DNA from: an uncultured Candidatus Bathyarchaeia archaeon
Lineage (GTDB): Archaea; Thermoproteota; CALKCG01; B24
Length of the DNA stretch: 64,000 bases
Direction of reading: 5' to 3'
NCBI GenBank assembly: GCA_964463005.1
Contig: CAYWZZ010000004.1
Coordinates: 2,589 to 66,588 of the forward strand
Shown here piece after piece: positions 1 to 64,000 of the stretch (its first letter is position 1; the number at the start of each line of letters is the position of its first letter). Below the pieces are notes generated by a model. The model saw only the letters and a program-made list of their open reading frames with translations. It ran no database searches and was not told the DNA's origin. Position numbers and translations under genes: made by a program.

Positions 1-1769
1 TCCCGGTTTATGGATCTGAAAATGGGTATAATTGGCTTATTCAGAAGTTTCCGGCTGAAAATGCAGCTGGAGGAGGGTACGTAGTCGCTTGGAAGCTCGT
101 GGAAAAAAGCTTGACGGAGGAAACGTTGTACATATCGGTACTGTCATTCAACGATTCAACAACACCCCTTGAATCCGCCCTTAAAATGATAAGTGAAGCA
201 ACAAACATGAATTTTGAAGCTTTACTAGAATCTCATCAAGAATTTTGGAGAAGCTTCTGGAGTAAATCTTTCATAGCTATTCCAGACTCAAGACTTGAAA
301 ACCTATTCTACGTTGAACTTTACAAGTTGGCATGCTGCTCTATGGGCAAATACCCATGTCCTCTTCAAGGACTGTGGCCTCAAGACGGAGTACTACCTCC
401 ATGGAGTGGAGACTACCACTTAGATATGAACGTTGAAGAAACTTACTGGCCAGTTTATGCTAGTAATCATCTCGATCTCGGTAAACCGCTCTATGAACAA
501 TCCTGGAAGAACCTACCTAAGTTTAAACAAATGTGCCGTGAATTCTTCGGCTTCGACGGCGCCTGGTCTAGGTGTGAAATGGCCCTTGACGGAACACCAA
601 TATACGGATATTGGACTACAAACTTTTGGCCTGGAAACGGTGCCTGGCTATCCCACATGTACTGGCTTCACTGGCTATATTCTCAGGACAAAGACTTCTT
701 GAAAGAAAGGGCGTATCCGATGATGAGAGAGTTTATGAAAACCTACTTAAACCTCTTAGAACTCTGGAGTGACGGACGATATCATATTCCGCTAAGCAAT
801 TCACCAGAATGGGAGGAGAATCGTCCTGAGGCATGGGGCTCTGATACGACGTGCGATTTAGCTTTCATAAGATGGCTTGCAACAAGCCTTCTAGAGACTG
901 TGAAAATATTGAACATAGAAGACCCTGATGAACCTAGATGGCGTGATATACTTGAAAAGCTTACGGATTATCCGAAGGATGAAAATGGTCTTCAGATATT
1001 TAAAGGCCAGCCTTTGACACATTCGCATAGACATCCTTCACATCTGATACCGATACATCCACTAGGCATATTGAACATAGAGGGTAGTGAAGAAGATAGA
1101 CGTATAATATACCGTTCTATAGAAACACTATTGCTTAGAGGAACTGGAGAATGGGCCGGCTGGTCATTCCCCTGGATGTCTATTATAGCGTCTAGGGTAA
1201 AAATGCCGAATATGGCTTGGCATATGCTTCAAATGTACTTCTACTTCATAAAACCAAACACGTTCCACATGAACGGAGACTATAGGCGTTTTGGCGCATG
1301 TGCATACGCATATCAAGCTATGACTTTAGAAGCTGGCTTCTGTGCAGTTGCGGCGATAATGGAGATGCTTCTGCAATCCTGGGGTGGACGTGTAAGAGTT
1401 TTCCCAGCGATTCCAGAGTTTTGGAAGGACGCATACTTTCACAAGCTTAGAGCTGAAGGAGCATTCCTAGTAACATCTAAGCTTAAAGATAGGAGAGTAG
1501 AGTACGTGATCATAGAAAGTGAAGCTGGAAACGTCTGTGAAGTCGTAAACCCATTTAATGAGGCTGAAGTTTCAGTTATAAACATGAAAACGGGTAAAGA
1601 GAGAATTTTAAGCGGGGGGATTCTAAAATTTGAAACTGAAAAGGGGGGAGCTTATTTATTGAAGCCTTCAAGTAAGCCTTTGACTGAAATAGATTTATCG
1701 TACATGTCGTTCGAGCGAGGACCTAGTGAGAAAAACTGGTTTGGAGTAAAGAAGATTCCTAGATTCTAG
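1..1769 (+). CDS. Glycoside hydrolase, GH95-like (alpha-L-fucosidase-type) catalytic domain; 5' end lies outside the window
   Basis: Frame is open from nt 3 (PVYGSENG...), so GTG at 99 is not the start. GH95-like motifs LQGLW, W.GDYH.DMN..E.YW, SPE, HRH.SHL, EMLLQS...RVFPAIP..W. Confidence 0.75.
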   Translation, partial: PVYGSENGYNWLIQKFPAENAAGGGYVVAWKLVEKSLTEETLYISVLSFNDSTTPLESALKMISEATNMNFEALLESHQEFWRSFWSKSFIAIPDSRLENLFYVELYKLACCSMGKYPCPLQGLWPQDGVLPPWSGDYHLDMNVEETYWPVYASNHLDLGKPLYEQSWKNLPKFKQMCREFFGFDGAWSRCEMALDGTPIYGYWTTNFWPGNGAWLSHMYWLHWLYSQDKDFLKERAYPMMREFMKTYLNLLELWSDGRYHIPLSNSPEWEENRPEAWGSDTTCDLAFIRWLATSLLETVKILNIEDPDEPRWRDILEKLTDYPKDENGLQIFKGQPLTHSHRHPSHLIPIHPLGILNIEGSEEDRRIIYRSIETLLLRGTGEWAGWSFPWMSIIASRVKMPNMAWHMLQMYFYFIKPNTFHMNGDYRRFGACAYAYQAMTLEAGFCAVAAIMEMLLQSWGGRVRVFPAIPEFWKDAYFHKLRAEGAFLVTSKLKDRRVEYVIIESEAGNVCEVVNPFNEAEVSVINMKTGKERILSGGILKFETEKGGAYLLKPSSKPLTEIDLSYMSFERGPSEKNWFGVKKIPRF

Positions 1770-1812
1770 ATGTCAGATAATTGAGAACATATTGGGCTTA
1801 GGGCGGTTTAAC

Positions 1813-2922
1813 ATGAAGTATAGCGATAAATACCTAGCCCTCATGGGAGGAAGACTTGGCAAACCCAAGCGTATCCCACATTGGGAGCATTGGTCTTGCC
1901 CAGATGCTGAAACCTATATCACTGGAATAGACTACTATGAGCACCCCCGCCTATGCCGACTAAAAATGGCTGAACTCCACCCTCAATTAGAGTTACCTAT
2001 CCCTGAAAGAGATGACACACTCCCCCGCCCTGAGGCTTTGATGGGTGGCCGAAGCTCCTACATCGACGAACATGGTCGCTGTCACGTCCGCTGGGGTCAT
2101 TCACTCAGCGATCATTGGAATTGGGGAGAACGCTTTAAGACACTGGAAGATGTATTCTCTTTCTCACCGTTAAAGCAGGGAGACTTCACCAATATTCCGG
2201 TAGTTGAATCCCGTGACTACCGCGACGAGGAGAAGCTCTACCGAGAGTACCGTGCTTTATATCCAGCCGAATGGGGTGATAAGGCACCTGAAGGCTCTAC
2301 TGCTTCTGTAAGTTTCTACAATACGATGTTTATGTGGCCGCTGTTGACATTCGGTTGGAGGCTTTTCCTACGGGCTTACTTAGATGAAAGGTTTGAAAGG
2401 ATTATGGAGGAGTTTGCTGAGATCAACCGGCGCGTCTTCCGCGTCTTCGCAAGACTCCCGGTAAACTTCGTCATCTGTCACGACGACATAGCTACTTCCC
2501 GCGGGCCCATACTCTCCCCCTCATGGATGAGGAAGCACATATTTCCACGCTATAAGGAATTCTGGGAGATCGTTAGAGACGCTGGAAAAGTCGTCATATT
2601 CATGTCAGACGGATGTATAGACGCGTTTGTAGACGATATCATTTCTTGTGGCGCTCAAGGTATAATAACCGAACCCTACACGAATATTCGCGCTATAGCT
2701 CGTAAATATTCCAACATATTTTTAGCTGGTGAGGGAGATTGCCGTATACTACTGCGTAACAATCCTGTTGAAATAGAGGCTATGGTTCGGAGAATGGTTG
2801 AAACGGCTAAGATAGCCGGAGGTTATGCTTTCTGTATTGGAAACCACATCCCGTGGAATACTCCGCCACAAGCTGTTAAACTCTACTTAGACCTATGTGC
2901 TGAATTGGGCCGTCTAGAGTAG
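1813..2922 (+). CDS. Uroporphyrinogen decarboxylase / MtaA-CmuA superfamily protein
   Basis: C-terminal HDD.A...GP..SP, FMSDG and GGY.F..GNHIP..TP motifs. ATG at 1813 preferred over TTG at 1792. Confidence 0.7.
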   Translation: MKYSDKYLALMGGRLGKPKRIPHWEHWSCPDAETYITGIDYYEHPRLCRLKMAELHPQLELPIPERDDTLPRPEALMGGRSSYIDEHGRCHVRWGHSLSDHWNWGERFKTLEDVFSFSPLKQGDFTNIPVVESRDYRDEEKLYREYRALYPAEWGDKAPEGSTASVSFYNTMFMWPLLTFGWRLFLRAYLDERFERIMEEFAEINRRVFRVFARLPVNFVICHDDIATSRGPILSPSWMRKHIFPRYKEFWEIVRDAGKVVIFMSDGCIDAFVDDIISCGAQGIITEPYTNIRAIARKYSNIFLAGEGDCRILLRNNPVEIEAMVRRMVETAKIAGGYAFCIGNHIPWNTPPQAVKLYLDLCAELGRLE

Positions 2923-2944
2923 ACTTTGATGCCGTTCAGCGTTC

Positions 2945-3988
2945 TCATAGATAACGCCCATATGCATGAACTGTATCAAACATCGCTAAAACGTTTTCAA
3001 CAGGCGTCTCTTCGAGAATATAGTCGTGGCTGGCACCCGCAATATACCCGCCTCCAGGCATCATTATTTCAAGGACTTCACGCGTCCTAGTTCGAACGTA
3101 ATCCGGTGTACCGAAGATTAACCATGTGGAGTCAATAGCACCGTTAAAAGCTATTTTATCTCCATACTCTTTTTTGAGCTTTCTAAGATCCATTCCCCTA
3201 CATGAAGGCTGAACTGCGTGCAACCCATCTAATCCAATCTCCACCATAGCCGGGATGAGTTCTGCAAACCCCCCACAACAGTGGAGCATGACTTTTAAAC
3301 CGTATGAGTGGCCGAGATCAACCAGCCGCTTTAGGTGGGGCAGAACAAACCGTCTGAAAGGCTTTTCACTCACCATAGGTCCATTTTTCGTTCCAAAGTC
3401 GTTGCCTATGAAGAATATGTCGATTAGATCCGTTGCTTCATCGAAGATCTTCCTGTTAACAGCTTCATAGTAGTCTACTACGTGCTCAAACACAGCGTCT
3501 ACAACTTCGGGTTCTGTACGCATTTTAATAAACATATTCTCCATACCTAAAAGCTCCATAATGTCATGCCAGAATGGAGACCAATCTCCACCCAAGATGG
3601 CATACTGATCGTAGTACTTCTTCGTCTCAGCTCTTATGGTTGAAACGTCTATCCAGTCGGGTTTAGGCCAAGGATACTCTTCTATCTCCCTAATGGAGGC
3701 ATTTGAAAGGGGATGGTTTAAAGCATAGCCGTAATAGAGACTACTCCGCTCTACTCCAAAAACTGTACGGAATTTTGCTCCAGGTATGCGTGGATTAAGG
3801 TCTGGACCTACATATCTAGCATATACGCGGCGGAAGTCGTCTCCAATCCTTCTACGCAGGCCTTCATCGTCTAAACCTAAGATACGTTTTGCTTTACTCC
3901 AAAATTCAGGTGAAGAGCCACACCATATGGGTACTCGATCAGGCTCTTCATGTTCAAAAGTTGTTAAAACACGTTCTTTAGAGTTCAT
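2945..3988 (-). CDS. UROD / methylcobamide methyltransferase (MtaA/CmuA-like) family protein
   Basis: MNSKER..T.FEHEEPDRVP N-terminus, GNDFGT, HCCG Zn-binding motif, GGGYI...SH. Confidence 0.8.
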   Translation of the reverse strand: MNSKERVLTTFEHEEPDRVPIWCGSSPEFWSKAKRILGLDDEGLRRRIGDDFRRVYARYVGPDLNPRIPGAKFRTVFGVERSSLYYGYALNHPLSNASIREIEEYPWPKPDWIDVSTIRAETKKYYDQYAILGGDWSPFWHDIMELLGMENMFIKMRTEPEVVDAVFEHVVDYYEAVNRKIFDEATDLIDIFFIGNDFGTKNGPMVSEKPFRRFVLPHLKRLVDLGHSYGLKVMLHCCGGFAELIPAMVEIGLDGLHAVQPSCRGMDLRKLKKEYGDKIAFNGAIDSTWLIFGTPDYVRTRTREVLEIMMPGGGYIAGASHDYILEETPVENVLAMFDTVHAYGRYL

Positions 3989-4098
3989 TTAGAACCAAAC
4001 CTATACTAACGTTATATCTTTTATATCTTTTTTTAACTAGTTGACCAACCTCTTTTCCTCTATTTCAAATTAAGATTAAACGTTTCCCCGTTTTTCAC

Positions 4099-5154
4099 TT
4101 ATAAGGGGTAACGTCCATATTCATAACCTACTTTATACATGGTGAGTATGTTCTCGATTGGAATTTCTGGAAGGAATACCTGGGATGGTGCTAATACGAA
4201 ACCGCCGCCTTGAGCAACGGTCTTAAAACGTTGAAGTACCTCCATCTTTACATCGTTTGTTGAGCCGAATGGTAAAGTTCTCTGAGTATCCAATGATCCA
4301 TGTATGCATATTTTATCTCCAAATTCACGTTTAATCTCTTCAACAGACATGTTGGCTGCTCTAACCTGTATTGGATCCAATCCATCTAAACCTATCTCTA
4401 TTAAGTCTGGAATTATATCCCGTATACTCCCACAGGAGTGTAGCTGAACTAGGAGCCCATACTTCTTAGCCAATTTAAACAACTTCTCTAGTCTAGGCTT
4501 GAAAAACTCTCTAAACATTTTACGGCTTAGGAATAGCCCCCTTTGAGTCCCATAATCATCACCCATGAAGAAGATATCTATGTCCTTCGCGCAGAGTTCG
4601 AATATTCTACGAGACACTTCATAGTAGAATTCTGTTATAATGTCTAGGAGCTTGTGTATAATTTCGGGGTTTGTAAACACGTAATTGAAGAACCTCTCCA
4701 TACCGGTTAAACCTAAGGCTACAAAGAATATTGGGCTCCAAGCACCACCATAGACGACGTAATCCTCAGTATATACTTCAACAAGTCTAACGATATCGTA
4801 GTAGTTTACCTTATCCGGGTCAGGCCAATTATACTTCTCTAAATCCTCTAAAGACTTTACGTTAGCCAGCGGATTAACCCTAGGTATACCCTTCCTATCG
4901 TGGACGACGCCCCACCAATCCTTATAACTTCCATCGGCATAATTTTCAACTGCACCGAGATCCCCCGCCCAGTAACAGTGTCGAAAATCTATGTGAAGCT
5001 TCTTCAAAAGCTCCTCTCTCTTCTCAACCTTCAGCTCTCCGCATAATTTCAACCAAACGCTTTCATCAGCCCAAAAATCCATTGGAACCCTATCAGGCTC
5101 TTCCAAGTAATATGCCGCTAAACCTCTCTCCTTAGAATTCATGCGATCTCTCAT
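4099..5154 (-). CDS. UROD / MtaA-CmuA-like family protein
   Basis: MNSKER...EEPDRVP, GDDYGTQ, HSCG, GGGFVLAPS. Confidence 0.8.
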   Translation of the reverse strand: MRDRMNSKERGLAAYYLEEPDRVPMDFWADESVWLKLCGELKVEKREELLKKLHIDFRHCYWAGDLGAVENYADGSYKDWWGVVHDRKGIPRVNPLANVKSLEDLEKYNWPDPDKVNYYDIVRLVEVYTEDYVVYGGAWSPIFFVALGLTGMERFFNYVFTNPEIIHKLLDIITEFYYEVSRRIFELCAKDIDIFFMGDDYGTQRGLFLSRKMFREFFKPRLEKLFKLAKKYGLLVQLHSCGSIRDIIPDLIEIGLDGLDPIQVRAANMSVEEIKREFGDKICIHGSLDTQRTLPFGSTNDVKMEVLQRFKTVAQGGGFVLAPSQVFLPEIPIENILTMYKVGYEYGRYPL

Positions 5155-5206
5155 GAGACCACCAACATAAAAACATATATACTACCTGAGAATTCAAAAA
5201 ACTTTT

Positions 5207-7258
5207 GTGGAAAGCATGAGCCAAGAATCTAAAGCCGGAAAAACGCCATACCTTATGATAATACTGACATCGATACTTCTAGGAGTTATTGGAACATTCT
5301 GGAATGCTGTTCAACCAACCCCGATGGCGTATGCCATCACGGCTCACTGGGGTCCTAGCATATGCTCTATGTGGTTTGGAGCGGCACCTTTTTGGCTTCT
5401 AATGATCGCCTTCTTTCTTTCCAAAGTAAAACCATTCCAAAAATACTTGGACTTAAAGAATTTAACAATACTGTATGCAATAGGGGCTATGGCTTACTCC
5501 TACATATCAATGCAATTTCCATGGTTCTGGTACCCAGGAATCATATACTTTGTCAGAACCGTCGACCCAGATATTTCGATGCGTCTCTGGCAGACATGGT
5601 GGGCTCCTGAACCAGACGTATGTCGACTTCTAGCTCAGGGAGGATTATCTATAGGTCAAATCCCGTGGAATGCATGGATTCCCGTCATAGTGTTCTACAC
5701 AGTGCTATTCGATTTATACGCTATTTCACTAATAGCTACAATTAATATTTTCAGGCGTTTATGGATCGATGTAGAGAGAATACCATTCCCACACGTCATG
5801 GTTGCGCACGAGCTTCTAAAAAGAATACCTACGACTTCCATAATAGCCTCGGAGTCTAAAAAAGTCAGAAAGACGTCGCCATTCCTCATAGGAGTTATTC
5901 TAGGAATATGCTTTGAACTTCCCGTAATTCTAGCGATACTTCTACCCTGGTTTCCCGATATCTTCGGCTGGCGTACTCATACATGTTTAGGCGGAACACA
6001 TGTCGTCTATGCTGGTGAAATAGCCACCCATCCCATATACTCCGCAGTAGTAGGTTTAGGTAGCTTAAATAAGAACCCTGCTACAGTAGCCGCAGCATAC
6101 TTTGCTCCGTTGGACATCTTGTTTAGTGCTTCATGCTGGTTTGTAATAATACTGATACTCGTTCAAATATGGTACTATCTAGGATACTACACCGCGTTGA
6201 TAAGCTATGGATCATGTTGCAGATCATGGGGTCCTGAATGCCCAGCACGTGCACCACCACTTAACTGGCACACCATAGAGGCTGGAGGCCTTTATATGAT
6301 AGCTATTATGGAACTATTCTGGCATAGACGTTATATCATCCAAACAATAAAGAAAGCGCTAGGAAAACCGTCAGAAATAAACGATTATGAAGAACCTGGA
6401 AGCTATAGGCTTAACTGGATCGTATTTGTAGTATCTAACGTTGCTTTAATCGGTTTATGGATGATGAATGGCTTGAGTGTTCCAATAGCTATAATTTTAA
6501 TAGCGCAAAATTGGCTTCACGCCATAGCTCAACTGATATATATCGGAAGAGTGAGCACGCCTCATGTATGGTGGGAGGGAAATACCTTCTTTAGATTCAT
6601 TTGGCCTAGTCCACCAGAACCTTGGTGGAATGTTAGTTATGAACAGTTCCACGCACATAGCTTCAGCATGGTCATGACTTCTTTAAATGAACCCACTTGC
6701 TTCCCAATATACGGCGCCGCATTCGCATACCGTATGAACAATCTCACTAAAGCAACATCCAATAGAAACCTATTCAAAACTGTAACGATAGTAGCTTTAA
6801 TAATAATACCCGTAGCTTTAATCATGCAAATAATCATATGGTCTACTTATGGATGGGCTCGCACAGCTTTCTCTCAAACCTGGGGGTTTGCTGCGTACTT
6901 TGGGCAGACAGAACCATATATTCATCCATCTAGTACGCCTCCAAACGAGTGGTGGCCATGGTTTGTTGGCGGAATGATAATAGTACTGGTATTTCAGTAT
7001 CTACGCTCTAGATTCCTCTGGTTCCCACTAGAGCCTCTGGGTTTCCTGGTGGCTAATGGATATACAACTCTTCAACGAGGATTAGCATCGACGTTCATAA
7101 TCGCATGGTTTTTAAAGTGGTTAACGCTTAAAATTGGAGGGTCAAAACTCTACGAGGATTATGGAATACCTATCGCAGCTGGTTTCATTGTCGGCTACAT
7201 GGCTATAAACTTCTTCGCAGGTTTAGTGGGCGTGTATAGGTGGTTCTTCCCATTCTAA
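5207..7258 (+). CDS. Polytopic membrane protein, putative transporter (DUF6785/DUF6784-like, OPT-related)
   Basis: Many hydrophobic segments. W.D.ER.PFP and LR.RF.WFPLEPLG, AW..K.L.LK.GG.KLY.....P.A.G motifs resemble this family. Confidence 0.6.
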   Translation: MESMSQESKAGKTPYLMIILTSILLGVIGTFWNAVQPTPMAYAITAHWGPSICSMWFGAAPFWLLMIAFFLSKVKPFQKYLDLKNLTILYAIGAMAYSYISMQFPWFWYPGIIYFVRTVDPDISMRLWQTWWAPEPDVCRLLAQGGLSIGQIPWNAWIPVIVFYTVLFDLYAISLIATINIFRRLWIDVERIPFPHVMVAHELLKRIPTTSIIASESKKVRKTSPFLIGVILGICFELPVILAILLPWFPDIFGWRTHTCLGGTHVVYAGEIATHPIYSAVVGLGSLNKNPATVAAAYFAPLDILFSASCWFVIILILVQIWYYLGYYTALISYGSCCRSWGPECPARAPPLNWHTIEAGGLYMIAIMELFWHRRYIIQTIKKALGKPSEINDYEEPGSYRLNWIVFVVSNVALIGLWMMNGLSVPIAIILIAQNWLHAIAQLIYIGRVSTPHVWWEGNTFFRFIWPSPPEPWWNVSYEQFHAHSFSMVMTSLNEPTCFPIYGAAFAYRMNNLTKATSNRNLFKTVTIVALIIIPVALIMQIIIWSTYGWARTAFSQTWGFAAYFGQTEPYIHPSSTPPNEWWPWFVGGMIIVLVFQYLRSRFLWFPLEPLGFLVANGYTTLQRGLASTFIIAWFLKWLTLKIGGSKLYEDYGIPIAAGFIVGYMAINFFAGLVGVYRWFFPF

Positions 7259-7417
7259 ATACCCCACTTTTATTTTCCTTAACATTTACCGGAATGCCGT
7301 CTTTCATATACTTGTTTAAACTAAGACAGGCGTGTTTAAAGGCTTTACAGACAACAATGGTGAGTGTAGGTTTACAGTATTAGCACCTGTGAAAGTCAAG
7401 ATGGACGGTTTTCGATC

Positions 7418-7481
7418 ATATGAATGTTTGACCCCTCCCCTCTAGTTTTCTCCATTATATTTTCTATGGATTTTCTCCATG
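7418..7481 (+). repeat. Dispersed repeat A, copy 1 (inverted relative to 61207-61265)
   Basis: tatgaatgtttgacccctcccctctagttttctccattatatttctatggattttctccat aligns by eye with the reverse complement of 61207-61265 (tatggatgttgtccctcccctagttttcaccattgtatctctatggagattttccat). Confidence 0.7.
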
Positions 7482-7520
7482 TTCTGCCCCGTTTTTCCGA
7501 AAACCTTCATAGTTCATCCA

Positions 7521-7616
7521 TTCCGGTTTAGTGTTAACCTTCACTCCTTCCGCCTCCTTTCATAGAGGGGCTTTCGGGGTTAACAGTGAAACTTACATCC
7601 ATCCGGTATTTTATCT
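7521..7616 (+). mobile_element. Dispersed repeat B, copy 1; IS200/IS605-like end remnant
   Basis: Aligns with 20766-20863 (shared tagtgtYaac, gggctttcggggtKaacagt, tattttatct). Degenerate hairpin followed by ggggctttc resembles IS200/IS605 subterminal ends. Confidence 0.55.
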
Positions 7617-7728
7617 ATGGAGGAGAGTCTACCAAATAAGTAAAGAATGAAGAGGGTAACGTCGAATTTCTTTTACTCCACTAAAGTACTCTTATAAGGG
7701 ACGTGCAATAGTTTGCAGGCTGTTCAGT

Positions 7729-8625
7729 CTAAGTTTGTGTATATGGACAATAATTTGGGAACACCGTTCTAGAGAATTCCTTAAGCATGTTTATAGATCT
7801 GTTGGGTGAGACTCTTGTCATCGAGAAGTCTAGTATCATCATATCAGCTCCAGCCTCAGAGTACTCCTTTACCCTTGAAAGCCACTCTTCTGGACTTTCA
7901 CCAATACCATCAGGGTACGTGAGCGAGGGAGCTAATAAAACCCGCCGCTCCATCTCCTTCGACATCTCAGTAATACGAGACGCTATTCTTCTAAAGTCTT
8001 CAATTGGGAGGTTTGAAGGCGGTAAAAATCCATCACCGTATTTAACTGTAGCCTTAAGTATTGCTTCAGAAGAACCGCCAAACAATATCGGCGGATGAGG
8101 CTTCTGAACGGGTTTAGGCCAGAATGGCGCCTCAACAACCCTATAGTACTTACCCTTATACGTGACCCTACCGTCTTCAGTCCAAAGCCTCAGTATCACC
8201 TCTAAGGCCTCCAACATTCTTGACAATCTTTCCTTATGCTTACCCCAGTAAACGCCATAGGATACGGCTTCCTCTTTAAACCATCCTGCACCAACACCGA
8301 AGTTAACGCGACCTCCAGAGATTATATCAACAGTAGCTACAATCTTCGCCAACCTAGCTGGCTCATAAAATGGTAGAGGTGAGACCCTAGCTCCCAATCT
8401 TATCCTCTTTGTCTGTACGGCTAATGCCGAAAGTAAAGTCCAAGCGTCAAGTTTATTCGGCTCATTCGGATCCCATCCAGTTTTCTCGTAAAACTCTCTT
8501 GGAAGGTAGAAGTGGTCTCCAACCCATAGGGAGTTGAAGCCCAATTCATCGGCTACGAGAGAAACCTTTAGAATCTCAGCATAACCGTACTCGCCGTGAG
8601 TTGGAAGATGAACGCCGAATTTCAT
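7729..8625 (-). CDS. LLM-class (luciferase-like) probable F420-dependent oxidoreductase
   Basis: GF.SLWVGDH, LAK.VATVD.ISGGR...GVGAGW, PKPVQKPHPPI. Confidence 0.85.
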   Translation of the reverse strand: MKFGVHLPTHGEYGYAEILKVSLVADELGFNSLWVGDHFYLPREFYEKTGWDPNEPNKLDAWTLLSALAVQTKRIRLGARVSPLPFYEPARLAKIVATVDIISGGRVNFGVGAGWFKEEAVSYGVYWGKHKERLSRMLEALEVILRLWTEDGRVTYKGKYYRVVEAPFWPKPVQKPHPPILFGGSSEAILKATVKYGDGFLPPSNLPIEDFRRIASRITEMSKEMERRVLLAPSLTYPDGIGESPEEWLSRVKEYSEAGADMMILDFSMTRVSPNRSINMLKEFSRTVFPNYCPYTQT

Positions 8626-8637
8626 ACGTGAAGCCCT

Positions 8638-9051
8638 CTAAGACTCTATATGTCTTACAAGTCTTTGTTCTAAGGCTCTCCTAGGCATAGCACCAACAAT
8701 TCTATCGATAAGAACCCCGTCTTTGAAAATTAGAAATGTTGGTATACTCATAACCTGATACTTTATAGGAACCATCTGATTTTCATCAACGTTCAGTTTT
8801 CCAAACAAAATTCTACCCGCATACTTCCTAGCCAATTCATCTATTATCGGAGCCATCGCTCGACATGGAGGACACCAAGGCGCCCAACAATCGATTACTA
8901 CGAGCCGACTACGCTCTATTACGTTATTGAAATTTAAATCCGTCACTTCTACGGGCTCACTTACAGGTGTAGATACTGATTCGATGTTCCTCCGTAAAAG
9001 CTCTCTAATCTTTCTCTGCTTAATTTTCTTTAACTCGTTATCTTCATCCAT
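8638..9051 (-). CDS. trxA: Thioredoxin with N-terminal helical extension
   Basis: WAPWCPPC active site, KLNVDEN, V.SIPT. Confidence 0.9.
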   Translation of the reverse strand: MDEDNELKKIKQRKIRELLRRNIESVSTPVSEPVEVTDLNFNNVIERSRLVVIDCWAPWCPPCRAMAPIIDELARKYAGRILFGKLNVDENQMVPIKYQVMSIPTFLIFKDGVLIDRIVGAMPRRALEQRLVRHIES

Positions 9052-9181
9052 ATGAATATTTCCTTCTGTAGAAACTTATAAGGATTTATAACGATAACTA
9101 TGTTTCAACAACCCCACCATTCCAATTAAGGAGGGAGTTAAAAAGATTATAGGTTAAAGATTCATCAGAAAAAAGTTTAGC

Positions 9182-9250
9182 CTACTTGCCGCATGTAGGC
9201 TTAGATTCTTCCTTCTTTTCAGCTTTCTTCTTAGTCTTCTTACAGGACAA
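9182..9250 (-). CDS. Putative 22-aa micro-protein MSCKKTKKKAEKKEESKPTCGK
   Basis: TTG start preceded by GGGTG SD-like motif. Upstream BRE/TATA-like aaaaatacttttaag. Hairpin agcctac/gtaggct over the stop followed by a T-tract. Confidence 0.5.
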   Translation of the reverse strand: MSCKKTKKKAEKKEESKPTCGK

Positions 9251-9354
9251 TTCCACACCCTTAGAGATTTTTGGAATGTTCTCTTAAAAGTATTTTTATC
9301 GTGAGAAAGTAAAGACTATCCAAGAGAGCAATTTAACGTTAAAGGATATCTACA

Positions 9355-9603
9355 AGCTTGTGCTTACCGAAGGCATAATTTATACCATTCACCACGATGT
9401 ACTGGGAGAACTTTCCAGCTGAAAAGAGAGGTAGACTTCAAAGGATAAGCGGTCTATTAGACTTCATAGGATCGTTTGCATCTATAATTAGAGGATTTTT
9501 CTAGCAGGCTGGATATATGGAGTTGGTTTTTACTTCTGCCGATGCTCATAGACGTCATAATTCTAATTCCAACATTTTCAACTATTCCGGGAAGTTTAGG
9601 TAA
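9355..9603 (+). pseudogene. C-terminal remnant of an MFS-type transporter
   Basis: Fragments FIPFTTMYWENFPAEKRGRLQRISGLLDFIGSFASII*QAGYMELV / LLPMLIDVIILIPTF with an in-frame stop and frameshifts. P.EKRGR is a typical MFS loop. Confidence 0.5.
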
Positions 9604-9669
9604 AGGGATTTAGATAGAAGTCTCCTATAAACAATGTAAAAGTTTAAAGTTATAGTAAATGTTTGAGTT

Positions 9670-9879
9670 TTAAAACGTTTTGAACTCAGACTTCCTACTT
9701 TTAAGCCTTTTAAGGTATTCAGAGGCTTCTCTGACGTTTTGAAATCTAGCTATGATTCTTGAGGGTGTTAAGTGGACAACCGTACTACAGTATGGACATC
9801 TAGCAGACCTGCTTGAAGAGGTTAGAGAAAGACGGCCACATTCAGGGCACCTATATATCTTAAACTGCCTCCTACTCAT
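9670..9879 (-). CDS. Small zinc-ribbon protein (DUF1922-like)
   Basis: RCPECG...ARCPYC, 69 aa, ATGA overlap with the upstream kinase. Confidence 0.65.
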   Translation of the reverse strand: MSRRQFKIYRCPECGRLSLTSSSRSARCPYCSTVVHLTPSRIIARFQNVREASEYLKRLKSRKSEFKTF

Positions 9880-10460
9880 TTGAATACTCCTCTAATGTAT
9901 TTTTCGAGAAGCCCTTCTTCCGAAAGCTTAGATATCCAATCTACTATGCCTATTCTAGGTTTAACATCTCCATTGTAGAACGATAAAGCCTCTGAAACAA
10001 GTTGTTCGACCGGTTTACCTGTTGAGTCGAGTTCGCATATTTTACCCCTATAAGTCTTCAACGCTTCAATTAAACATACGTCTAAAATCTCAGCCATAAC
10101 GTTTTCATGTATCTTACTGAGAGGATACCCTTTAGCTTCAAGCCTCTTCCTCAAAACCCTAGGATGACATCTTAAGACAAACGCAACCTTAACGTATCTA
10201 GATGGAGCAATTAAATGCGCTATATGTCCATCTAGAATCAAATTTTCATCTTTAAGACCTTTGATCAACCTTTTAAGCCCAGCCATATCTACGATATACG
10301 TCTGCCTCTCTTGGTCAAACCCCAACGTTAACCTCTTTTCCAAGCAGAATTTCCCCACGTCTAAATGCTTAAAACCGATTGCTTTAGCTAACGCTTCTGA
10401 AAAAACGGTTTTCCCAGTCCCGGGAGTACCTGTTACAACTATGAAAACCAAGCTTCTCAA
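9876..10460 (-). CDS. Adenylate kinase 6 / Fap7-type ATPase
   Basis: VTGTPGTGKT, LILDGH, VLRC.P..L..RL..KGY...KI.EN..AE. Confidence 0.85.
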   Translation of the reverse strand: MRSLVFIVVTGTPGTGKTVFSEALAKAIGFKHLDVGKFCLEKRLTLGFDQERQTYIVDMAGLKRLIKGLKDENLILDGHIAHLIAPSRYVKVAFVLRCHPRVLRKRLEAKGYPLSKIHENVMAEILDVCLIEALKTYRGKICELDSTGKPVEQLVSEALSFYNGDVKPRIGIVDWISKLSEEGLLEKYIRGVFK

Positions 10461-10546
10461 TTTTAAGAATCATCCCTCATATAAATGATTTTACGTACAC
10501 GGTTTAAAATTAAAATAAGCGGGTAAAGTAGCTATCTTAGAGCTTC

Positions 10547-12406
10547 ATGCAAATCCCCAAAATACATGAACTCGAGAAGCTTGTTAAAAGACCCATCAGA
10601 CATCCACTACTCTTAGCAGATGTAGGCAATATTGAAGTTTTACGTGTTAGAATGATGGGAAGACGTTGGAGAAACATCACAGAGATGTTGCTGAAACGTT
10701 CCGATAAGCTACTGGAGAACCCAATACCGCAACTTCCACGCTCCCTCTACGATGACTTCTTTAGAACGGGCCGCCGCCACCCATTTGAAGAGCCGTACTT
10801 CCTACGTAGAAGAGCAGTTGAGGATTTAACCCTAGCTTATATATTCACTGGGAAAGACGTCTACTTAGACCGCTGTAGAGATTACATGTGGGCTATAATG
10901 GAGGAATTTACATGGGTTATACCAGCTCATGCGAAAACTCCCTTTCAACCTGGATGTGAACGTATAGTCGATCTATTTTCTTCTGGAACCGCTATGCTTC
11001 TAGCAGATGTATGGGATTTACTATACAACGACTTAGATAAGGAGACGCTTAATTGGATACGCTATAATATACTTCAACGCGTACTCATACCTTTAAGAGA
11101 TCATTACGATGAACAATGGTGGAGTAGAAGTTACGAATCTAATTGGTGTGGCGTCTGCAATGGAAACTCCGGATGTGCTCTAATACTCGTAGCATTGGAT
11201 GAACCTTGGTCTATAGATCTAATGTATAAGATCCTTAAGAGCATCGACGGCTTTTTGTCAACAGCAGATCCAGATGGTGCTTGGGTTGAAGGTGTTGGAT
11301 ACTGGTTTTACGGTTTCTCAAGAGTTTTCTACTTTGCAGATCTACTTGCCAAGGTGACAGAGGGTAGTATAGATTTACTTGAAGACCCGCGGATTAAAGC
11401 GTCTACGACGTTTCCAGTCTGGATGTATCTTCCGCCACGGTCTCAAGTAAACTTTGGAGATACGGGAGGTACACCTTCAGTATACATTGATGTTCTCAAC
11501 TTAATTCTGAAACGTTATAGAGAGCCGAGCATAGCATGGTACATTCAACGGCTTGAAGAAGACCTCTTAAACGTTATCTCTATACGTGGACTGATATGGG
11601 AGCCAGTAGACGTAGAGCCGATGCCTCCAAAAGAGACTTCTAAATGGTATCGTAGAATCGGCGTTTTAGTCGTACGGTCTTCTTGGAACGACTTAGATGC
11701 TCCAATTCTAGCGGTTAAAGCCGGCCATAATGCTGAGCCTCATAACCATATAGATGTAGGCCAATTCATATACCACTGTTACGGGAATAGCTTCATCTGC
11801 GATCTAGGCGTGGGTATTTACGAGAGAGATTACTTCAGCTCTAAAAGGTATGAGAATCCCATTTGCGGAGCAGAAGGACATAATCTTATCTTCGTAAATG
11901 GGAAGAGCCAAGCCGTGGGCGGGGAGTATAAGGGTGAAATCGTTAGCTTTAAACACGGAAACGGCTGGAAGTTGATTATATTGGATATTTCAAAAGCATA
12001 CCCTCCTGAAGTATTGTCTAGAGCTGTGAGAACTTTACTATTCTTCGGATATAATGGTCTAATATTGACGGATGAAGTCACATGTAAAGAAAACGCTCTG
12101 GTAGAGACGCGTTTACATTTTAGAGGAGACTTTCAACAAACACAAAACTGGGTCGATATTTCTACGCATAGAGGGCATTTACGTATACAGCCCGAGAACT
12201 CCTCCATAGAGATTGCCGTAGATGCGCATAGGGGGTTGAAGACTCGTGATGCAATGCTTGTCAACGCCAGGTATATTAGGCTGATGAGGAGGGCTACTGA
12301 AGGATATGCCAAGGTACAGGTTTATATGGTGCCATATAAAAGCGCAGAGGAACTCGATACACGTTTAACAGAATTGAAGAAGAACCTACCTAAACTGGAG
12401 GTTTAA
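10547..12406 (+). CDS. Heparinase II/III family (polysaccharide lyase-like) protein
   Basis: SNWCGVC, DGAW.EG..YW.YG, KAGHN.EPHNH.DVG.F, HN...VNG..Q. Confidence 0.75.
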   Translation: MQIPKIHELEKLVKRPIRHPLLLADVGNIEVLRVRMMGRRWRNITEMLLKRSDKLLENPIPQLPRSLYDDFFRTGRRHPFEEPYFLRRRAVEDLTLAYIFTGKDVYLDRCRDYMWAIMEEFTWVIPAHAKTPFQPGCERIVDLFSSGTAMLLADVWDLLYNDLDKETLNWIRYNILQRVLIPLRDHYDEQWWSRSYESNWCGVCNGNSGCALILVALDEPWSIDLMYKILKSIDGFLSTADPDGAWVEGVGYWFYGFSRVFYFADLLAKVTEGSIDLLEDPRIKASTTFPVWMYLPPRSQVNFGDTGGTPSVYIDVLNLILKRYREPSIAWYIQRLEEDLLNVISIRGLIWEPVDVEPMPPKETSKWYRRIGVLVVRSSWNDLDAPILAVKAGHNAEPHNHIDVGQFIYHCYGNSFICDLGVGIYERDYFSSKRYENPICGAEGHNLIFVNGKSQAVGGEYKGEIVSFKHGNGWKLIILDISKAYPPEVLSRAVRTLLFFGYNGLILTDEVTCKENALVETRLHFRGDFQQTQNWVDISTHRGHLRIQPENSSIEIAVDAHRGLKTRDAMLVNARYIRLMRRATEGYAKVQVYMVPYKSAEELDTRLTELKKNLPKLEV

Positions 12407-12552
12407 AGAACTTCATGGAATTAACGTAGAATAGTTCCAACATCTTCATTGAAAACCTAAAAGCTCTATTCGATTTAAACAGTCAACCATCCATTACTGA
12501 AAACCGTGGACTTACTTGAAATGGTGAAGCCTTTATAGCGCTTAAGAATAGT

Positions 12553-13782
12553 ATGTATCGGGTTGTTATGAGCTCCATCTACGTGAAGATTTCTGAGATC
12601 ATAGCAGATATGCACGTCATAGATACGCATGAACATACGTATCCTCAAGAACTCGTAGCGAGTAGAAAGCCATCGATCTTCGATATTTTTGAAGGCGCGT
12701 ATATATTCTGGATTGCAAAAACCCCTACTAAGAAGGACGATTTTAAAAGTCTTGTGAAAAGTGTTAAAGAGATTTCGGGGAGTGCCTTTTATAAGGCTTG
12801 TAGCATTGCCATTAAGGATATATATGGAGTGGATATAGATCCTCCCAGTGAAGAAGCTTTCATGAAAGCTTCAAAACTGATTCGTGAAGCCTACGAAAAT
12901 AAGTACTGGATCAGAAAGGTTTTTGCAGAATATTCTTTAATAGATAAGGTTCTTTGGGATCCATATTGGGATATCTGGAGGGAAAGCTTTGATCCGGAGC
13001 TCTTTAAACCAGTTTTTAGAATAAACTCGTTGTTATTCGGCTATGGGAGGGGGGCTAAAGACCATAATGGAAATAACCCTTACGTTTTCGAGGAGTTGTT
13101 GAATCTAAAGGTTGAGACGTTTGAAGATTACATAGACCTCGTCAACAAAGTTTTAGAAGAGGCTAAAAGAAGAGGATACGTTGCACTTAAATCCGCTCTT
13201 GCATACGATAGACCGATATTATTCGAAGAAGTTGAGAGAGTTTTCAATAAAAGAGGTATAGGGTTAACGTCTAAAGACATTAAGCTGTTTCAAGACTTCA
13301 TCCTACATCATATCCTAAGTAAAGCAAGTGAGCTCGACCTCCCCGTTCAATTCCATACAGGTTTGGCTCTAATAGATGGATCAAACCCCATAAACTTAGT
13401 GAACATCATACGTAAGTACAGTGACGTCGATTTCATACTTTTCCATGGTGGATACCCGTGGATAAGAGAGACCGCGGCAATAGCCATGAGCTTTCAAAAC
13501 GCCTACATAGACTTCTGCTGGCTTCCAATAATATCTCCATCAGCCTGCAAACTCTTACTAAGAGAGGTTATTGAGCTGGGACTTTCAAGTAGAGCTATGT
13601 GGGGAGGAGATTGCTGGGTTGCCGAAGCAACGTACGGCGCGTTAAAGTTATTCAAAAACATATTATCAGAAGTACTATACGAAATGGTGAGTAGAGGTTA
13701 TCTGAAGTTTGATGAGGCCTTGGAAGCAGCCTCGAAGATGTTGAGGGAAAACGCTGCTCGTATATTCAAAATCTCAGATTAA
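12553..13782 (+). CDS. Amidohydrolase-family (TIM barrel) metalloprotein
   Basis: IDTHEH, LKSALAYDR, QFHTG, FHGGYPW, WGGDC. Confidence 0.8.
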   Translation: MYRVVMSSIYVKISEIIADMHVIDTHEHTYPQELVASRKPSIFDIFEGAYIFWIAKTPTKKDDFKSLVKSVKEISGSAFYKACSIAIKDIYGVDIDPPSEEAFMKASKLIREAYENKYWIRKVFAEYSLIDKVLWDPYWDIWRESFDPELFKPVFRINSLLFGYGRGAKDHNGNNPYVFEELLNLKVETFEDYIDLVNKVLEEAKRRGYVALKSALAYDRPILFEEVERVFNKRGIGLTSKDIKLFQDFILHHILSKASELDLPVQFHTGLALIDGSNPINLVNIIRKYSDVDFILFHGGYPWIRETAAIAMSFQNAYIDFCWLPIISPSACKLLLREVIELGLSSRAMWGGDCWVAEATYGALKLFKNILSEVLYEMVSRGYLKFDEALEAASKMLRENAARIFKISD

Positions 13783-13868
13783 CTTTGTTTATTCTTATTC
13801 CAACCTAAGAGAGATTCGTCAATTTGGCCAACTTATAACTTTAAGTTTATGAAAACCATTAATTTCAC

Positions 13869-15137
13869 ATGGGGATTTACATCAAGCCGGAAAATTTAAG
13901 GGTTATAATCCCCATAGGTGGTATAGCTAAACGACTACTGCCTCTCACAGCAGAGGTTTCCAAAGCCTGTATTAGGCTTTTAAATTTACCGCTTATTGAA
14001 ATATCCATTCTAACTTTAGCTAAGCAGGGGGTAAGAAACTTCATATTCGGTGTTAAAGGATACGTAAACTATAGGAGTTTACACGACCATTTTGAGTCTG
14101 GAGTCGGCTTTTCAGCTAAATACGGCATTAGTCCACGGATCCATATTAAGTATCAGCCCAATTTGGATGACTGTGGAAGTGCCGATTCTGTCAGAGTGAA
14201 TGTTGAATACTATGATGTTACGGACCCCGTTTTTGCCGTTCAAGGTGATAACATATTCGATATAAATTTAGAAAATATGTTGAAATTTCACGAGCAGAAG
14301 AAGGCTTTCCTAACGATTGGTTTAATGCGGGTTTCAGATGTAACAGGGTATGGTATTGCCAAAGTTGACAGCGACATGCATATATCCGAGTTTGTTGAAA
14401 AACCCAATTTGAAGGAGTCCCCCTCAAACTTAGCCAATACTGGGCTTTACCTTTTCAGCCCAGAGGTCAGAGAAGTTTTTAAAGAAGATAAAGTCCAAGA
14501 GATGATACGTAAAAATAAGCGTTTAGATTTCGGTTACGATTTCATACCCTATCTCATCGAAACTGGTAGAGATGTTTACGGATACATCTTAGAAGGTACC
14601 TGGTATGACGTTGGAACACCTGAGAGATACTTAGAAGCTATGGATGGGATATTACATGGTAGATTAAAGGCTTTACAAGATTTTGGAGGAAGGGTTTCAG
14701 AAGACGCATTGATATGGATACAGGGTGAAAGCCCTGAGTCGATCCGTAGGAGGGAGGAGATTATACGTAAGATAAAAGATGGGAGAATTGAAGTGGAGGG
14801 GGCTGTCTTAATCGGTAGACACTGCGAGATATCAGACGGTGTTAGAATCGTAGACTCCTGCATAGACAACTACACGAGGATAGGTAGGAATGTTGTGATA
14901 GAGAAGTCTGCTGTAATGGATAGATGTATAATAGGCGATAACGCTGAGATAAAAGAGAGCATTGTGGGTAGGCATGTAACTGTGGACTCAAACATGTCAA
15001 ATAAAACGATACTTTCAAAGACTACGGTTATAGCTGATGATGTGTACTTAGAAGCTGGATGTGAACTTTTATCTACGAAAGTCTATCCACATAAGCGTGT
15101 ATCTAAACGATCTCTTTACGGTGAAGTAATATTGTAA
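13869..15137 (+). CDS. NDP-sugar pyrophosphorylase (glucose/mannose-1-phosphate nucleotidyltransferase) with C-terminal left-handed beta-helix
   Basis: GG.AKRL.PLT...SKA, QGDN, FVEKP, W.DVGTP, hexapeptide repeats. Confidence 0.85.
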   Translation: MGIYIKPENLRVIIPIGGIAKRLLPLTAEVSKACIRLLNLPLIEISILTLAKQGVRNFIFGVKGYVNYRSLHDHFESGVGFSAKYGISPRIHIKYQPNLDDCGSADSVRVNVEYYDVTDPVFAVQGDNIFDINLENMLKFHEQKKAFLTIGLMRVSDVTGYGIAKVDSDMHISEFVEKPNLKESPSNLANTGLYLFSPEVREVFKEDKVQEMIRKNKRLDFGYDFIPYLIETGRDVYGYILEGTWYDVGTPERYLEAMDGILHGRLKALQDFGGRVSEDALIWIQGESPESIRRREEIIRKIKDGRIEVEGAVLIGRHCEISDGVRIVDSCIDNYTRIGRNVVIEKSAVMDRCIIGDNAEIKESIVGRHVTVDSNMSNKTILSKTTVIADDVYLEAGCELLSTKVYPHKRVSKRSLYGEVIL

Positions 15138-15151
15138 AGTGATGTGGAAAA

Positions 15152-16708
15152 ATGACAGATGTCTGTATGATTTTTGAAGTACATCAGCCGTTGAGGTTGA
15201 ACCGTCGATTTAACTTGGAGATTCTAAGACGTCAGAGAGTAGACAATAAGGACCTTTATGAAATATACTTTAACAATGCGTTAAACAGGGAGATTTTCAA
15301 TAGAGTATCTGAGAAATGTTATTCTCCTGCAAGTAGAATAATTTTAGAGCTGATAGATGAGTTTAAGGGTGGAAAGAAGCCGTTTAAAGTTTCATTTAGC
15401 TTTTCAGGTGTATTCTTAGAACAATGTGAAAGATGGAACCCCAACCTATTAGAACTATTCAAACAGATTGTTGAAAGTGGCTGTATTGAACTACTCAGTC
15501 AGACGTATTACCATTCACTTGCAAGTTTAAACCCTATGGATAAGTCAGAGTTCGCCGAACAAGTTGAAGAACACCGTCAGATCATTAAGGATTTATTCGA
15601 CTATACGCCTAAAACATTTGAAAACACGGAGTGCATTTACAACAACGATATTGCTAGAGAAGTGAAGAACCTAGGTTTTGAAGCTATTATAACGGAAGGA
15701 GCTGAGAGAATTCTAGATTGGAGGTCGCCGAACTTCATCTACAAGTCGAAAGGATCCAATATTAAGGTTCTACTGCGGAATTATAGGCTTTCAGATGACA
15801 TAGGCTTTAGATTTGCATCAGCCGATTGGGATCAGTGGCCTTTAACGGCTGATAAGTATGCCACTTGGTTGGCGCATACATACGGGCAGGTCATAGTATT
15901 ATTCTTAGACTACGAAACATTCGGCGAACACTACTGGGCTGAAAGCGGTATTTTCAATTTCTTAAAGTGGCTTCCAGTAGAAGTTTCTAAGTGGGATAAT
16001 CTTTCATGGGTTACACCTTCTGAGGCTGTTCAAAAGCATGCCCCTTGTGGAGAGTTAGACGTTCCACCGGATAAGACTGTTTCATGGGCTGACGTTGAGC
16101 GGGATCTAGGTGCTTGGCTGAGCAACAATCAACAGAACATTTCATTCAATCTATTGAATGAAATCGGTTTAATCGTTAAAGAGTTGAACGAGTCAAACCT
16201 ATTGAAGATTTGGCGCTACCTACAGACGAGCGACCACTTCTACTACATGTATAGTAGAGGAGGAGAAAGCGGTATCGTGCATGATTCGTTTAACCCATAT
16301 GGAAGCCCAGCCGAAGCCTTCATCACTTACATAGGTGTACTGTTGGATTTTGAAGCCAGATGCGAGATGCTATTTGAAAGTTCTGAGTTTAAGCATAAAC
16401 GTATACTACGACGTGTACCTTGGGAAAAAGGATTTAAGTTCTTTTATGAATTTGCCATGCCGACTGGTCTATCAGCTAACAGTCTGGAGGAATTTTATGA
16501 AGCCATTAAGAGAGTAAATATTAGCTCGATAGTCTTCCATCTGGAGAGGGGAGACTTTGAAAGGTGGGTTTTAAATGTTATCGGAGACCGTGAACTTGCA
16601 GACCGTATAGCAAACCTACGAAGCGCTAAAATGGACTCTGAGGAAAAGCGTAAAGCACTATCAGACTTAATCAGAAGTAGAATTGAGGAATTAAAACAAG
16701 CTCACTAG
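15152..16708 (+). CDS. GH57 alpha-amylase-like protein with C-terminal DUF5752-like domain
   Basis: FEVHQP, QTYYHSL, FENTE, DYETFGEH, YLQTSDHFYYM. C-terminal F.F...A.SLEEF...I.FH..RGDF..W. Confidence 0.85.
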   Translation: MTDVCMIFEVHQPLRLNRRFNLEILRRQRVDNKDLYEIYFNNALNREIFNRVSEKCYSPASRIILELIDEFKGGKKPFKVSFSFSGVFLEQCERWNPNLLELFKQIVESGCIELLSQTYYHSLASLNPMDKSEFAEQVEEHRQIIKDLFDYTPKTFENTECIYNNDIAREVKNLGFEAIITEGAERILDWRSPNFIYKSKGSNIKVLLRNYRLSDDIGFRFASADWDQWPLTADKYATWLAHTYGQVIVLFLDYETFGEHYWAESGIFNFLKWLPVEVSKWDNLSWVTPSEAVQKHAPCGELDVPPDKTVSWADVERDLGAWLSNNQQNISFNLLNEIGLIVKELNESNLLKIWRYLQTSDHFYYMYSRGGESGIVHDSFNPYGSPAEAFITYIGVLLDFEARCEMLFESSEFKHKRILRRVPWEKGFKFFYEFAMPTGLSANSLEEFYEAIKRVNISSIVFHLERGDFERWVLNVIGDRELADRIANLRSAKMDSEEKRKALSDLIRSRIEELKQAH

Positions 16709-16831
16709 AAAACCTAGAGCCCAGAGATTCAATCAACGGATAATTGCAATCTTTTAGTAAGCAATATTTTTCTCTCCAAAAGAACGTAAGCTTCTACAAA
16801 ACATTTAACTAAGCAGAGGGAGAGTTAAACT

Positions 16832-18082
16832 ATGATGGAGATAATATTTTTCGCGTACGAGTATCCTCCATATATTGTTGGAGGACTTGGAACATACGCT
16901 GAATATTTAACCAGATGGCTTGTAAAAATGGGCCATGACGTGACCGTCTTCTCCATGCACACGAAGAACGCACCTACGAGAGACGTGTACATGGGCGTTG
17001 AAGTACACAGACCTATTGTTGAAAATATAAACATAAGCCTACTGCTTCCAATGTTCATACCCGAGGAGATACAGCGTTGGTCTGAAGAGGGGAGAAAATT
17101 CTTTGGTGACATTCTCCTCTACAATGTCCTCTCAGCGAGTAAACTGGTGAACGACCTAGTTAGAAATGAAGGGAGGAAGGTCGACTTATTAGCTTCACAT
17201 GATTGGCTGGGTTCAATAGGTGGGATACTTGCAAGTAAAGGTTTAAACAAGCCGTTGATCTTCCATATCCACAGTACGGAGCAGGGACGCGCTGGAAACG
17301 GCTCTGAGACAATTAAGCGTTTAGAGAGGCTGGCGGCTGAACATGCAAGTAGAGTTATAACTGTAAGCTACGCCATGAGAGATCATCTCATAAGCTTAGG
17401 CTACGATGAGAGGAAGATACGCGTCGTCTATAATGGCGTGGACGCTGAAAAATACGACCCAGATAAGGTATCACGTGAAGATGTGGTTAATGTCAGAAAA
17501 AGCCTAGGCATAGGTGAAGATGAATATATGATCCTGTTTATAGGAAGATTGACTTGGGTTAAAGGTGTTGATACGTTAATACTCGCAATGCCTGAGATTC
17601 TAAGCAAAATACCAAATGCAAAGCTTGTGGTAGTGGGCGTTGGCGAGCAGGAAGGATTGTTGAAAAATGAAGTCCAGAGACTTAAACTTGAAGGCAAAGT
17701 CATCTTTAAAAGCGAATTCATACCGGAAGACTTGAGAATAAAATACTACGCTGCAGCGGACGTATGCGTTTTCCCATCTAAATATGAGCCTTTTGGCATC
17801 GTATGCGCTGAGGCCATGAGCATGGGTAAGCCGGTGGTTGTCGGAGCTAGAGGTGTTAGTGGTATGCGTGAACAGGTTATTCCATCAGGTCCAAATCAAT
17901 GTGGCTTTCATATAAACCCTTATGATCCAAGCGATATAGCTAAATTTGTGATAATGCTCTTAGAAGATGAAGATTTAAGGAAGAAATGTGGAAGAAATGC
18001 TAGAAAGAGGGTTCTTGAAGAATTCACGTGGAAAAATGTAGCAGAGAATACTTTAAGAGTATACGATGAAGCTTTAAGATGA
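16832..18082 (+). CDS. GT4 glycosyltransferase (glycogen synthase-like)
   Basis: EYPP..VGGLG, HDW, HSTE.GR, YEPFGIV..EAM. Confidence 0.85.
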   Translation: MMEIIFFAYEYPPYIVGGLGTYAEYLTRWLVKMGHDVTVFSMHTKNAPTRDVYMGVEVHRPIVENINISLLLPMFIPEEIQRWSEEGRKFFGDILLYNVLSASKLVNDLVRNEGRKVDLLASHDWLGSIGGILASKGLNKPLIFHIHSTEQGRAGNGSETIKRLERLAAEHASRVITVSYAMRDHLISLGYDERKIRVVYNGVDAEKYDPDKVSREDVVNVRKSLGIGEDEYMILFIGRLTWVKGVDTLILAMPEILSKIPNAKLVVVGVGEQEGLLKNEVQRLKLEGKVIFKSEFIPEDLRIKYYAAADVCVFPSKYEPFGIVCAEAMSMGKPVVVGARGVSGMREQVIPSGPNQCGFHINPYDPSDIAKFVIMLLEDEDLRKKCGRNARKRVLEEFTWKNVAENTLRVYDEALR

Positions 18083-18209
18083 TAGGTTCATTGTTTACAA
18101 TAGTATTAACTGTAAAAATTCAAATGATTTTTCCTAATGGAGAGATATTGTGGGAGAACCTATATATGAGAAAGGCTTAAGTAGTCTTGCTGGATTAGGC
18201 TGTCAATCC

Positions 18210-19379
18210 ATGAATATTTGCATGTTAACTTGGGAGTACCCACCTAGGATAGTTGGTGGTATAGCTAGGCACTGTGAGGGGCTTGCAAAGGCACTTGCGA
18301 AAATGGGATATACAGTGCATGTAATTACACTCGATTTTCCAAGTGCACCTCAATACGAGGAGATCGAAGGTGTTAAAATTCATCGGACATCTATAGAGCT
18401 TGGCCATCCGAACTTTATCACTTGGGTTTTTATATTTAACCATTTTATGGAGAAGAAGATTGCGATGATAAGTAAAGACGTTAAATTCGACATGGTTCAT
18501 ATCCACGATTGGCTTGTAGCATTAGCAGGTATAGCTACGAAACACTATCTTAAGTTACCGCTTATTCTAACTCTACATAGCACGGAATTTGGTAGAGCGT
18601 CAGGCCTCAGCAATCCAGACTCTTACCTTATTGATGGTGTGGAGTGGTGGGCAACTTACGAGTCTAAGAGAATTATTGTTACAAGTAATTCTATGAAGAA
18701 GGAGGTTGAAGAACACTTTCATCTACCACATAGTAAGATCGACGTAATTCCAAATGCTATTGATACTTCTAGGTATGAAGTTAAGGTCGACCGTGAGGCC
18801 GTTAAAAAGCGTCATGGGATAGCTTCGGATGAAAGGATCGTTCTCTTCGTAGGAAGACTGGCTCCTCAGAAGGGGGTAGAATATTTAATTAAAGCTACAC
18901 CTAAGATCGTTAATAGCCATCCAAATGCTCGTATTGTGATAGTTGGAGATGGATGGTTGAAGGATTATTTATGGAATCTTACAATTTCAAGCGGATATAG
19001 CCATAGGATATCGTTTCTAGGCTTTCTATCTGATTCGGAACTTATTGAGTTAACCCTCAGCTCAGACGTCCTTGTGATCCCTTCAGTATATGAACCGTTC
19101 GGTATAGTTGCTCTTGAAGGGATGGCCGCTGGGATTCCGGTTGTAGCCAGTAATGTTGGAGGTTTAGCTGAAATCATTGAACACGATAAAACTGGAGTTT
19201 TAGTCTATGCTGGAGACCCGAATTCAATAGCATGGGGTGTGAATAGGATTTTATCAGACCCAAAATATGCATTCTGGTTGGTGGAAAATGCTAAAAGAAA
19301 GGTTCGAGAAATATATAGCTGGGATGCTGTTGCAAGAAAAACCGCTGAAGTATATGAAAAATCATCTGGAGGGGCTTAG
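18210..19379 (+). CDS. GT4 glycosyltransferase (glycogen synthase-like), paralog
   Basis: WEYPP..VGGI, HDW, HSTE.GR, YEPFGIVALE. ATG at 18210 preferred. Confidence 0.85.
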   Translation: MNICMLTWEYPPRIVGGIARHCEGLAKALAKMGYTVHVITLDFPSAPQYEEIEGVKIHRTSIELGHPNFITWVFIFNHFMEKKIAMISKDVKFDMVHIHDWLVALAGIATKHYLKLPLILTLHSTEFGRASGLSNPDSYLIDGVEWWATYESKRIIVTSNSMKKEVEEHFHLPHSKIDVIPNAIDTSRYEVKVDREAVKKRHGIASDERIVLFVGRLAPQKGVEYLIKATPKIVNSHPNARIVIVGDGWLKDYLWNLTISSGYSHRISFLGFLSDSELIELTLSSDVLVIPSVYEPFGIVALEGMAAGIPVVASNVGGLAEIIEHDKTGVLVYAGDPNSIAWGVNRILSDPKYAFWLVENAKRKVREIYSWDAVARKTAEVYEKSSGGA

Positions 19380-19381
19380 CT

Positions 19382-19642
19382 ATGTATAGGAGAGGCTCTA
19401 CGCCAATATCAGATGAAATATACTTTCTATGTATGCTTCACAATCTCGGCATAACAGCTCCTGAAAAATCTCTTACAATCGAAGAGATATCACGTTGGAC
19501 GGCTGTAGAGCCATCTAAAGCTAAGGAAAACTTGAATAAACTTTTGAAGGCGAAATACGTGGATGTGAGAATAATCTCCGGTGTTAAAAGGTATTTCATA
19601 ACAGTCGATGGAATAAGAAAGGTTCTAAGTATGTACAGTTAG
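19382..19642 (+). CDS. Small winged-helix protein
   Basis: 86 aa, LT.EEI...(helix)...YFIT.DG wHTH pattern, adjacent to the GT4 stop. Confidence 0.55.
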   Translation: MYRRGSTPISDEIYFLCMLHNLGITAPEKSLTIEEISRWTAVEPSKAKENLNKLLKAKYVDVRIISGVKRYFITVDGIRKVLSMYS

Positions 19643-19646
19643 GTCT

Positions 19647-20702
19647 TTACTGTTCTTTAAGCACGCTTTCCTCCAATTTAAAAGACTCCTTCAGACTCTT
19701 TGCAGCATCCTCTGGGGGAATTGTGTTTATAAATGCGCCAGTGCTTTTCTCAAACCCAGCCCATATGGCTAGTTTAGGATAAACCTCTACGTGCCAATGG
19801 TAGTGGCTTTCAGGCAAAATGTGAAAGCCGAGATTATATGGTGGATCGTTTAATAGCCTCCTTAACCCGCCCAAACTTACCCTTAATATTTCGGCGAACT
19901 TTTCAACTTCAAATTCACTCATTTCTAGAATAGACGATTGATGTCTTTTTGGAAAGACCCAGAATTCAAATAGGTTTAATGAAGCCCAAGGTGTAAATGC
20001 TATAAAACTTTCATTCTCCCAAATAAAGCGTTCACTCTTAGATTCCTCCTCGACTATACTGCAGAAGACGCATTTTCCTTCACTTTCGTAGTAGTTCTTA
20101 CTTGCTTCAGCTTCCTCCTTAACTATTTTCGGAAGTATTGGTGTTGCTATTATCTGTGAATGAGCATGTGAAAGAGACGCACCTGCACTAGCACCGTAGT
20201 TTCTAAAGACGGATACGTATTTCACATATTCCCTTGAAGATAGGTGACTGAACCTATCTTTGATTGCGTTGACGACAAGCTTTAATTGAGACCTTCTAGC
20301 GACGCTTGGGTGTTCACTATGGATCGGTGATTCTATTAGAACTTCATGAAAACCCAAAGCCTTCATAGATCTATGAAAACTTGTAGATTTGAATATCTGC
20401 GTGGGCTTTTGACCATCTTCCATAGAGAAGGCTGGGTAGAGGTTTGGAATACATCTGACAACCCAATTCTTACAGCGGAATTCGCCGTTTTCCAAGGTTT
20501 TTCTGACACTTCCACCTTCTAATACGTATACCAATGTTGCTGGTGGCGTTAAATGTTCATTACCTGGACAGAAGGGGCATACAGTATTTTTAACATCCCA
20601 ACTTTTCACGTTAGAAAAATCTGAAGGCCTCTTCCTCCGCTGTGAAGCTATTACAACCCACCGGTCGAGTATATAGTCTTTCCTCAGTTCATTCTGAGAC
20701 AC
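19647..20702 (-). CDS. galT: Galactose-1-phosphate uridylyltransferase-like (GalT / ADP-glucose phosphorylase type)
   Basis: CPFCPGNE, NLYPA, HEV.IESP.H, N.G..AGASL.H.HSQ, HWH.E. Confidence 0.85.
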   Translation of the reverse strand: MSQNELRKDYILDRWVVIASQRRKRPSDFSNVKSWDVKNTVCPFCPGNEHLTPPATLVYVLEGGSVRKTLENGEFRCKNWVVRCIPNLYPAFSMEDGQKPTQIFKSTSFHRSMKALGFHEVLIESPIHSEHPSVARRSQLKLVVNAIKDRFSHLSSREYVKYVSVFRNYGASAGASLSHAHSQIIATPILPKIVKEEAEASKNYYESEGKCVFCSIVEEESKSERFIWENESFIAFTPWASLNLFEFWVFPKRHQSSILEMSEFEVEKFAEILRVSLGGLRRLLNDPPYNLGFHILPESHYHWHVEVYPKLAIWAGFEKSTGAFINTIPPEDAAKSLKESFKLEESVLKEQ

Positions 20703-20765
20703 TACGATATCACCAATAAGAATTAGTTCGCGGAAGCTTTTAACTTGTTACATCTATGTAAACTG

Positions 20766-20863
20766 TTCCAGTCTAGTGTCAACTTCCATCCCCCTCCTCT
20801 TTCTATGGGAGGGCTTTCGGGGTGAACAGTTGAAGCCCTCATATACATCTGAATATTTTATCT
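20766..20863 (+). mobile_element. Dispersed repeat B, copy 2; IS200/IS605-like end remnant
   Basis: catccccctcctctttctatgggagggctttcggggtgaacagttgaa, homologous to 7521-7616. Confidence 0.55.
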
Positions 20864-21037
20864 CCACATATAAGCCCGAGTGTTTTTCCACCGTACACAT
20901 AATGGGTTTGATTAAAGTCGATAAACTTTATGTTGAATAGAGGCAGTTTCCAAGCCTCATAATCAGCTTAGATGACCGTTTACAGGAGAAATCCTAAACG
21001 TTTAAATGGGGGGAGCACCAATTAGTGAGGGGTATTT

Positions 21038-21607
21038 TTGAAGCAATTGAGTAAAGAGAAGAAGAGTATATTGGAGCTATTATGGAGGATAAATAGGCCG
21101 GTAGACCTGGAGAGTATCGTTCGAGAAACTGGGTTGAAAACAAGATCCATTATTGTACACCTTTCGACTCTTAGAAAGATGGGCTACGTATCTATGACGG
21201 ACAAGAGTTTATACTCAGTAACAGATAAAGGTAAGGAGGCTTTAGGATTGCCGAAGATCGATAAGGATTTAGCCATAAGGTTTTTAAGTAAAGTACCGCA
21301 GGAGAAGGCCTTCCACTTTTACATCGAAGTAGATAAACCGTTAATGGTTTCAGCGGACTCTTTAACAGACTTCTATGAGAAGATTCAGAATATAGATGTG
21401 AAATCTATAGAATTTCACACTTCACGTAGAGACTTTGAACTATGGATCCACTTCATAGGTGATGTAGAGCTAGCTAAAAGATTAAGCGTGCTTAGAGAGG
21501 CGAATCTAACTGGCGAGGAACTGAGGAGGAAAATATATGAGACTGTGAAATCCAGATGCGAAGAGCTTCAGAGAATAGTCTCCTCACAGTTAGAAGCTCG
21601 ATCTTAA
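21038..21607 (+). CDS. wHTH regulator fused to a DUF5752-like domain
   Basis: N-terminal HTH (HL..L...GYV...Y.VT.KG). C-terminus VPQEKAFHFY...ADSL.DF...SIEFH..R.DFE.W matches the tail of the GH57 protein. Confidence 0.7.
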   Translation: MKQLSKEKKSILELLWRINRPVDLESIVRETGLKTRSIIVHLSTLRKMGYVSMTDKSLYSVTDKGKEALGLPKIDKDLAIRFLSKVPQEKAFHFYIEVDKPLMVSADSLTDFYEKIQNIDVKSIEFHTSRRDFELWIHFIGDVELAKRLSVLREANLTGEELRRKIYETVKSRCEELQRIVSSQLEARS

Positions 21608-21634
21608 GGATATGAATCGGTCTTTATATGATTT

Positions 21635-22377
21635 CTATGAATAATTCTCCCCTGATTTGTAAAGGGGATATGCTTTTAATAAGTCGTTGCTTAATATGGA
21701 AGGGCACCAGTATTTCTCAATGTACTCAACGACTAACTCCGTACCTCTCTCATGGCTAACATGAGGCGGCCGACGGGGATTATACATAGCGTCTGTTAAG
21801 TCTCTAACGAGAATACACCTTACGCCCCATTTAACCATCTGCTTAATTCCAAAGGACTTGTTTAGAATGCACATATTCGTGTGTATGCCCATTATTATGA
21901 GGTTTTTAATCCCACGTAATTTCATGAAGCTGTATATCTCTAAACCATCATCCGATATCACGTCAGGCTCCATAATTTCGATGGCAGGATGCTGTCTAGT
22001 CCATGCCTTATATGGTCTACAAAGTGGGATATCATCGCAACCGCCATCCGAGTCATCGATTGGTAGAGGAGGGGAGGGGATGTTTGACGGGCTCGGTGGG
22101 GTAACGCGAGGAATATTGGCAATCTTCTGCCTATAAGATGTATCTATGTAGGAGTTCATGGTTTCTGAAGGTGAGTGTATTATCTGTACACCGTTCTTCC
22201 TAGCGGCTTTAACTACACGATTCATTTTAGCGACGAGAGCGTTGATGCGTTCAGTTGCACTCTTACACCAATGTTTATCCCAAACATCACTACCTTTAAA
22301 CGTCTCAACACGGTTCGGAGGTTGAGTCTAAGAACCTTTAAACCTTTTGTTTTCTTGATCTTCTGACCAGCATTCAA
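21635..22377 (-). pseudogene. Isochorismatase/cysteine-hydrolase-like protein, disrupted N-terminus
   Basis: Upstream of the called ORF the frame reads RVETFKGSDVWDKHWCKSATERI, then hits a TAG. LRLNLR lies in another frame. Core has MGIHTNMC and LVRDLTDAMY. Confidence 0.6.
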
Positions 22378-22513
22378 CGTGTAACACCCGATAGGTGATT
22401 ACTTGAAAACATATAAGGCTAGGTAATATATAAGTTCTTCCATCAATTTATTGGATGCCCGCTTACAAATTGAAATATTAACTTCTAGGATTGGATAATA
22501 TAGGGGTGTTTAA

Positions 22514-24897
22514 ATGGTGTTAATCGACATTTACGATGCATTTGTTTTAACGCCGAATGATATTTCAAGAGTGGAAGCTAAAGCGATAACAGTTTTGATT
22601 GAAGAGGTGGAGAAGAGAACTGGGATTAAACTTCCAGTAGTTCATCAATGGGAGGGTGAAGATAGAACAATAATTATAGTAGGCTCGGAGAAGTCTCTAG
22701 AAGGCCTGAGAATTCCCTACTTAAACCTCTTAGATGAATTGGAAAAGCCAGGTAGAGAGGGTTATAGGATTCTTGTAGAAAGGCCGAAAAACCATCCGGT
22801 TATTTTCATAGTCGGGAGAGACGAGCGGGGGGTTCTCTATGGAGTTGGAAGATTTCTACGTAAAATCGTATGGAGGAAAGGCTCTATAAAAATAGATGAT
22901 AAATTAAAAATCTCCAGTACACCAGTGTATCCTTTAAGAGGTCATCAACTAGGTTATAGGCCGAAAAGCAACACATATAATGCGTGGTCTGTTGAGCAGT
23001 TCGATCAATATATACGTGAATTAACGATCTTCGGTGCAAATGCGATTGAAATAGTTCCGCCTAGGACGGATGACGACCCGGTAAGTCCTCTTATGAAAGC
23101 TCCGCCTTTGGAAATTATGGAGAAATTATCTCAGATAATAGACTCATACGGGTTAGATGTATGGATTTGGTATCCCAACATCCCTGAGCTCTGTTCTCTA
23201 GCTCAGAGCTCTCAAATGAAGAGATTATAAAAAAGGAGCTAGCTGAACGTGAAGAAATCTTCAATAGACTCATCCGGATAGATGCGGTTTTCATCCCTGG
23301 CGGAGACCCTGGAAGATTGAAAGCGAGCGAGTTATTCCAATGGGCTGAGAAAGTGGCGAAAATACTACACAAATATCATCCTAATGCTAAAATTTGGCTA
23401 TCCCCACAATTCCCAGAAGAACCTTTAAACAGTTGGTACTCTGAATTTTATGAAAACATTAAAAGAAAACCGGATTGGTTAGGAGGGATAGTTTTTGGAC
23501 CTAGAGTGAAGACCCCGCTACCGGAACTACGTAAAATAATCCCAGATGAATATCCCATTCGCCATTATTCGGATATTACCCACTCTATTAGATGTCAATA
23601 TCCAGTTCCAAATTGGGATTTAGCCTTCGCCATAACATTGGGACGTGAATGCATCAATCCGAGGCCTAAAGCTGAAAAGTACATTCACAATTTATTTGCA
23701 CAATATACAATTGGAAGTATAAGCTATTCAGAAGGTGTAAATGATGACGTAAATAAATTCGTATGGAGTGATCAAGATTGGGATCCAAATACGCCCTTGA
23801 TAGAGACTTTAAGAGATTATGCCCGCTTATTCATTAGCAGTGAATGGGTGGATGAAATAGCACATTGTCTTATGGCTTTAGAGGAGAATTGGATCGGCCC
23901 TGCGATAGCTAATGAAGGTATAGAGGTAACCTTAAGACAGTGGCAAGAGCTTGAGAAGATTATTCCTCAAGAGGTTTTAGAGAACTGGCGTTTTCAAATG
24001 GGATTACTCAGAGCATACTACGATGCTTATATTAGAAGGAGGCTGATTTATGAAACGGAGCTGGAAAAAGAGGCTATTGAAATACTGGAATCAGCTGATT
24101 CAATAGGCTCTTTAAAGGCGATGGAAGAGGCTGAGAAGATATTGAGGAGAGCTCAAACAGAGCCTGTAGCTGTGAAATACCGTAAAAAATGTGAAGAATT
24201 AGCTGACAAACTCTTTAAAAATATCGGACTACAGCTTTCAGTTAAAAGACATCAAGCGGCAAACTGGGAGAGAGGAGCGTTTATAGATGATATTGACATA
24301 CCATTAAACAATATTGACTGGTTATTAGCTCAATTCGACCGTATACGTAAAATGGGAGATGAAGATCAGAGGCTGAAGGCAATAGGTGAAGTTATAAACA
24401 GGGTAAACCCTGGTTCTGGAGGCTACTATGAGAATTTCGGGGATTATAAAAGTACGAGTCGCCTGTTTAAAGACAGTGATTGGAAGAAGGATCCGGGATT
24501 CCTCACATCTAAGGGGATAACATTTGCAACACCTTTGCTCCATCTGAAGGAGTACGTGACTGAGTACGGTGGCGTTCCTCTAGCTTGGATTAGTAATATT
24601 TTCTCACCCTATCAACATCCTTTAACGATTTCTTATGATGATTTAGACCCAACAGCATCCTATAAAATTAGAGTGACGTATGTAGGTTTTTCAGAAGGTG
24701 AGGTGAAACTATTGGCTAATGGAAGATACATTATTCATGATTTCATCAACATTTACAATAAATGCATAACCATAGAGCGCTCCATCCCTCAAGAAGCGAT
24801 TAGTGATGGAGAATTAAATTTAACATGGATTGTAAAAGAGGGAGGCCGAGGGGTAAGCGTAGCTGAGCTCTGGATAATAAAAGTGAAAAATACTTAA
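22514..24897 (+). pseudogene. Large glycoside-hydrolase-like protein (GH20/GH67-type N-terminal domain) split by a frameshift near 23182-23212
   Basis: ORF1 reads to WIWYPNI. A second frame continues SNEEIIKKELAEREEIF...DAVFIPGGDPG into ORF 23317-24897. Confidence 0.65.
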
Positions 24898-25045
24898 CCT
24901 CTCTGGTTGATGTATGCGCTATCATTTGTTATTATTATATTGTTATAATTGAATTATATACCGTTTTTCTCATCAACGGTTGAGATGCGCGGATGTATTT
25001 CTCAGTTGAGATTAGATGATCGTCTAATGTCGGCGGTTAAATATC

Positions 25046-25903
25046 TTAAGGAGAATGTAGTATTTCACGGATTATCTTCTTCATTTCATCAGTGTTGAAC
25101 ACTTCCTTCCAATCAGTCTTCAAAATCCTATCACGTCCATATCTTATAGCGTTTTCAGCGGCTTTAGAAATTTTATGAGAAGATTCTTCAAATAAAACAG
25201 CCAGTAGAATTCTAATGTGTCCGAGTAGAAAAGCTCGGGCCGCTTTCTCTGGAACACCGAGTCTTACAGCTTCATTAAATGCTTCTCTCATGAGATAGGA
25301 TGCTGCCCCTATAACTATTTCTGAGGCTATTGGTTCGAGAATAGCTATTTCATCAACAGTTAATCTGTAACAATTAACGACTGGTGCAAATATTTCCCTA
25401 CAGATCTTCTCGGCAAGTTTAAGGTTTTCCTCTCTTCCATGTAGTAAAGCAATTACTATGTCTTGTTTGGCTACTCCTCCAAAGAAGTCTCTATAGGCCT
25501 CTATTGACTCTTGCTCTTGGAAAAGTTGCGGATGGCATGGATGTACTATAACGAAAGTGCGATCATCCCGTAGATATACATCTCCCACGTATGCGGCTGC
25601 GGCGTCTAGTAGAATCATGGTAGCGTTTCTCCTCATCGTTGGAGCAATCGTTTTTGATAAATCACCTATCTTATCACCTGGAACAGCCATGATAATAACA
25701 TCGCTTATCGGAATAGCATCCTCCACTCTGGTGGCTGTTAACCCTTTTTTCTGAAGCTTGATAACCCCTTCGCCTTTTTCACATAAGAAAACGTTGTAAT
25801 CTTTCCTGAGTAGCCTATCTGTAATAAAGCTACCAGCTGTCCCCCCAGCACCGATAATTGTAATATTCAGCTTTTCTCCGCTACCCCCTACTTCAACTTT
25901 CAT
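25046..25903 (-). CDS. NAD-dependent oxidoreductase, D-apionate oxidoisomerase / PGDH_C-like
   Basis: IIGAGG.AG Rossmann motif, LDAAAAY, HPCHP, D.FGG.AKQ.IV.AL..G, AILEP..SE. ATG at 25903 overlaps the upstream TGA. Confidence 0.7.
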   Translation of the reverse strand: MKVEVGGSGEKLNITIIGAGGTAGSFITDRLLRKDYNVFLCEKGEGVIKLQKKGLTATRVEDAIPISDVIIMAVPGDKIGDLSKTIAPTMRRNATMILLDAAAAYVGDVYLRDDRTFVIVHPCHPQLFQEQESIEAYRDFFGGVAKQDIVIALLHGREENLKLAEKICREIFAPVVNCYRLTVDEIAILEPIASEIVIGAASYLMREAFNEAVRLGVPEKAARAFLLGHIRILLAVLFEESSHKISKAAENAIRYGRDRILKTDWKEVFNTDEMKKIIREILHSP

Positions 25904-26708
25904 TTTAACAGCCTCCTCTTCAAATACTCGATACTTCTGATGGCCCACTCTTCTTTCAATATAGTTTTTCTATTGAACCCATGAATGGCACCCACAACTC
26001 TACTATTACACTTGGCTTTCTCCCTTTTCTCTCCAAAACTTGAAAAGCCAGTCGACGTTCAGCCTTCCCCTACCTAGTGGACGGCCAACTACTTTAAACC
26101 CCATTCTACATCTAACTCTTACTATATCGAAGTCTTTCAAATGTAGGTTTATCGTGAAAGCTGCAAGCCTATTTACAACATCCTCTAAGCCCTCTAAAGC
26201 ACCAAATGAATTGACCGTATCCAAACGAGCCCCAACATAAGGACTACCTAGCTTCTTTATTAGAAGAGCCAATTCTCTCGATTTAAATTGTTCATAGTTT
26301 TCTAAAGCTATTGAAACACCTTCCCTTTCAAAGATGGGAAGAATCTGTTTAATTTGCATTATAATCCTATTTAAGCTCGGTTTTCTACCGGAAACTTCAA
26401 ATACCGTTCTCAGTAGCTTTGCGTTTAACTTTTTCGCTATTTTTAGATGTGTCAGCAAGTTTTCAGGTTCAATCCCACGCGTACCAACCTGGATGTTAAT
26501 CCCCATATTGTGAGCGGTTTTTGAAAGATCATCCAATGTACTATCATCCATCTTATGGGGGAAAATTATCGCATATTTGAACAGTATTAACGCTTAAAGA
26601 TTCGGCTTTCTCCAGCAAACCCATAGCATCTAGGGGAACTTTAGGTTGAGGATAGCCTTAAACACCGAAAGCCCATGGAAAAGTATAGGAGCCTATGCTC
26701 AACTCCAT
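25900..26708 (-). pseudogene. Sugar phosphate isomerase/epimerase (xylose-isomerase-like TIM barrel), pseudogene
   Basis: ATG 26708 with GGTGA SD. SYTFPWAFGV* in-frame stop, frameshift near 26556 and another near 26020 (VIVELWVPF...W...S..YL). Core has ALEN.E, LDTVNS, LHLKDF. Confidence 0.75.
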
Positions 26709-26792
26709 TATATCACCTATTAAACTCTACGATAGATTCCAACAATCACACTGATTAAATTTAATAGTGATGGTGGAAATTCGGTTTAAATA

Positions 26793-27803
26793 GTGGTCGA
26801 TTTGCACCCTTTAACAATTGGTTATAAAACTTGCCATGAACAGTATCAACTCGATAGACTTTTAGTACATGCAGTTTTAGCTGAAAAGTACGGTTTTGAA
26901 ACACTTTGGACGAGTGACCACTTCCACCCGTGGGCTCACACTGGAGCTGCCGGAGGCTTTGCTTGGGTGTGGATAGCGTCAGCCGCTGAAAAGACAAACA
27001 GTATTAAAATTGGGACTTCTGTAACTGTGCCAATTCTTAGATATCACCCAGCGATAGTTGCTCAAGCCTTTGCAACCCTCGCCTACATGTATCCCGATAG
27101 GATATTTCTCGGACTTGGCGCAGGAGAAGCGTTAAATGAATCTCCTTTAGGATATGTTTGGCCTACTCCGAAGCAACGCGTTGAAATGCTTGAAGAAGCA
27201 ATTATCATTATCAAGAAGTTGTGGAGCGGAAACTTCACAACTTTTAAAGGAAAATACTATAGGTTGAAGAAGGCAAAACTTTATACTACGCCGAAGAAGC
27301 CCATAAAGATTTACGTAGCCGCTGGCGGACCTAAAGTTGCGGAACTGGCTGGAAGACATGCTGATGGAATTCTCATAGGCCCTGGGGGATTGACGAAAGC
27401 CGAAAGACTGTTTAATGCCTTTGAAGAAGGGGCTAGGAAAGCTGGTAGAAAACCCGAGTTGTTGGAGAGAGTTGCAGAGCTCTTAGTCTCGTATGATGAA
27501 GACTATGAGAAGGCATTGAAATCTTGCCGATTCTGGTGTGGATCTATGCTACCCATTTTCTTCAAATACGACATATACGACCCTAGAGAGATAGAAGAGC
27601 ATGGAAAACTTGTCGGAGATGAAGCCTTAGCTGAGAAATGGATAATTGCAACAACAGCCGATGAACATATTGAAGCGATAGAAAAGTACGTTAAAGCTGG
27701 TTTTAACCATATATATTTCGTAAGCTCAAGCCCCGATGAGGTGAAGTTTATAAAATTCTACGGAGAAAAAGTCCTACCGTATTTTAAACAGTACTCTAAA
27801 TAG
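26793..27803 (+). CDS. F420-dependent LLM oxidoreductase, G6PDH-like subfamily
   Basis: HEQY, SDHFHPW.H, RYHPAIVAQAFATL, LGLGAGEALNE. Confidence 0.85.
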   Translation: MVDLHPLTIGYKTCHEQYQLDRLLVHAVLAEKYGFETLWTSDHFHPWAHTGAAGGFAWVWIASAAEKTNSIKIGTSVTVPILRYHPAIVAQAFATLAYMYPDRIFLGLGAGEALNESPLGYVWPTPKQRVEMLEEAIIIIKKLWSGNFTTFKGKYYRLKKAKLYTTPKKPIKIYVAAGGPKVAELAGRHADGILIGPGGLTKAERLFNAFEEGARKAGRKPELLERVAELLVSYDEDYEKALKSCRFWCGSMLPIFFKYDIYDPREIEEHGKLVGDEALAEKWIIATTADEHIEAIEKYVKAGFNHIYFVSSSPDEVKFIKFYGEKVLPYFKQYSK

Positions 27804-27898
27804 CCAACTTCTAATATTGAACCAAAGACTAGAGATGAGAGCTCTAGGGTATTAGATATCTTTGGAAGGCATAATAGTTTACCACAGTATTGATTTTT

Positions 27899-29086
27899 CT
27901 ACTTTTTATAAAAAACTTGGAATAAGCACACAATTAAGCTTATAGATAAACCTAAGATGTATGGAGCATTCGGGGCGTATTCTGATACAAAGCCTCCAGT
28001 TAGTGAGCCTAAGAAGTATCCTACGCCTATAAGGCTTTCGAATAAACCACTGGCATAGCCTTTCTTAGCACCCCAGTCTTTGAGAAGTGTTGCTATTGAA
28101 GATGCGTAAAGTATGCCTGCTCCAAAACCGAAAAACGCAAAGGATATAGCAAATATCAATGCTGTGGAGCCTATTGCCGTTAGAGCCGATGCAAACGCCA
28201 TTATTAACGAGCCAGTTAAAAACACGAAGCGTCTGTTGAATTTAGCCTCAATCTTATAGGTTTCAAAGAAAGCTATGAGTCTGAATAAACCGTTGATCAG
28301 CATTATCAAGCCAACAGTATACGCGGGAATTCCAAGGCTGACTGCATAAGCTGGAAAGAGGTTGAATATCACTCCACCTATAGATGAGAATAGTAAAATC
28401 TCCACTATAGCTCCAACTATTGAAACACTACGATTTTCAATTGACGCTAAAGTTTCACTTTCCCCAACAAGCTCATCTTTTAAACGCTCTTTAACCATGA
28501 CGACTGCTAGAAAAGCCAGCGTAAGCGATATTATTAAAGCCGTTATAAAGGGAGTTTTAACCCCGATGACGCTGATCAAGGATCCACCTATCATGGGCCC
28601 TACGATCGTTGCAGAACCCCATGATAGATTGAACCTTCTAAGAGTTTCCTCAACATTTACTTCTGAAGCCTCTACTAGAAGCGCCTCTACCGATGGCCAG
28701 AACAATGACACTGAAATCCATTCTAAAGCCTTAACTGGGATGAGCATGTAAGGGTCCTCTACAATACTGTACAAGAGACAAGATAAACCGTAGAGAAAAG
28801 TGGAAGTGAAAACGAAAGTTTTCTTCCTAAATCTATCCGATAGAACTCCTGAAGCCAGAGGCATGAAGGAGTAGATCAAACCACCAGTAGCTCCTATGAA
28901 TCCTAGTAGTAGCGGAGAAGCCCCCAATTCCGCAGCGTATATTGGCACAGCTATTCCAACGATCCCGGTAAGCATCTGCATTAGAAAAGCTGAAGTCAAT
29001 AGAAAACTTGAAGTAAGACTTTTGCCACAGTTTAGTCTGTTCATTTTCGATTTCCACTTGAAAATTTCACATTCGTACACTTGCAA
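27899..29086 (-). CDS. MFS transporter
   Basis: About 12 hydrophobic segments, G.LSDRF.RK motif A. Confidence 0.85.
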   Translation of the reverse strand: MQVYECEIFKWKSKMNRLNCGKSLTSSFLLTSAFLMQMLTGIVGIAVPIYAAELGASPLLLGFIGATGGLIYSFMPLASGVLSDRFRKKTFVFTSTFLYGLSCLLYSIVEDPYMLIPVKALEWISVSLFWPSVEALLVEASEVNVEETLRRFNLSWGSATIVGPMIGGSLISVIGVKTPFITALIISLTLAFLAVVMVKERLKDELVGESETLASIENRSVSIVGAIVEILLFSSIGGVIFNLFPAYAVSLGIPAYTVGLIMLINGLFRLIAFFETYKIEAKFNRRFVFLTGSLIMAFASALTAIGSTALIFAISFAFFGFGAGILYASSIATLLKDWGAKKGYASGLFESLIGVGYFLGSLTGGFVSEYAPNAPYILGLSISLIVCLFQVFYKK

Positions 29087-29245
29087 TATAAACGTTTATT
29101 CTTACGACGACATTCTACGTTCAAAAACGTTTTAACATTAGACTTCTAGAGGAGGGCTTCAATATTGCAGATGGGAAGCTCAATAACGCTTACGATTTGG
29201 AAATAGTTTAAGTGGAAAGATTAAAAGACTGTCTTTGTAAGACAT

Positions 29246-30337
29246 GTGTTTGTGAAAGACATGTTTGTAAAAAGCCCTTCACTATCATGGAGGGAAAACT
29301 ATCTTAGAAGTGTTGAGTTCAGAGAGCCTGAGTATATACCATGCCGTATAACGGTCATGTGGCCCCTATGGAACACTTACAGGGAGAAGCTTGAAGAAGT
29401 TGCTTTAAAACATCCAGCGGTTTTCCCGGGGTTTAAACCTGGGTCTATAAAATATGGCGTTAAACCTGGTATTTTAAGAGCCAATCGGACAATTAGAGAT
29501 CCTTTTGGATGCGTTTGGAGTTTCAACATAGAGGGGTTTCAAGGTCAAGTCGTACATCATCCACTTGAAAATTGGGAGGATTTTAAGAAATATGAAATGC
29601 CCGATCCGGAAGATGGAGTTCCCATCGAGGGAGCTGAAAAACCCATCCACTGGGATGTGGTATTCTCAAGCTTAGATAAAGCGAGGAGTGAAGGTAATCT
29701 GGTGATTGCAAGTATGCCTCACGGCTTCTTCTTTCAAAGACTCTACTACCTTAGAGGATTTACAAATCTTATGAAGGATTTCATTCAGAAGCCGCCTCAA
29801 ATCTATGAGCTAATAGAAAGACTTACGGAATTTAATCTCAAACTCGTAGATAAATTTCTAAGTTTCGGTAGAATAGACGTATTCTACTTCGGAGACGACC
29901 TCGGTACACAGACCAGAATGCCCATAAGCCCGAGAACGTTCAGAGAATTCATATTTCCAAGTTATGCTAAAATATTTCAAAGGATAAGAAGCCTAGGAAC
30001 CCACGTATACCTACATACAGACGGACATGTAGTTGAAGTTTTGGATCAACTCATGGAGGCTGGTGCAGATATTCTGAATATTCAAGATAGAGTGAACGGT
30101 TTAGATAACATAGCTTCCATGTGTAAGGGTAGGGTTTGCATAGACCTAGACATAGATAGACAGTACCTAGTACCATTTGGAAAAGCCGATGACATTAGAA
30201 GCTACATTAAGGGAATAGTAGAGCTACTAGCTATGAAAAAAGGAGGGTTGATGCTTGAAGCGGAAATACACCCACCAACACCATTGGAGAACATAGAGGC
30301 CGTAGCTAAAGCTATGGAGGAGTTCATGTGGCTTTAA
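29246..30337 (+). CDS. UROD / MtaA-CmuA-like family protein
   Basis: RENYLR..EFR.PE.IP, D.FGCVW, GDDLGTQ, LHTDG, P..PLENIEA. Confidence 0.8.
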   Translation: MFVKDMFVKSPSLSWRENYLRSVEFREPEYIPCRITVMWPLWNTYREKLEEVALKHPAVFPGFKPGSIKYGVKPGILRANRTIRDPFGCVWSFNIEGFQGQVVHHPLENWEDFKKYEMPDPEDGVPIEGAEKPIHWDVVFSSLDKARSEGNLVIASMPHGFFFQRLYYLRGFTNLMKDFIQKPPQIYELIERLTEFNLKLVDKFLSFGRIDVFYFGDDLGTQTRMPISPRTFREFIFPSYAKIFQRIRSLGTHVYLHTDGHVVEVLDQLMEAGADILNIQDRVNGLDNIASMCKGRVCIDLDIDRQYLVPFGKADDIRSYIKGIVELLAMKKGGLMLEAEIHPPTPLENIEAVAKAMEEFMWL

Positions 30338-30460
30338 ATATGTCAAACCCAGTTAGATTCGTTCAAGTATCTAAAGTGGAAAAAGTCTTAACAACGGTTT
30401 ATAATCTTATTCAATTTCAATCCTATTAAGAGGTGGTCAGTTTTCGAGGGGTGTTTACAA

Positions 30461-31543
30461 ATGCAAGATGAGAAGATGGATAGGTTTAATGTCGGCGGTC
30501 TTGCAGAAACTTTTCCAGAACAGTTTGAAGAAGCCTATAGGATTGGCTTGGAGTTTGCAAGCACAATAGACTTTGAAAAGCTTAACCCCAGTATGATCGT
30601 ATTTGTCGGGGTAGGTGGTTCAGCAGTTGGAGGGGATCTGATTGGAGATTGGCTTAGATGTAGGGTTAAAATTCCAATAAACGTAGGTAGAAGCTATGAT
30701 CCACCGGCTTATCTTTCAGATAAAACATTAGTGTTTGCCATAAGCTACTCTGGAAATACCGAAGAGACGTTAAGCTTCATGATTAAGGCGCATAAACTCG
30801 GATGTGCAGTAATCTCGTTGAGTTCGGGTGGTTTTATGGAGAGATTGTCGGAGAGGCTCAGAATACCCCATATAAAAGTTCCATCTGGTCTTCTCCCAAG
30901 GGCGGCAATAGCCTACTTATCTACACCACTAATACCTATTGTTGAAAAACTGACCAATATCGATCTTAAATGGGAGGTTGATGAAACTCTAGAAAACCTG
31001 AGAAAACTTAGAGCCAAGCTCGTAAGGGCAACCCCTATTGAAGAAAACCCTGCTAAGAAACTCGCTGGGATGATTTACGGCAAGATTCCCACAATATTCG
31101 GGTATGGATATCTCTCGTCTGTCGCTAGGAGGTTTAAAAATCAACTCAATGAGAACAGCAAAATCGTAGCTAGATGGGATGAATTTCCAGAGTTAAATCA
31201 TAATGAAATTATGGCCTATCAAAACCCTGAATCTTACGTTAAAAACCAGTTTATCATCTTTTTAAGAGGAAGAGTTGAGCAACCCGAGATCACAGCTAGA
31301 ATTGAGAATACTAGAAGGATTGTAGAGGGGAAAGTTTCAGGAATTTACGACCTATATGGTTTAGGAAGCTCAATACTTTCAAACATCTATACAATACTCT
31401 ACGTAGCAGATTTCACATCCATATACTTAGCGTATCTTAGAGGCGTAGATCCCGGGGATACTTCATTAATAGAAGACTTAAAGAAGAAACTCGATTCATC
31501 GATTGGAATACTCTCTAGGATTAGAAGCGAATACAAGCTTTAA
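30461..31543 (+). CDS. Bifunctional phosphoglucose/phosphomannose isomerase
   Basis: G.GGSA.GG, SYSGNTEET, PRAA, NENSK, PELNHNEI. Confidence 0.9.
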   Translation: MQDEKMDRFNVGGLAETFPEQFEEAYRIGLEFASTIDFEKLNPSMIVFVGVGGSAVGGDLIGDWLRCRVKIPINVGRSYDPPAYLSDKTLVFAISYSGNTEETLSFMIKAHKLGCAVISLSSGGFMERLSERLRIPHIKVPSGLLPRAAIAYLSTPLIPIVEKLTNIDLKWEVDETLENLRKLRAKLVRATPIEENPAKKLAGMIYGKIPTIFGYGYLSSVARRFKNQLNENSKIVARWDEFPELNHNEIMAYQNPESYVKNQFIIFLRGRVEQPEITARIENTRRIVEGKVSGIYDLYGLGSSILSNIYTILYVADFTSIYLAYLRGVDPGDTSLIEDLKKKLDSSIGILSRIRSEYKL

Positions 31544-31546
31544 TTT

Positions 31547-31975
31547 TCAGAGGTCTAATAGAAACCTTAAGATCCACATTCCACCCTTCTTCTCTATACT
31601 CATCATGTGATACGTTACTGCTTTAACACCGACCCTCTGTTCATGTTTATCGGGATTGTAGTCTTCACCCCAAACTCTAGCTTTAAGATTAAAGCCTTCA
31701 GTTGTTCGCGTGATCTTTTCAACTTTAAACTTTGAATAGACTCTGACGTTTACGTCAAACATCACCAGTAGGTTTTCAAGCCAATTGTACAGTAATGATT
31801 CCAAGTCAAAACCCTCGACTTCGATAACCTCCTCTATCAAAGGTGCGACTTTAGATGTATTTGTCATCACCTCAAACATAGCTAATGCCGCATTTTCAAA
31901 CGCTTCTTCTAAAGTTAAACCATAGGCCTCTATGAGAGCGTCGCCCATATGTTGAAGGAACTTAAATCCACCCAT
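31547..31975 (-). CDS. Archease (RtcB tRNA-splicing ligase cofactor)
   Basis: H..D..IEAYG.TLEEAF.NAA, VKAVTYH, C-terminal LDL. Confidence 0.9.
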   Translation of the reverse strand: MGGFKFLQHMGDALIEAYGLTLEEAFENAALAMFEVMTNTSKVAPLIEEVIEVEGFDLESLLYNWLENLLVMFDVNVRVYSKFKVEKITRTTEGFNLKARVWGEDYNPDKHEQRVGVKAVTYHMMSIEKKGGMWILRFLLDL

Positions 31976-32028
31976 AACGGTAAATAAAATTATAAGGTGG
32001 TGCTTAAACTTTCAGTTTACGTGGAAGG

Positions 32029-32376
32029 CTATGTAAGTTTAAATTTCTCAATGTTCTCTTTAATCCTCTTCCAGTCCACGACTCTAGTAACGATTACCTT
32101 GAGGTGTTCTTTCATGAGCTTCATAGCGACTTCGCTTCCAAGTCTACTATTGTTCCAGGTTACAAATGGCGGGTAAAACATAGCCTCCTTAAACACGGGA
32201 GCACCATCTTTAATATCAAATTTTATGTATCCGAGCTCTCTCAGGTAACATGAATCATTCGGACATAGAATATCTATTTCCTTCATTTCCATTTTCAGGA
32301 AGAGTAGTTTAAACTCCTGTGGATTTACAATAACCCTTCCACATGGACATTGAAGAGTTTGATTCTGTTCGCCCAC
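32029..32376 (-). CDS. Conserved archaeal hypothetical protein (CPCG...CPN..C Zn motif)
   Basis: GTG at 32376 with GGTGA SD, four Cys, FYPPFVTWN. Confidence 0.6.
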   Translation of the reverse strand: MGEQNQTLQCPCGRVIVNPQEFKLLFLKMEMKEIDILCPNDSCYLRELGYIKFDIKDGAPVFKEAMFYPPFVTWNNSRLGSEVAMKLMKEHLKVIVTRVVDWKRIKENIEKFKLT

Positions 32377-32482
32377 AAACTCACCAAAGAAAAGAATATT
32401 CACACTTTAAGTTAAAGTTTTTCCTATAAACCCGAACTAAGACGATTATTATTTATAAACTTCTTATGAAGTATTCTTATAG

Positions 32483-33634
32483 ATGGGAATGAAGTGTACG
32501 ATTTTAGAGTTGATCTTCGGAGTGGTGGCCTTAGACGACAAGATGAACGTTGTAGATTACATACTTTTCCCGAAAAACCCAGTGGATTTAGCAGAGAAGC
32601 TATACATTATGGAGACGGGAGGGGTTTTAGACGATCTGATAGAGCTTGTCAGTAGACTTAAAAGTAGGGGATTTAAATACTTTGTATTTGAGCGTGAATC
32701 GTCATCTCGTCTTATAAGGGAGCGTCTAAACGTAGATACGGTCGTCGAAAGCCCAAGCAGTCTGGGGAGAATTGTTAGAAAAGACTTATCGTCTAAAGCC
32801 TTAGAACTTGGGTTTGCGAAAAGCAGGAGTGAGTATTTAGAGGTCGTTCAAAAAGCCTTAGACTCACTGGCTAGGAGAGGCATAAGAGAACGTAGTAGTA
32901 AAGGAGACATGTATATAATCCAGGCAGTACATGCACTAGAAGAACTTGATAAAACGATAAACTTATTCTATGGGCGGTTACGAGAGTGGTATGGGCTATA
33001 TTTATCAGAGCTCAGTGATGCTGTAGAAACCCCTGAGGAGTATTTCAAAATAGTGGCTGAAATAGGTTGGAAGGAAGAAATCAACAGCGAAAACTTATCT
33101 AAAATCGGTATAAGTAAAAAGACTACTTCAGCTGTTCTTGAAGCTTTGAAAACGTCCATAGGTGTGGAGATGGATAAGCGGGACCTTGAAGAAATACGTG
33201 TAATGGCTTCGACCGTTTTAAAGCTCATAAGCCTTAGAGAGAGGTTGGAGAAATATATAGAGGAGAGGATTAAAGAGGTTTCTCCAAATCTTTACACACT
33301 GGTGGGGCCAATTCTTGCGGCTAAACTCATAGCCCAAGCGGGAGGACTGGAAGCTTTATCTAAGATGCCGTCAAGCACGATTCAGGTGTTGGGAGCTGAA
33401 AAAGCTTTATTTAGAGCATTAAGAACTGGTGGGAAGCCTCCTAAGCATGGACTTATATTTCAACACCCAATTATAAGACAAAGCCCTAAGAAACTTAGGG
33501 GTAAAATATCCAGGGTGTTAGCGGCTAAACTATCTATAGCAGCTAGGATAGACGCATTCACAGGTAAATACATGGGAGATAAACTTAAGGAGGACCTTAA
33601 TAGGAGGATTGAAGAGATTCTAAAGCAAACTTAA
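32483..33634 (+). CDS. nop5: C/D box RNP protein Nop5 (Nop56/58)
   Basis: RLREWYG, MPSSTIQVLGAEKALFR, PPKHGLIFQ, RGKISR.LAAK..IAAR.D. Confidence 0.95.
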   Translation: MGMKCTILELIFGVVALDDKMNVVDYILFPKNPVDLAEKLYIMETGGVLDDLIELVSRLKSRGFKYFVFERESSSRLIRERLNVDTVVESPSSLGRIVRKDLSSKALELGFAKSRSEYLEVVQKALDSLARRGIRERSSKGDMYIIQAVHALEELDKTINLFYGRLREWYGLYLSELSDAVETPEEYFKIVAEIGWKEEINSENLSKIGISKKTTSAVLEALKTSIGVEMDKRDLEEIRVMASTVLKLISLRERLEKYIEERIKEVSPNLYTLVGPILAAKLIAQAGGLEALSKMPSSTIQVLGAEKALFRALRTGGKPPKHGLIFQHPIIRQSPKKLRGKISRVLAAKLSIAARIDAFTGKYMGDKLKEDLNRRIEEILKQT

Positions 33635-33700
33635 CAGATTTAGAGAGCGACGAAGTGGGGAAGGTTCTGAGTTAAGTGTGGATTCGGTTTTCATTTCTAT

Positions 33701-33815
33701 TTAATCCTCCCCTCCGATTAACTCATTAAGGGCTTTAGGCTGTATAGTAGCTATAAGTGTATGAACTCAACAGCGATTCATCCCCTCTAATTGAAGTTAG
33801 GTTTTTCTTAGAATC
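33701..33815 (+). mobile_element. Degenerate IS200/IS605-like end sequences
   Basis: atcctcccctcc...gggcttt and gcgattcatcccctc...ggtttttct resemble repeat B and IS605 termini. Heavily decayed. Confidence 0.3.
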
Positions 33816-33839
33816 TCCGCAATTTAAGACGTTTGAGGA

Positions 33840-34028
33840 CTAGCTTTTCCTAAGCCTATTTATGCTTCGATTACGCCAGGAAAAGTCTAAGAGTTTTTTA
33901 GAAGCACCGAAGCCGCATGCAGCACATTTACGACTTTTAACATTATAGGATCTGCGTCCACATCTTCTACAGCGTATGTGTAGCGTTTCCCTACCGTATT
34001 TACCCATAGAGGGGGTTCCTTTAACCAC
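33840..34028 (-). CDS. rpl37e: 50S ribosomal protein L37e
   Basis: KGTPSMGK, HIRCRRCGRRSY...CAACGFG. Confidence 0.97.
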   Translation of the reverse strand: MVKGTPSMGKYGRETLHIRCRRCGRRSYNVKSRKCAACGFGASKKLLDFSWRNRSINRLRKS

Positions 34029-34038
34029 TGCTACTCAC

Positions 34039-34263
34039 CTAGCCTGCTGGGGATATTATCACCACATTGTCTCCTCTAAGTATTATGGGGCCTAAACTCT
34101 TTACTTCACCATTAGATAGGACTTCTTCGGCATCTTCTAGAAAGAGGTTCATGTGCTGATCGTAGCCTTCAAGACGCCCTCTAATTCTTTTATCGCCTTT
34201 AAGTTTAACCAGCACTATTTTACCTAAGCTATTTTCAAGAAGCTTTATAGCCATGTCGGACAT
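34039..34263 (-). CDS. Sm-like (LSm) archaeal protein SmAP1
   Basis: G.L.GYDQHMNL.L.DAEE, LRGDNV. Conserved linkage to rpl37e. Confidence 0.95.
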   Translation of the reverse strand: MSDMAIKLLENSLGKIVLVKLKGDKRIRGRLEGYDQHMNLFLEDAEEVLSNGEVKSLGPIILRGDNVVIISPAG

Positions 34264-34341
34264 GTAAAAGCCACCAGTCAGTGAAGACTACTGAGAATCT
34301 ATAATATTAACCTTTTCCAAAGAATTGGATATATGGCCTTT

Positions 34342-34779
34342 TTAAACTGTAGACTGCATCTTGGATAATATCATTCTAAGGCTATGTGTAATGTCGTAGT
34401 TTAGGACTTCAGATTCTTCGACCCATAAGGTATCGGCAACCTCTTCTGAGGGTTTAACCGAAGGAGTGCCGTTAACGTGCGCTAGAAAACATATCAGTAT
34501 ATAATGGAAACGTATAGCGCCTCTCTCATCCACTTCGATATAATCTACAACGTTTAAAAGTTTATCGAGCTCAACCTTCAACCCGGTCTCTTCATAAACT
34601 TCTCTCAAAGCCGCTTCACGTACAGTTTCACCAAGCTCTATTAAACCACCGGGAATAGACCACTTACCTGAACATGGGTCAAATCGACGTTTAATCAATA
34701 GGACTTTACTTCCAGATTTAATCAAAACCGATACTACCGCAACTGGTCTAATCGGATATTCTCTATAGTTTAAGGTCAT
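34342..34779 (-). CDS. Nudix hydrolase
   Basis: PGG.IELGET..EAALREV.EETGL Nudix box. Confidence 0.9.
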   Translation of the reverse strand: MTLNYREYPIRPVAVVSVLIKSGSKVLLIKRRFDPCSGKWSIPGGLIELGETVREAALREVYEETGLKVELDKLLNVVDYIEVDERGAIRFHYILICFLAHVNGTPSVKPSEEVADTLWVEESEVLNYDITHSLRMILSKMQSTV

Positions 34780-34825
34780 TTTTCATAACCACAATACTAT
34801 AGGTTTTGTCCGGGGGAAAAGTTTA

Positions 34826-36176
34826 ATGTATTCAAGACCCCACTTATTAATGGTGCATGTATTGGCGAGATTTTACGCAGATCTACATTTACATAGCCGA
34901 TATTCGGCGGCAACGAGTAGGGAGATGACGATTGAGGAAATAGATTTTTACGCCGCTATGAAGGGGCTTAATATAGTTGGTACTGGAGACGCTCTACATG
35001 GCTCTTGGCTTAAAGAACTTAAAAGTAAACTTGTTGAGTTAAATGGTTCTGGACTCTACAAGAGTAGTAAAGGCAGTGGTCTAACGCTCTTTATAGTTCA
35101 AACAGAGGTCGCTACCATTCACGAGTACAGAGGGAAAGCTAGAAGAGTACATCATGTCATAATAATGCCGAACATAGAAACGGCTGAAGAAGTTAGAGAA
35201 AGACTGGGAAAATACGGAGAATTGGATGCAGACGGTAGACCGCTACTTTCAATTAAACCAGCTGAGCTCGTTGAAATACTTATGGAGATCAATATAGATA
35301 TCGTTATTTTTCCAGCTCATGCTTGGACACCATGGTGGGGTATATTCGGTTCTATGAGCGGGGTCGATAAAATGGAGGAGTGTTATGAGGATATGACTAA
35401 GTACATCAATGCTCTTGAAACTGGTTTAAGCTCAGACCCTCCTATGAATTGGAGAATTTCAGCTTTAGATAGGTATACTCTTTTAAGTTTCTCCGATTCT
35501 CATAGCCCTTATCCGTATAGGTTAGGTAGGGAGGCCACCGTCTTCAATTTAAAAGAAGGCACATATAGGGAAATAGCTGAGGCGATTAAGAATAAAGACA
35601 CTACGAAAATATTGATGACAGTTGAAGTCGACCCGGCCTACGGGAAAGGCTTTAAAACCCCCGATGTACCATTGGTCGGGTCATAGGAAGTGTAATGTAG
35701 GACCCCTATCACCTGAAGAAGCATCTAAAATAAACTATAGATGCCCTGTTTGTGGAAAAACTCTTACGAAAGGTGTTGAAAGTAGGATTGAAGAGTTGGC
35801 TGATAGGCCTAGAGGGTTTAAACCTCCAAACGCTATACCATATGTTTCAACCTTACCATTACATGAGCTCATAGCGCTATCCTACGGTTTAGACCCATCA
35901 TACGAGGGGGTTTTATCCGTTAAAAAGGTTTGGGAGAGCTATAGAAGCTTAACTTCTAAACTTGGAGGGGAATACTTTATTCTACTAGAGGCTTCACGTG
36001 AAGATATTTTAAAGGCCACGGGTGATGCTAAATTAGCCGAGCTTATAATGGCTCAGAGGACAGGTTCTTTGAAGATAAGACCCGGTTTCGACGGAGTTTA
36101 TGGTAAACCTATACTTAAACCAGATGAAGATGAAAAGTTGGGGAGAACGCCGAAAAGACTTGAAGATTTTCTATGA
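34826..36176 (+). CDS. endoQ: Endonuclease Q family protein (PHP domain + Zn finger), join(34826..35646,35666..36176), 443 aa after removing a 19-nt BHB intron
   Basis: ADLHLHSRYS.ATS, GTGD..H, PAH.WTPW, ETGLSSD..MN, SDSHS..P.RLGRE. Spliced junction gives DPAYGKYHW.GHR.C, then CP.CGK.LT.GV..R, PG.DG.YG. Confidence 0.85.
35647..35665 (+). other. Putative 19-nt bulge-helix-bulge mRNA intron (aggctttaaaacccccgat)
   Basis: Central helix CGGG 35641-44 / CCCG 35660-63, 3-nt bulges AA^A and AU^G, flanking GG/CC and UA/UA pairs, outer exon stem 35630-38 / 35674-82. Confidence 0.85.
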
Positions 36177-36222
36177 GAACGCTTATTATACTGCCTTTAG
36201 CATTTTCTCTCTTAAGGGTGGA

Positions 36223-37953
36223 TTGACTCTAGAGTTTGAAATAAAAGATAGGGATGCTGGAGCTAGACTTGGAAAGTTTAAAGTTAAAGGGAAGGTAGTT
36301 GAAACTCCTCTCTTCCTACCAGTCTATAATCCCAATATACCGATCATAACCCCTAATGAGATGAAGGAGAAGTATGGCTTTAAAGCTATTATGACAAACG
36401 CCTACATAATCTATAAAAATGAAGTTTTAAGAGAGAAGGCTCTTAAGAATGGCATACATGGCCTCTTAAACTTTGATGGGGTAGTATTCACTGATTCAGG
36501 TGCATACCAGAGTTTTAGAGGTAAATTAGAACTGAGGCAAGAAGAGATAGTCAAATTTCAAGAGAATATAGGTGTCGATGTAGGAGTGATGTTGGATGTG
36601 CCATCACGTGGTGAGAGCTTTGAAGAATGTAGAGAAAGCGTCATAGAAACCGCTAAGAGGGGGGAAGAATGGTCTACCCTAAGATCTAGGGGGGAGACTG
36701 CCTGGGAAGGTGTTATACAGGGTGGAGCTTATCCCGAGCTTTTAGAATTATCATGTAAACTCATGTCTAAATTTGACTTCGACATATTTGCCGTTGGAGT
36801 ACCTCCGAAATATTGGATGAGCTACGATTTCGAGCTTATAACCATTCAAGGATTAAACAGCAGGATGAACATCTCCCCTGAGAAACCCCTACACGCATTT
36901 GGAATGGGTAATCCATTAGTACTATCCCTACTAGTAGCTATAGGTTATGACGTATTTGATTCTGCTAGCTACGCCATTTATGCTAAGGATGGAAGATATA
37001 TGACTGAGTGGGGTGTCAAACGAATTGAAGAATTAGACTACTTGCCGTGTGATTGCCCCATATGTTTAAGCATAAACGTCGGTGAACTCAAGATTATGGC
37101 TAAAGAAGAGCGTGTGAAATTCTTAGCAAGACATAACCTTTACATGATACTTAGGGAAATGAACGCTATAAAACAGGCTATAAGGGAGAATAGGTTATGG
37201 GAGCTTGTTCAACAGAGAGCGAGGGCTCATCCTAAGTTACTGGAGTCTCTCGTAAGAGTCTTTAAAGATGGCTGGAATTATTTCAAAGCAGTAGATCCAA
37301 TAAGGAAGAGGGCTGCTCTCTTCTACTCAGGCGAAGAAATAACTCTGAGGCCTGAGCTTAGAAGAGCATTAGAGAGGGTTAAGGAAAGACTTGGATGCGA
37401 TAGAATACCATCGGCTTTATCTGAGACGTATCCATTTGGACAGAGTATTCTTAAAAGTGGGATTTTAAACTTCGACGGAAAAAGTTACGATGATCTTGAG
37501 AAGATCAGGATAATAGCGGACTACCAATTCGGATCAGAGGTTGGGTTAAAGCTCATACCTGAAGACGTCTTCATAGAGAAAAGTAAGCGTACTGGTAGGA
37601 TCAGACGCATATGGATTGGTGACGTTCTTATAGGAGCTTTAAGGCCTAGTGATGGCTTTATAAGTTTAAGCTTGGAGGGGGCTCTTAGGCTTAAGAAGAT
37701 TCTGCAACCTCCAAAGTATAGGGTTTACGTGTCTGGAAACGATAAACTCATCCAAATGGTTAAATCTGGAGGCGACGTTTTCTCAAGATTTGTAACTAAG
37801 TGTGACTTAGAAATAGTGCCGAAGGAGGAGGTTATAGTTGTAGACCAGAACGATTCTCTATTGGCTATAGGCCAAGCTGTTCTAGCTGGTTTTGAAATGG
37901 GTAGGTTTAGAAGAGGGGTCGCCGTTAAAGTTAGAAAGGGGGTTGAAGAGTGA
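36223..37953 (+). CDS. tgtA: Archaeosine tRNA-guanine(15) transglycosylase with PUA domain
   Basis: FEIK.RD...RLG, TDSGAYQ, LD.P, QGG, FDSASY, CDCP.C...HNL, C-terminal PUA. TTG at 36223 after GGGTGG. Confidence 0.92.
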   Translation: MTLEFEIKDRDAGARLGKFKVKGKVVETPLFLPVYNPNIPIITPNEMKEKYGFKAIMTNAYIIYKNEVLREKALKNGIHGLLNFDGVVFTDSGAYQSFRGKLELRQEEIVKFQENIGVDVGVMLDVPSRGESFEECRESVIETAKRGEEWSTLRSRGETAWEGVIQGGAYPELLELSCKLMSKFDFDIFAVGVPPKYWMSYDFELITIQGLNSRMNISPEKPLHAFGMGNPLVLSLLVAIGYDVFDSASYAIYAKDGRYMTEWGVKRIEELDYLPCDCPICLSINVGELKIMAKEERVKFLARHNLYMILREMNAIKQAIRENRLWELVQQRARAHPKLLESLVRVFKDGWNYFKAVDPIRKRAALFYSGEEITLRPELRRALERVKERLGCDRIPSALSETYPFGQSILKSGILNFDGKSYDDLEKIRIIADYQFGSEVGLKLIPEDVFIEKSKRTGRIRRIWIGDVLIGALRPSDGFISLSLEGALRLKKILQPPKYRVYVSGNDKLIQMVKSGGDVFSRFVTKCDLEIVPKEEVIVVDQNDSLLAIGQAVLAGFEMGRFRRGVAVKVRKGVEE

Positions 37954-38651
37954 ATATTAGAAGCTTCGTTAGATTTTTCGATGAACCTAAGCTTGAAAAC
38001 CCAATACTCGTAGAAGGCCTTCCAGGAATAGGTTTAGTCGCCAGTTTAGCAACACACTATATTATAGAGAAATTTAACGCCAAAAAATTTTGCGATATTA
38101 AATCGCCTTTTTTCAAACCCTTAGCCGTCATGGGTAGAGATGGGTACTTAAGACATCCGATAAACAGCCTATACTATGTTAAAACATCTCCCGAAGCTGG
38201 AAGAGATATCATTGTGCTATTTGGAAACAGTCAAGCAACTACGTTTATAGGTCAGAATGAGTTGGCTGAAACGATTCTCGATTTAGTCTTTAAATTTAAA
38301 TGTGAAACAGTTGTAACGCTTGGCGGGTTTTCAACGCCAACGCCTTCAACTCCACCTAAAATCTACTATGCGACAAACCATTCAGAGTATGCTTCGATGT
38401 TTAAGAGTATGGGCTTAAAGGAGTTATCTGGACGGGTATATGGAATGGCTGGAGTATTAGCTGGCTTAGCTAAATTTAAAGGCATGCGAGGCGTCTGCCT
38501 ACTTGGAGAAGTTAGAAGCGGAGAGATGGGTTTAGATGCAACGAGAGAAGTTTTGAAGGTGTTAAGCGTTTTCCTAAACCTCCACATAGATTTAACTGAT
38601 TTAGAGAGGTGTCTAGACCATTTAAGGGAGGATTTTTTAGGCTTAGTATGA
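37950..38651 (+). CDS. Proteasome assembly chaperone PAC2 family protein
   Basis: LVEGLPGIG.V, TLGG, G...G.AG.L.GLA...GM.G.CLLGE. Confidence 0.85.
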   Translation: MNIRSFVRFFDEPKLENPILVEGLPGIGLVASLATHYIIEKFNAKKFCDIKSPFFKPLAVMGRDGYLRHPINSLYYVKTSPEAGRDIIVLFGNSQATTFIGQNELAETILDLVFKFKCETVVTLGGFSTPTPSTPPKIYYATNHSEYASMFKSMGLKELSGRVYGMAGVLAGLAKFKGMRGVCLLGEVRSGEMGLDATREVLKVLSVFLNLHIDLTDLERCLDHLREDFLGLV

Positions 38652-38655
38652 CATT

Positions 38656-39087
38656 CTATCCCGTTGCTTCTCTAATGAACTCTTCATAAATCTTTTGAAC
38701 CCTTTCAGCGGCGGGGCCTGAACCTTCAATTACACCCTTCTCAGTGACTCTTATCTTATCCATGACGACTATTACACCTTGATCTTCATACAATTTAACA
38801 AGTCTTGGAAAAACTCTTTCAAGCCTTTCAGCTAAGTTTCTGAGGTTTAAAGGCTTCTCAGAAGTATATACTTGTGCTATGATACTTCCGTTTATTATAA
38901 GCCTATACATGACCGAGCCCTTCTCATCCCTAGCATCTCTAAGCGATAGATTCAATCTGTCTGGGTCTAACCCGGTTAGAACGCCCGTGTACTTCTTCCC
39001 ATCTATAGTGATGACTGTAACAGTCTTATTCAAGAGTGAGGTAGCCTCTTCTGCAAATCTACTCCTAGAGATTAAGCTCATCTTCAA
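38656..39087 (-). CDS. Sm-like protein with Lsm C-terminal domain (SmAP3 type)
   Basis: Sm fold (Y.G.L.G.D...LNL.L.DA) plus V.VMDKIRV.E.GV.EGSGP.AER. Confidence 0.85.
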   Translation of the reverse strand: MKMSLISRSRFAEEATSLLNKTVTVITIDGKKYTGVLTGLDPDRLNLSLRDARDEKGSVMYRLIINGSIIAQVYTSEKPLNLRNLAERLERVFPRLVKLYEDQGVIVVMDKIRVTEKGVIEGSGPAAERVQKIYEEFIREATG

Positions 39088-39254
39088 ACACCTCTTGAGA
39101 CATCTATTAGAAACATTTCGTATAAATTAAGAGTTATCTTAGTCTTTAACTCCACGAGCTTTTCACTATTTCAAAACCAATTTGAATTCTTCAATTAGAA
39201 GCGGGCTCGGATAAAATTTAAGGGTGTGAAGTAACGCAATATTACTAGATATAT

Positions 39255-39530
39255 TTGGGTAGGAGAAGAAGGAGGAAAGTTATACGGACGTTTAAGAGAA
39301 CTATACCAAAGGTTTACGTGTGTCCACAATGCGGAAAAAGGACCGTAACCGTTCAGATTGTGAAAGAAGCAAACATCGCTCATGTAGCATGTGGAACATG
39401 CAAGGTCTCCGGCGACGTTACGCTCGTAGAGGGGATGACGGCTGTAGATGCGTATTGCACATGGTTTGATGAAATAGCATCTGGAAAAAGATTAGAGGAA
39501 ATTAAGCGGGCAAGTCTAAGTCAAAGTTAA
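39255..39530 (+). CDS. elf1: Transcription elongation factor Elf1
   Basis: MGRRRR...CP.CG...CG.C...VDAY..W.D. Confidence 0.9.
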   Translation: MGRRRRRKVIRTFKRTIPKVYVCPQCGKRTVTVQIVKEANIAHVACGTCKVSGDVTLVEGMTAVDAYCTWFDEIASGKRLEEIKRASLSQS

Positions 39531-39582
39531 ATCTATCCAAGAGAAAAATTATAAGTTACGAAGATTAGGGTGAGGTATTACT

Positions 39583-40368
39583 ATGAGTATTAGATTGGGA
39601 AAGGTTGAAACGTACTTGATTAAGAGACTTGAAGAAGATGGTGCTCTACATATACCGCTCATAGACCCTGAGAACGTATCACCGGAGAAGGCTGTTGAAA
39701 TAGGTGTTACCGCTGAAAGAGGGGGGTCTGCAGCCATAATGATAGGCGGGTCGACTGTAGCATCTATTGTTAAATTGAATGAGGTGGTGAAATTCGTAAG
39801 GAAGAATGTTTCAATACCGATAATACTTTTCCCAAACAATCTTTCAGGTATAAGTCCATACGCGGATGCTATATGGTTTATGTCTCTTTTAAATTCGCTA
39901 AATCCCTATTACATAATAGGTGCTCAGGTTTTAGGTGCTTCTGCGGTTAAAGAGTACGGTTTAGAACCGCTTCCCCTAGCATATCTAATTATCGGTGACG
40001 GTGGTGCAGCGGGGTACATAGGGCAGGCTCAGCCGATACCTTACGATAAACCTGAGATAGCAGCCCTATACGCGTTAGCTGCACAGTACCTCGGCATGAG
40101 GTTTGTATACCTTGAGGCTGGGTCTGGAGCGAAAAATCCGATTCCCGTTGAAATGATCGCCCTTGTTAGGAAAACTACGAGTATTCCAATCATAGTTGGA
40201 GGTGGTTTAAAACATCCAGATGCTGTAGAAGAGAGGGTTTACGCTGGTGCGGATATAATTGTAACTGGAACGGTGATAGAAGAGTCTATGGATATTGAAA
40301 AATCGATACCACTATTCGTAGATGCTGTGAAGAGGGGTTTTTCCAGAAGATGTAAGAGGCAGATGTGA
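39583..40368 (+). CDS. Geranylgeranylglyceryl phosphate synthase
   Basis: LIDPE, IMIGGST, FMSLLNS, YLEAGSGA, VGGG, VTGT. Confidence 0.95.
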   Translation: MSIRLGKVETYLIKRLEEDGALHIPLIDPENVSPEKAVEIGVTAERGGSAAIMIGGSTVASIVKLNEVVKFVRKNVSIPIILFPNNLSGISPYADAIWFMSLLNSLNPYYIIGAQVLGASAVKEYGLEPLPLAYLIIGDGGAAGYIGQAQPIPYDKPEIAALYALAAQYLGMRFVYLEAGSGAKNPIPVEMIALVRKTTSIPIIVGGGLKHPDAVEERVYAGADIIVTGTVIEESMDIEKSIPLFVDAVKRGFSRRCKRQM

Positions 40369-40369
40369 A

Positions 40370-43300
40370 TTGAAACGTCAACCAGCTTTGGAGGCATCGG
40401 TTGAATACGAGGAATATTTTAAAAGTATAGAGTTTCAAATTAAAGCTCTTTACGAAATTGCACATGAAGCTAGGTCTAAAGGTTTAGACCCGCTTCCACA
40501 TCCCGAGCCGAAGCTCTCAGAAGACTTAGCTGAACGGGTGGAGTTTTTAGTCGGACCTAAAGGGGTGGCAGACCGTATAAGGAAGCTGAGTTCTACGATG
40601 GGTAGAGAGGCTTTAGCATTTAAAATAGCGGAAGAGATCATTTATAGTGGCTATGGTAGACTTGGATTAGAGAAAACAGCTGAGCAAGCTTTGAGAACAG
40701 CTTTAGCCATAATCACTGAAGGTGTAACTGTAGCACCTGTTCAGGGAATTTCAAAGGTTTCTGTGAAAACGAACTCAGATGGTTCTAAATACCTAGCTAT
40801 CTACTTTGCAGGCCCCATAAGACCCGCTGGGGGGACTGAGCAGGCCCTTATAATCGTTATAGCAGATTTCATCAGGAAAAAGTTGATGTTGGATAGATGG
40901 AAGCCGTCTGAAGAAGAAGTTTTCAGACTCATAGAAGAAGTTAGAACGTATGAGAGGTATGTACGACCCTTCCAATACCAAGTTCCAGACCATGTCTTGG
41001 AAAAGATTATCCGAAACCTACCTGTTGAGATTACTGGTGTTGAAACAGACCCGGTTGAAGTGACATCTTACAGAGACCTACCTAGGGTTGAAACGAATAG
41101 AGTTAGAGGGGGAGCTTTAATAGTGCTCAATGACGGGCTTGCAGGTAGGGCTAGGAAACTTATGAAGATCGTAGAATCTCTTGGTATAGATGACTGGAAA
41201 TGGATAGGTGATGTATGGAATTCCAATGAAAATGGAGGGAAAACGGAGACGATAGAAACAATGTACCTTGAGGAAATACTCGCTGGTAGACCGGTTTTCG
41301 GATTCCCATCTAAATTTGGAGGATTTAGAGTTAGATATGGCCGTGCTAGGAACACTGGATTCGCCGCTTTGGGGATACATCCTGCAACAATGGTGATAGT
41401 TGACAATTTTCTAGCAGTAGGTACTCAGATAAAAATAGAGAAGCCTGGAAAAGCAGGTATAGTCGCTTCGGTAGATTCCATAGAGCCGCCTATTGTAAGG
41501 CTTAAAGACGGCTCCGTAATAAGGGTTGAAACAGTTGAAGAGGCTTTAAGGGTCAAGGATAGGATAGATAAAATACTTTTCTTAGGCGATATTCTCTTAA
41601 GTTTCTACGAGTTTCTTGAAAATAAAGCCAACTTACTCACACCTGGCTTTACAGAAGAACTTTGGAGTCAAATGCTTCTGAATAGTTTAAAGGAAAAATA
41701 TGGATTGAATTACGTGGAGTTTAGTGAAATCTCAGGAATACCCGTCGATAGGCTTAAATCGTTTATTGAAGAACCGTTATGTGTTAAACCCACCCCATTT
41801 GAGGTTTTAACGATATCTCGCTTATTAGGAATACCTATTCACCCACGTTTCACTTATGCATGGGGGGAGCTGACGCTTAATGAACTTGAATATTTGCGGA
41901 AGGCTCTCTCAAAGGCTGAAATTGAACGCGCCGATGGGATCATTAAGAGGATAAAGCTTAGGGTTGATAAAGATGTTAAAATTATTCTCGAAAAACTTCT
42001 TGTGCCTCATAGCGTTTCAGGTGAATGGATAATTATAGGAGATGATGGACAGGTATTATATGAATGTCTGAAACCCAATACTCCGTTGAGTGGTTTAAAT
42101 AGTGATGACATTTTCAACATAATATCCACGATTTCAGGGTTTGAAGTTAAGCCTAAATTCGTAAGCTTTATAGGTGCTAGAATGGGTAGACCGGAGAAAG
42201 CAAACCGAAGACTTATGAAGACTTCAGTTCACAGTCTGTTCCCAATAGGTCTTGCGGGTGGATCTAGAAGAAATATAGTGGAAGCCGCTGAAAAGAATCT
42301 AGTAGAAGTTGAGCTTGTTCACCGTAAATGTTTACAATGTGGTTTTGAAACGTATAAATCCACTTGCCCTAAATGCGGAGGTAGAACATCTGTACAATAT
42401 GGATGCCCAGTCTGTGGAAGACCTTTAAGTTTAGACGCCGTGTGTCCATCGTGTAAAGCTCCCTCCTCACCGTATAAAAGTACGCGTATAGATTTAAGAA
42501 GTGAATTTTATGAGGCTTTAAGAAGAGTAGGATCTCCAAAATTGGAGATCGTTAAGGGAGTTATCAAACTTATGAATGCAACTAGAACTCCAGAGCCTCT
42601 TGAGAAGGGTATATTAAGGGCAAAATACGACCTGACGGTGTTTAAAGATGGCACTATCAGATTCGACATGACGAACGCGCCACTGACTCATTTCAAACCA
42701 TCCGAAATAAATATTTCCATAGAAAAACTCAGAGAGCTTGGGTACTATAGGGATTTTGAAGGCAAACCACTTGAAAGTTTAGATCAGATATGCGAGCTTA
42801 AAATCCACGACATAATACTTCCAAAGACCTGCGGTAAATATCTTGTAAAAGTGGCGAATTTCATAGATGAGCTTCTTGAAAAATTCTACGGTTTAAAGCC
42901 GTTCTATAATGTTAAAAATGAAAACGATCTCATAGGACATTTAGTCGTCGGATTAGCTCCTCATACGTCAGTCGGCGTTGTTGGTAGAATCATAGGTTTC
43001 ACCGATGCAAGCGTATGCTTTGCTCATCCATATTGGCATGCGTGTAAAAGGAGAGATTGTGATGGAGATGAAGATTCCGTTATGCTTGCTTTAGATTGTC
43101 TAATGAATTTTTCAGCTGAATATCTACCCGCTCAAGTTGGAGGGTTAATGGATGCCCCACTTATGATAACTTACAGGATTAACCCGTTCGAAGTAGACTC
43201 CGCTGTTCACAATTTAGATGTCTCGGATAAATATCCTATAGAGTTTTATAATCTCTGCTTTAAGGGAGCTGACGCTAGAGAAGCTAAAGATTTTATTGAA

Positions 43301-43819
43301 ATAGTTGAGAAAAGGCTTGGTTTAAAGAGCCAATTTGAAGGGTTTAAGTATACGCATCCATCGACAACAATAACAGGTGGCAATTTAAAGACTAGTTATA
43401 AAAAACTTAAGACTATGAATCAGAAAATGCTAAGTCAACTTAATCTTGCGGATAAGATATTAGCCGTTGACGCCGCCAAAATTGCTGAGAAGATTCTGAC
43501 AACGCATTTACTCAAGGATATAACCGGCAATCTTAGAGCATTCACATCTCAGACGTTTAGATGTAAAAATTGCAATACCAGGTATCGTAGAGTGCCTCTA
43601 AGCGGTAGATGTAGGAAGTGTGGCGGAGCGTTGATACTGACAGTTTTTAAGGGAGGGGTTGAAAAATACCTTAAAATGGCTGAAGATATAGTTGAGAAGT
43701 ATAGACTTGGAAGCTACTATCACCAAAGGCTTATGCTTATTAGGGATGAGATATGTACGCTTCTAGTTAACGGTAAAACTGGCGTGCAGGCAAGTTTAAG
43801 TAAATTTATACAAGATTGA
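40370..43819 (+). CDS. polC: DNA polymerase D large subunit (DP2)
   Basis: YFAGPIR.AGGT, NRVRGG, RYGR.RNTG, RMGRPEKA, KRRDCDGDED, GG.MDAP, C-terminal Zn finger. No intein evident. Confidence 0.97.
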   Translation: MKRQPALEASVEYEEYFKSIEFQIKALYEIAHEARSKGLDPLPHPEPKLSEDLAERVEFLVGPKGVADRIRKLSSTMGREALAFKIAEEIIYSGYGRLGLEKTAEQALRTALAIITEGVTVAPVQGISKVSVKTNSDGSKYLAIYFAGPIRPAGGTEQALIIVIADFIRKKLMLDRWKPSEEEVFRLIEEVRTYERYVRPFQYQVPDHVLEKIIRNLPVEITGVETDPVEVTSYRDLPRVETNRVRGGALIVLNDGLAGRARKLMKIVESLGIDDWKWIGDVWNSNENGGKTETIETMYLEEILAGRPVFGFPSKFGGFRVRYGRARNTGFAALGIHPATMVIVDNFLAVGTQIKIEKPGKAGIVASVDSIEPPIVRLKDGSVIRVETVEEALRVKDRIDKILFLGDILLSFYEFLENKANLLTPGFTEELWSQMLLNSLKEKYGLNYVEFSEISGIPVDRLKSFIEEPLCVKPTPFEVLTISRLLGIPIHPRFTYAWGELTLNELEYLRKALSKAEIERADGIIKRIKLRVDKDVKIILEKLLVPHSVSGEWIIIGDDGQVLYECLKPNTPLSGLNSDDIFNIISTISGFEVKPKFVSFIGARMGRPEKANRRLMKTSVHSLFPIGLAGGSRRNIVEAAEKNLVEVELVHRKCLQCGFETYKSTCPKCGGRTSVQYGCPVCGRPLSLDAVCPSCKAPSSPYKSTRIDLRSEFYEALRRVGSPKLEIVKGVIKLMNATRTPEPLEKGILRAKYDLTVFKDGTIRFDMTNAPLTHFKPSEINISIEKLRELGYYRDFEGKPLESLDQICELKIHDIILPKTCGKYLVKVANFIDELLEKFYGLKPFYNVKNENDLIGHLVVGLAPHTSVGVVGRIIGFTDASVCFAHPYWHACKRRDCDGDEDSVMLALDCLMNFSAEYLPAQVGGLMDAPLMITYRINPFEVDSAVHNLDVSDKYPIEFYNLCFKGADAREAKDFIEIVEKRLGLKSQFEGFKYTHPSTTITGGNLKTSYKKLKTMNQKMLSQLNLADKILAVDAAKIAEKILTTHLLKDITGNLRAFTSQTFRCKNCNTRYRRVPLSGRCRKCGGALILTVFKGGVEKYLKMAEDIVEKYRLGSYYHQRLMLIRDEICTLLVNGKTGVQASLSKFIQD

Positions 43820-43886
43820 AATGGTCGAAATGGAAGTACTTAAATATTTAATTTCTTCTTAAACCATGAGGAGTTGAAGGTCGACA

Positions 43887-45551
43887 TTGGTGTTCAGTAT
43901 GATTAAGGTAAAGTTCTACTTGTTGCTGGTCGTAACCTTCATATCGATATCCATTCCATCCGCATATTCCATCAATAGCATAACGTACGATAGGGAAGTG
44001 ACTTTACATTCTACTGGTCTTATCCTTCTAAAAGACCGCATCTCGGAACTTGATGGAAGCAATAGAACGGTCACTTTGAAGCTTCCGAGGGGGCTTGCGG
44101 AAAACCTGTTAGATTATAGAGCTGAAACGGTGGACGGTTTAAACTTAAACGTGAGAATCGTTGAATTCACGGAAAATGAGACAATGGTAGAAGTGATGGA
44201 TGTTACCTCTTCATCTATAACTTTGCTCTTCTTAGTTAATGGTAGTGCATTAACCGGGTCAACTGATACATTTACAATATACGTACCTATCTATCCGGGG
44301 TTGAACATGGATATTGCACGGTTGAATTTCACCTTAACAATACCAAGAGCTGCTATATTTGAAGACTACCCAAGTGATTTCAACATATCCGCCGGTAGAC
44401 TCTGGCTTATACGTGAGAATTTAGAGAAAAATGCTTTTAGAGTGGAGCCAGTATCTATAGCTGAAAGCCCATTAATCGATGTTAAAGAGTTCAGCAAAAC
44501 TATCACTGTTTCAGAACATGGAGATGTAATAGTGGAGGAGTTCTATAGGATTGTAAATTTAGGCTCATCCGCCTCACAAATAATTTTCACTCTTCCAGCA
44601 AACGCTTGCGAAGTCTATGCGAAAGATGAATTTGGAAGACTCCAGTCTTCAACGAAAACCGAGGGGAATACTCTAACGTTAACTGTTAAACCGAGGTATG
44701 AATTGAGGAGGGGTGATAGATACTCTTTAATAATAACGTACAAGTTTCCAGCAGGCTTAATTGTGGAACACCACTTATTCAAGTACTCTCATAAGCTAAG
44801 CATGGAATTGGGATCGGCTCTACCCATAGTTGCTGAGTATCTACGAGTAAATTTGAAGCTACCGAGTTACTCCACAATTGTGGATGTTAAGCCTGAAAAC
44901 TATACGGAGAATGATGGCATTTTAAGCTGGACTTTGGAAAGTAGCGGGCATGGTCTTGTTTTATCTCCTATTAGACAGCCACCTATTCTCACGTTAAACT
45001 ACAACTATAACGTTCTCTGGTCTTCCTTTAAACCCATCCTCTGGACTTTATGCGGATTAGTAACCGTCGTTATCGGGTACTACGTATATAGGGCTAGGGT
45101 TGTAAAGACGGTTGAAGTTATACCTAAAGTCAGAGCACCAGTTGCTACTAAGGAGATTTCAGAGTTTGCTTCAGCTTATGAAGAAAAGCTTAACCTTAGG
45201 AGGGAGATGCGTGAACTTGAAAGCAACTATTTGGCTGGAAATATATCTAAGGCCGAGTTTTCAGCGCGTTCTATGAAGATTAAGAATAGGATTGCTGAAC
45301 TCGATAAGGTAATTGAAAACTTAAAGCCTACCATTAGACTCGCTGGTTTCCTCGACGAATTGACTAGCATAGAGGAGGCTGAAGCCGATTTAAGCATCTG
45401 TGATGTAGGTCTAGGTGAGCTTAGAAGTAGATATCGATCTGGCAAAATTTCAAAACACGTGTATGAGAGACTTCTAAACGAGTACAATAAGCGGATACGT
45501 ACGAATGAGAGTAAGATAAGGAGAGCCCTTGAAGCGATCTCTTCAAGTTGA
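43887..45551 (+). CDS. Secreted/membrane protein with ribophorin-I-like luminal domain, one TM helix and cytoplasmic coiled coil
   Basis: Signal peptide, beta-rich domain (D..G.L...PRY.L..G..Y), YNYN.LWS..P.LW TM, helical tail. Confidence 0.55.
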   Translation: MVFSMIKVKFYLLLVVTFISISIPSAYSINSITYDREVTLHSTGLILLKDRISELDGSNRTVTLKLPRGLAENLLDYRAETVDGLNLNVRIVEFTENETMVEVMDVTSSSITLLFLVNGSALTGSTDTFTIYVPIYPGLNMDIARLNFTLTIPRAAIFEDYPSDFNISAGRLWLIRENLEKNAFRVEPVSIAESPLIDVKEFSKTITVSEHGDVIVEEFYRIVNLGSSASQIIFTLPANACEVYAKDEFGRLQSSTKTEGNTLTLTVKPRYELRRGDRYSLIITYKFPAGLIVEHHLFKYSHKLSMELGSALPIVAEYLRVNLKLPSYSTIVDVKPENYTENDGILSWTLESSGHGLVLSPIRQPPILTLNYNYNVLWSSFKPILWTLCGLVTVVIGYYVYRARVVKTVEVIPKVRAPVATKEISEFASAYEEKLNLRREMRELESNYLAGNISKAEFSARSMKIKNRIAELDKVIENLKPTIRLAGFLDELTSIEEAEADLSICDVGLGELRSRYRSGKISKHVYERLLNEYNKRIRTNESKIRRALEAISSS

Positions 45552-45556
45552 AAACG

Positions 45557-45668
45557 TTTATATATCCGCCAGATGCCATATCTTCTCCGGATTAAGAGGG
45601 TAAGGAGGAACCCTTTAGGGATTCTTTCCTACCTTCTTAAATCCAATAAACTAAAGGGAGGTTGGATT
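45557..45668 (+). promoter_or_regulatory. TATA box (45557-64) and structured 5' leader of the TRAM gene
   Basis: tttatata with upstream gaaaa BRE. Long stem 45589-45602/45630-45644. Alternative pairings cover the GGGAGG SD. Confidence 0.55.
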
Positions 45669-45920
45669 ATGGAAAGAGGTAAAAAGAGGCGGCCGGCTAC
45701 AAGTGGCTTTAGACCAGCTAGACGAGTACCAGTTGTCATAGGTGGCGAGTACGATGTTGAAATAGAAAGTCTTGGAAGTAGGGGAGATGGAATAGCTAGA
45801 ATTGAAGGCTTCGTAATATTTGTAAAAAACACTAAAGTTGGAGATAAGCTTAAAGTTAGAGTAGATTCTATCAGTAGAAGATTCGCCATAGCTACACCGG
45901 TCGCTCAAAGTGGGGAGTAG
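45669..45920 (+). CDS. Single TRAM-domain RNA-binding protein
   Basis: PV..G.EYDV.IE..G..GDGIARI.GFVIFV.....GD...V. ATG at 45669 with GGGAGG SD. Confidence 0.9.
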   Translation: MERGKKRRPATSGFRPARRVPVVIGGEYDVEIESLGSRGDGIARIEGFVIFVKNTKVGDKLKVRVDSISRRFAIATPVAQSGE

Positions 45921-45927
45921 GAGAGCA

Positions 45928-45952
45928 TTTAAACGATTGGGAATCGTTTAAA
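45928..45952. terminator. Perfect 11-bp inverted repeat downstream of the TRAM gene
   Basis: tttaaacgatt-ggg-aatcgtttaaa. Terminator/stability hairpin or operator; function not determinable. Confidence 0.4.
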
Positions 45953-46067
45953 ACGATCAATATTTCCTAAATTTTTGTTGAAAACTATTTCTACACTTTT
46001 CCATCGCGCTCGGGAAAACAATGCTATGAGGAGAAGTTAAAAATATTTGATTTTTAAGATTGTTTAA

Positions 46068-46796
46068 TTGTTGAAAGAGGATTCTGATTCTCGACTTGAG
46101 ATGGTACATGATGCTGTTGAATGTGAAATAGTTAAACGGATCAATAGGTTTCTCGTTGAAATACTCATTGACGGTTCTCCAACAATAGCCTATGTCAACA
46201 ATACCGGTAAACTTCTAGAATTCATGATTAGAGGTAGAGTGGCCTACTGTTTAAAGACACAGGGTGGAAAAACTATGTACCGTCTTTTTGCGGTAGACGT
46301 TGGAGACGGTCTAGCTGCGATTATAGACACTAGGATTCAGATGCAGCTTTTCGAAAGAGCGGCTGATAAGGGGTTGATACATTGGCTTGGAAGATATAGA
46401 ATAGTTAAGAGAAACTGTAGATTAGGCGGGTCTTTGATAGATTATCTAATAGAGCTGGATGGTAGACTCGCATACCTCGAAGTTAAAAGTGCAGTTTTAC
46501 GGGATAGTGAAGGATATGCTTTATATCCAGATTGCCCAACTGCTAGGGGGAGGAGGCATATAATGGAGATTATAAAGTATGCTGAGAGGGGTGGTTTGGG
46601 AATAATAGTGTTCATAGCAGCACTGCCACACGTCAACGGTTTTAAGCCGAATCCTAGAGGGGACAAGGAAATACCCAAGCTACTTTTAAAAGCTTACAAC
46701 ACTGGGTGTATTTTAAAGGCGATAAGTATCTACTACGACCGATGCTCTTCATCATTCTATTTGAATAACCCAGACATCCCAGTTATTCTACAATAG
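46068..46796 (+). CDS. sfsA: SfsA-family DNA/RNA nuclease
   Basis: RINRF, NTG.L.E, IDY...YLEVKS, YPD.PT.RG.RH. Confidence 0.9.
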   Translation: MLKEDSDSRLEMVHDAVECEIVKRINRFLVEILIDGSPTIAYVNNTGKLLEFMIRGRVAYCLKTQGGKTMYRLFAVDVGDGLAAIIDTRIQMQLFERAADKGLIHWLGRYRIVKRNCRLGGSLIDYLIELDGRLAYLEVKSAVLRDSEGYALYPDCPTARGRRHIMEIIKYAERGGLGIIVFIAALPHVNGFKPNPRGDKEIPKLLLKAYNTGCILKAISIYYDRCSSSFYLNNPDIPVILQ

Positions 46797-46804
46797 GGAT
46801 TCCT

Positions 46805-47440
46805 ATGGCTAAGGTGGATGAGCTACTTAAAGAAGTCAACCGTTTGAAAAATAGTTATGTAAAAAAGCTGGTAGATGCACGTATAGAAGAGTTTAAGCAG
46901 ACTGGCAGGAAATCTAGTAGGGAGATTTTTAAAGAGCTGTGTTTTTGCATTCTAACGGCTAATTTTAACGCTGAGAGGAGTATAGAGATTCAGAAGAGGA
47001 TAGGTGATGGTTTTCTAACCCTCCCATTACCTCAGCTTGTGAAAGAGCTTAAAGCATTGGGCCATCGCTATCCTGAAACTAGAGCACGGTACATTGTAGA
47101 GGCTAGAAGACATGCTGATTCTCTGAAGGAAATTATTTTACGTTTTAAAGATGCGAATTCTCTGAGGGAGTGGCTTGTTAAAAACGTAAAGGGGATTGGA
47201 TTTAAAGAGGCAAGTCATTTCCTTAGAAATATCGGCTTCTCCGATTTAGCTATAATAGATTTCCACATAGTCAATATACTATCTAAGTATGGTTTAATGA
47301 ACGGATTTAAAACCATGACTAAGAAGAGATATTTAGAAATAGAATCCACGTTGAGGAAAATAGCCAACTGTTTGAACGTTCCATTAGCTGAGCTTGACTT
47401 ATTCCTATGGTATCTTGAAACAGGTAAAGTTTTAAAATAA
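46805..47440 (+). CDS. ogg: 8-oxoguanine DNA glycosylase/AP lyase (Ogg2 type)
   Basis: ELCFCILTAN, VKGIG.KEASHFLRN.G, AIIDFH, LW..ETG.VLK. Confidence 0.93.
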   Translation: MAKVDELLKEVNRLKNSYVKKLVDARIEEFKQTGRKSSREIFKELCFCILTANFNAERSIEIQKRIGDGFLTLPLPQLVKELKALGHRYPETRARYIVEARRHADSLKEIILRFKDANSLREWLVKNVKGIGFKEASHFLRNIGFSDLAIIDFHIVNILSKYGLMNGFKTMTKKRYLEIESTLRKIANCLNVPLAELDLFLWYLETGKVLK

Positions 47441-47472
47441 AAGGGGATGTATGTAATAGCGTCTTACAGACA

Positions 47473-49347
47473 CTATGGTATTTGAAGCCGCTGTTTAACC
47501 CTTTCCAAGGCCTTCCAGACTTCACCTATACCTAGTTTTTCAAGGACCCCCTTCTTAGGTAGACCGTATTCATCCCATCCAGCCGCTTCATAATAAGTCC
47601 GCTTCAGTTTATCGACTTCTTCTTTTTTAACGGTTGCACCTTTAAGTGGTCCAGAAGGTAAGGGTTCATAGAATCTGGGCGGATTATCATCATCTACTCG
47701 TGGGTCCCAGTAAACGTCTGGACCGCCTAGTAAGAGTAGTGTTCTTTGAATTGCAGCTATTCTAGGAGCTATCTCATTATAGAGTTCGTCGTCGGATATA
47801 CTCCATCCAGCTACGGTTTTGAAAAACCTATAAACGTGTTCTTTTCTAAAGTTAAACCAGCATATAATTGCTGAGTCTATGAGTATTATCTCCCATTCTC
47901 CCGGTCTATTCTTCTCATCTAAGTTTGAGACGGACGTGTGGTCTCCACCTTGAAGGTTGCAAACGTACGCCGTGGGTTTTGTATAATCTAAACCGCTTCT
48001 TATACCGTGCGCTCCAACACCTATCCCTTTAACTTGCACGGCATATGGCATTACGTTGACGTTTTTCATCTTACTTATTTTTAAAGCAGCTCTGTAAGTA
48101 CCTTCAGCTAAAACATTGCCTATACCTATTCTGTGTGCTATCATCTCTTGAACCTTTGCAAAGGCTTCGAAGTCTCCCCATTTGAGTTCAAACCCGAAGT
48201 CTTCCTTAGTCAATATACCTCTTTGATAGAGTTCAGCTGCAAAGCCTAGTACATTGCCAACCTGTATACCGCATAAGCCGAGGTCGTCGGCTTTAGCCGA
48301 TAGGTATACGTTTCCATCTGGTTCAAATACCCCAAGATTCGTACCCAGGTATGCCTGTAATTCATAGTCTGGATTGTCTGTTAAAGTGCCTTTAAATTTG
48401 CCGTGTTTAATCATGGCCAATTTAAGACACGTTGTTGGGCATCCGAAGTCGCCCCAGAACCTCTTAATCCAAACCTTACTCTCAAATGAGCTTGATCCAT
48501 ATCTGGTTTCATCATGCCATTCTTCTTGCCAATTTCTAATGGGCTCGCTACTCGTATCAACACCAACGGTATACCCAGCTGAACCCGTACCCCAGTATCT
48601 CATCGTAAACGACTGCATAAGGCTCTTACATACGTCGTCTAAGGCTTTTTTAAAGACTTCGGGCTCTGCAACCTCAGGTAATGGGCCTGTACCTTTAACG
48701 GCTATGGCTTTTAACATTTTAGAGCCCATGACCGCTCCATAACCTCCATATCCGGCGGCGTGTGTGATCTTAGCGGCTACGGCAGCAACTCTTACCCTAT
48801 TTTCACCAGCGGGTCCTATGTATAGGATGCTCGGCTCCTTGCAGACACCATGCAGTGGACGCTCTTTAGACATTTCTTCTCTAAGCTCCTTTGTGAGCGT
48901 TCTTAACGTTTCCCTAGCACCCTGCCCCCATATGTGCGATGCGTCTTTAATTTCCACCTCTTCATCTTTAATCCATAGATAAGTCGGCTTCTCAGCAACA
49001 CCGCTTACAATTATCCCATCATATCCTGCGCATTTAAGTTCGACTCCGAACTCTCCTCCCACAGTTGAACCTACTACACCATTACTTTGAGGGGACTTAC
49101 CAGATACGCACACTCTTCCTCCTGGGTAATAGCCAGTTAAAGGACCTGTGAGAATGAGAAGTATGTTATCTGGACCTAATGGATCTACTTCCTCCCATTT
49201 TTGACCAAGTCTATCCCATAGAATTTTGACGGCTAAACCGCGACCTCCTATGTATCTACGCATAATGCTTCTGTCTATTTTAACAACTTTAACGTTTTTC
49301 GTAGATAGATCGACTTCTAAAAGCTTACCCCACCATCCATAAGGCAT
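47473..49347 (-). CDS. Tungsten aldehyde:ferredoxin oxidoreductase family
   Basis: YIGGRG, KSP, L..AGYDG, IGPAGEN, GAVMGSK.LKA, YY...GWD..G.P. Confidence 0.9.
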   Translation of the reverse strand: MPYGWWGKLLEVDLSTKNVKVVKIDRSIMRRYIGGRGLAVKILWDRLGQKWEEVDPLGPDNILLILTGPLTGYYPGGRVCVSGKSPQSNGVVGSTVGGEFGVELKCAGYDGIIVSGVAEKPTYLWIKDEEVEIKDASHIWGQGARETLRTLTKELREEMSKERPLHGVCKEPSILYIGPAGENRVRVAAVAAKITHAAGYGGYGAVMGSKMLKAIAVKGTGPLPEVAEPEVFKKALDDVCKSLMQSFTMRYWGTGSAGYTVGVDTSSEPIRNWQEEWHDETRYGSSSFESKVWIKRFWGDFGCPTTCLKLAMIKHGKFKGTLTDNPDYELQAYLGTNLGVFEPDGNVYLSAKADDLGLCGIQVGNVLGFAAELYQRGILTKEDFGFELKWGDFEAFAKVQEMIAHRIGIGNVLAEGTYRAALKISKMKNVNVMPYAVQVKGIGVGAHGIRSGLDYTKPTAYVCNLQGGDHTSVSNLDEKNRPGEWEIILIDSAIICWFNFRKEHVYRFFKTVAGWSISDDELYNEIAPRIAAIQRTLLLLGGPDVYWDPRVDDDNPPRFYEPLPSGPLKGATVKKEEVDKLKRTYYEAAGWDEYGLPKKGVLEKLGIGEVWKALERVKQRLQIP

Positions 49348-49877
49348 TAAACCCACCCCTCCCATTCTTCACCGTAAACCTTTAAAGCCAAATCTCTGAC
49401 TACGTCTTCAGGTCTTCTAGCATAGACTTTGTAGACTTGAGATGCAAATCTAGGAACCTTTATAAGTGCATTGTAGCCAGCCTCCATACAAACCTTAACG
49501 CATTCAGGCTCTCCACCGCATAGGTCGCATATTACGGCATACTTCATTTTCGGGTGAATGAAGGGTACTTTGCCTGGGCACGCATCTATACACTTACCGC
49601 ATCCGGTACACTTATCCACGTCTACCAAAACGGCGCTTGTCTTCTCATCGACGGTTAATGCCTTAAATGGGCATGCTGAAACACATGGATAGTCTGGGCA
49701 TTGAGTACATAAATGGGGGATTTCAAGCCCTGGTATAAGCATGAAGACTCGGATTCTTGACGCTTCAGGCCATATTCTTCCCTCATGCTTTAGAGAGCAA
49801 ACTATCTCGCATCTTCTACAGCCGCTACAACGTTCATAGTCTCTGAATATCCATATTTTCGCTTTTTCTTCAGCCAA
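49347..49877 (-). CDS. 4Fe-4S dicluster protein (AOR partner subunit)
   Basis: CSGCRRCE..C, CTQC...PC...CP, CTGCGKC...CP, CDLC...P.C...C. TAATG overlap with AOR. Confidence 0.9.
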   Translation of the reverse strand: MAEEKAKIWIFRDYERCSGCRRCEIVCSLKHEGRIWPEASRIRVFMLIPGLEIPHLCTQCPDYPCVSACPFKALTVDEKTSAVLVDVDKCTGCGKCIDACPGKVPFIHPKMKYAVICDLCGGEPECVKVCMEAGYNALIKVPRFASQVYKVYARRPEDVVRDLALKVYGEEWEGWV

Positions 49878-49910
49878 AGTAAACCACCAATTAAGATTTG
49901 GCTTAATAGT

Positions 49911-50699
49911 TTATATTTTTTCCGCCGACTCTAACTTACGGGCTATTCTATTGGCTATTAGAGCCGCTACGACCCCAGCCGCTACTCCAGAATCTATGTT
50001 TACAACGGCTAAGCCTAGTGGGCATGCTTGAAGCATCGCTTGCAGTGCAGCCAACCCTCCACCTCCAAATCCGTATCCTTGAGAAGTTGGAACACCTATT
50101 ACTGGAATGTCTACGAGGCTGGCTATTATCGATGGGAGAGCCCCCTCTCTACCGGCTATGGCAATTATTACATCAACATCGTTTAACAGCATTTCTTTGA
50201 GGGCTTCAAACGTCCTATGTAATCCAGCAACCCCTACATCGTAGGCCTTATAAACCTTACAACCCATTTCTTCAGCAACCACGCAAGCTTCCTCCGCTAT
50301 AGGTATATCTGCCGTCCCGGCTGTGATTATTCCCACGCGACCCCCATGTCTATGCTTGGCACCTCCCTTTCTCAAGATGATTATGCGGGCTTTATCGTAT
50401 ACTTCAACCGTAACCCCCTTATTTGAGAAGAACTTCTTGAACTTATCCATAATCTGCCTGTCGGCTCTACTTACGATTATGCGGTCGGTTTTCTCAATGG
50501 CTCTTAGACAGATCTCTAGGAGATCTTCTAGGTTCTTACCCTCTGCAAGTATTATTTCAGGCGCTCCCCTTCTAACTTCTCTACCGATATCTACACGGGC
50601 GAGCTCATGAATCTTCTCTATCGTAAAGAGTTTGAGGGCTTTTAACGCTTCTTCAAGGGAGATTTCTCCTTTAGAGAGCTTCCTTAGAATCTCCTCCAT
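49911..50699 (-). CDS. larB: Nickel-pincer cofactor biosynthesis protein LarB
   Basis: R.G.PE.I.AEGK, AGTADIP.AEEA, DVGVAGLHR, PTS.GYG, VVNID.G. Confidence 0.92.
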   Translation of the reverse strand: MEEILRKLSKGEISLEEALKALKLFTIEKIHELARVDIGREVRRGAPEIILAEGKNLEDLLEICLRAIEKTDRIIVSRADRQIMDKFKKFFSNKGVTVEVYDKARIIILRKGGAKHRHGGRVGIITAGTADIPIAEEACVVAEEMGCKVYKAYDVGVAGLHRTFEALKEMLLNDVDVIIAIAGREGALPSIIASLVDIPVIGVPTSQGYGFGGGGLAALQAMLQACPLGLAVVNIDSGVAAGVVAALIANRIARKLESAEKI

Positions 50700-50839
50700 A
50701 ATGATGCACTTAAAAGAAGAGATGATAATTATCCTTAATATATTTTAATAGGCTTCGACGGGAAGTGAAGTTAAATTTCAACTTGCTTAAAAGTAATGTT
50801 TAGATATTCCAACACGCTAGTTTTAGCTTAAGTGTATCT

Positions 50840-52075
50840 ATGAGAATCCTATACGTTGACTGCTCTCTAGCTGGGATATCTGGCGATATGATGCTTTCGG
50901 CTCTAATAAACCTTGGAGCTAAAATAGACCTTGAAAAGCTTTCGAAGTCTATTGTAGAGAGCCTTGACGGTGTTGAATGGTTAGAGGTTTCGTACAGTAT
51001 TAAATCTAAGATGGGTTTTCAAGCTGGCTTGCTGAAGGTTGTCTATTCTGATTCTAAAGACCATAGGATTGGGCGTGAATTAAAAAATGGTTTAGAAAAG
51101 ACGCTAGAGTTTATGGATGCTAGCCATAGGGCGAGGGCTTATGCCGTTAAAGTTCTTGAAACACTCTTAAACGCTGAAAGTGTCGTACATGGTGAACCCG
51201 TGGAAGAAGTCCATCTACACGAAGTTGGTTCACCAGATACGCTGGTGGATATTGTGGGAACTGCGCTAGCTTTAGATAATCTCGGTCTCTTTGAAGACGT
51301 TAAGGTATACGGTAGCCCGGTATCAGTGGGTTTTGGGTTTATTGAGACAGAACATGGTCGTCTTACGGTGCCAGCACCTGCAACCCTTGAAATTTTAAAA
51401 TCTAAAGGTTATCCTTTTAAAGGCGGACCTGTTGAGGGAGAACTTGCAACTCCAACTGGTGTTGCATTACTCGTAAACATTGTAGATGAAGTTACACAGA
51501 TGCCGCCCTTGATCGAACCTATTAAAGTTGGATATGGCGCTGGTTTTAAAGAATTGCCTGGGACCCCTAACGTTTTAAGACTTATTTACGGTGAGCAAAA
51601 AACGCAGTATATTCAAGAAGATGTGTATGTTTTAGAGACGAATATAGATGATGTTCAAGGAGAAGTTTTAGGTCATGTCATTGAAAAGCTCATTGAAAAC
51701 GGGGCGAAAGACGCATGTATTATTCCAGCTACGTGTAAGAAGAGTAGGCCTGGGCAAATTCTTAAGGTGATTTTGGATTGCGAAAACCTCAACCGTATAG
51801 TAGATATCATTTTCAGAGAAACCGGTACGCTGGGGATTAGGTTGGCGAAGACGTCTAGATTCATCGTTCCCAGGGAGTTTAAAACGATAAATGTTCAGAT
51901 AAACGGTATGGATTTCCCGGTTAAGGTTAAAGTAGCTAAAGACCTTGAGGGAAGAATTATCAGAGTTAAACCGGAGTATGAAGAGCTTAGAAAGATTTCA
52001 GACATCACAGGTATACCGATAAGGGAGCTTTCTTCAATTATCGAAGAGAGGGCTAAGACTTACTTGACTTCTTAA
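50840..52075 (+). CDS. larC: Nickel-pincer cofactor biosynthesis protein LarC
   Basis: GISGDM...AL, VH.HEVG..D...D, PAPAT, ETNIDD, ETGTLG.R, KPEYE. Confidence 0.92.
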   Translation: MRILYVDCSLAGISGDMMLSALINLGAKIDLEKLSKSIVESLDGVEWLEVSYSIKSKMGFQAGLLKVVYSDSKDHRIGRELKNGLEKTLEFMDASHRARAYAVKVLETLLNAESVVHGEPVEEVHLHEVGSPDTLVDIVGTALALDNLGLFEDVKVYGSPVSVGFGFIETEHGRLTVPAPATLEILKSKGYPFKGGPVEGELATPTGVALLVNIVDEVTQMPPLIEPIKVGYGAGFKELPGTPNVLRLIYGEQKTQYIQEDVYVLETNIDDVQGEVLGHVIEKLIENGAKDACIIPATCKKSRPGQILKVILDCENLNRIVDIIFRETGTLGIRLAKTSRFIVPREFKTINVQINGMDFPVKVKVAKDLEGRIIRVKPEYEELRKISDITGIPIRELSSIIEERAKTYLTS

Positions 52076-52117
52076 CATTTAAATAACACAGTCATCTTCT
52101 TTCTCTGAGGTGGTTTA

Positions 52118-52510
52118 TTGGCCTATTGGCACGGTGATCTTCATAAACGTAAACGAACCGGTGGGAAGAGCCATCCATATAGGGGTAAGAGAAAATACGA
52201 GCGCGGCGGTTATCCCGTTGAAACGCAGATAGGTGATAGAGCTATAAAAGTCGAACGTGTTAGAGGTGGAAATATAAAAGTTAGAGTTATTAGAGATAAT
52301 ACCGTCAATTTGAGCATACCATCCTCAGGTAAGACTGTTAAATGCAAGATTCTAAGAGTCGTTAAAAACCCGTCAAACAAAGACTATGATAGGAGGGGTG
52401 TGATAACTAAAGGTGCTATAATTGAAACGGAGCATGGCCTAGCCAAGGTGACTAGTAAGCTCAGCTCAGACGGTGTAATAAACGCAGTGCTCATAGAATC
52501 TAAGACTTAG
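52118..52510 (+). CDS. rps8e: 30S ribosomal protein S8e
   Basis: KRKRTGG, RVRGGN.K, RRGVITKGAII.T, DG.INAVL. Confidence 0.97.
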   Translation: MAYWHGDLHKRKRTGGKSHPYRGKRKYERGGYPVETQIGDRAIKVERVRGGNIKVRVIRDNTVNLSIPSSGKTVKCKILRVVKNPSNKDYDRRGVITKGAIIETEHGLAKVTSKLSSDGVINAVLIESKT

Positions 52511-52602
52511 ATATGACTTTCCATTTAAGTTGGACTGGCCATTATAGGTCTTTTAAACCATATATTGCCGATAAAAATAGTGGGAAGATAGCTTATTGGG
52601 GT

Positions 52603-53153
52603 TTACCACCACATCTTCTTAAGGGGCATGGCGAGTATTTCTCTAACTTCAAGCTTTTTCGATTTATCCCTACTGAATATGTCGTTGGTTTTGGTGGCTC
52701 TAGCTACTATAGCAGTATCCGCTCCTCTACCCGTCCCTGCAACTGCTATAACATCTTCTCCAATATTCAAGGCCCCTAAATCGGAGGCGATAAGAACTAC
52801 CTCTATGCAGACTTTAAACCCTTGACCTAAGGTGTAGAAGCTATTCCTAATGCTATCCATTCCACGCGCGTGTAGAGGAAGGTGCGTCTTATCTAAGGGT
52901 TTTCCTCCAAGTTTTATAATTTCTTCTTTAAACTTTTAAACTCCCTATTCATCTCCTCATGAGATACTACTACAACATTGCATAAGCCTTTGAGAGCTCT
53001 AGCGAATTTAACACCAGTCTCTCCTGATGTACTTGCAACCACAACCGTTTTAATACTTCCCTCTTTTACTCTTTTGAGGACGTAGTCTAAAACAGCATCT
53101 GTATTCTCTGAACCGGGTTCTTTAAAGTAAATGATCTGCTTTACAACACTCAT
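52603..53153 (-). pseudogene. Pyruvate-kinase C-terminal-like (alpha/beta) domain protein, frameshifted by an 8-bp tandem duplication
   Basis: YF..PG.ENT, VVASTSGETG ... GQG.KV.IE....A.D.G, VAGTG.GADTA. tttaaact repeated at 52927-34 and 52935-42. Confidence 0.8.
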
Positions 53154-53194
53154 ACAGATTACTATTGAAGTCTTTCAAAGCTTAAAAATCTAGC

Positions 53195-54328
53195 CTACCT
53201 CTGAGCGTACACACCGCGTTTCTTAGCGTAATCGATCATTAGTAGGAAGTTGTCAGCATTGGTGTTGACCGATATATTCGCCGAAGCCGATAGGATATAC
53301 CCGCTAAATCCCCCTTCACGTAAGCATCTTTCAACTTCCACCATCACATCTTCAGGTTTACCGAATTCGAGAATTCTAGGGTCTACATTACCGACGAGAC
53401 ATATCTTATCACCATATTCTTCTTTAACTTGTTTTAAACTCATTCCAGCCGTAACATCTATACCTTGATATGCGTCTATCCCAGCGTCTACGATATCTGG
53501 AAGTATGGAGGTTATGTTTCCATCCGAGTGGAGGACTGCAAAGGCGCCTTTACGCTTAAAGATATCACATTGTTTTTTAAGAGCTGGTTTTATAAACTCC
53601 CTAAACATTTTAGGGGAAAACCAAGGGCCCAGTTTATTACCATAATCTACACACATTTGTATGGCATCGGCCCCCTCGTCGATAGCCCATTTACCGACTT
53701 CAAGGGCGTATTTGACGCTGAATTCTATGAGAGCCTTCACGGCGTCAGGACGCTTATACATCCAGATTAACACGTGCTTAAGCAAATTCGGGTTTGAAAC
53801 TATAGGACCCCATGACCCGTCAGCGTCGAACGATAGGAAGAATTCACCCTTGACTTTCCTCACAAGATGTCTCAGAATCCCGAAGATTTTAGGGTCTATT
53901 TCAACAGTAGAGCCTCTACAGAATTCTATGATATCATCCGGGTTATAGCTTATCGGCTCATCCATATCCCAGAGTGAGAAACCGCTCCACTTATACCTTC
54001 TTCCATCTACCACCCATACATGTTCATCGATCTTCTTCAGAATTTCCGGCTTTCTAGTATAGGCTGAAACAACTCTTATCCAATCTAGCCCCGTTACTCT
54101 GTAGAGGGTTAGAAGTTCTTCAGCCATATATTCATTTATCTTATCTAAGCTTAAACCATTCTCCACCATAAGAGTGAATACAGCTTCAGGGTTGTGTACA
54201 AGAATTGAACTAGTAGGTTTTCTAAGTATTCTAGAGGCTATTACCGGTGGGATGTGCATTTCATAAAGCGGAACTCTATCCGGCGTTGAAATCTCCATAG
54301 CTTTTACCACTCTCTCCCAAGAATTCAT
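53195..54328 (-). CDS. UROD / MtaA-CmuA-like family protein
   Basis: MNSWERV......PDRVP, DYG...GP..SP, LHSDG, GNVD. Confidence 0.8.
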   Translation of the reverse strand: MNSWERVVKAMEISTPDRVPLYEMHIPPVIASRILRKPTSSILVHNPEAVFTLMVENGLSLDKINEYMAEELLTLYRVTGLDWIRVVSAYTRKPEILKKIDEHVWVVDGRRYKWSGFSLWDMDEPISYNPDDIIEFCRGSTVEIDPKIFGILRHLVRKVKGEFFLSFDADGSWGPIVSNPNLLKHVLIWMYKRPDAVKALIEFSVKYALEVGKWAIDEGADAIQMCVDYGNKLGPWFSPKMFREFIKPALKKQCDIFKRKGAFAVLHSDGNITSILPDIVDAGIDAYQGIDVTAGMSLKQVKEEYGDKICLVGNVDPRILEFGKPEDVMVEVERCLREGGFSGYILSASANISVNTNADNFLLMIDYAKKRGVYAQR

Positions 54329-54417
54329 AACAAGTTGATAAATATACGCTTGGGATTAAATAATTTCTACAACGTGTATGGTGAAACTTATATACGTAGT
54401 TAAATATACTTCTAATC

Positions 54418-55026
54418 ATGCCTAAGTATGTTAGACGTGTAGGCCCTAAGCGTAAACTTGAAAACCGTAAAGTGGCCATAATAGTCGCCCATGAATTTGA
54501 AGACGTAGAGCTCTTATACCCATTTCTAAGGCTTAGCGAAGAGGGAGCTGAAGTCATAATTATACCCGTTAAAGCTGGTCTACATCCTAGACCATCAGTT
54601 AAGGATAAGCCTATAACTGGACGTTATGGAACGCCAATACCTATGGAAGTCTTTGAAGAAGGAGGTAGATACGTCATAAAGGATATAGATCAAGTAGATT
54701 TAGAAGATTTAGACGCGTTGATAATACCTGGAGGCTTCTCTCCAGATGCTTTGAGGATATTACCTGAAGTTTTAGATCTCGTTAAGAAAGCTTACGAGAA
54801 GGGTAAGATTATAGCGGCCATATGCCACGGTCCTCAAGTCTTAATATCTGCTGGTTTGGTGAAGGGGAGGAGGGTGACGAGTTATAAGGCTGTTAAAGAC
54901 GATTTAGTAAACGCTGGGGCCATTTTCGTAGATGAACCGTCTGTTAGAGATGGAAATATAATAACTGGCAGAGTCCCAGACGACTTACCGGAGTTCTGCC
55001 AGATGATAATTGACGCTTTAACCTAA
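54418..55026 (+). CDS. PfpI/DJ-1 family protease-deglycase
   Basis: FED.EL.YP, IPGG.SPD.LR, AAICHGP, R.P.DL. Confidence 0.9.
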   Translation: MPKYVRRVGPKRKLENRKVAIIVAHEFEDVELLYPFLRLSEEGAEVIIIPVKAGLHPRPSVKDKPITGRYGTPIPMEVFEEGGRYVIKDIDQVDLEDLDALIIPGGFSPDALRILPEVLDLVKKAYEKGKIIAAICHGPQVLISAGLVKGRRVTSYKAVKDDLVNAGAIFVDEPSVRDGNIITGRVPDDLPEFCQMIIDALT

Positions 55027-55089
55027 GGATGCCCTTAATGTAACCATCGTTTACAATTGAAATCTTTAAGTTTACGGCTACTTTGACCC

Positions 55090-55505
55090 TTAAATCTTCC
55101 TAGAGAATGCTTTAGACAGTATTGGTTTGATTACCATCGTTAATATTAACGACACGGCTACTTGACCAAATACGTCCCTGAATAGCGATATTATTGCTGG
55201 TCCAAACCCTTTAATGAATACGTTCACGTAAAAGTATATTAAAGCCATAACGACGCCGCCCAGCAGGCAAAGGAGTGCTTGCATGTATATTTTCCGACCC
55301 TTACCTAAGCCTGCTATAAACCCTTCAAGTCCATGAGCGGGTATTGATACAAACCACCTTGGATAGCCTACGTATATATCTGTAGCTACAGCACCTATTG
55401 CTCCTACAATAGCTCCAACTCTTGGCCCATATATTAGAGAAGCTATGAATATTACGGAATCTCTCACATGCGTATATCCACCAGTCGGCGAGGGGAAGAA
55501 TTGAC
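55090..55505 (-). pseudogene. ECF transporter S component, N-terminally truncated
   Basis: FPSPTGGYTHVRDSVIF...GA..G..GA...D...GY. In-frame TAA shortly upstream, first TM helix missing. Confidence 0.65.
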
Positions 55506-55539
55506 CTGAAGTACACGAGCCTTGAGCTTAAGGGTTTGA

Positions 55540-55800
55540 TTGCAGACCAGCTACAGAGGCGTGGAAGATAAGGAGAATACTACTTCCCTCTTGATACTCT
55601 GGTAAACAAGCTTTCACACGTAGTCGAGAACGATAGAAAGAGAATAAGGAAGGCTGTAAAAGAGCTTCTAGGAGATGGCTATTTATTGATGCATAAAAGA
55701 GGGGGAAACCATATTGCTTAACCCAGCAAAATCAAGAGAAATAGCAGAATACATCAAAAGAGTTTTGAAAAATTTGAGGACTAATGACTTCTATGCTTAA
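55540..55800 (+). pseudogene. Remnant of a small wHTH-like protein
   Basis: RKAVKELLGDGYLLMHKRG, frameshift in a G5 run, then ETILLNPAKSREIAEYI. No intact start. Confidence 0.4.
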
Positions 55801-55910
55801 AAAAATCAAAGTAAATACGGTGTAGCCCTTTCAATCTTGTTTTCTCCTAATACTAGTAATTTTAATGGATTTTCATCCATACCTCTTATAAGTCTATCTA
55901 AGCTGCAAAA

Positions 55911-56016
55911 TGGCGGGCCCGGCGGGAGTTGAACCCGCGACCACCGGGTTACTTCAGTAGTGGAATAGTCCTCTACTTTAAAAGCCCGGCACTCTACCAT
56001 TCTGAGCTACGGGCCC
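55911..56016 (-). tRNA. tRNA-Lys(UUU) with 29-nt intron (55950-55978) at 37/38, encoded CCA
   Basis: GGGCCCG acceptor stem, TAGCTCAG, CCGGG-CT-TTT-A anticodon arm, GGTTCAA T-loop. BHB: CUUU/GAAG helix, UA^A bulges, AGUAG/CUACU intron stem. Confidence 0.95.
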
Positions 56017-56091
56017 ACTTATCACTATTAGAAGAATTCTCCTTTTTAAGGTTTCTTCAAAGTTACGGATTTTAAGGTAAGCCGTATAAGC

Positions 56092-57000
56092 TTGAACATT
56101 CACCCTATTGTTTTAGGGAGAGTTTTGAAGGTTGGTATTTTAACTAGGAATGAGTTTTCATGGTGTAGTCTTCAGCTTAAACAGGCTCTAAATCGTAGAG
56201 GCTGTGGATTTGAGTGTTTTAGTTTTAACGATTTAACCGCCTACGTAGGTTTTGAAGATAGTATACGTTTTAAGGGTAAACCTATTGAAGAACTTGATGC
56301 TGTAATAGTTAGACCTATAGGTAGAGGGTCTCTTGAAGAGATAATTTTCCGTATGGATTTATTGAGGGCTATGGAAAATCTGGGAGTATACGTGATTAAT
56401 AGAGCCGAAGCCATAGAGAAGGCTGTAGATAAATACTTTTCACTCTTCTTATTGAAGAAGGCTGGACTACCCGTTCCAAGAACTATTGTGACTGAAAATC
56501 CGAGGGTTAGCTTAGAGGCTTTTAAAAAATTTAATTCAAGAGTTGTTTTGAAGCCTATCTTCGGGTCGAGGGGTTTTGGAATAACGAGGGTTAGAAGTCG
56601 GCAAACGCTTTACCGTCTGGCGACTGTTTTAAGCTATTACCGTCATGTTGTCTACATGCAAGAGTATATTCCCCATGCCAGGGAAGACGTTAGAGCCTTT
56701 GTAATTGGAGACAACGTTGTAGCGTCAATGCGTAGAATTGGAGCTTCATGGAGGACGAACATAGCTCAGGGAGGTAAGCCAGAGCCCTACAAGCTTCCTG
56801 AAGAATTGAGGGAGGTTGTTTTAAAGGCGTGTAAAGTACTTGGGTGTGAGGTGGCTGGTGTAGATGTTTTAAATCCGAGTGGAGAATTCTGCATAAATGA
56901 AGTGAATTGTCAGCCGGATTGGAGGGGTTTGCAGAGCGTTTCAGAGACGAATATAGCTGAAGCGATTGTGGACTACATGATATCAAAGGTTAAGCGTTAG
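56092..57000 (+). CDS. RimK-family ATP-grasp alpha-L-glutamate ligase (MptN/CofF-like)
   Basis: DK......L...G.PVP.T, KP.FGS.G.G, QEYI, W.TN..QGG, GVD, EVN..P.W.GL. Adjacent to cofE. Confidence 0.85.
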   Translation: MNIHPIVLGRVLKVGILTRNEFSWCSLQLKQALNRRGCGFECFSFNDLTAYVGFEDSIRFKGKPIEELDAVIVRPIGRGSLEEIIFRMDLLRAMENLGVYVINRAEAIEKAVDKYFSLFLLKKAGLPVPRTIVTENPRVSLEAFKKFNSRVVLKPIFGSRGFGITRVRSRQTLYRLATVLSYYRHVVYMQEYIPHAREDVRAFVIGDNVVASMRRIGASWRTNIAQGGKPEPYKLPEELREVVLKACKVLGCEVAGVDVLNPSGEFCINEVNCQPDWRGLQSVSETNIAEAIVDYMISKVKR

Positions 57001-57752
57001 CGAAATAAATCTTCTTCTATAGGTCTAACAAGTTCTTTAGCTGAACCTTCACCTCGTATTGGCTTAAAGCCTCTTATTACAGCTACTGGTATTCTCGAAA
57101 GCTTACCCATGACGAGCTCGGCTGCCGCTGCAAGCTCATCCGCTACGGCTATAGCTGTAACTTTAAGCGTATACCCATATGGATCGTTTAAACCCCTATA
57201 GTCTATAGTAGGCTTCATACCTGCTACTCCAACCGCGAAATTGACCTGCCCAATACGCCAAGCTCTACCAAAAGTATCGGATATTATGACTGCTACATCA
57301 ACCCCTTTAATCTCCTTTATACGGTCTCTAATCCTCTTAGCAGAAGCATCCGGGTCGATCGGTAATAGTGAAACCGTGTCATCACCCGGTATGTTGGATT
57401 TATCCACCCCGGAGTTTGCACATACAAATCCATGTCTGGTCTCAGCTATTATATGCCCGTTCTTCACCTTAACTATACGTTTCGCTTCTCTGAGTATTAG
57501 TTCTACAAGTCTAGGATCCTTCCCTTCGGCTTCAGCGAGATTGAGGGCGAAACTTGAGGGCGTAACGTCTCTTAAGCGTACCAGCCTATTCTCAGCTTTC
57601 GACACTATCTTCTGAGATACTACTATAACGTCATCGTCCATTACTCCTACACCGCTTCTCTCAGCCGCTTCAACTATAAGTTTAGCTAGATCGTCGCCAG
57701 GTTTGACTTCAGGAATACCTTCTAAACCGTATATGCATATTTTAGAAACCAT
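56997..57752 (-). CDS. cofE: Coenzyme F420:L-glutamate ligase
   Basis: PEV.PGDDL, KIVSKAE, ANSGVD.SN, DTFGR.WR.G, DELA.AA.LV.G. Confidence 0.95.
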   Translation of the reverse strand: MVSKICIYGLEGIPEVKPGDDLAKLIVEAAERSGVGVMDDDVIVVSQKIVSKAENRLVRLRDVTPSSFALNLAEAEGKDPRLVELILREAKRIVKVKNGHIIAETRHGFVCANSGVDKSNIPGDDTVSLLPIDPDASAKRIRDRIKEIKGVDVAVIISDTFGRAWRIGQVNFAVGVAGMKPTIDYRGLNDPYGYTLKVTAIAVADELAAAAELVMGKLSRIPVAVIRGFKPIRGEGSAKELVRPIEEDLFR

Positions 57753-57861
57753 TATAACACCTGAGCTATGAACAATTATAACTTAAAAAGTTACTTCAAA
57801 AGATTAATACGTTTAAAAGGGAGATTGTAAACCATCAGTTAGATAGGGGGCTAAAAACGTC

Positions 57862-59418
57862 ATGGAGTTTAAACTTAAGGGAGAAATTCAAGCAAGCGGT
57901 AATTTGGAGGGTTTAAAAGAAGCCGTAACTTCTTGGGTTGATGAACTCAATAGGGAAGTTTTACTCAGAGGAGCTAAGTCTCCAAAAGAAGGTGCTAGAA
58001 TATCCGGTTGGAGAATTGAAGGGAATAGATTACTTCTCACAATAGAGTCTGGGAGAGCTGTTAGAGCTCATTCAGCCCTGTTAAGGGTTAGAAACTTTCT
58101 AGCAGATAAACTTGGAGGGTATAGGTTGGGTGTAAGAGGTTTAAAAGCCGAGGAGGTTAAGATAATAGTCGGCGATTCAACAGCATCCAGCGATGCTTTA
58201 AGAAGAGTTTTAGAAGGATTGGCCGAGGTTCAAATAGTTGAAGGGAAAACCGTAATAGTCTTCAAGGAAGTTGGCAGTAGAAATTTGGAGAAAGGTGTTA
58301 TAGATAGGGTTTTGAAGAAAGTCGAATCCATGCTTACTCCAGTAAGCGTGACGACGAGGCCTGAAAAACCGACGTATGTTCCAATGGGATATGTGATCAA
58401 GGAATCGGCTAGGAAGGACGTTAAATTCAACGGAGACGTTTCAGAGTGGGCTGAAAAACTTAATTGGATTAAAAGGTACCCTGGAAGAGGACAGTGGATT
58501 TTAACAGCACCAATGACCGCTTTAATCAACCTCATAATGGACATGATAGTTGATGATGTTTTAAAACCAATGGGTTTTGAAGAGTGGATGTTTCCCAAAT
58601 TGACGCCTCTTCAGGTTATGGCTAAAATGCCCGGCTATTTCGACAACCTCGCGGAAGGTATGCTCTATGTTTTCACGCCGGAGCGGGAGGAGGAGGCTTT
58701 GAAAGAGTTTAAACGTAGGTTTTCACTAACAGGCGAATTAGATCTTGAATCTCTAAAGAAGGAGCTTAGCGGTCCAAACTATGTCTTAGAGCCGGCTCAG
58801 TGTACACCATTTTACCAGTTCTTCTCAGGTGAAATCGTAAACTTAGACGATCTACCGATTAAAGTATTCGATAGAAGCGGTTGGACATGGAGGTGGGAGG
58901 GGAAGGCTACTAGGGGACTTGAGAGAACCATTGAGTTCTATAGGGTAGAGGCCGTTTGGCTGTCAAGCCCTGAAGAAGCCGTTGAAATACGTGATGAAGT
59001 AGCTGAAAGGTCTATGGAGCTTGCGGATAAAAAGCTCGATTTAGAGGTTAGAATGGTTGTAGGTGCACCGTTTTATATGAGTAGTGATGAAGCTTCTAAG
59101 ACGTACGTCGATATATCCAGTAGCGATAAGATTCCTACTCTCGACTTGGAAGCTTGGCTTCCTTATAGAGGCCCTAGGGAGAGTTCTGAATGGCTTGAAA
59201 TAGGAGGAGCCTTCTCATGCCACAAAGATAAGTATGTGAAAAGCTTCAAGATAAAGGAAGCTAAGGGTAGAGATATATGGACTGGATGTTCAGGCTTCGG
59301 CGTAACCCGATGGGTTACGGCTTTTCTAGCTCAGAAAGGCTTTAACCTAGACGATTGGCCTAGTGAAGTTAAGCGTAGAATTGGAAAATTGCCTAAGCCA
59401 GTTAAAACAATCACCTGA
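57862..59418 (+). CDS. serS: Serine--tRNA ligase, methanogen-type (type 2)
   Basis: LL.GA, I.SG..VR.H.ALLR, GRGQW, AQC.PFY, FDRSGW..R.E, EF.R.E, WTGCSG.G..RW...FLAQKG. Confidence 0.9.
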   Translation: MEFKLKGEIQASGNLEGLKEAVTSWVDELNREVLLRGAKSPKEGARISGWRIEGNRLLLTIESGRAVRAHSALLRVRNFLADKLGGYRLGVRGLKAEEVKIIVGDSTASSDALRRVLEGLAEVQIVEGKTVIVFKEVGSRNLEKGVIDRVLKKVESMLTPVSVTTRPEKPTYVPMGYVIKESARKDVKFNGDVSEWAEKLNWIKRYPGRGQWILTAPMTALINLIMDMIVDDVLKPMGFEEWMFPKLTPLQVMAKMPGYFDNLAEGMLYVFTPEREEEALKEFKRRFSLTGELDLESLKKELSGPNYVLEPAQCTPFYQFFSGEIVNLDDLPIKVFDRSGWTWRWEGKATRGLERTIEFYRVEAVWLSSPEEAVEIRDEVAERSMELADKKLDLEVRMVVGAPFYMSSDEASKTYVDISSSDKIPTLDLEAWLPYRGPRESSEWLEIGGAFSCHKDKYVKSFKIKEAKGRDIWTGCSGFGVTRWVTAFLAQKGFNLDDWPSEVKRRIGKLPKPVKTIT

Positions 59419-59442
59419 TTTGAATACTGCTTCCCCGTTATG

Positions 59443-59892
59443 CTATCGTATGGTTACTCCAAAGTCTTCCTTCAAAACCCTTAAAACAAGCATTGTCACC
59501 GTGTTTTTAACGCCAGGTATAGCGCCGACTTGATCTATCACTCTAGTAAGCTCCCCCTTATCTCCAACTTTAACATCTATTAAAGCTGAGAATTCACCCG
59601 TTACGTCGTAAATGCCGCACACCCCGTTTATTTCACAGAGCTTCTTTAAAATGCTTTCATACAGTGATGGATCTGCCTGTAATCCTATGAATGCTCTAAT
59701 CGGCAATCCTACCTTCTCAGGGTCTAGTATCGTGTAAAAGCCTTTTATAACGCCCTCCTCAATTAGCTTTTTCACCCTTAGATGAACAGTACCTTCGCTC
59801 ACACCAAGCTGTTTAGCTATTTTTACAAAACTTATCCTAGCATCTTTCTGAAGGAAATTTAAAATCTTCTTGTCTAAAGTATCAATATTCAT
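59443..59892 (-). CDS. Lrp/AsnC family transcriptional regulator
   Basis: LD.KIL..LQ.DAR....IA..LGVSE.TV..R...L...GVI, VTGE. Confidence 0.92.
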   Translation of the reverse strand: MNIDTLDKKILNFLQKDARISFVKIAKQLGVSEGTVHLRVKKLIEEGVIKGFYTILDPEKVGLPIRAFIGLQADPSLYESILKKLCEINGVCGIYDVTGEFSALIDVKVGDKGELTRVIDQVGAIPGVKNTVTMLVLRVLKEDFGVTIR

Positions 59893-59943
59893 AATTTTTT
59901 CTAGATAACATTTTTCAAAGTCCTCACATATATACCTTAACAA

Positions 59944-60624
59944 TTGAGGAGTTTAGAAGATTGGGTTAAACGCGAGGTTTTAAAGGCACTACTAAGGATT
60001 AAGCGGTCTGAATGGTGGAGTTTAACTAAACTTAGCGAAGAAGCCAATACGCCAGTTGAAGTCGTCAAAAACGTCTTAATGGATATTGCAGATTTCGTCA
60101 CAGTGAAAGACGACACCATCAGCATAACTGAATATGGAAAAGTCAAAATAGCTATACTCTGCCTTAATTTAGGCGCAGATCCATCATACATTTCCAGGTA
60201 TTTAGATTGGAGGGAGTTTGAAGAATTTACAGCGAAAATTGTAGATGCATATGGATACACCGTTTATAAAAATTACAGGTTTAAAAGCGTAAATAGACGT
60301 TGGGAAATAGATGTACTAGCCATAAAAAAGCCTGTGCTACTATGCTTGAACTGTAAACACTTTCTCAAGCAACGATGGGCTTCTCTAAGAAAAGCGGCTT
60401 TAGAAGAACTTGAAAGAGCTGAAGCTTTAAGGCAAGCTCTACCAAGGTTAAGATTAGAGCCTAAACCATCCGAGGGGTGGAAGATTCTACCAGCATTAGT
60501 AACACTGATTACACCAAAGTCTAAAGTTTACGATAAAATTCCAATAGTTAGGATAACAGAGCTTGGAAATTTCCTCGAAGACCTAACCTTATACACCGAT
60601 TCATTGAGGTTTTTACAAGTTTGA
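59944..60624 (+). CDS. HTH + Mrr-like PD-(D/E)XK nuclease-fold protein
   Basis: L.W.EFE.F.A......GY, EIDVLA...CK. Confidence 0.65.
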   Translation: MRSLEDWVKREVLKALLRIKRSEWWSLTKLSEEANTPVEVVKNVLMDIADFVTVKDDTISITEYGKVKIAILCLNLGADPSYISRYLDWREFEEFTAKIVDAYGYTVYKNYRFKSVNRRWEIDVLAIKKPVLLCLNCKHFLKQRWASLRKAALEELERAEALRQALPRLRLEPKPSEGWKILPALVTLITPKSKVYDKIPIVRITELGNFLEDLTLYTDSLRFLQV

Positions 60625-61168
60625 ACATAGAGCGTTCTACATTTGGTGATAATGGTTTCCCCGCGTTTAACCCCTCATTTTTATTTTTCCATGATTGGCT
60701 TAAGTCTACCCCCTTCACACGCCTATTTACTTTCAAGTATGTGCCGCTTGGGCTGTAGCAGCAAAGCCCCCTGTTGTAGCACCATACTATCCTCAGCTTA
60801 GGTTTACTGGTTTATATTGTAAAGCTCACCCCTAGCGCTGTTCTTACATATTCTTCTAGATTGGTTAAGATTTCGTTATTCTCTTTCTAATAGGCGCTCT
60901 ATCTTTGAGACTACAACTGTTGTAAATGTATACGTCAAACCTATGCAGATCATAAACTACAAAGGTGACGATTCTTAGAGGAATATCGTTATAAATAAGT
61001 GAACTGTTGGAATAAGGCGCACGTAACCTCAATCTGCGGCTTTATGTATACTTCACCCTCTTGCGTCGTTTGACATAATGTGAGATTGTACCATTTATCT
61101 TCTCTGATGGGCCTAAAGACAAATCTAAGCGCCAAGTTTTGATCGACTCTGATTTCAAAATTTCTCCC

Positions 61169-61265
61169 CTATGGAGATTTCAAAAATCCCCCGTTTCATG
61201 GAAAACCTATGGAAAATCTCCATAGAGATACAATGGTGAAAACTAGGGGAGGGACAACATCCATA
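61169..61265 (-). repeat. Dispersed repeat A, copy 2, overlapping a 12-bp perfect inverted repeat
   Basis: ctatggagattt (61169-80) / aaatctccatag (61214-25). 61207-61265 is homologous to 7418-7481. Confidence 0.65.
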
Positions 61266-61478
61266 CAAAAGTCCATAGTAAACACATGTAGAGTTAGAAT
61301 ACCATAAGACCAAGAATATTATACACGTCAAAGGGAAGACGATGTTCCGATATGAGAGCGACGGATTCTACTGTAAAACGGCATCGACGATGGAGGTTCA
61401 AAGTTCATAGAAGTGAGGTTTGAATACGTAACAATCTTCAACGGAACAATTATGCTTTAGAAAGTAGGAAGTGAAAAC

Positions 61479-61919
61479 TTAAACGTAGGGGGTTTTACGT
61501 TCTGGGTAAGTTTTACTGAAGAATTCTTCAACCTTTCTAGCCAATTCTTCATCTATGGGTTTTTCAGATTCAAATATCGGCGTTCTACGCTTCACAGCGT
61601 ACTTCCCCAACCCTAGCATAAGTATATACTTCAACTCATCCTGGGGGAACAATGCTTGAAAACCGAAGGGTTCGCTTTCCTTTAAAACCTCCATGAATAT
61701 TTCAAAGTTTAAGTCCCGTATCTCCGTCCCCACGGTTATGTAGCTATAGGGGTTTACAGGCTTAGATTTAAGCTTCCAAAGCATTTTATCTCTATGCGCT
61801 ATGTAAAAGTCTAATCTTCCCCCAGCGTCAAGACCAGCTAATACTCTCCAACCCTGTTTATCCCTATCGTAGACGTCTTTTATACGTTTGATTATTTGAC
61901 TTCCAGATTTCACCGACAT
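61479..61919 (-). CDS. Hypothetical protein
   Basis: 146-aa ATG ORF with normal composition. No family recognised. Confidence 0.6.
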   Translation of the reverse strand: MSVKSGSQIIKRIKDVYDRDKQGWRVLAGLDAGGRLDFYIAHRDKMLWKLKSKPVNPYSYITVGTEIRDLNFEIFMEVLKESEPFGFQALFPQDELKYILMLGLGKYAVKRRTPIFESEKPIDEELARKVEEFFSKTYPERKTPYV

Positions 61920-62058
61920 TTCTATATTAGAAGGCTATATCGAAGTAAATAAACGTTAACTGAAGCCCATTATTTACCAGTCCCACGTTAACGATGCTCT
62001 TTTCCACTACTGGCAAAGTTATTCTTTAACTTTAGAGGAAAACTTCTCTAAGAGTATT

Positions 62059-62472
62059 ATGAGCGGTTTAACTGCGAAGAGAGAAGTATGGTTTATAGGA
62101 TACGCCGGTAGAAGCCCTATAGACTTCCTAGAATCTCTTAAAAACAACCGTATAGAGCTTCTAGTAGATATTAGAAGATTTCCAAAATCTAAAGTAGAGG
62201 CTTTTAACAAAGACTCGTTGACTGAACTACTTAAACGTGAAAATATAGCTTACTTATGGCTAGGTGACCTATTGGGAGGGTATAGGAATGGAGGGTTTGA
62301 AGAATACATGAAGACTAAAGATTTTGAGAAAGGGCTAAACCTGTTAATCGAGGAGGCTTCTAAAAGAAGAGCCTGCGTCATGTGTCTTGAACGTAAACAG
62401 AAATACTGCCATAGACGTTTCATAGCCGAAGCCTTAGAAAAGAGGGGGTTCAAAGTGGTGGAAATACCATGA
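62059..62472 (+). CDS. DUF488 family protein
   Basis: IGY.G, LVDIRRFP.S, Y.WLG..LGG.R, MC.E.....CHR..IA. Confidence 0.9.
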   Translation: MSGLTAKREVWFIGYAGRSPIDFLESLKNNRIELLVDIRRFPKSKVEAFNKDSLTELLKRENIAYLWLGDLLGGYRNGGFEEYMKTKDFEKGLNLLIEEASKRRACVMCLERKQKYCHRRFIAEALEKRGFKVVEIP

Positions 62473-62514
62473 TGGACGAAACCCTTAATTATAGGTAGTG
62501 AAGTAGACTTAATC

Positions 62515-62580
62515 GGCGAATGAAGAAGACGCAAATTTACAGAGCGTAAAGCTATGAAGTCAGACGGGCGGACTGACGCC
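62515..62580 (+). ncRNA. C/D box guide sRNA, D guide predicted to target 16S rRNA C1402 (E. coli numbering)
   Basis: Terminal stem ggcg/cgcc, C box AUGAAGA 62520-26, D' CAGA 62540-43, C' AUGAAG from 62554, D CUGA 62573-76, guide GACGGGCGG complementary to CCGCCCGUC. TATA-like ttaattata about 25 nt upstream. Confidence 0.8.
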
Positions 62581-62641
62581 CAATCTAAAACATCTACATA
62601 GATGTACCATCTCAAAGAAGAGGGGGAGAAGGATTTGCTTA

Positions 62642-63469
62642 TTAGAGTTCTTCTATCAATTGTTCGTAGAATGATAGATGTTTATTAGAATCGGCGTTGA
62701 CAAATAGTCTTCCAGAACCTTTTTCATTGAGGTCTCCTATGAACACGTAAAAACGCCCCTTTAACCTTTCAGATTCAACTCTAACGCTAGGTCTTATCTC
62801 CTCAAAACTGAAGCTCGCTAAAATCGACGGAACATAGCCGAGTAAGACTATTCTACCGTTCTTCATGAAAGCCCCAGCGCCTTTACCGCATCCGCCTTTC
62901 ACGTATACAGTTCCACCGCTCATATGAACCCCTGGAAAACCGCCAACATCACTTTCAACCACTATCAAACCGTTCTTCATCTTATAGCCCACATTCCAAC
63001 CAGCTCTACCGTGAACTACTATAGACCCACCTTTCATACCGGCATCTTCACCTCTATAAGCTCCTCCTAGAAAATCCCCCGTATCACCATAGACTTCTAT
63101 AGACCCACCCTTCATCTTAACCCCCAGCCATGACCCAGTTGAACCTTCTATTACTATTCTACCACCCTTCATAGCTTCTCCAAAAGCTATACCAGCTACT
63201 CCTTTAACCCGTATCACTCCACGACTCATCCTCCTACCCACCCTCCTAACTTTGGAAAAGTCTCCTATGAGTTCAAGAGTAGTCTCTTCAGCTTCACCAG
63301 CTTCCTTCACTTTAAACAGTTCTCCAAAACGTTTTCTCCTATTGCCTTCGTAAACTTCAACATTTAAGACTTCAGATAACTGTTTTTCTTCAAAAAGCTC
63401 AGGCTTTATAACATCCGCCACTACTGGAACCTTAAACTCGTAAATCGGAGTTATCTGGTAGACCTTCAA
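62642..63469 (-). CDS. fwdC: Formylmethanofuran dehydrogenase subunit C
   Basis: GN....LF.V, repeated G..M.GG.I...G glycine-rich beta-helix, YRG...GM.GG, GD....G.G. TTG at 63469 after GGAGGTG. Confidence 0.92.
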   Translation of the reverse strand: MKVYQITPIYEFKVPVVADVIKPELFEEKQLSEVLNVEVYEGNRRKRFGELFKVKEAGEAEETTLELIGDFSKVRRVGRRMSRGVIRVKGVAGIAFGEAMKGGRIVIEGSTGSWLGVKMKGGSIEVYGDTGDFLGGAYRGEDAGMKGGSIVVHGRAGWNVGYKMKNGLIVVESDVGGFPGVHMSGGTVYVKGGCGKGAGAFMKNGRIVLLGYVPSILASFSFEEIRPSVRVESERLKGRFYVFIGDLNEKGSGRLFVNADSNKHLSFYEQLIEEL

Positions 63470-63470
63470 G

Positions 63471-64000
63471 TTAAACACCTCCCTTGACCTGTATTGGGCG
63501 AGAGTTGATGAGGAAACTCTCATCTATAATGTAACTGTCAAATTCAATAGTATAGTAGTCTCTAAACCTTCCACGTATATCTGAGACAACAGCGTCTTCA
63601 AGATCATGCGAGATTGACGGGTTAACCCAGAAAATAGAACCTTCAATACTTTTAACAACTTCACCGTTTACGCAAACGATTTCCCCACTCTTTATCGTAT
63701 ACTTTGCCCTTCTAAAGGCTTTCCTAACAAGCTTATAATCCCTAGATAAATCGATAATGCGCGGATTAAAGTCGTATATTGCTATATCCGCATCCACTCC
63801 AACACCGAGATGCCCCTTAGACTTTAAACCTAAAATATTGGCGGTTCCAGCCCTAGTAACTATGGCTATCTCATAAAGACTATACTCTCTATCAATACTA
63901 TCCAGCATCGTCCTCTTTAAAGCCCTAGCATTGACCTTTTTCATGGTAGCCTCTCTAGCCTTACGGCTTATAAGCCAACCTACAACCCTCGGATACTCCG
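63471..64000 (-). CDS. fwdA: Formylmethanofuran dehydrogenase subunit A, C-terminal part (starts outside the window)
   Basis: REYSLYEIA..TRA..A..LGL..KGHLG.G.DADIAIY, YTIK.G. Adjacent to fwdC. Confidence 0.92.
   Translation of the reverse strand, partial: EYPRVVGWLISRKAREATMKKVNARALKRTMLDSIDREYSLYEIAIVTRAGTANILGLKSKGHLGVGVDADIAIYDFNPRIIDLSRDYKLVRKAFRRAKYTIKSGEIVCVNGEVVKSIEGSIFWVNPSISHDLEDAVVSDIRGRFRDYYTIEFDSYIIDESFLINSRPIQVKGGV

What the first reader, a model, noticed from the sequence alone, without database searches (positions are those of the whole stretch)
35630..35682. Canonical bulge-helix-bulge intron inside a protein-coding gene (endonuclease Q)
Seen in sequence: EndoQ is split into two overlapping ORFs by exactly 19 extra nt inside the motif DPAYGK|YHW.GHR.C. 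The RNA can fold as an outer exon-exon stem GACCCGGCC(35630-38)/GGUCGGGUC(35674-82), UA/UA (35639-40/35667-68), a 4-bp central helix CGGG(35641-44)/CCCG(35660-63), two opposed 3-nt bulges AAA(35645-47) and AUG(35664-66), and intron pairs GG/CC closing an 8-nt loop. Established: archaeal splicing endonuclease EndA cuts after the 2nd nt of each bulge. Applying that rule removes 35647-35665 and gives UAC GGG AA^G UAC CAU UGG = YGKYHW, a 443-aa frame with no other lesion. The structure-predicted cut sites and the protein-predicted junction agree independently. The established archaeal mRNA BHB intron is in crenarchaeal cbf5, and I know of none in endoQ. Inference: a DNA-repair enzyme whose expression depends on the tRNA-splicing machinery, possibly regulatory, and such introns may be mis-annotated as pseudogenes in this lineage.
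Basis: partly seen in the sequence, partly recalled or inferred. Interest (0 to 1): 0.95.

Follow-up and report, generated by a model that had tools for sequence, protein, structure and literature searches.

The report
BHB intron splits archaeal EndoQ gene
A 19-base insert with the shape that archaeal tRNA-splicing enzymes cut interrupts the DNA-repair gene endoQ in a hot-spring archaeon and its relatives, so the enzyme can probably be made only after its messenger RNA is spliced.

Summary
EndoQ (window 34826-36176, +) is broken by 19 nt (35647-35665). These sit in a bulge-helix-bulge (BHB) fold: a 4-bp helix, two opposed 3-nt bulges and 2-bp flanking helices.

Cutting after the second base of each bulge restores a 443-codon frame. 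The frame is colinear with P. furiosus EndoQ at Lys243/Tyr244.

The decisive evidence is comparative:
- Nine related genomes from two families carry an insert at the same codon.
- The inserts have five lengths (19, 20, 21, 30, 31 nt). Some shift the frame and some are in frame with a TAG.
- All nine keep the BHB in the same register, with one compensatory and one wobble change in the central helix.
- Exon 2 is under purifying selection (dN/dS 0.06-0.14).
- 5 of 9 genomes have no start codon that could launch exon 2 separately.
- Independent metagenome contigs carry the insert.
- The genome encodes two EndA paralogues and RtcB.
- It also has a cbf5 intron at the classical site and a previously undescribed 29-nt BHB intron in a PIMT gene, which is conserved in 16 genomes.

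No RNA data exist, so splicing itself is inferred. My literature searches found only cbf5 as a coding-region precedent.

Confidence is 0.88 and interest 0.8. I class it as a new member of a known kind.

The parts
34826..35646 (+). endoQ exon 1 (PHP domain, through the first two bases of the Lys243-equivalent codon). The start codon is uncertain; 34826 is the longest ORF start.
   Evidence: relatives have stops in the first ~10 codons
35647..35665 (+). 19-nt BHB intron: the third base of bulge 1, the inner helix and loop, the 3' strand of the central helix, and the first two bases of bulge 2.
35666..36176 (+). endoQ exon 2: completes the Lys codon, then the Zn-binding and C-terminal helical domains, ending at the TGA stop.
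35641..35644 (+). Central 4-bp helix, 5' strand (CGGG, exon 1).
   Evidence: paired in 8 of 8 distinct sequences
35660..35663 (+). Central 4-bp helix, 3' strand (CCCG, intron).
35645..35647 (+). 5' bulge (AAA). The predicted cut is after 35646.
   Evidence: cleavage rule from PMC2738675 passages
35664..35666 (+). 3' bulge (AUG). The predicted cut is after 35665.
35639..35640 (+). Outer flanking helix h, 5' strand (UA of the Tyr codon). It pairs with 35667-35668.
   Evidence: 8 of 8 paired, invariant
35667..35668 (+). Outer flanking helix h, 3' strand (UA of the Tyr codon of exon 2).
35648..35659 (+). Inner helix h' (GG 35648-49 with CC 35658-59) closing an 8-nt loop (35650-35657). Relatives have 2-9 bp or more here, with different sequences.
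35630..35638 (+). 5' strand of a further exon-exon stem (9 bp with 35674-35682), separated from h by a 5-nt bulge (35669-35673).
   Evidence: no covariation; 6-9 pairs in intron-bearing genes against a mean of 4.5 in 114 intron-less loci
35674..35682 (+). 3' strand of that exon-exon stem.

Best explanation
The endoQ gene carries a genuine archaeal bulge-helix-bulge intron of 19 nt (35647-35665), lying inside the codon equivalent to Lys243 of P. furiosus EndoQ.

Proposed mechanism:
1. In the pre-mRNA, four exon-1 bases pair with four intron bases to form the central helix. This is flanked by two 3-nt bulges and by short helices (exon-exon on the outside, intron-intron on the inside).
2. The heteromeric splicing endonuclease, built from the two EndA paralogues, cuts after the second base of each bulge.
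3. RtcB joins the exons.
4. Only then can the ribosome read through from the PHP domain into the Zn-binding and C-terminal domains.
5. Unspliced mRNA ends 13 codons after the Lys codon and would give a PHP-only fragment.

Shown here: the sequence anatomy, its conservation and covariation, selection on both exons, and the presence of the enzymes. Inferred: cleavage, ligation and translation of the spliced product.
For: (1) Exact colinearity with solved EndoQ across the junction.

(2) Distribution. Of 27 relatives with endoQ, 9 carry an insert at the same codon. The lengths are 19 nt (4 genomes), 20 nt (1), 21 nt (2), 30 nt (1) and 31 nt (1). A tenth genome is cut by Ns and 17 are contiguous.

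(3) The inserts break the frame in different ways: +1 shift, +2 shift, or an in-frame TAG. In all 9, removal by the BHB rule restores Lys-Tyr-His-Trp and an open exon 2 of 170-175 codons. One locus runs off its contig after 127 codons.

(4) Structure counts on 8 distinct sequences:
- Central helix and h are 100% paired.
- The central helix has one G-C to A-U compensatory change (G008) and one G-U (G005).
- Three inner-helix pairs change on both sides.
- 90.5% of cells are paired, against 26-51% when the 3' partners are slid by 1-3 columns.
- 0 of 500 shuffles reach the covariation score.

(5) The MFE fold shows the BHB topology in 8 of 9 sequences.

(6) dN/dS within the genus is 0.061-0.144 for exon 2 (10 pairs) and 0.042-0.122 for exon 1.

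(7) 5 of 9 genomes have no ATG/GTG/TTG between the preceding in-frame stop and the conserved Tyr codon.

(8) DNA contigs of four metagenome runs, at least two of them not the likely source, cover 35631-35680 with no indel or joint. One 31.7-kb contig about 92% identical spans the whole gene.

(9) Machinery:
- An EndA paralogue with Tyr/His, colinear with crenarchaeal EndA chains (3p1z_B, E 1.4e-46).
- A second paralogue lacking that His.
- RtcB.
- 10 of 39 ARAGORN tRNA calls carry introns.

(10) The same genome has a 16-nt cbf5 intron between the first and second base of the catalytic Asp codon. This is the site described for Crenarchaeota (PMC2738675 passages).

(11) It also has a canonical 29-nt BHB intron in a PIMT gene, conserved in 16 of 29 relatives' loci, with a covarying central helix.
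Against: - No RNA evidence of any kind was available.
- In this genome the flanking helices h and h' are only 2 bp each.
- The fold energy of the region is not exceptional (z = -1.62).
- In G008 the 37 C MFE is a different fold (-22.5 against -18.6 kcal/mol for the BHB-constrained fold).
- Covariation rests on 8 distinct sequences from two related clades, so independent events are few.
- The 9-bp outer stem has no covariation, and 5 of its 9 pairs are broken in some sequences.
- The protein alignment cannot tell cutting after bulge base 2 from cutting after base 3, since both give Lys-Tyr.
- The gene tree needs two changes of intron state, so gain and loss history is unresolved.
Confidence: 0.88

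Rival explanations
1. Split gene. The insert is a gene boundary, and EndoQ is made as two separately translated polypeptides (a PHP fragment and a Zn/CTD fragment) that assemble.
For: In G000, G002 and G001 the 3' bulge happens to be ATG, in frame with exon 2. G000 and G003 have a TTG 15 codons upstream. Public gene callers do call a separate C-terminal protein.
Against: 5 of 9 genomes have no ATG/GTG/TTG before the conserved Tyr codon. Their first start lies 10-74 codons inside exon 2, which would delete the conserved Tyr-His-Trp...Cys motif. The called fragments start at different arbitrary places. This reading does not explain the conserved BHB or its compensatory change.
Confidence: 0.04
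2. Translational recoding. The ribosome passes the insert by frameshifting, hopping or stop-codon read-through, without RNA splicing.
For: The two frames overlap in G000, as they do at programmed frameshift sites.
Against: Different genomes would need different events: +1 for 19 and 31 nt, -1 or +2 for 20 nt, and TAG read-through for 21 and 30 nt. Each would insert 6-10 unconserved residues between two residues whose alanine mutants reduce P. furiosus EndoQ activity (PMC5961232 passages). I saw no shared slippery or take-off/landing motif when reading the nine junction sequences by eye; I ran no search for one.
Confidence: 0.03
3. Decaying pseudogene or sequencing/assembly error. The 19 nt are a lesion with no function, and the BHB likeness is chance.
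For: MAG assemblies do contain frameshifts. A DegT-like gene on another contig has a +1 shift in a T-run, and G192 endoQ has a frameshift elsewhere in the gene. The fold z-score is weak.
Against: The insert is present in independent assemblies and runs. Nine species keep both exons open with dN/dS around 0.1, although synonymous divergence is saturated between genera. The strict BHB background rate is 4.3e-4 per site pair, yet the motif is in register in all nine.
Confidence: 0.02
4. Cleavage-only element. EndA cuts the BHB but the exons are mostly not re-joined, so the motif serves to destroy or down-regulate endoQ mRNA rather than to express it.
For: Haloferax EndA processes a BHB in the 5' UTR of HVO_1309 mRNA (PMC7714728 passages). 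Yeast EndA cleaves an mRNA without splicing it (PMC6379350 passages).
Against: Purifying selection on exon 2, in the frame that only splicing provides. RtcB is present. The parallel cbf5 case, where cDNA showed spliced mRNA in several Crenarchaeota (PMC2738675 passages).
Confidence: 0.03

Closest known systems
cbf5 pre-mRNA BHB intron of Crenarchaeota (Watanabe 2002; Yoshinari 2006; Yokobori 2009, PMC2738675, passages read)
   Same: [quoted passage not shown] It is recognised through a BHB-type fold with cuts between the second and third bulge bases. It occurs in organisms with a hetero-oligomeric EndA. Its phylogenetic distribution is patchy, implying gain and loss. It is easily mis-called as a frameshift.
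   Different: The host gene differs (a DNA-repair nuclease, not a pseudouridine synthase). The lineage differs (hot-spring MAGs titled Bathyarchaeota/Bathyarchaeia, not Desulfurococcales or Sulfolobales). The motif here is the canonical 3-4-3 form with both flanking helices. Most cbf5 introns, including the one in this genome, are relaxed forms. No cDNA evidence exists yet.
Archaeal pre-tRNA hBHBh' introns (definition as in PMC6379350 passages)
   Same: Two 3-nt bulges separated by a 4-bp helix at the exon-intron boundaries. The central helix is formed by exon bases pairing with intron bases. EndA cleaves and RtcB ligates. The length range matches: tRNA introns called here are 14-48 nt.
   Different: There is no tRNA body. 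The flanking 'exon' helix is made of codons, so its sequence is constrained by the protein.
BHB intron in the 5' UTR of Haloferax volcanii HVO_1309 mRNA (PMC7714728, passages read)
   Same: An mRNA substrate of the splicing endonuclease outside tRNA and rRNA.
   Different: That one lies in the untranslated leader and does not interrupt the reading frame. It was shown experimentally in vivo and in vitro.
IRE1-dependent HAC1/XBP1 mRNA splicing in eukaryotes (mentioned in PMC13149111 passages, and in the PMC8718801 abstract listed)
   Same: Spliceosome-independent removal of a short intron from a coding mRNA by a protein endonuclease acting on paired stem-loop or bulge sites. Ligation is RtcB-type in animals. 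Removal changes the reading frame downstream.
   Different: The endonuclease is unrelated (IRE1 kinase/RNase), the system is regulatory by design, and it is eukaryotic. This is a likeness of logic only, not homology.

Membership tests
Archaeal BHB (hBHBh') intron | Two 3-nt bulges on opposite strands separated by a 4-bp helix. | tested here: met
   Bulges 35645-47 and 35664-66; helix 35641-44 with 35660-63. The helix is paired in 8 of 8 distinct sequences, and the bulges are 3 nt in all 9.
Archaeal BHB (hBHBh') intron | Flanking helices h (exon-exon) and h' (intron-intron). | tested here: met
   h is 2 bp and invariant. h' is 2 bp in G000 and 4-9 bp or more in relatives, with 3 pairs changed on both sides. 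Both are minimal in this genome.
Archaeal BHB (hBHBh') intron | Cuts after the second base of each bulge give a functional product. | tested here: met
   In silico only. The frame is restored in 9 of 9, and the junction is colinear with 5zb8 Lys243/Tyr244. A cut after base 3 would give the same protein.
Archaeal BHB (hBHBh') intron | The host encodes the splicing endonuclease and an RNA ligase. | tested here: met
   Two PF01974 genes over the cut-off (106.9 and 72.4 bits) and RtcB at 570 bits. The second EndA paralogue lacks the His of the first. That this means an (alpha-beta)2 enzyme is inference from recalled knowledge of the catalytic triad.
Archaeal BHB (hBHBh') intron | The intron is excised and the exons are ligated in RNA. 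| not testable with these tools
   No RNA run was listed for this stretch.
Endonuclease Q (TIGR00375; PDB 5zb8, 7k30) | [quoted passage not shown] | tested here: met
   ORF1 matches chain residues 5-245 (E 1.4e-42) and ORF2 matches 244-385 (E 7.5e-13). Domain limits are from PMC5961232. In the alignment, the first Zn ligand (Cys249) aligns with His here.
Endonuclease Q (TIGR00375; PDB 5zb8, 7k30) | Score above the curated NCBIfam cut-off (326.6 bits). | tested here: inconclusive
   The halves score 111.4 and 85.2 bits separately. The spliced protein was not scored, because joined sequences were not handed to tools.

The most novel reading that the evidence does not exclude
This archaeal class may run a small 'splicing-gated' set of genes. 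Besides cbf5, two repair enzymes for heat-driven deamination and deamidation damage can be translated in full only after EndA/RtcB splicing: EndoQ for deaminated DNA bases and PIMT for isoaspartyl proteins. If splicing efficiency responds to temperature, RNA damage or RtcB/EndA activity, this would be a prokaryotic counterpart of IRE1-XBP1/HAC1-type regulated mRNA splicing. The unspliced endoQ mRNA would yield a PHP-only fragment. More such introns would then probably be hidden among 'frameshifted' genes of uncultured Thermoproteota.
Probability: 0.12. Interest if true: 0.9.

Novelty: new member of a known kind. Interest (0 to 1): 0.8.

Why it matters
The 2009 and 2020 passages I read (PMC2738675; PMC7714728) name cbf5 as the only archaeal protein-coding gene confirmed to carry a BHB intron, since 2002, and my 2018-2026 searches listed no other.

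This finding adds endoQ and, from the same genome, PIMT. It extends the phenomenon to an uncultured hot-spring class outside the classical Crenarchaeota.

It matters in four ways:
- The tRNA-splicing machinery has a wider mRNA clientele than assumed.
- It gives three natural substrates of different quality (canonical long-stem, canonical minimal, relaxed) in one organism, which suits tests of (alpha-beta)2 EndA specificity.
- It bears on how BHB introns are gained and lost at conserved protein motifs.
- It has a practical consequence: gene callers split or truncate these genes. Repair capacity and 'pseudogene' counts in such MAGs are therefore mis-estimated.

Tried and rejected
RNA evidence. 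The look-up of sequencing runs listed no RNA holder, so expression and splicing could not be examined.

Wider distribution:
- The class holds only 17 species genomes, the same set as the order.
- A 401-genome sample of the phylum had 192 genomes with endoQ. Judged from the table alone (150 of 198 matches listed), it showed interruption only in families f1 and f2. Junction DNA of those other genomes was not read, except for the 27 relatives and G192.
- G192, with a short frame, has a frameshift about 40 codons after an intact junction and is not an intron.
- Of 107 further loci from named genome contigs and metagenome contigs, 5 lacked the second half and 96 were contiguous. Four were the same records as loci already held. 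Two (L055, L117) looked odd only because alignments overlapped, and are contiguous by eye.

Rfam gave no match in 35300-36000 at E up to 1.

Fold stability as a criterion was rejected as uninformative (z = -1.62).

Genome-wide search for more introns:
- The strict BHB plus ORF-rescue scan gave 1,662 hits in 944 ORF pairs. These are mostly gene boundaries, and endoQ itself ranks only mid-list (score 22).
- A relaxed scan with a codon-usage filter gave 213 pairs. It recovered PIMT first and cbf5 second.
- A third filter gave 105 pairs and dropped endoQ.
- I recognised no further convincing case by eye. These scans are not exhaustive, and the candidates were not checked by homology.
- One candidate, a DegT-like gene, is a plain +1 frameshift in a T-run.

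In one search the row for L012 was miscomputed because of an alignment gap. I take its 7 pairs instead.

The window tRNA-Lys with an intron was called by my aragorn -i run but not by find_trnas.

Supplementary files of papers were not available. Supplements of PMC2738675 and PMC7714728 might list further predicted mRNA introns.

The gene tree left out G004 (Ns), G028 (intein-like insert) and most metagenome loci.

Full report
**What is there**

The window carries an endonuclease Q gene on the + strand, read as two overlapping ORFs: 34826-35686 and 35622/35664-36176. The first matches TIGR00375 positions 2-241 and the second matches 238-373 of 374.

Against solved structures, the first ORF aligns with P. 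furiosus EndoQ residues 5-245 (E 1.4e-42). The second aligns with residues 244-385 (E 7.5e-13). The break falls exactly between Lys243 and Tyr244.

In that enzyme the PHP domain is residues 1-238, the Zn-binding domain 239-303 and the helical domain 304-400. K243A and Y244A both lower activity (PMC5961232, passages read).

The neighbours are ordinary: L37e, an LSm protein and a NUDIX hydrolase on the other strand, and an archaeosine-type TGT downstream.

**The fold**

- a 9-bp exon-exon stem;
- the 4-bp helix CGGG/CCCG;
- the AAA bulge;
- GG/CC closing an 8-nt loop.

The opposed bulge AUG and two U-A pairs complete a 3-4-3 bulge-helix-bulge.

Cutting between the second and third base of each bulge is the rule stated for cbf5 introns (PMC2738675, passages). 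It removes 35647-35665 and leaves a 443-codon frame counted from the ATG at 34826.

The energy itself is not remarkable (z = -1.62). The positional coincidence is. A minimal strict BHB occurs at 4.3e-4 of all site pairs in this genome, and only two registers give Lys-Tyr.

**Relatives decide the matter**

Among 41 relatives, 27 have endoQ. I read the junction DNA of all 27.
- Nine carry an insert at the same codon.
  - Five of the six genomes of the genus, this one included, have 19 nt (four genomes) or 20 nt (one).
  - Both genomes of the sister genus have 21 nt.
  - Two genomes of a second family have 30 and 31 nt.
- The sixth genome of the genus is cut by Ns just after the Lys codon.
- Seventeen genomes are contiguous, including two other families of the same order.

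The order equals the class and holds only 17 species.

The 21- and 30-nt inserts are in frame but contain TAG. The others shift the frame by +1 or +2. In every case removal by the BHB rule restores the conserved junction and an open exon 2 of 170-175 codons, or 127 codons to a contig end in one locus.

MFE folds show the same topology in 8 of 9 sequences. In G008 the BHB-constrained fold is 3.9 kcal/mol above the MFE at 37 C.

On the alignment A2 (8 distinct rows), one search gives:
- The central helix and the two U-A pairs are paired in every sequence.
- The central helix has one G-C to A-U double change and one G-U.
- Three inner-helix pairs change on both sides.
- 90.5% of cells pair, against 26-51% when the 3' partners are slid.
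- No shuffle of 500 reaches the covariation score.

These sequences are kin, so the independent events are few.

**The gene is alive and read through the junction**

Within the genus, dN/dS is 0.061-0.144 for exon 2 and 0.042-0.122 for exon 1. Between genera, synonymous sites are saturated.

Five of nine genomes have no ATG, GTG or TTG between the preceding in-frame stop and the Tyr codon of exon 2. The exon-1 frame stops 3-13 codons after the Lys codon if unspliced.

This argues against a pseudogene, a two-polypeptide split gene and any single recoding mechanism.

**The insert is in the DNA**

Contigs of four runs labelled hot springs metagenome cover 35631-35680 without indel or joint. A 31.7-kb contig of a roughly 92% identical strain spans the gene.

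**Machinery and precedent in the same genome**

Two EndA paralogues are present. One is colinear with crenarchaeal EndA chains (3p1z_B, E 1.4e-46). The other lacks the His of the first. RtcB is present too.

That two such paralogues mean the broad-specificity (alpha-beta)2 enzyme is my inference. It rests on PMC6379350 passages and on recalled knowledge of the catalytic triad.

cbf5 is split by 16 nt between the first and second base of its catalytic Asp codon, with a relaxed BHB. This is the classical site.

A scan for BHB motifs that rescue ORFs put a PIMT gene at the top. It has a 29-nt canonical intron with a 9-bp inner stem. It splits PF01135 at profile position 60.

Of 30 relatives' PIMT loci, one lacks exon 1. 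Sixteen of the other 29 carry an insert at that site, across at least six families. The central helix is paired 4 of 4 in all 16 and covaries, while the inner stems are unrelated in sequence.

**The outer stem**

The 9-bp exon-exon stem shows no covariation. Its complementarity is 6-9 pairs in intron-bearing genes. In 114 intron-less loci the mean is 4.5 and only 2 of 114 reach 7. This hints at co-adaptation, or at inheritance within two clades.

**History**

In the EndoQ tree the intron-bearing genes form one clade of seven and one pair. That pair's sister is an intron-less metagenome sequence. All sit inside an unresolved group that also holds an intron-less family. Two changes of state are needed.

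**Literature**

PMC7714728 (passages read) states that, apart from its own 5'-UTR case, only the cbf5 mRNA intron had been reported. PMC2738675 (passages read) says splicing was confirmed for no gene other than cbf5.

The following searches listed nothing relevant:
- 'endonuclease Q' with 'intron';
- 'isoaspartate' with 'bulge-helix-bulge';
- 'Bathyarchaeota' with 'BHB' and 'intron';
- three broader searches and one for 2018 onward.

The library omits many subscription papers and all supplements, so 'not described' means not found in these searches.

**Verdict**

This is a real BHB intron in endoQ, with confidence 0.88. Splicing is inferred, not observed. It is a new member of the kind founded by cbf5, with a second new member (PIMT) found beside it.

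Noticed in passing
L142 730-758 (= G000:C5:26129-26157, minus strand; outside the window): A protein-L-isoaspartate O-methyltransferase gene is interrupted by a 29-nt canonical BHB intron with a 9-bp inner stem and a tetraloop. Exon 1 matches PF01135 positions 2-60 and exon 2 matches 60-209. An insert sits at the same site in 16 of 29 relatives' loci across at least six families. The central helix is paired 4 of 4 in all 16 and covaries. No paper was found.
   Followed up: partly
L143 911-926 (= G000:C1:66610-66625, minus strand; outside the window): cbf5 is split by a 16-nt intron between the first and second base of the catalytic Asp codon. The BHB is relaxed, with an 8-bp exon-exon helix and no separate inner helix. 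This is the known crenarchaeal site, here in a lineage whose public titles say Bathyarchaeota/Bathyarchaeia.
   Followed up: partly
L027 about 2071-3147 (G028, another family of the phylum): Here endoQ carries an in-frame insert of about 359 residues inside the conserved ETGLS/SDPPMNW motif. It begins with Cys and ends with Gly-Asn before Ser, which looks like an intein with a homing-endonuclease-like middle. I did not test it against families.
   Followed up: no
window 55911-56016 (= G000:C4:58499-58604), minus strand: My aragorn -i run calls a tRNA-Lys(UUU) with a 29-nt intron here. The find_trnas tool reported nothing in 55700-56200. Genome-wide, 10 of 39 tRNA calls carry introns, and two of them (86 and 1637 nt) look doubtful.
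   Followed up: partly
G000:C7 about 9655-9670 (outside the window): A DegT/aminotransferase-like gene has a +1 frameshift in a run of T. This is a plain frameshift or an assembly error, not a BHB intron.
   Followed up: partly
L174 about 849-967 (G192): endoQ of this phylum member has an intact Lys-Tyr junction but a frameshift about 40 codons further on.
   Followed up: partly
window 36100-36176: The longest ORF of the downstream TGT gene (ATG 36100) overlaps the last 77 nt of endoQ exon 2. The true TGT start may lie further down, since the Pfam match begins at residue 54.
   Followed up: no
L006 / L032 (G004), just after the Lys codon of endoQ: The insert starts with different bases from its genus mates and then runs into Ns, so its form is unknown.
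   Followed up: no
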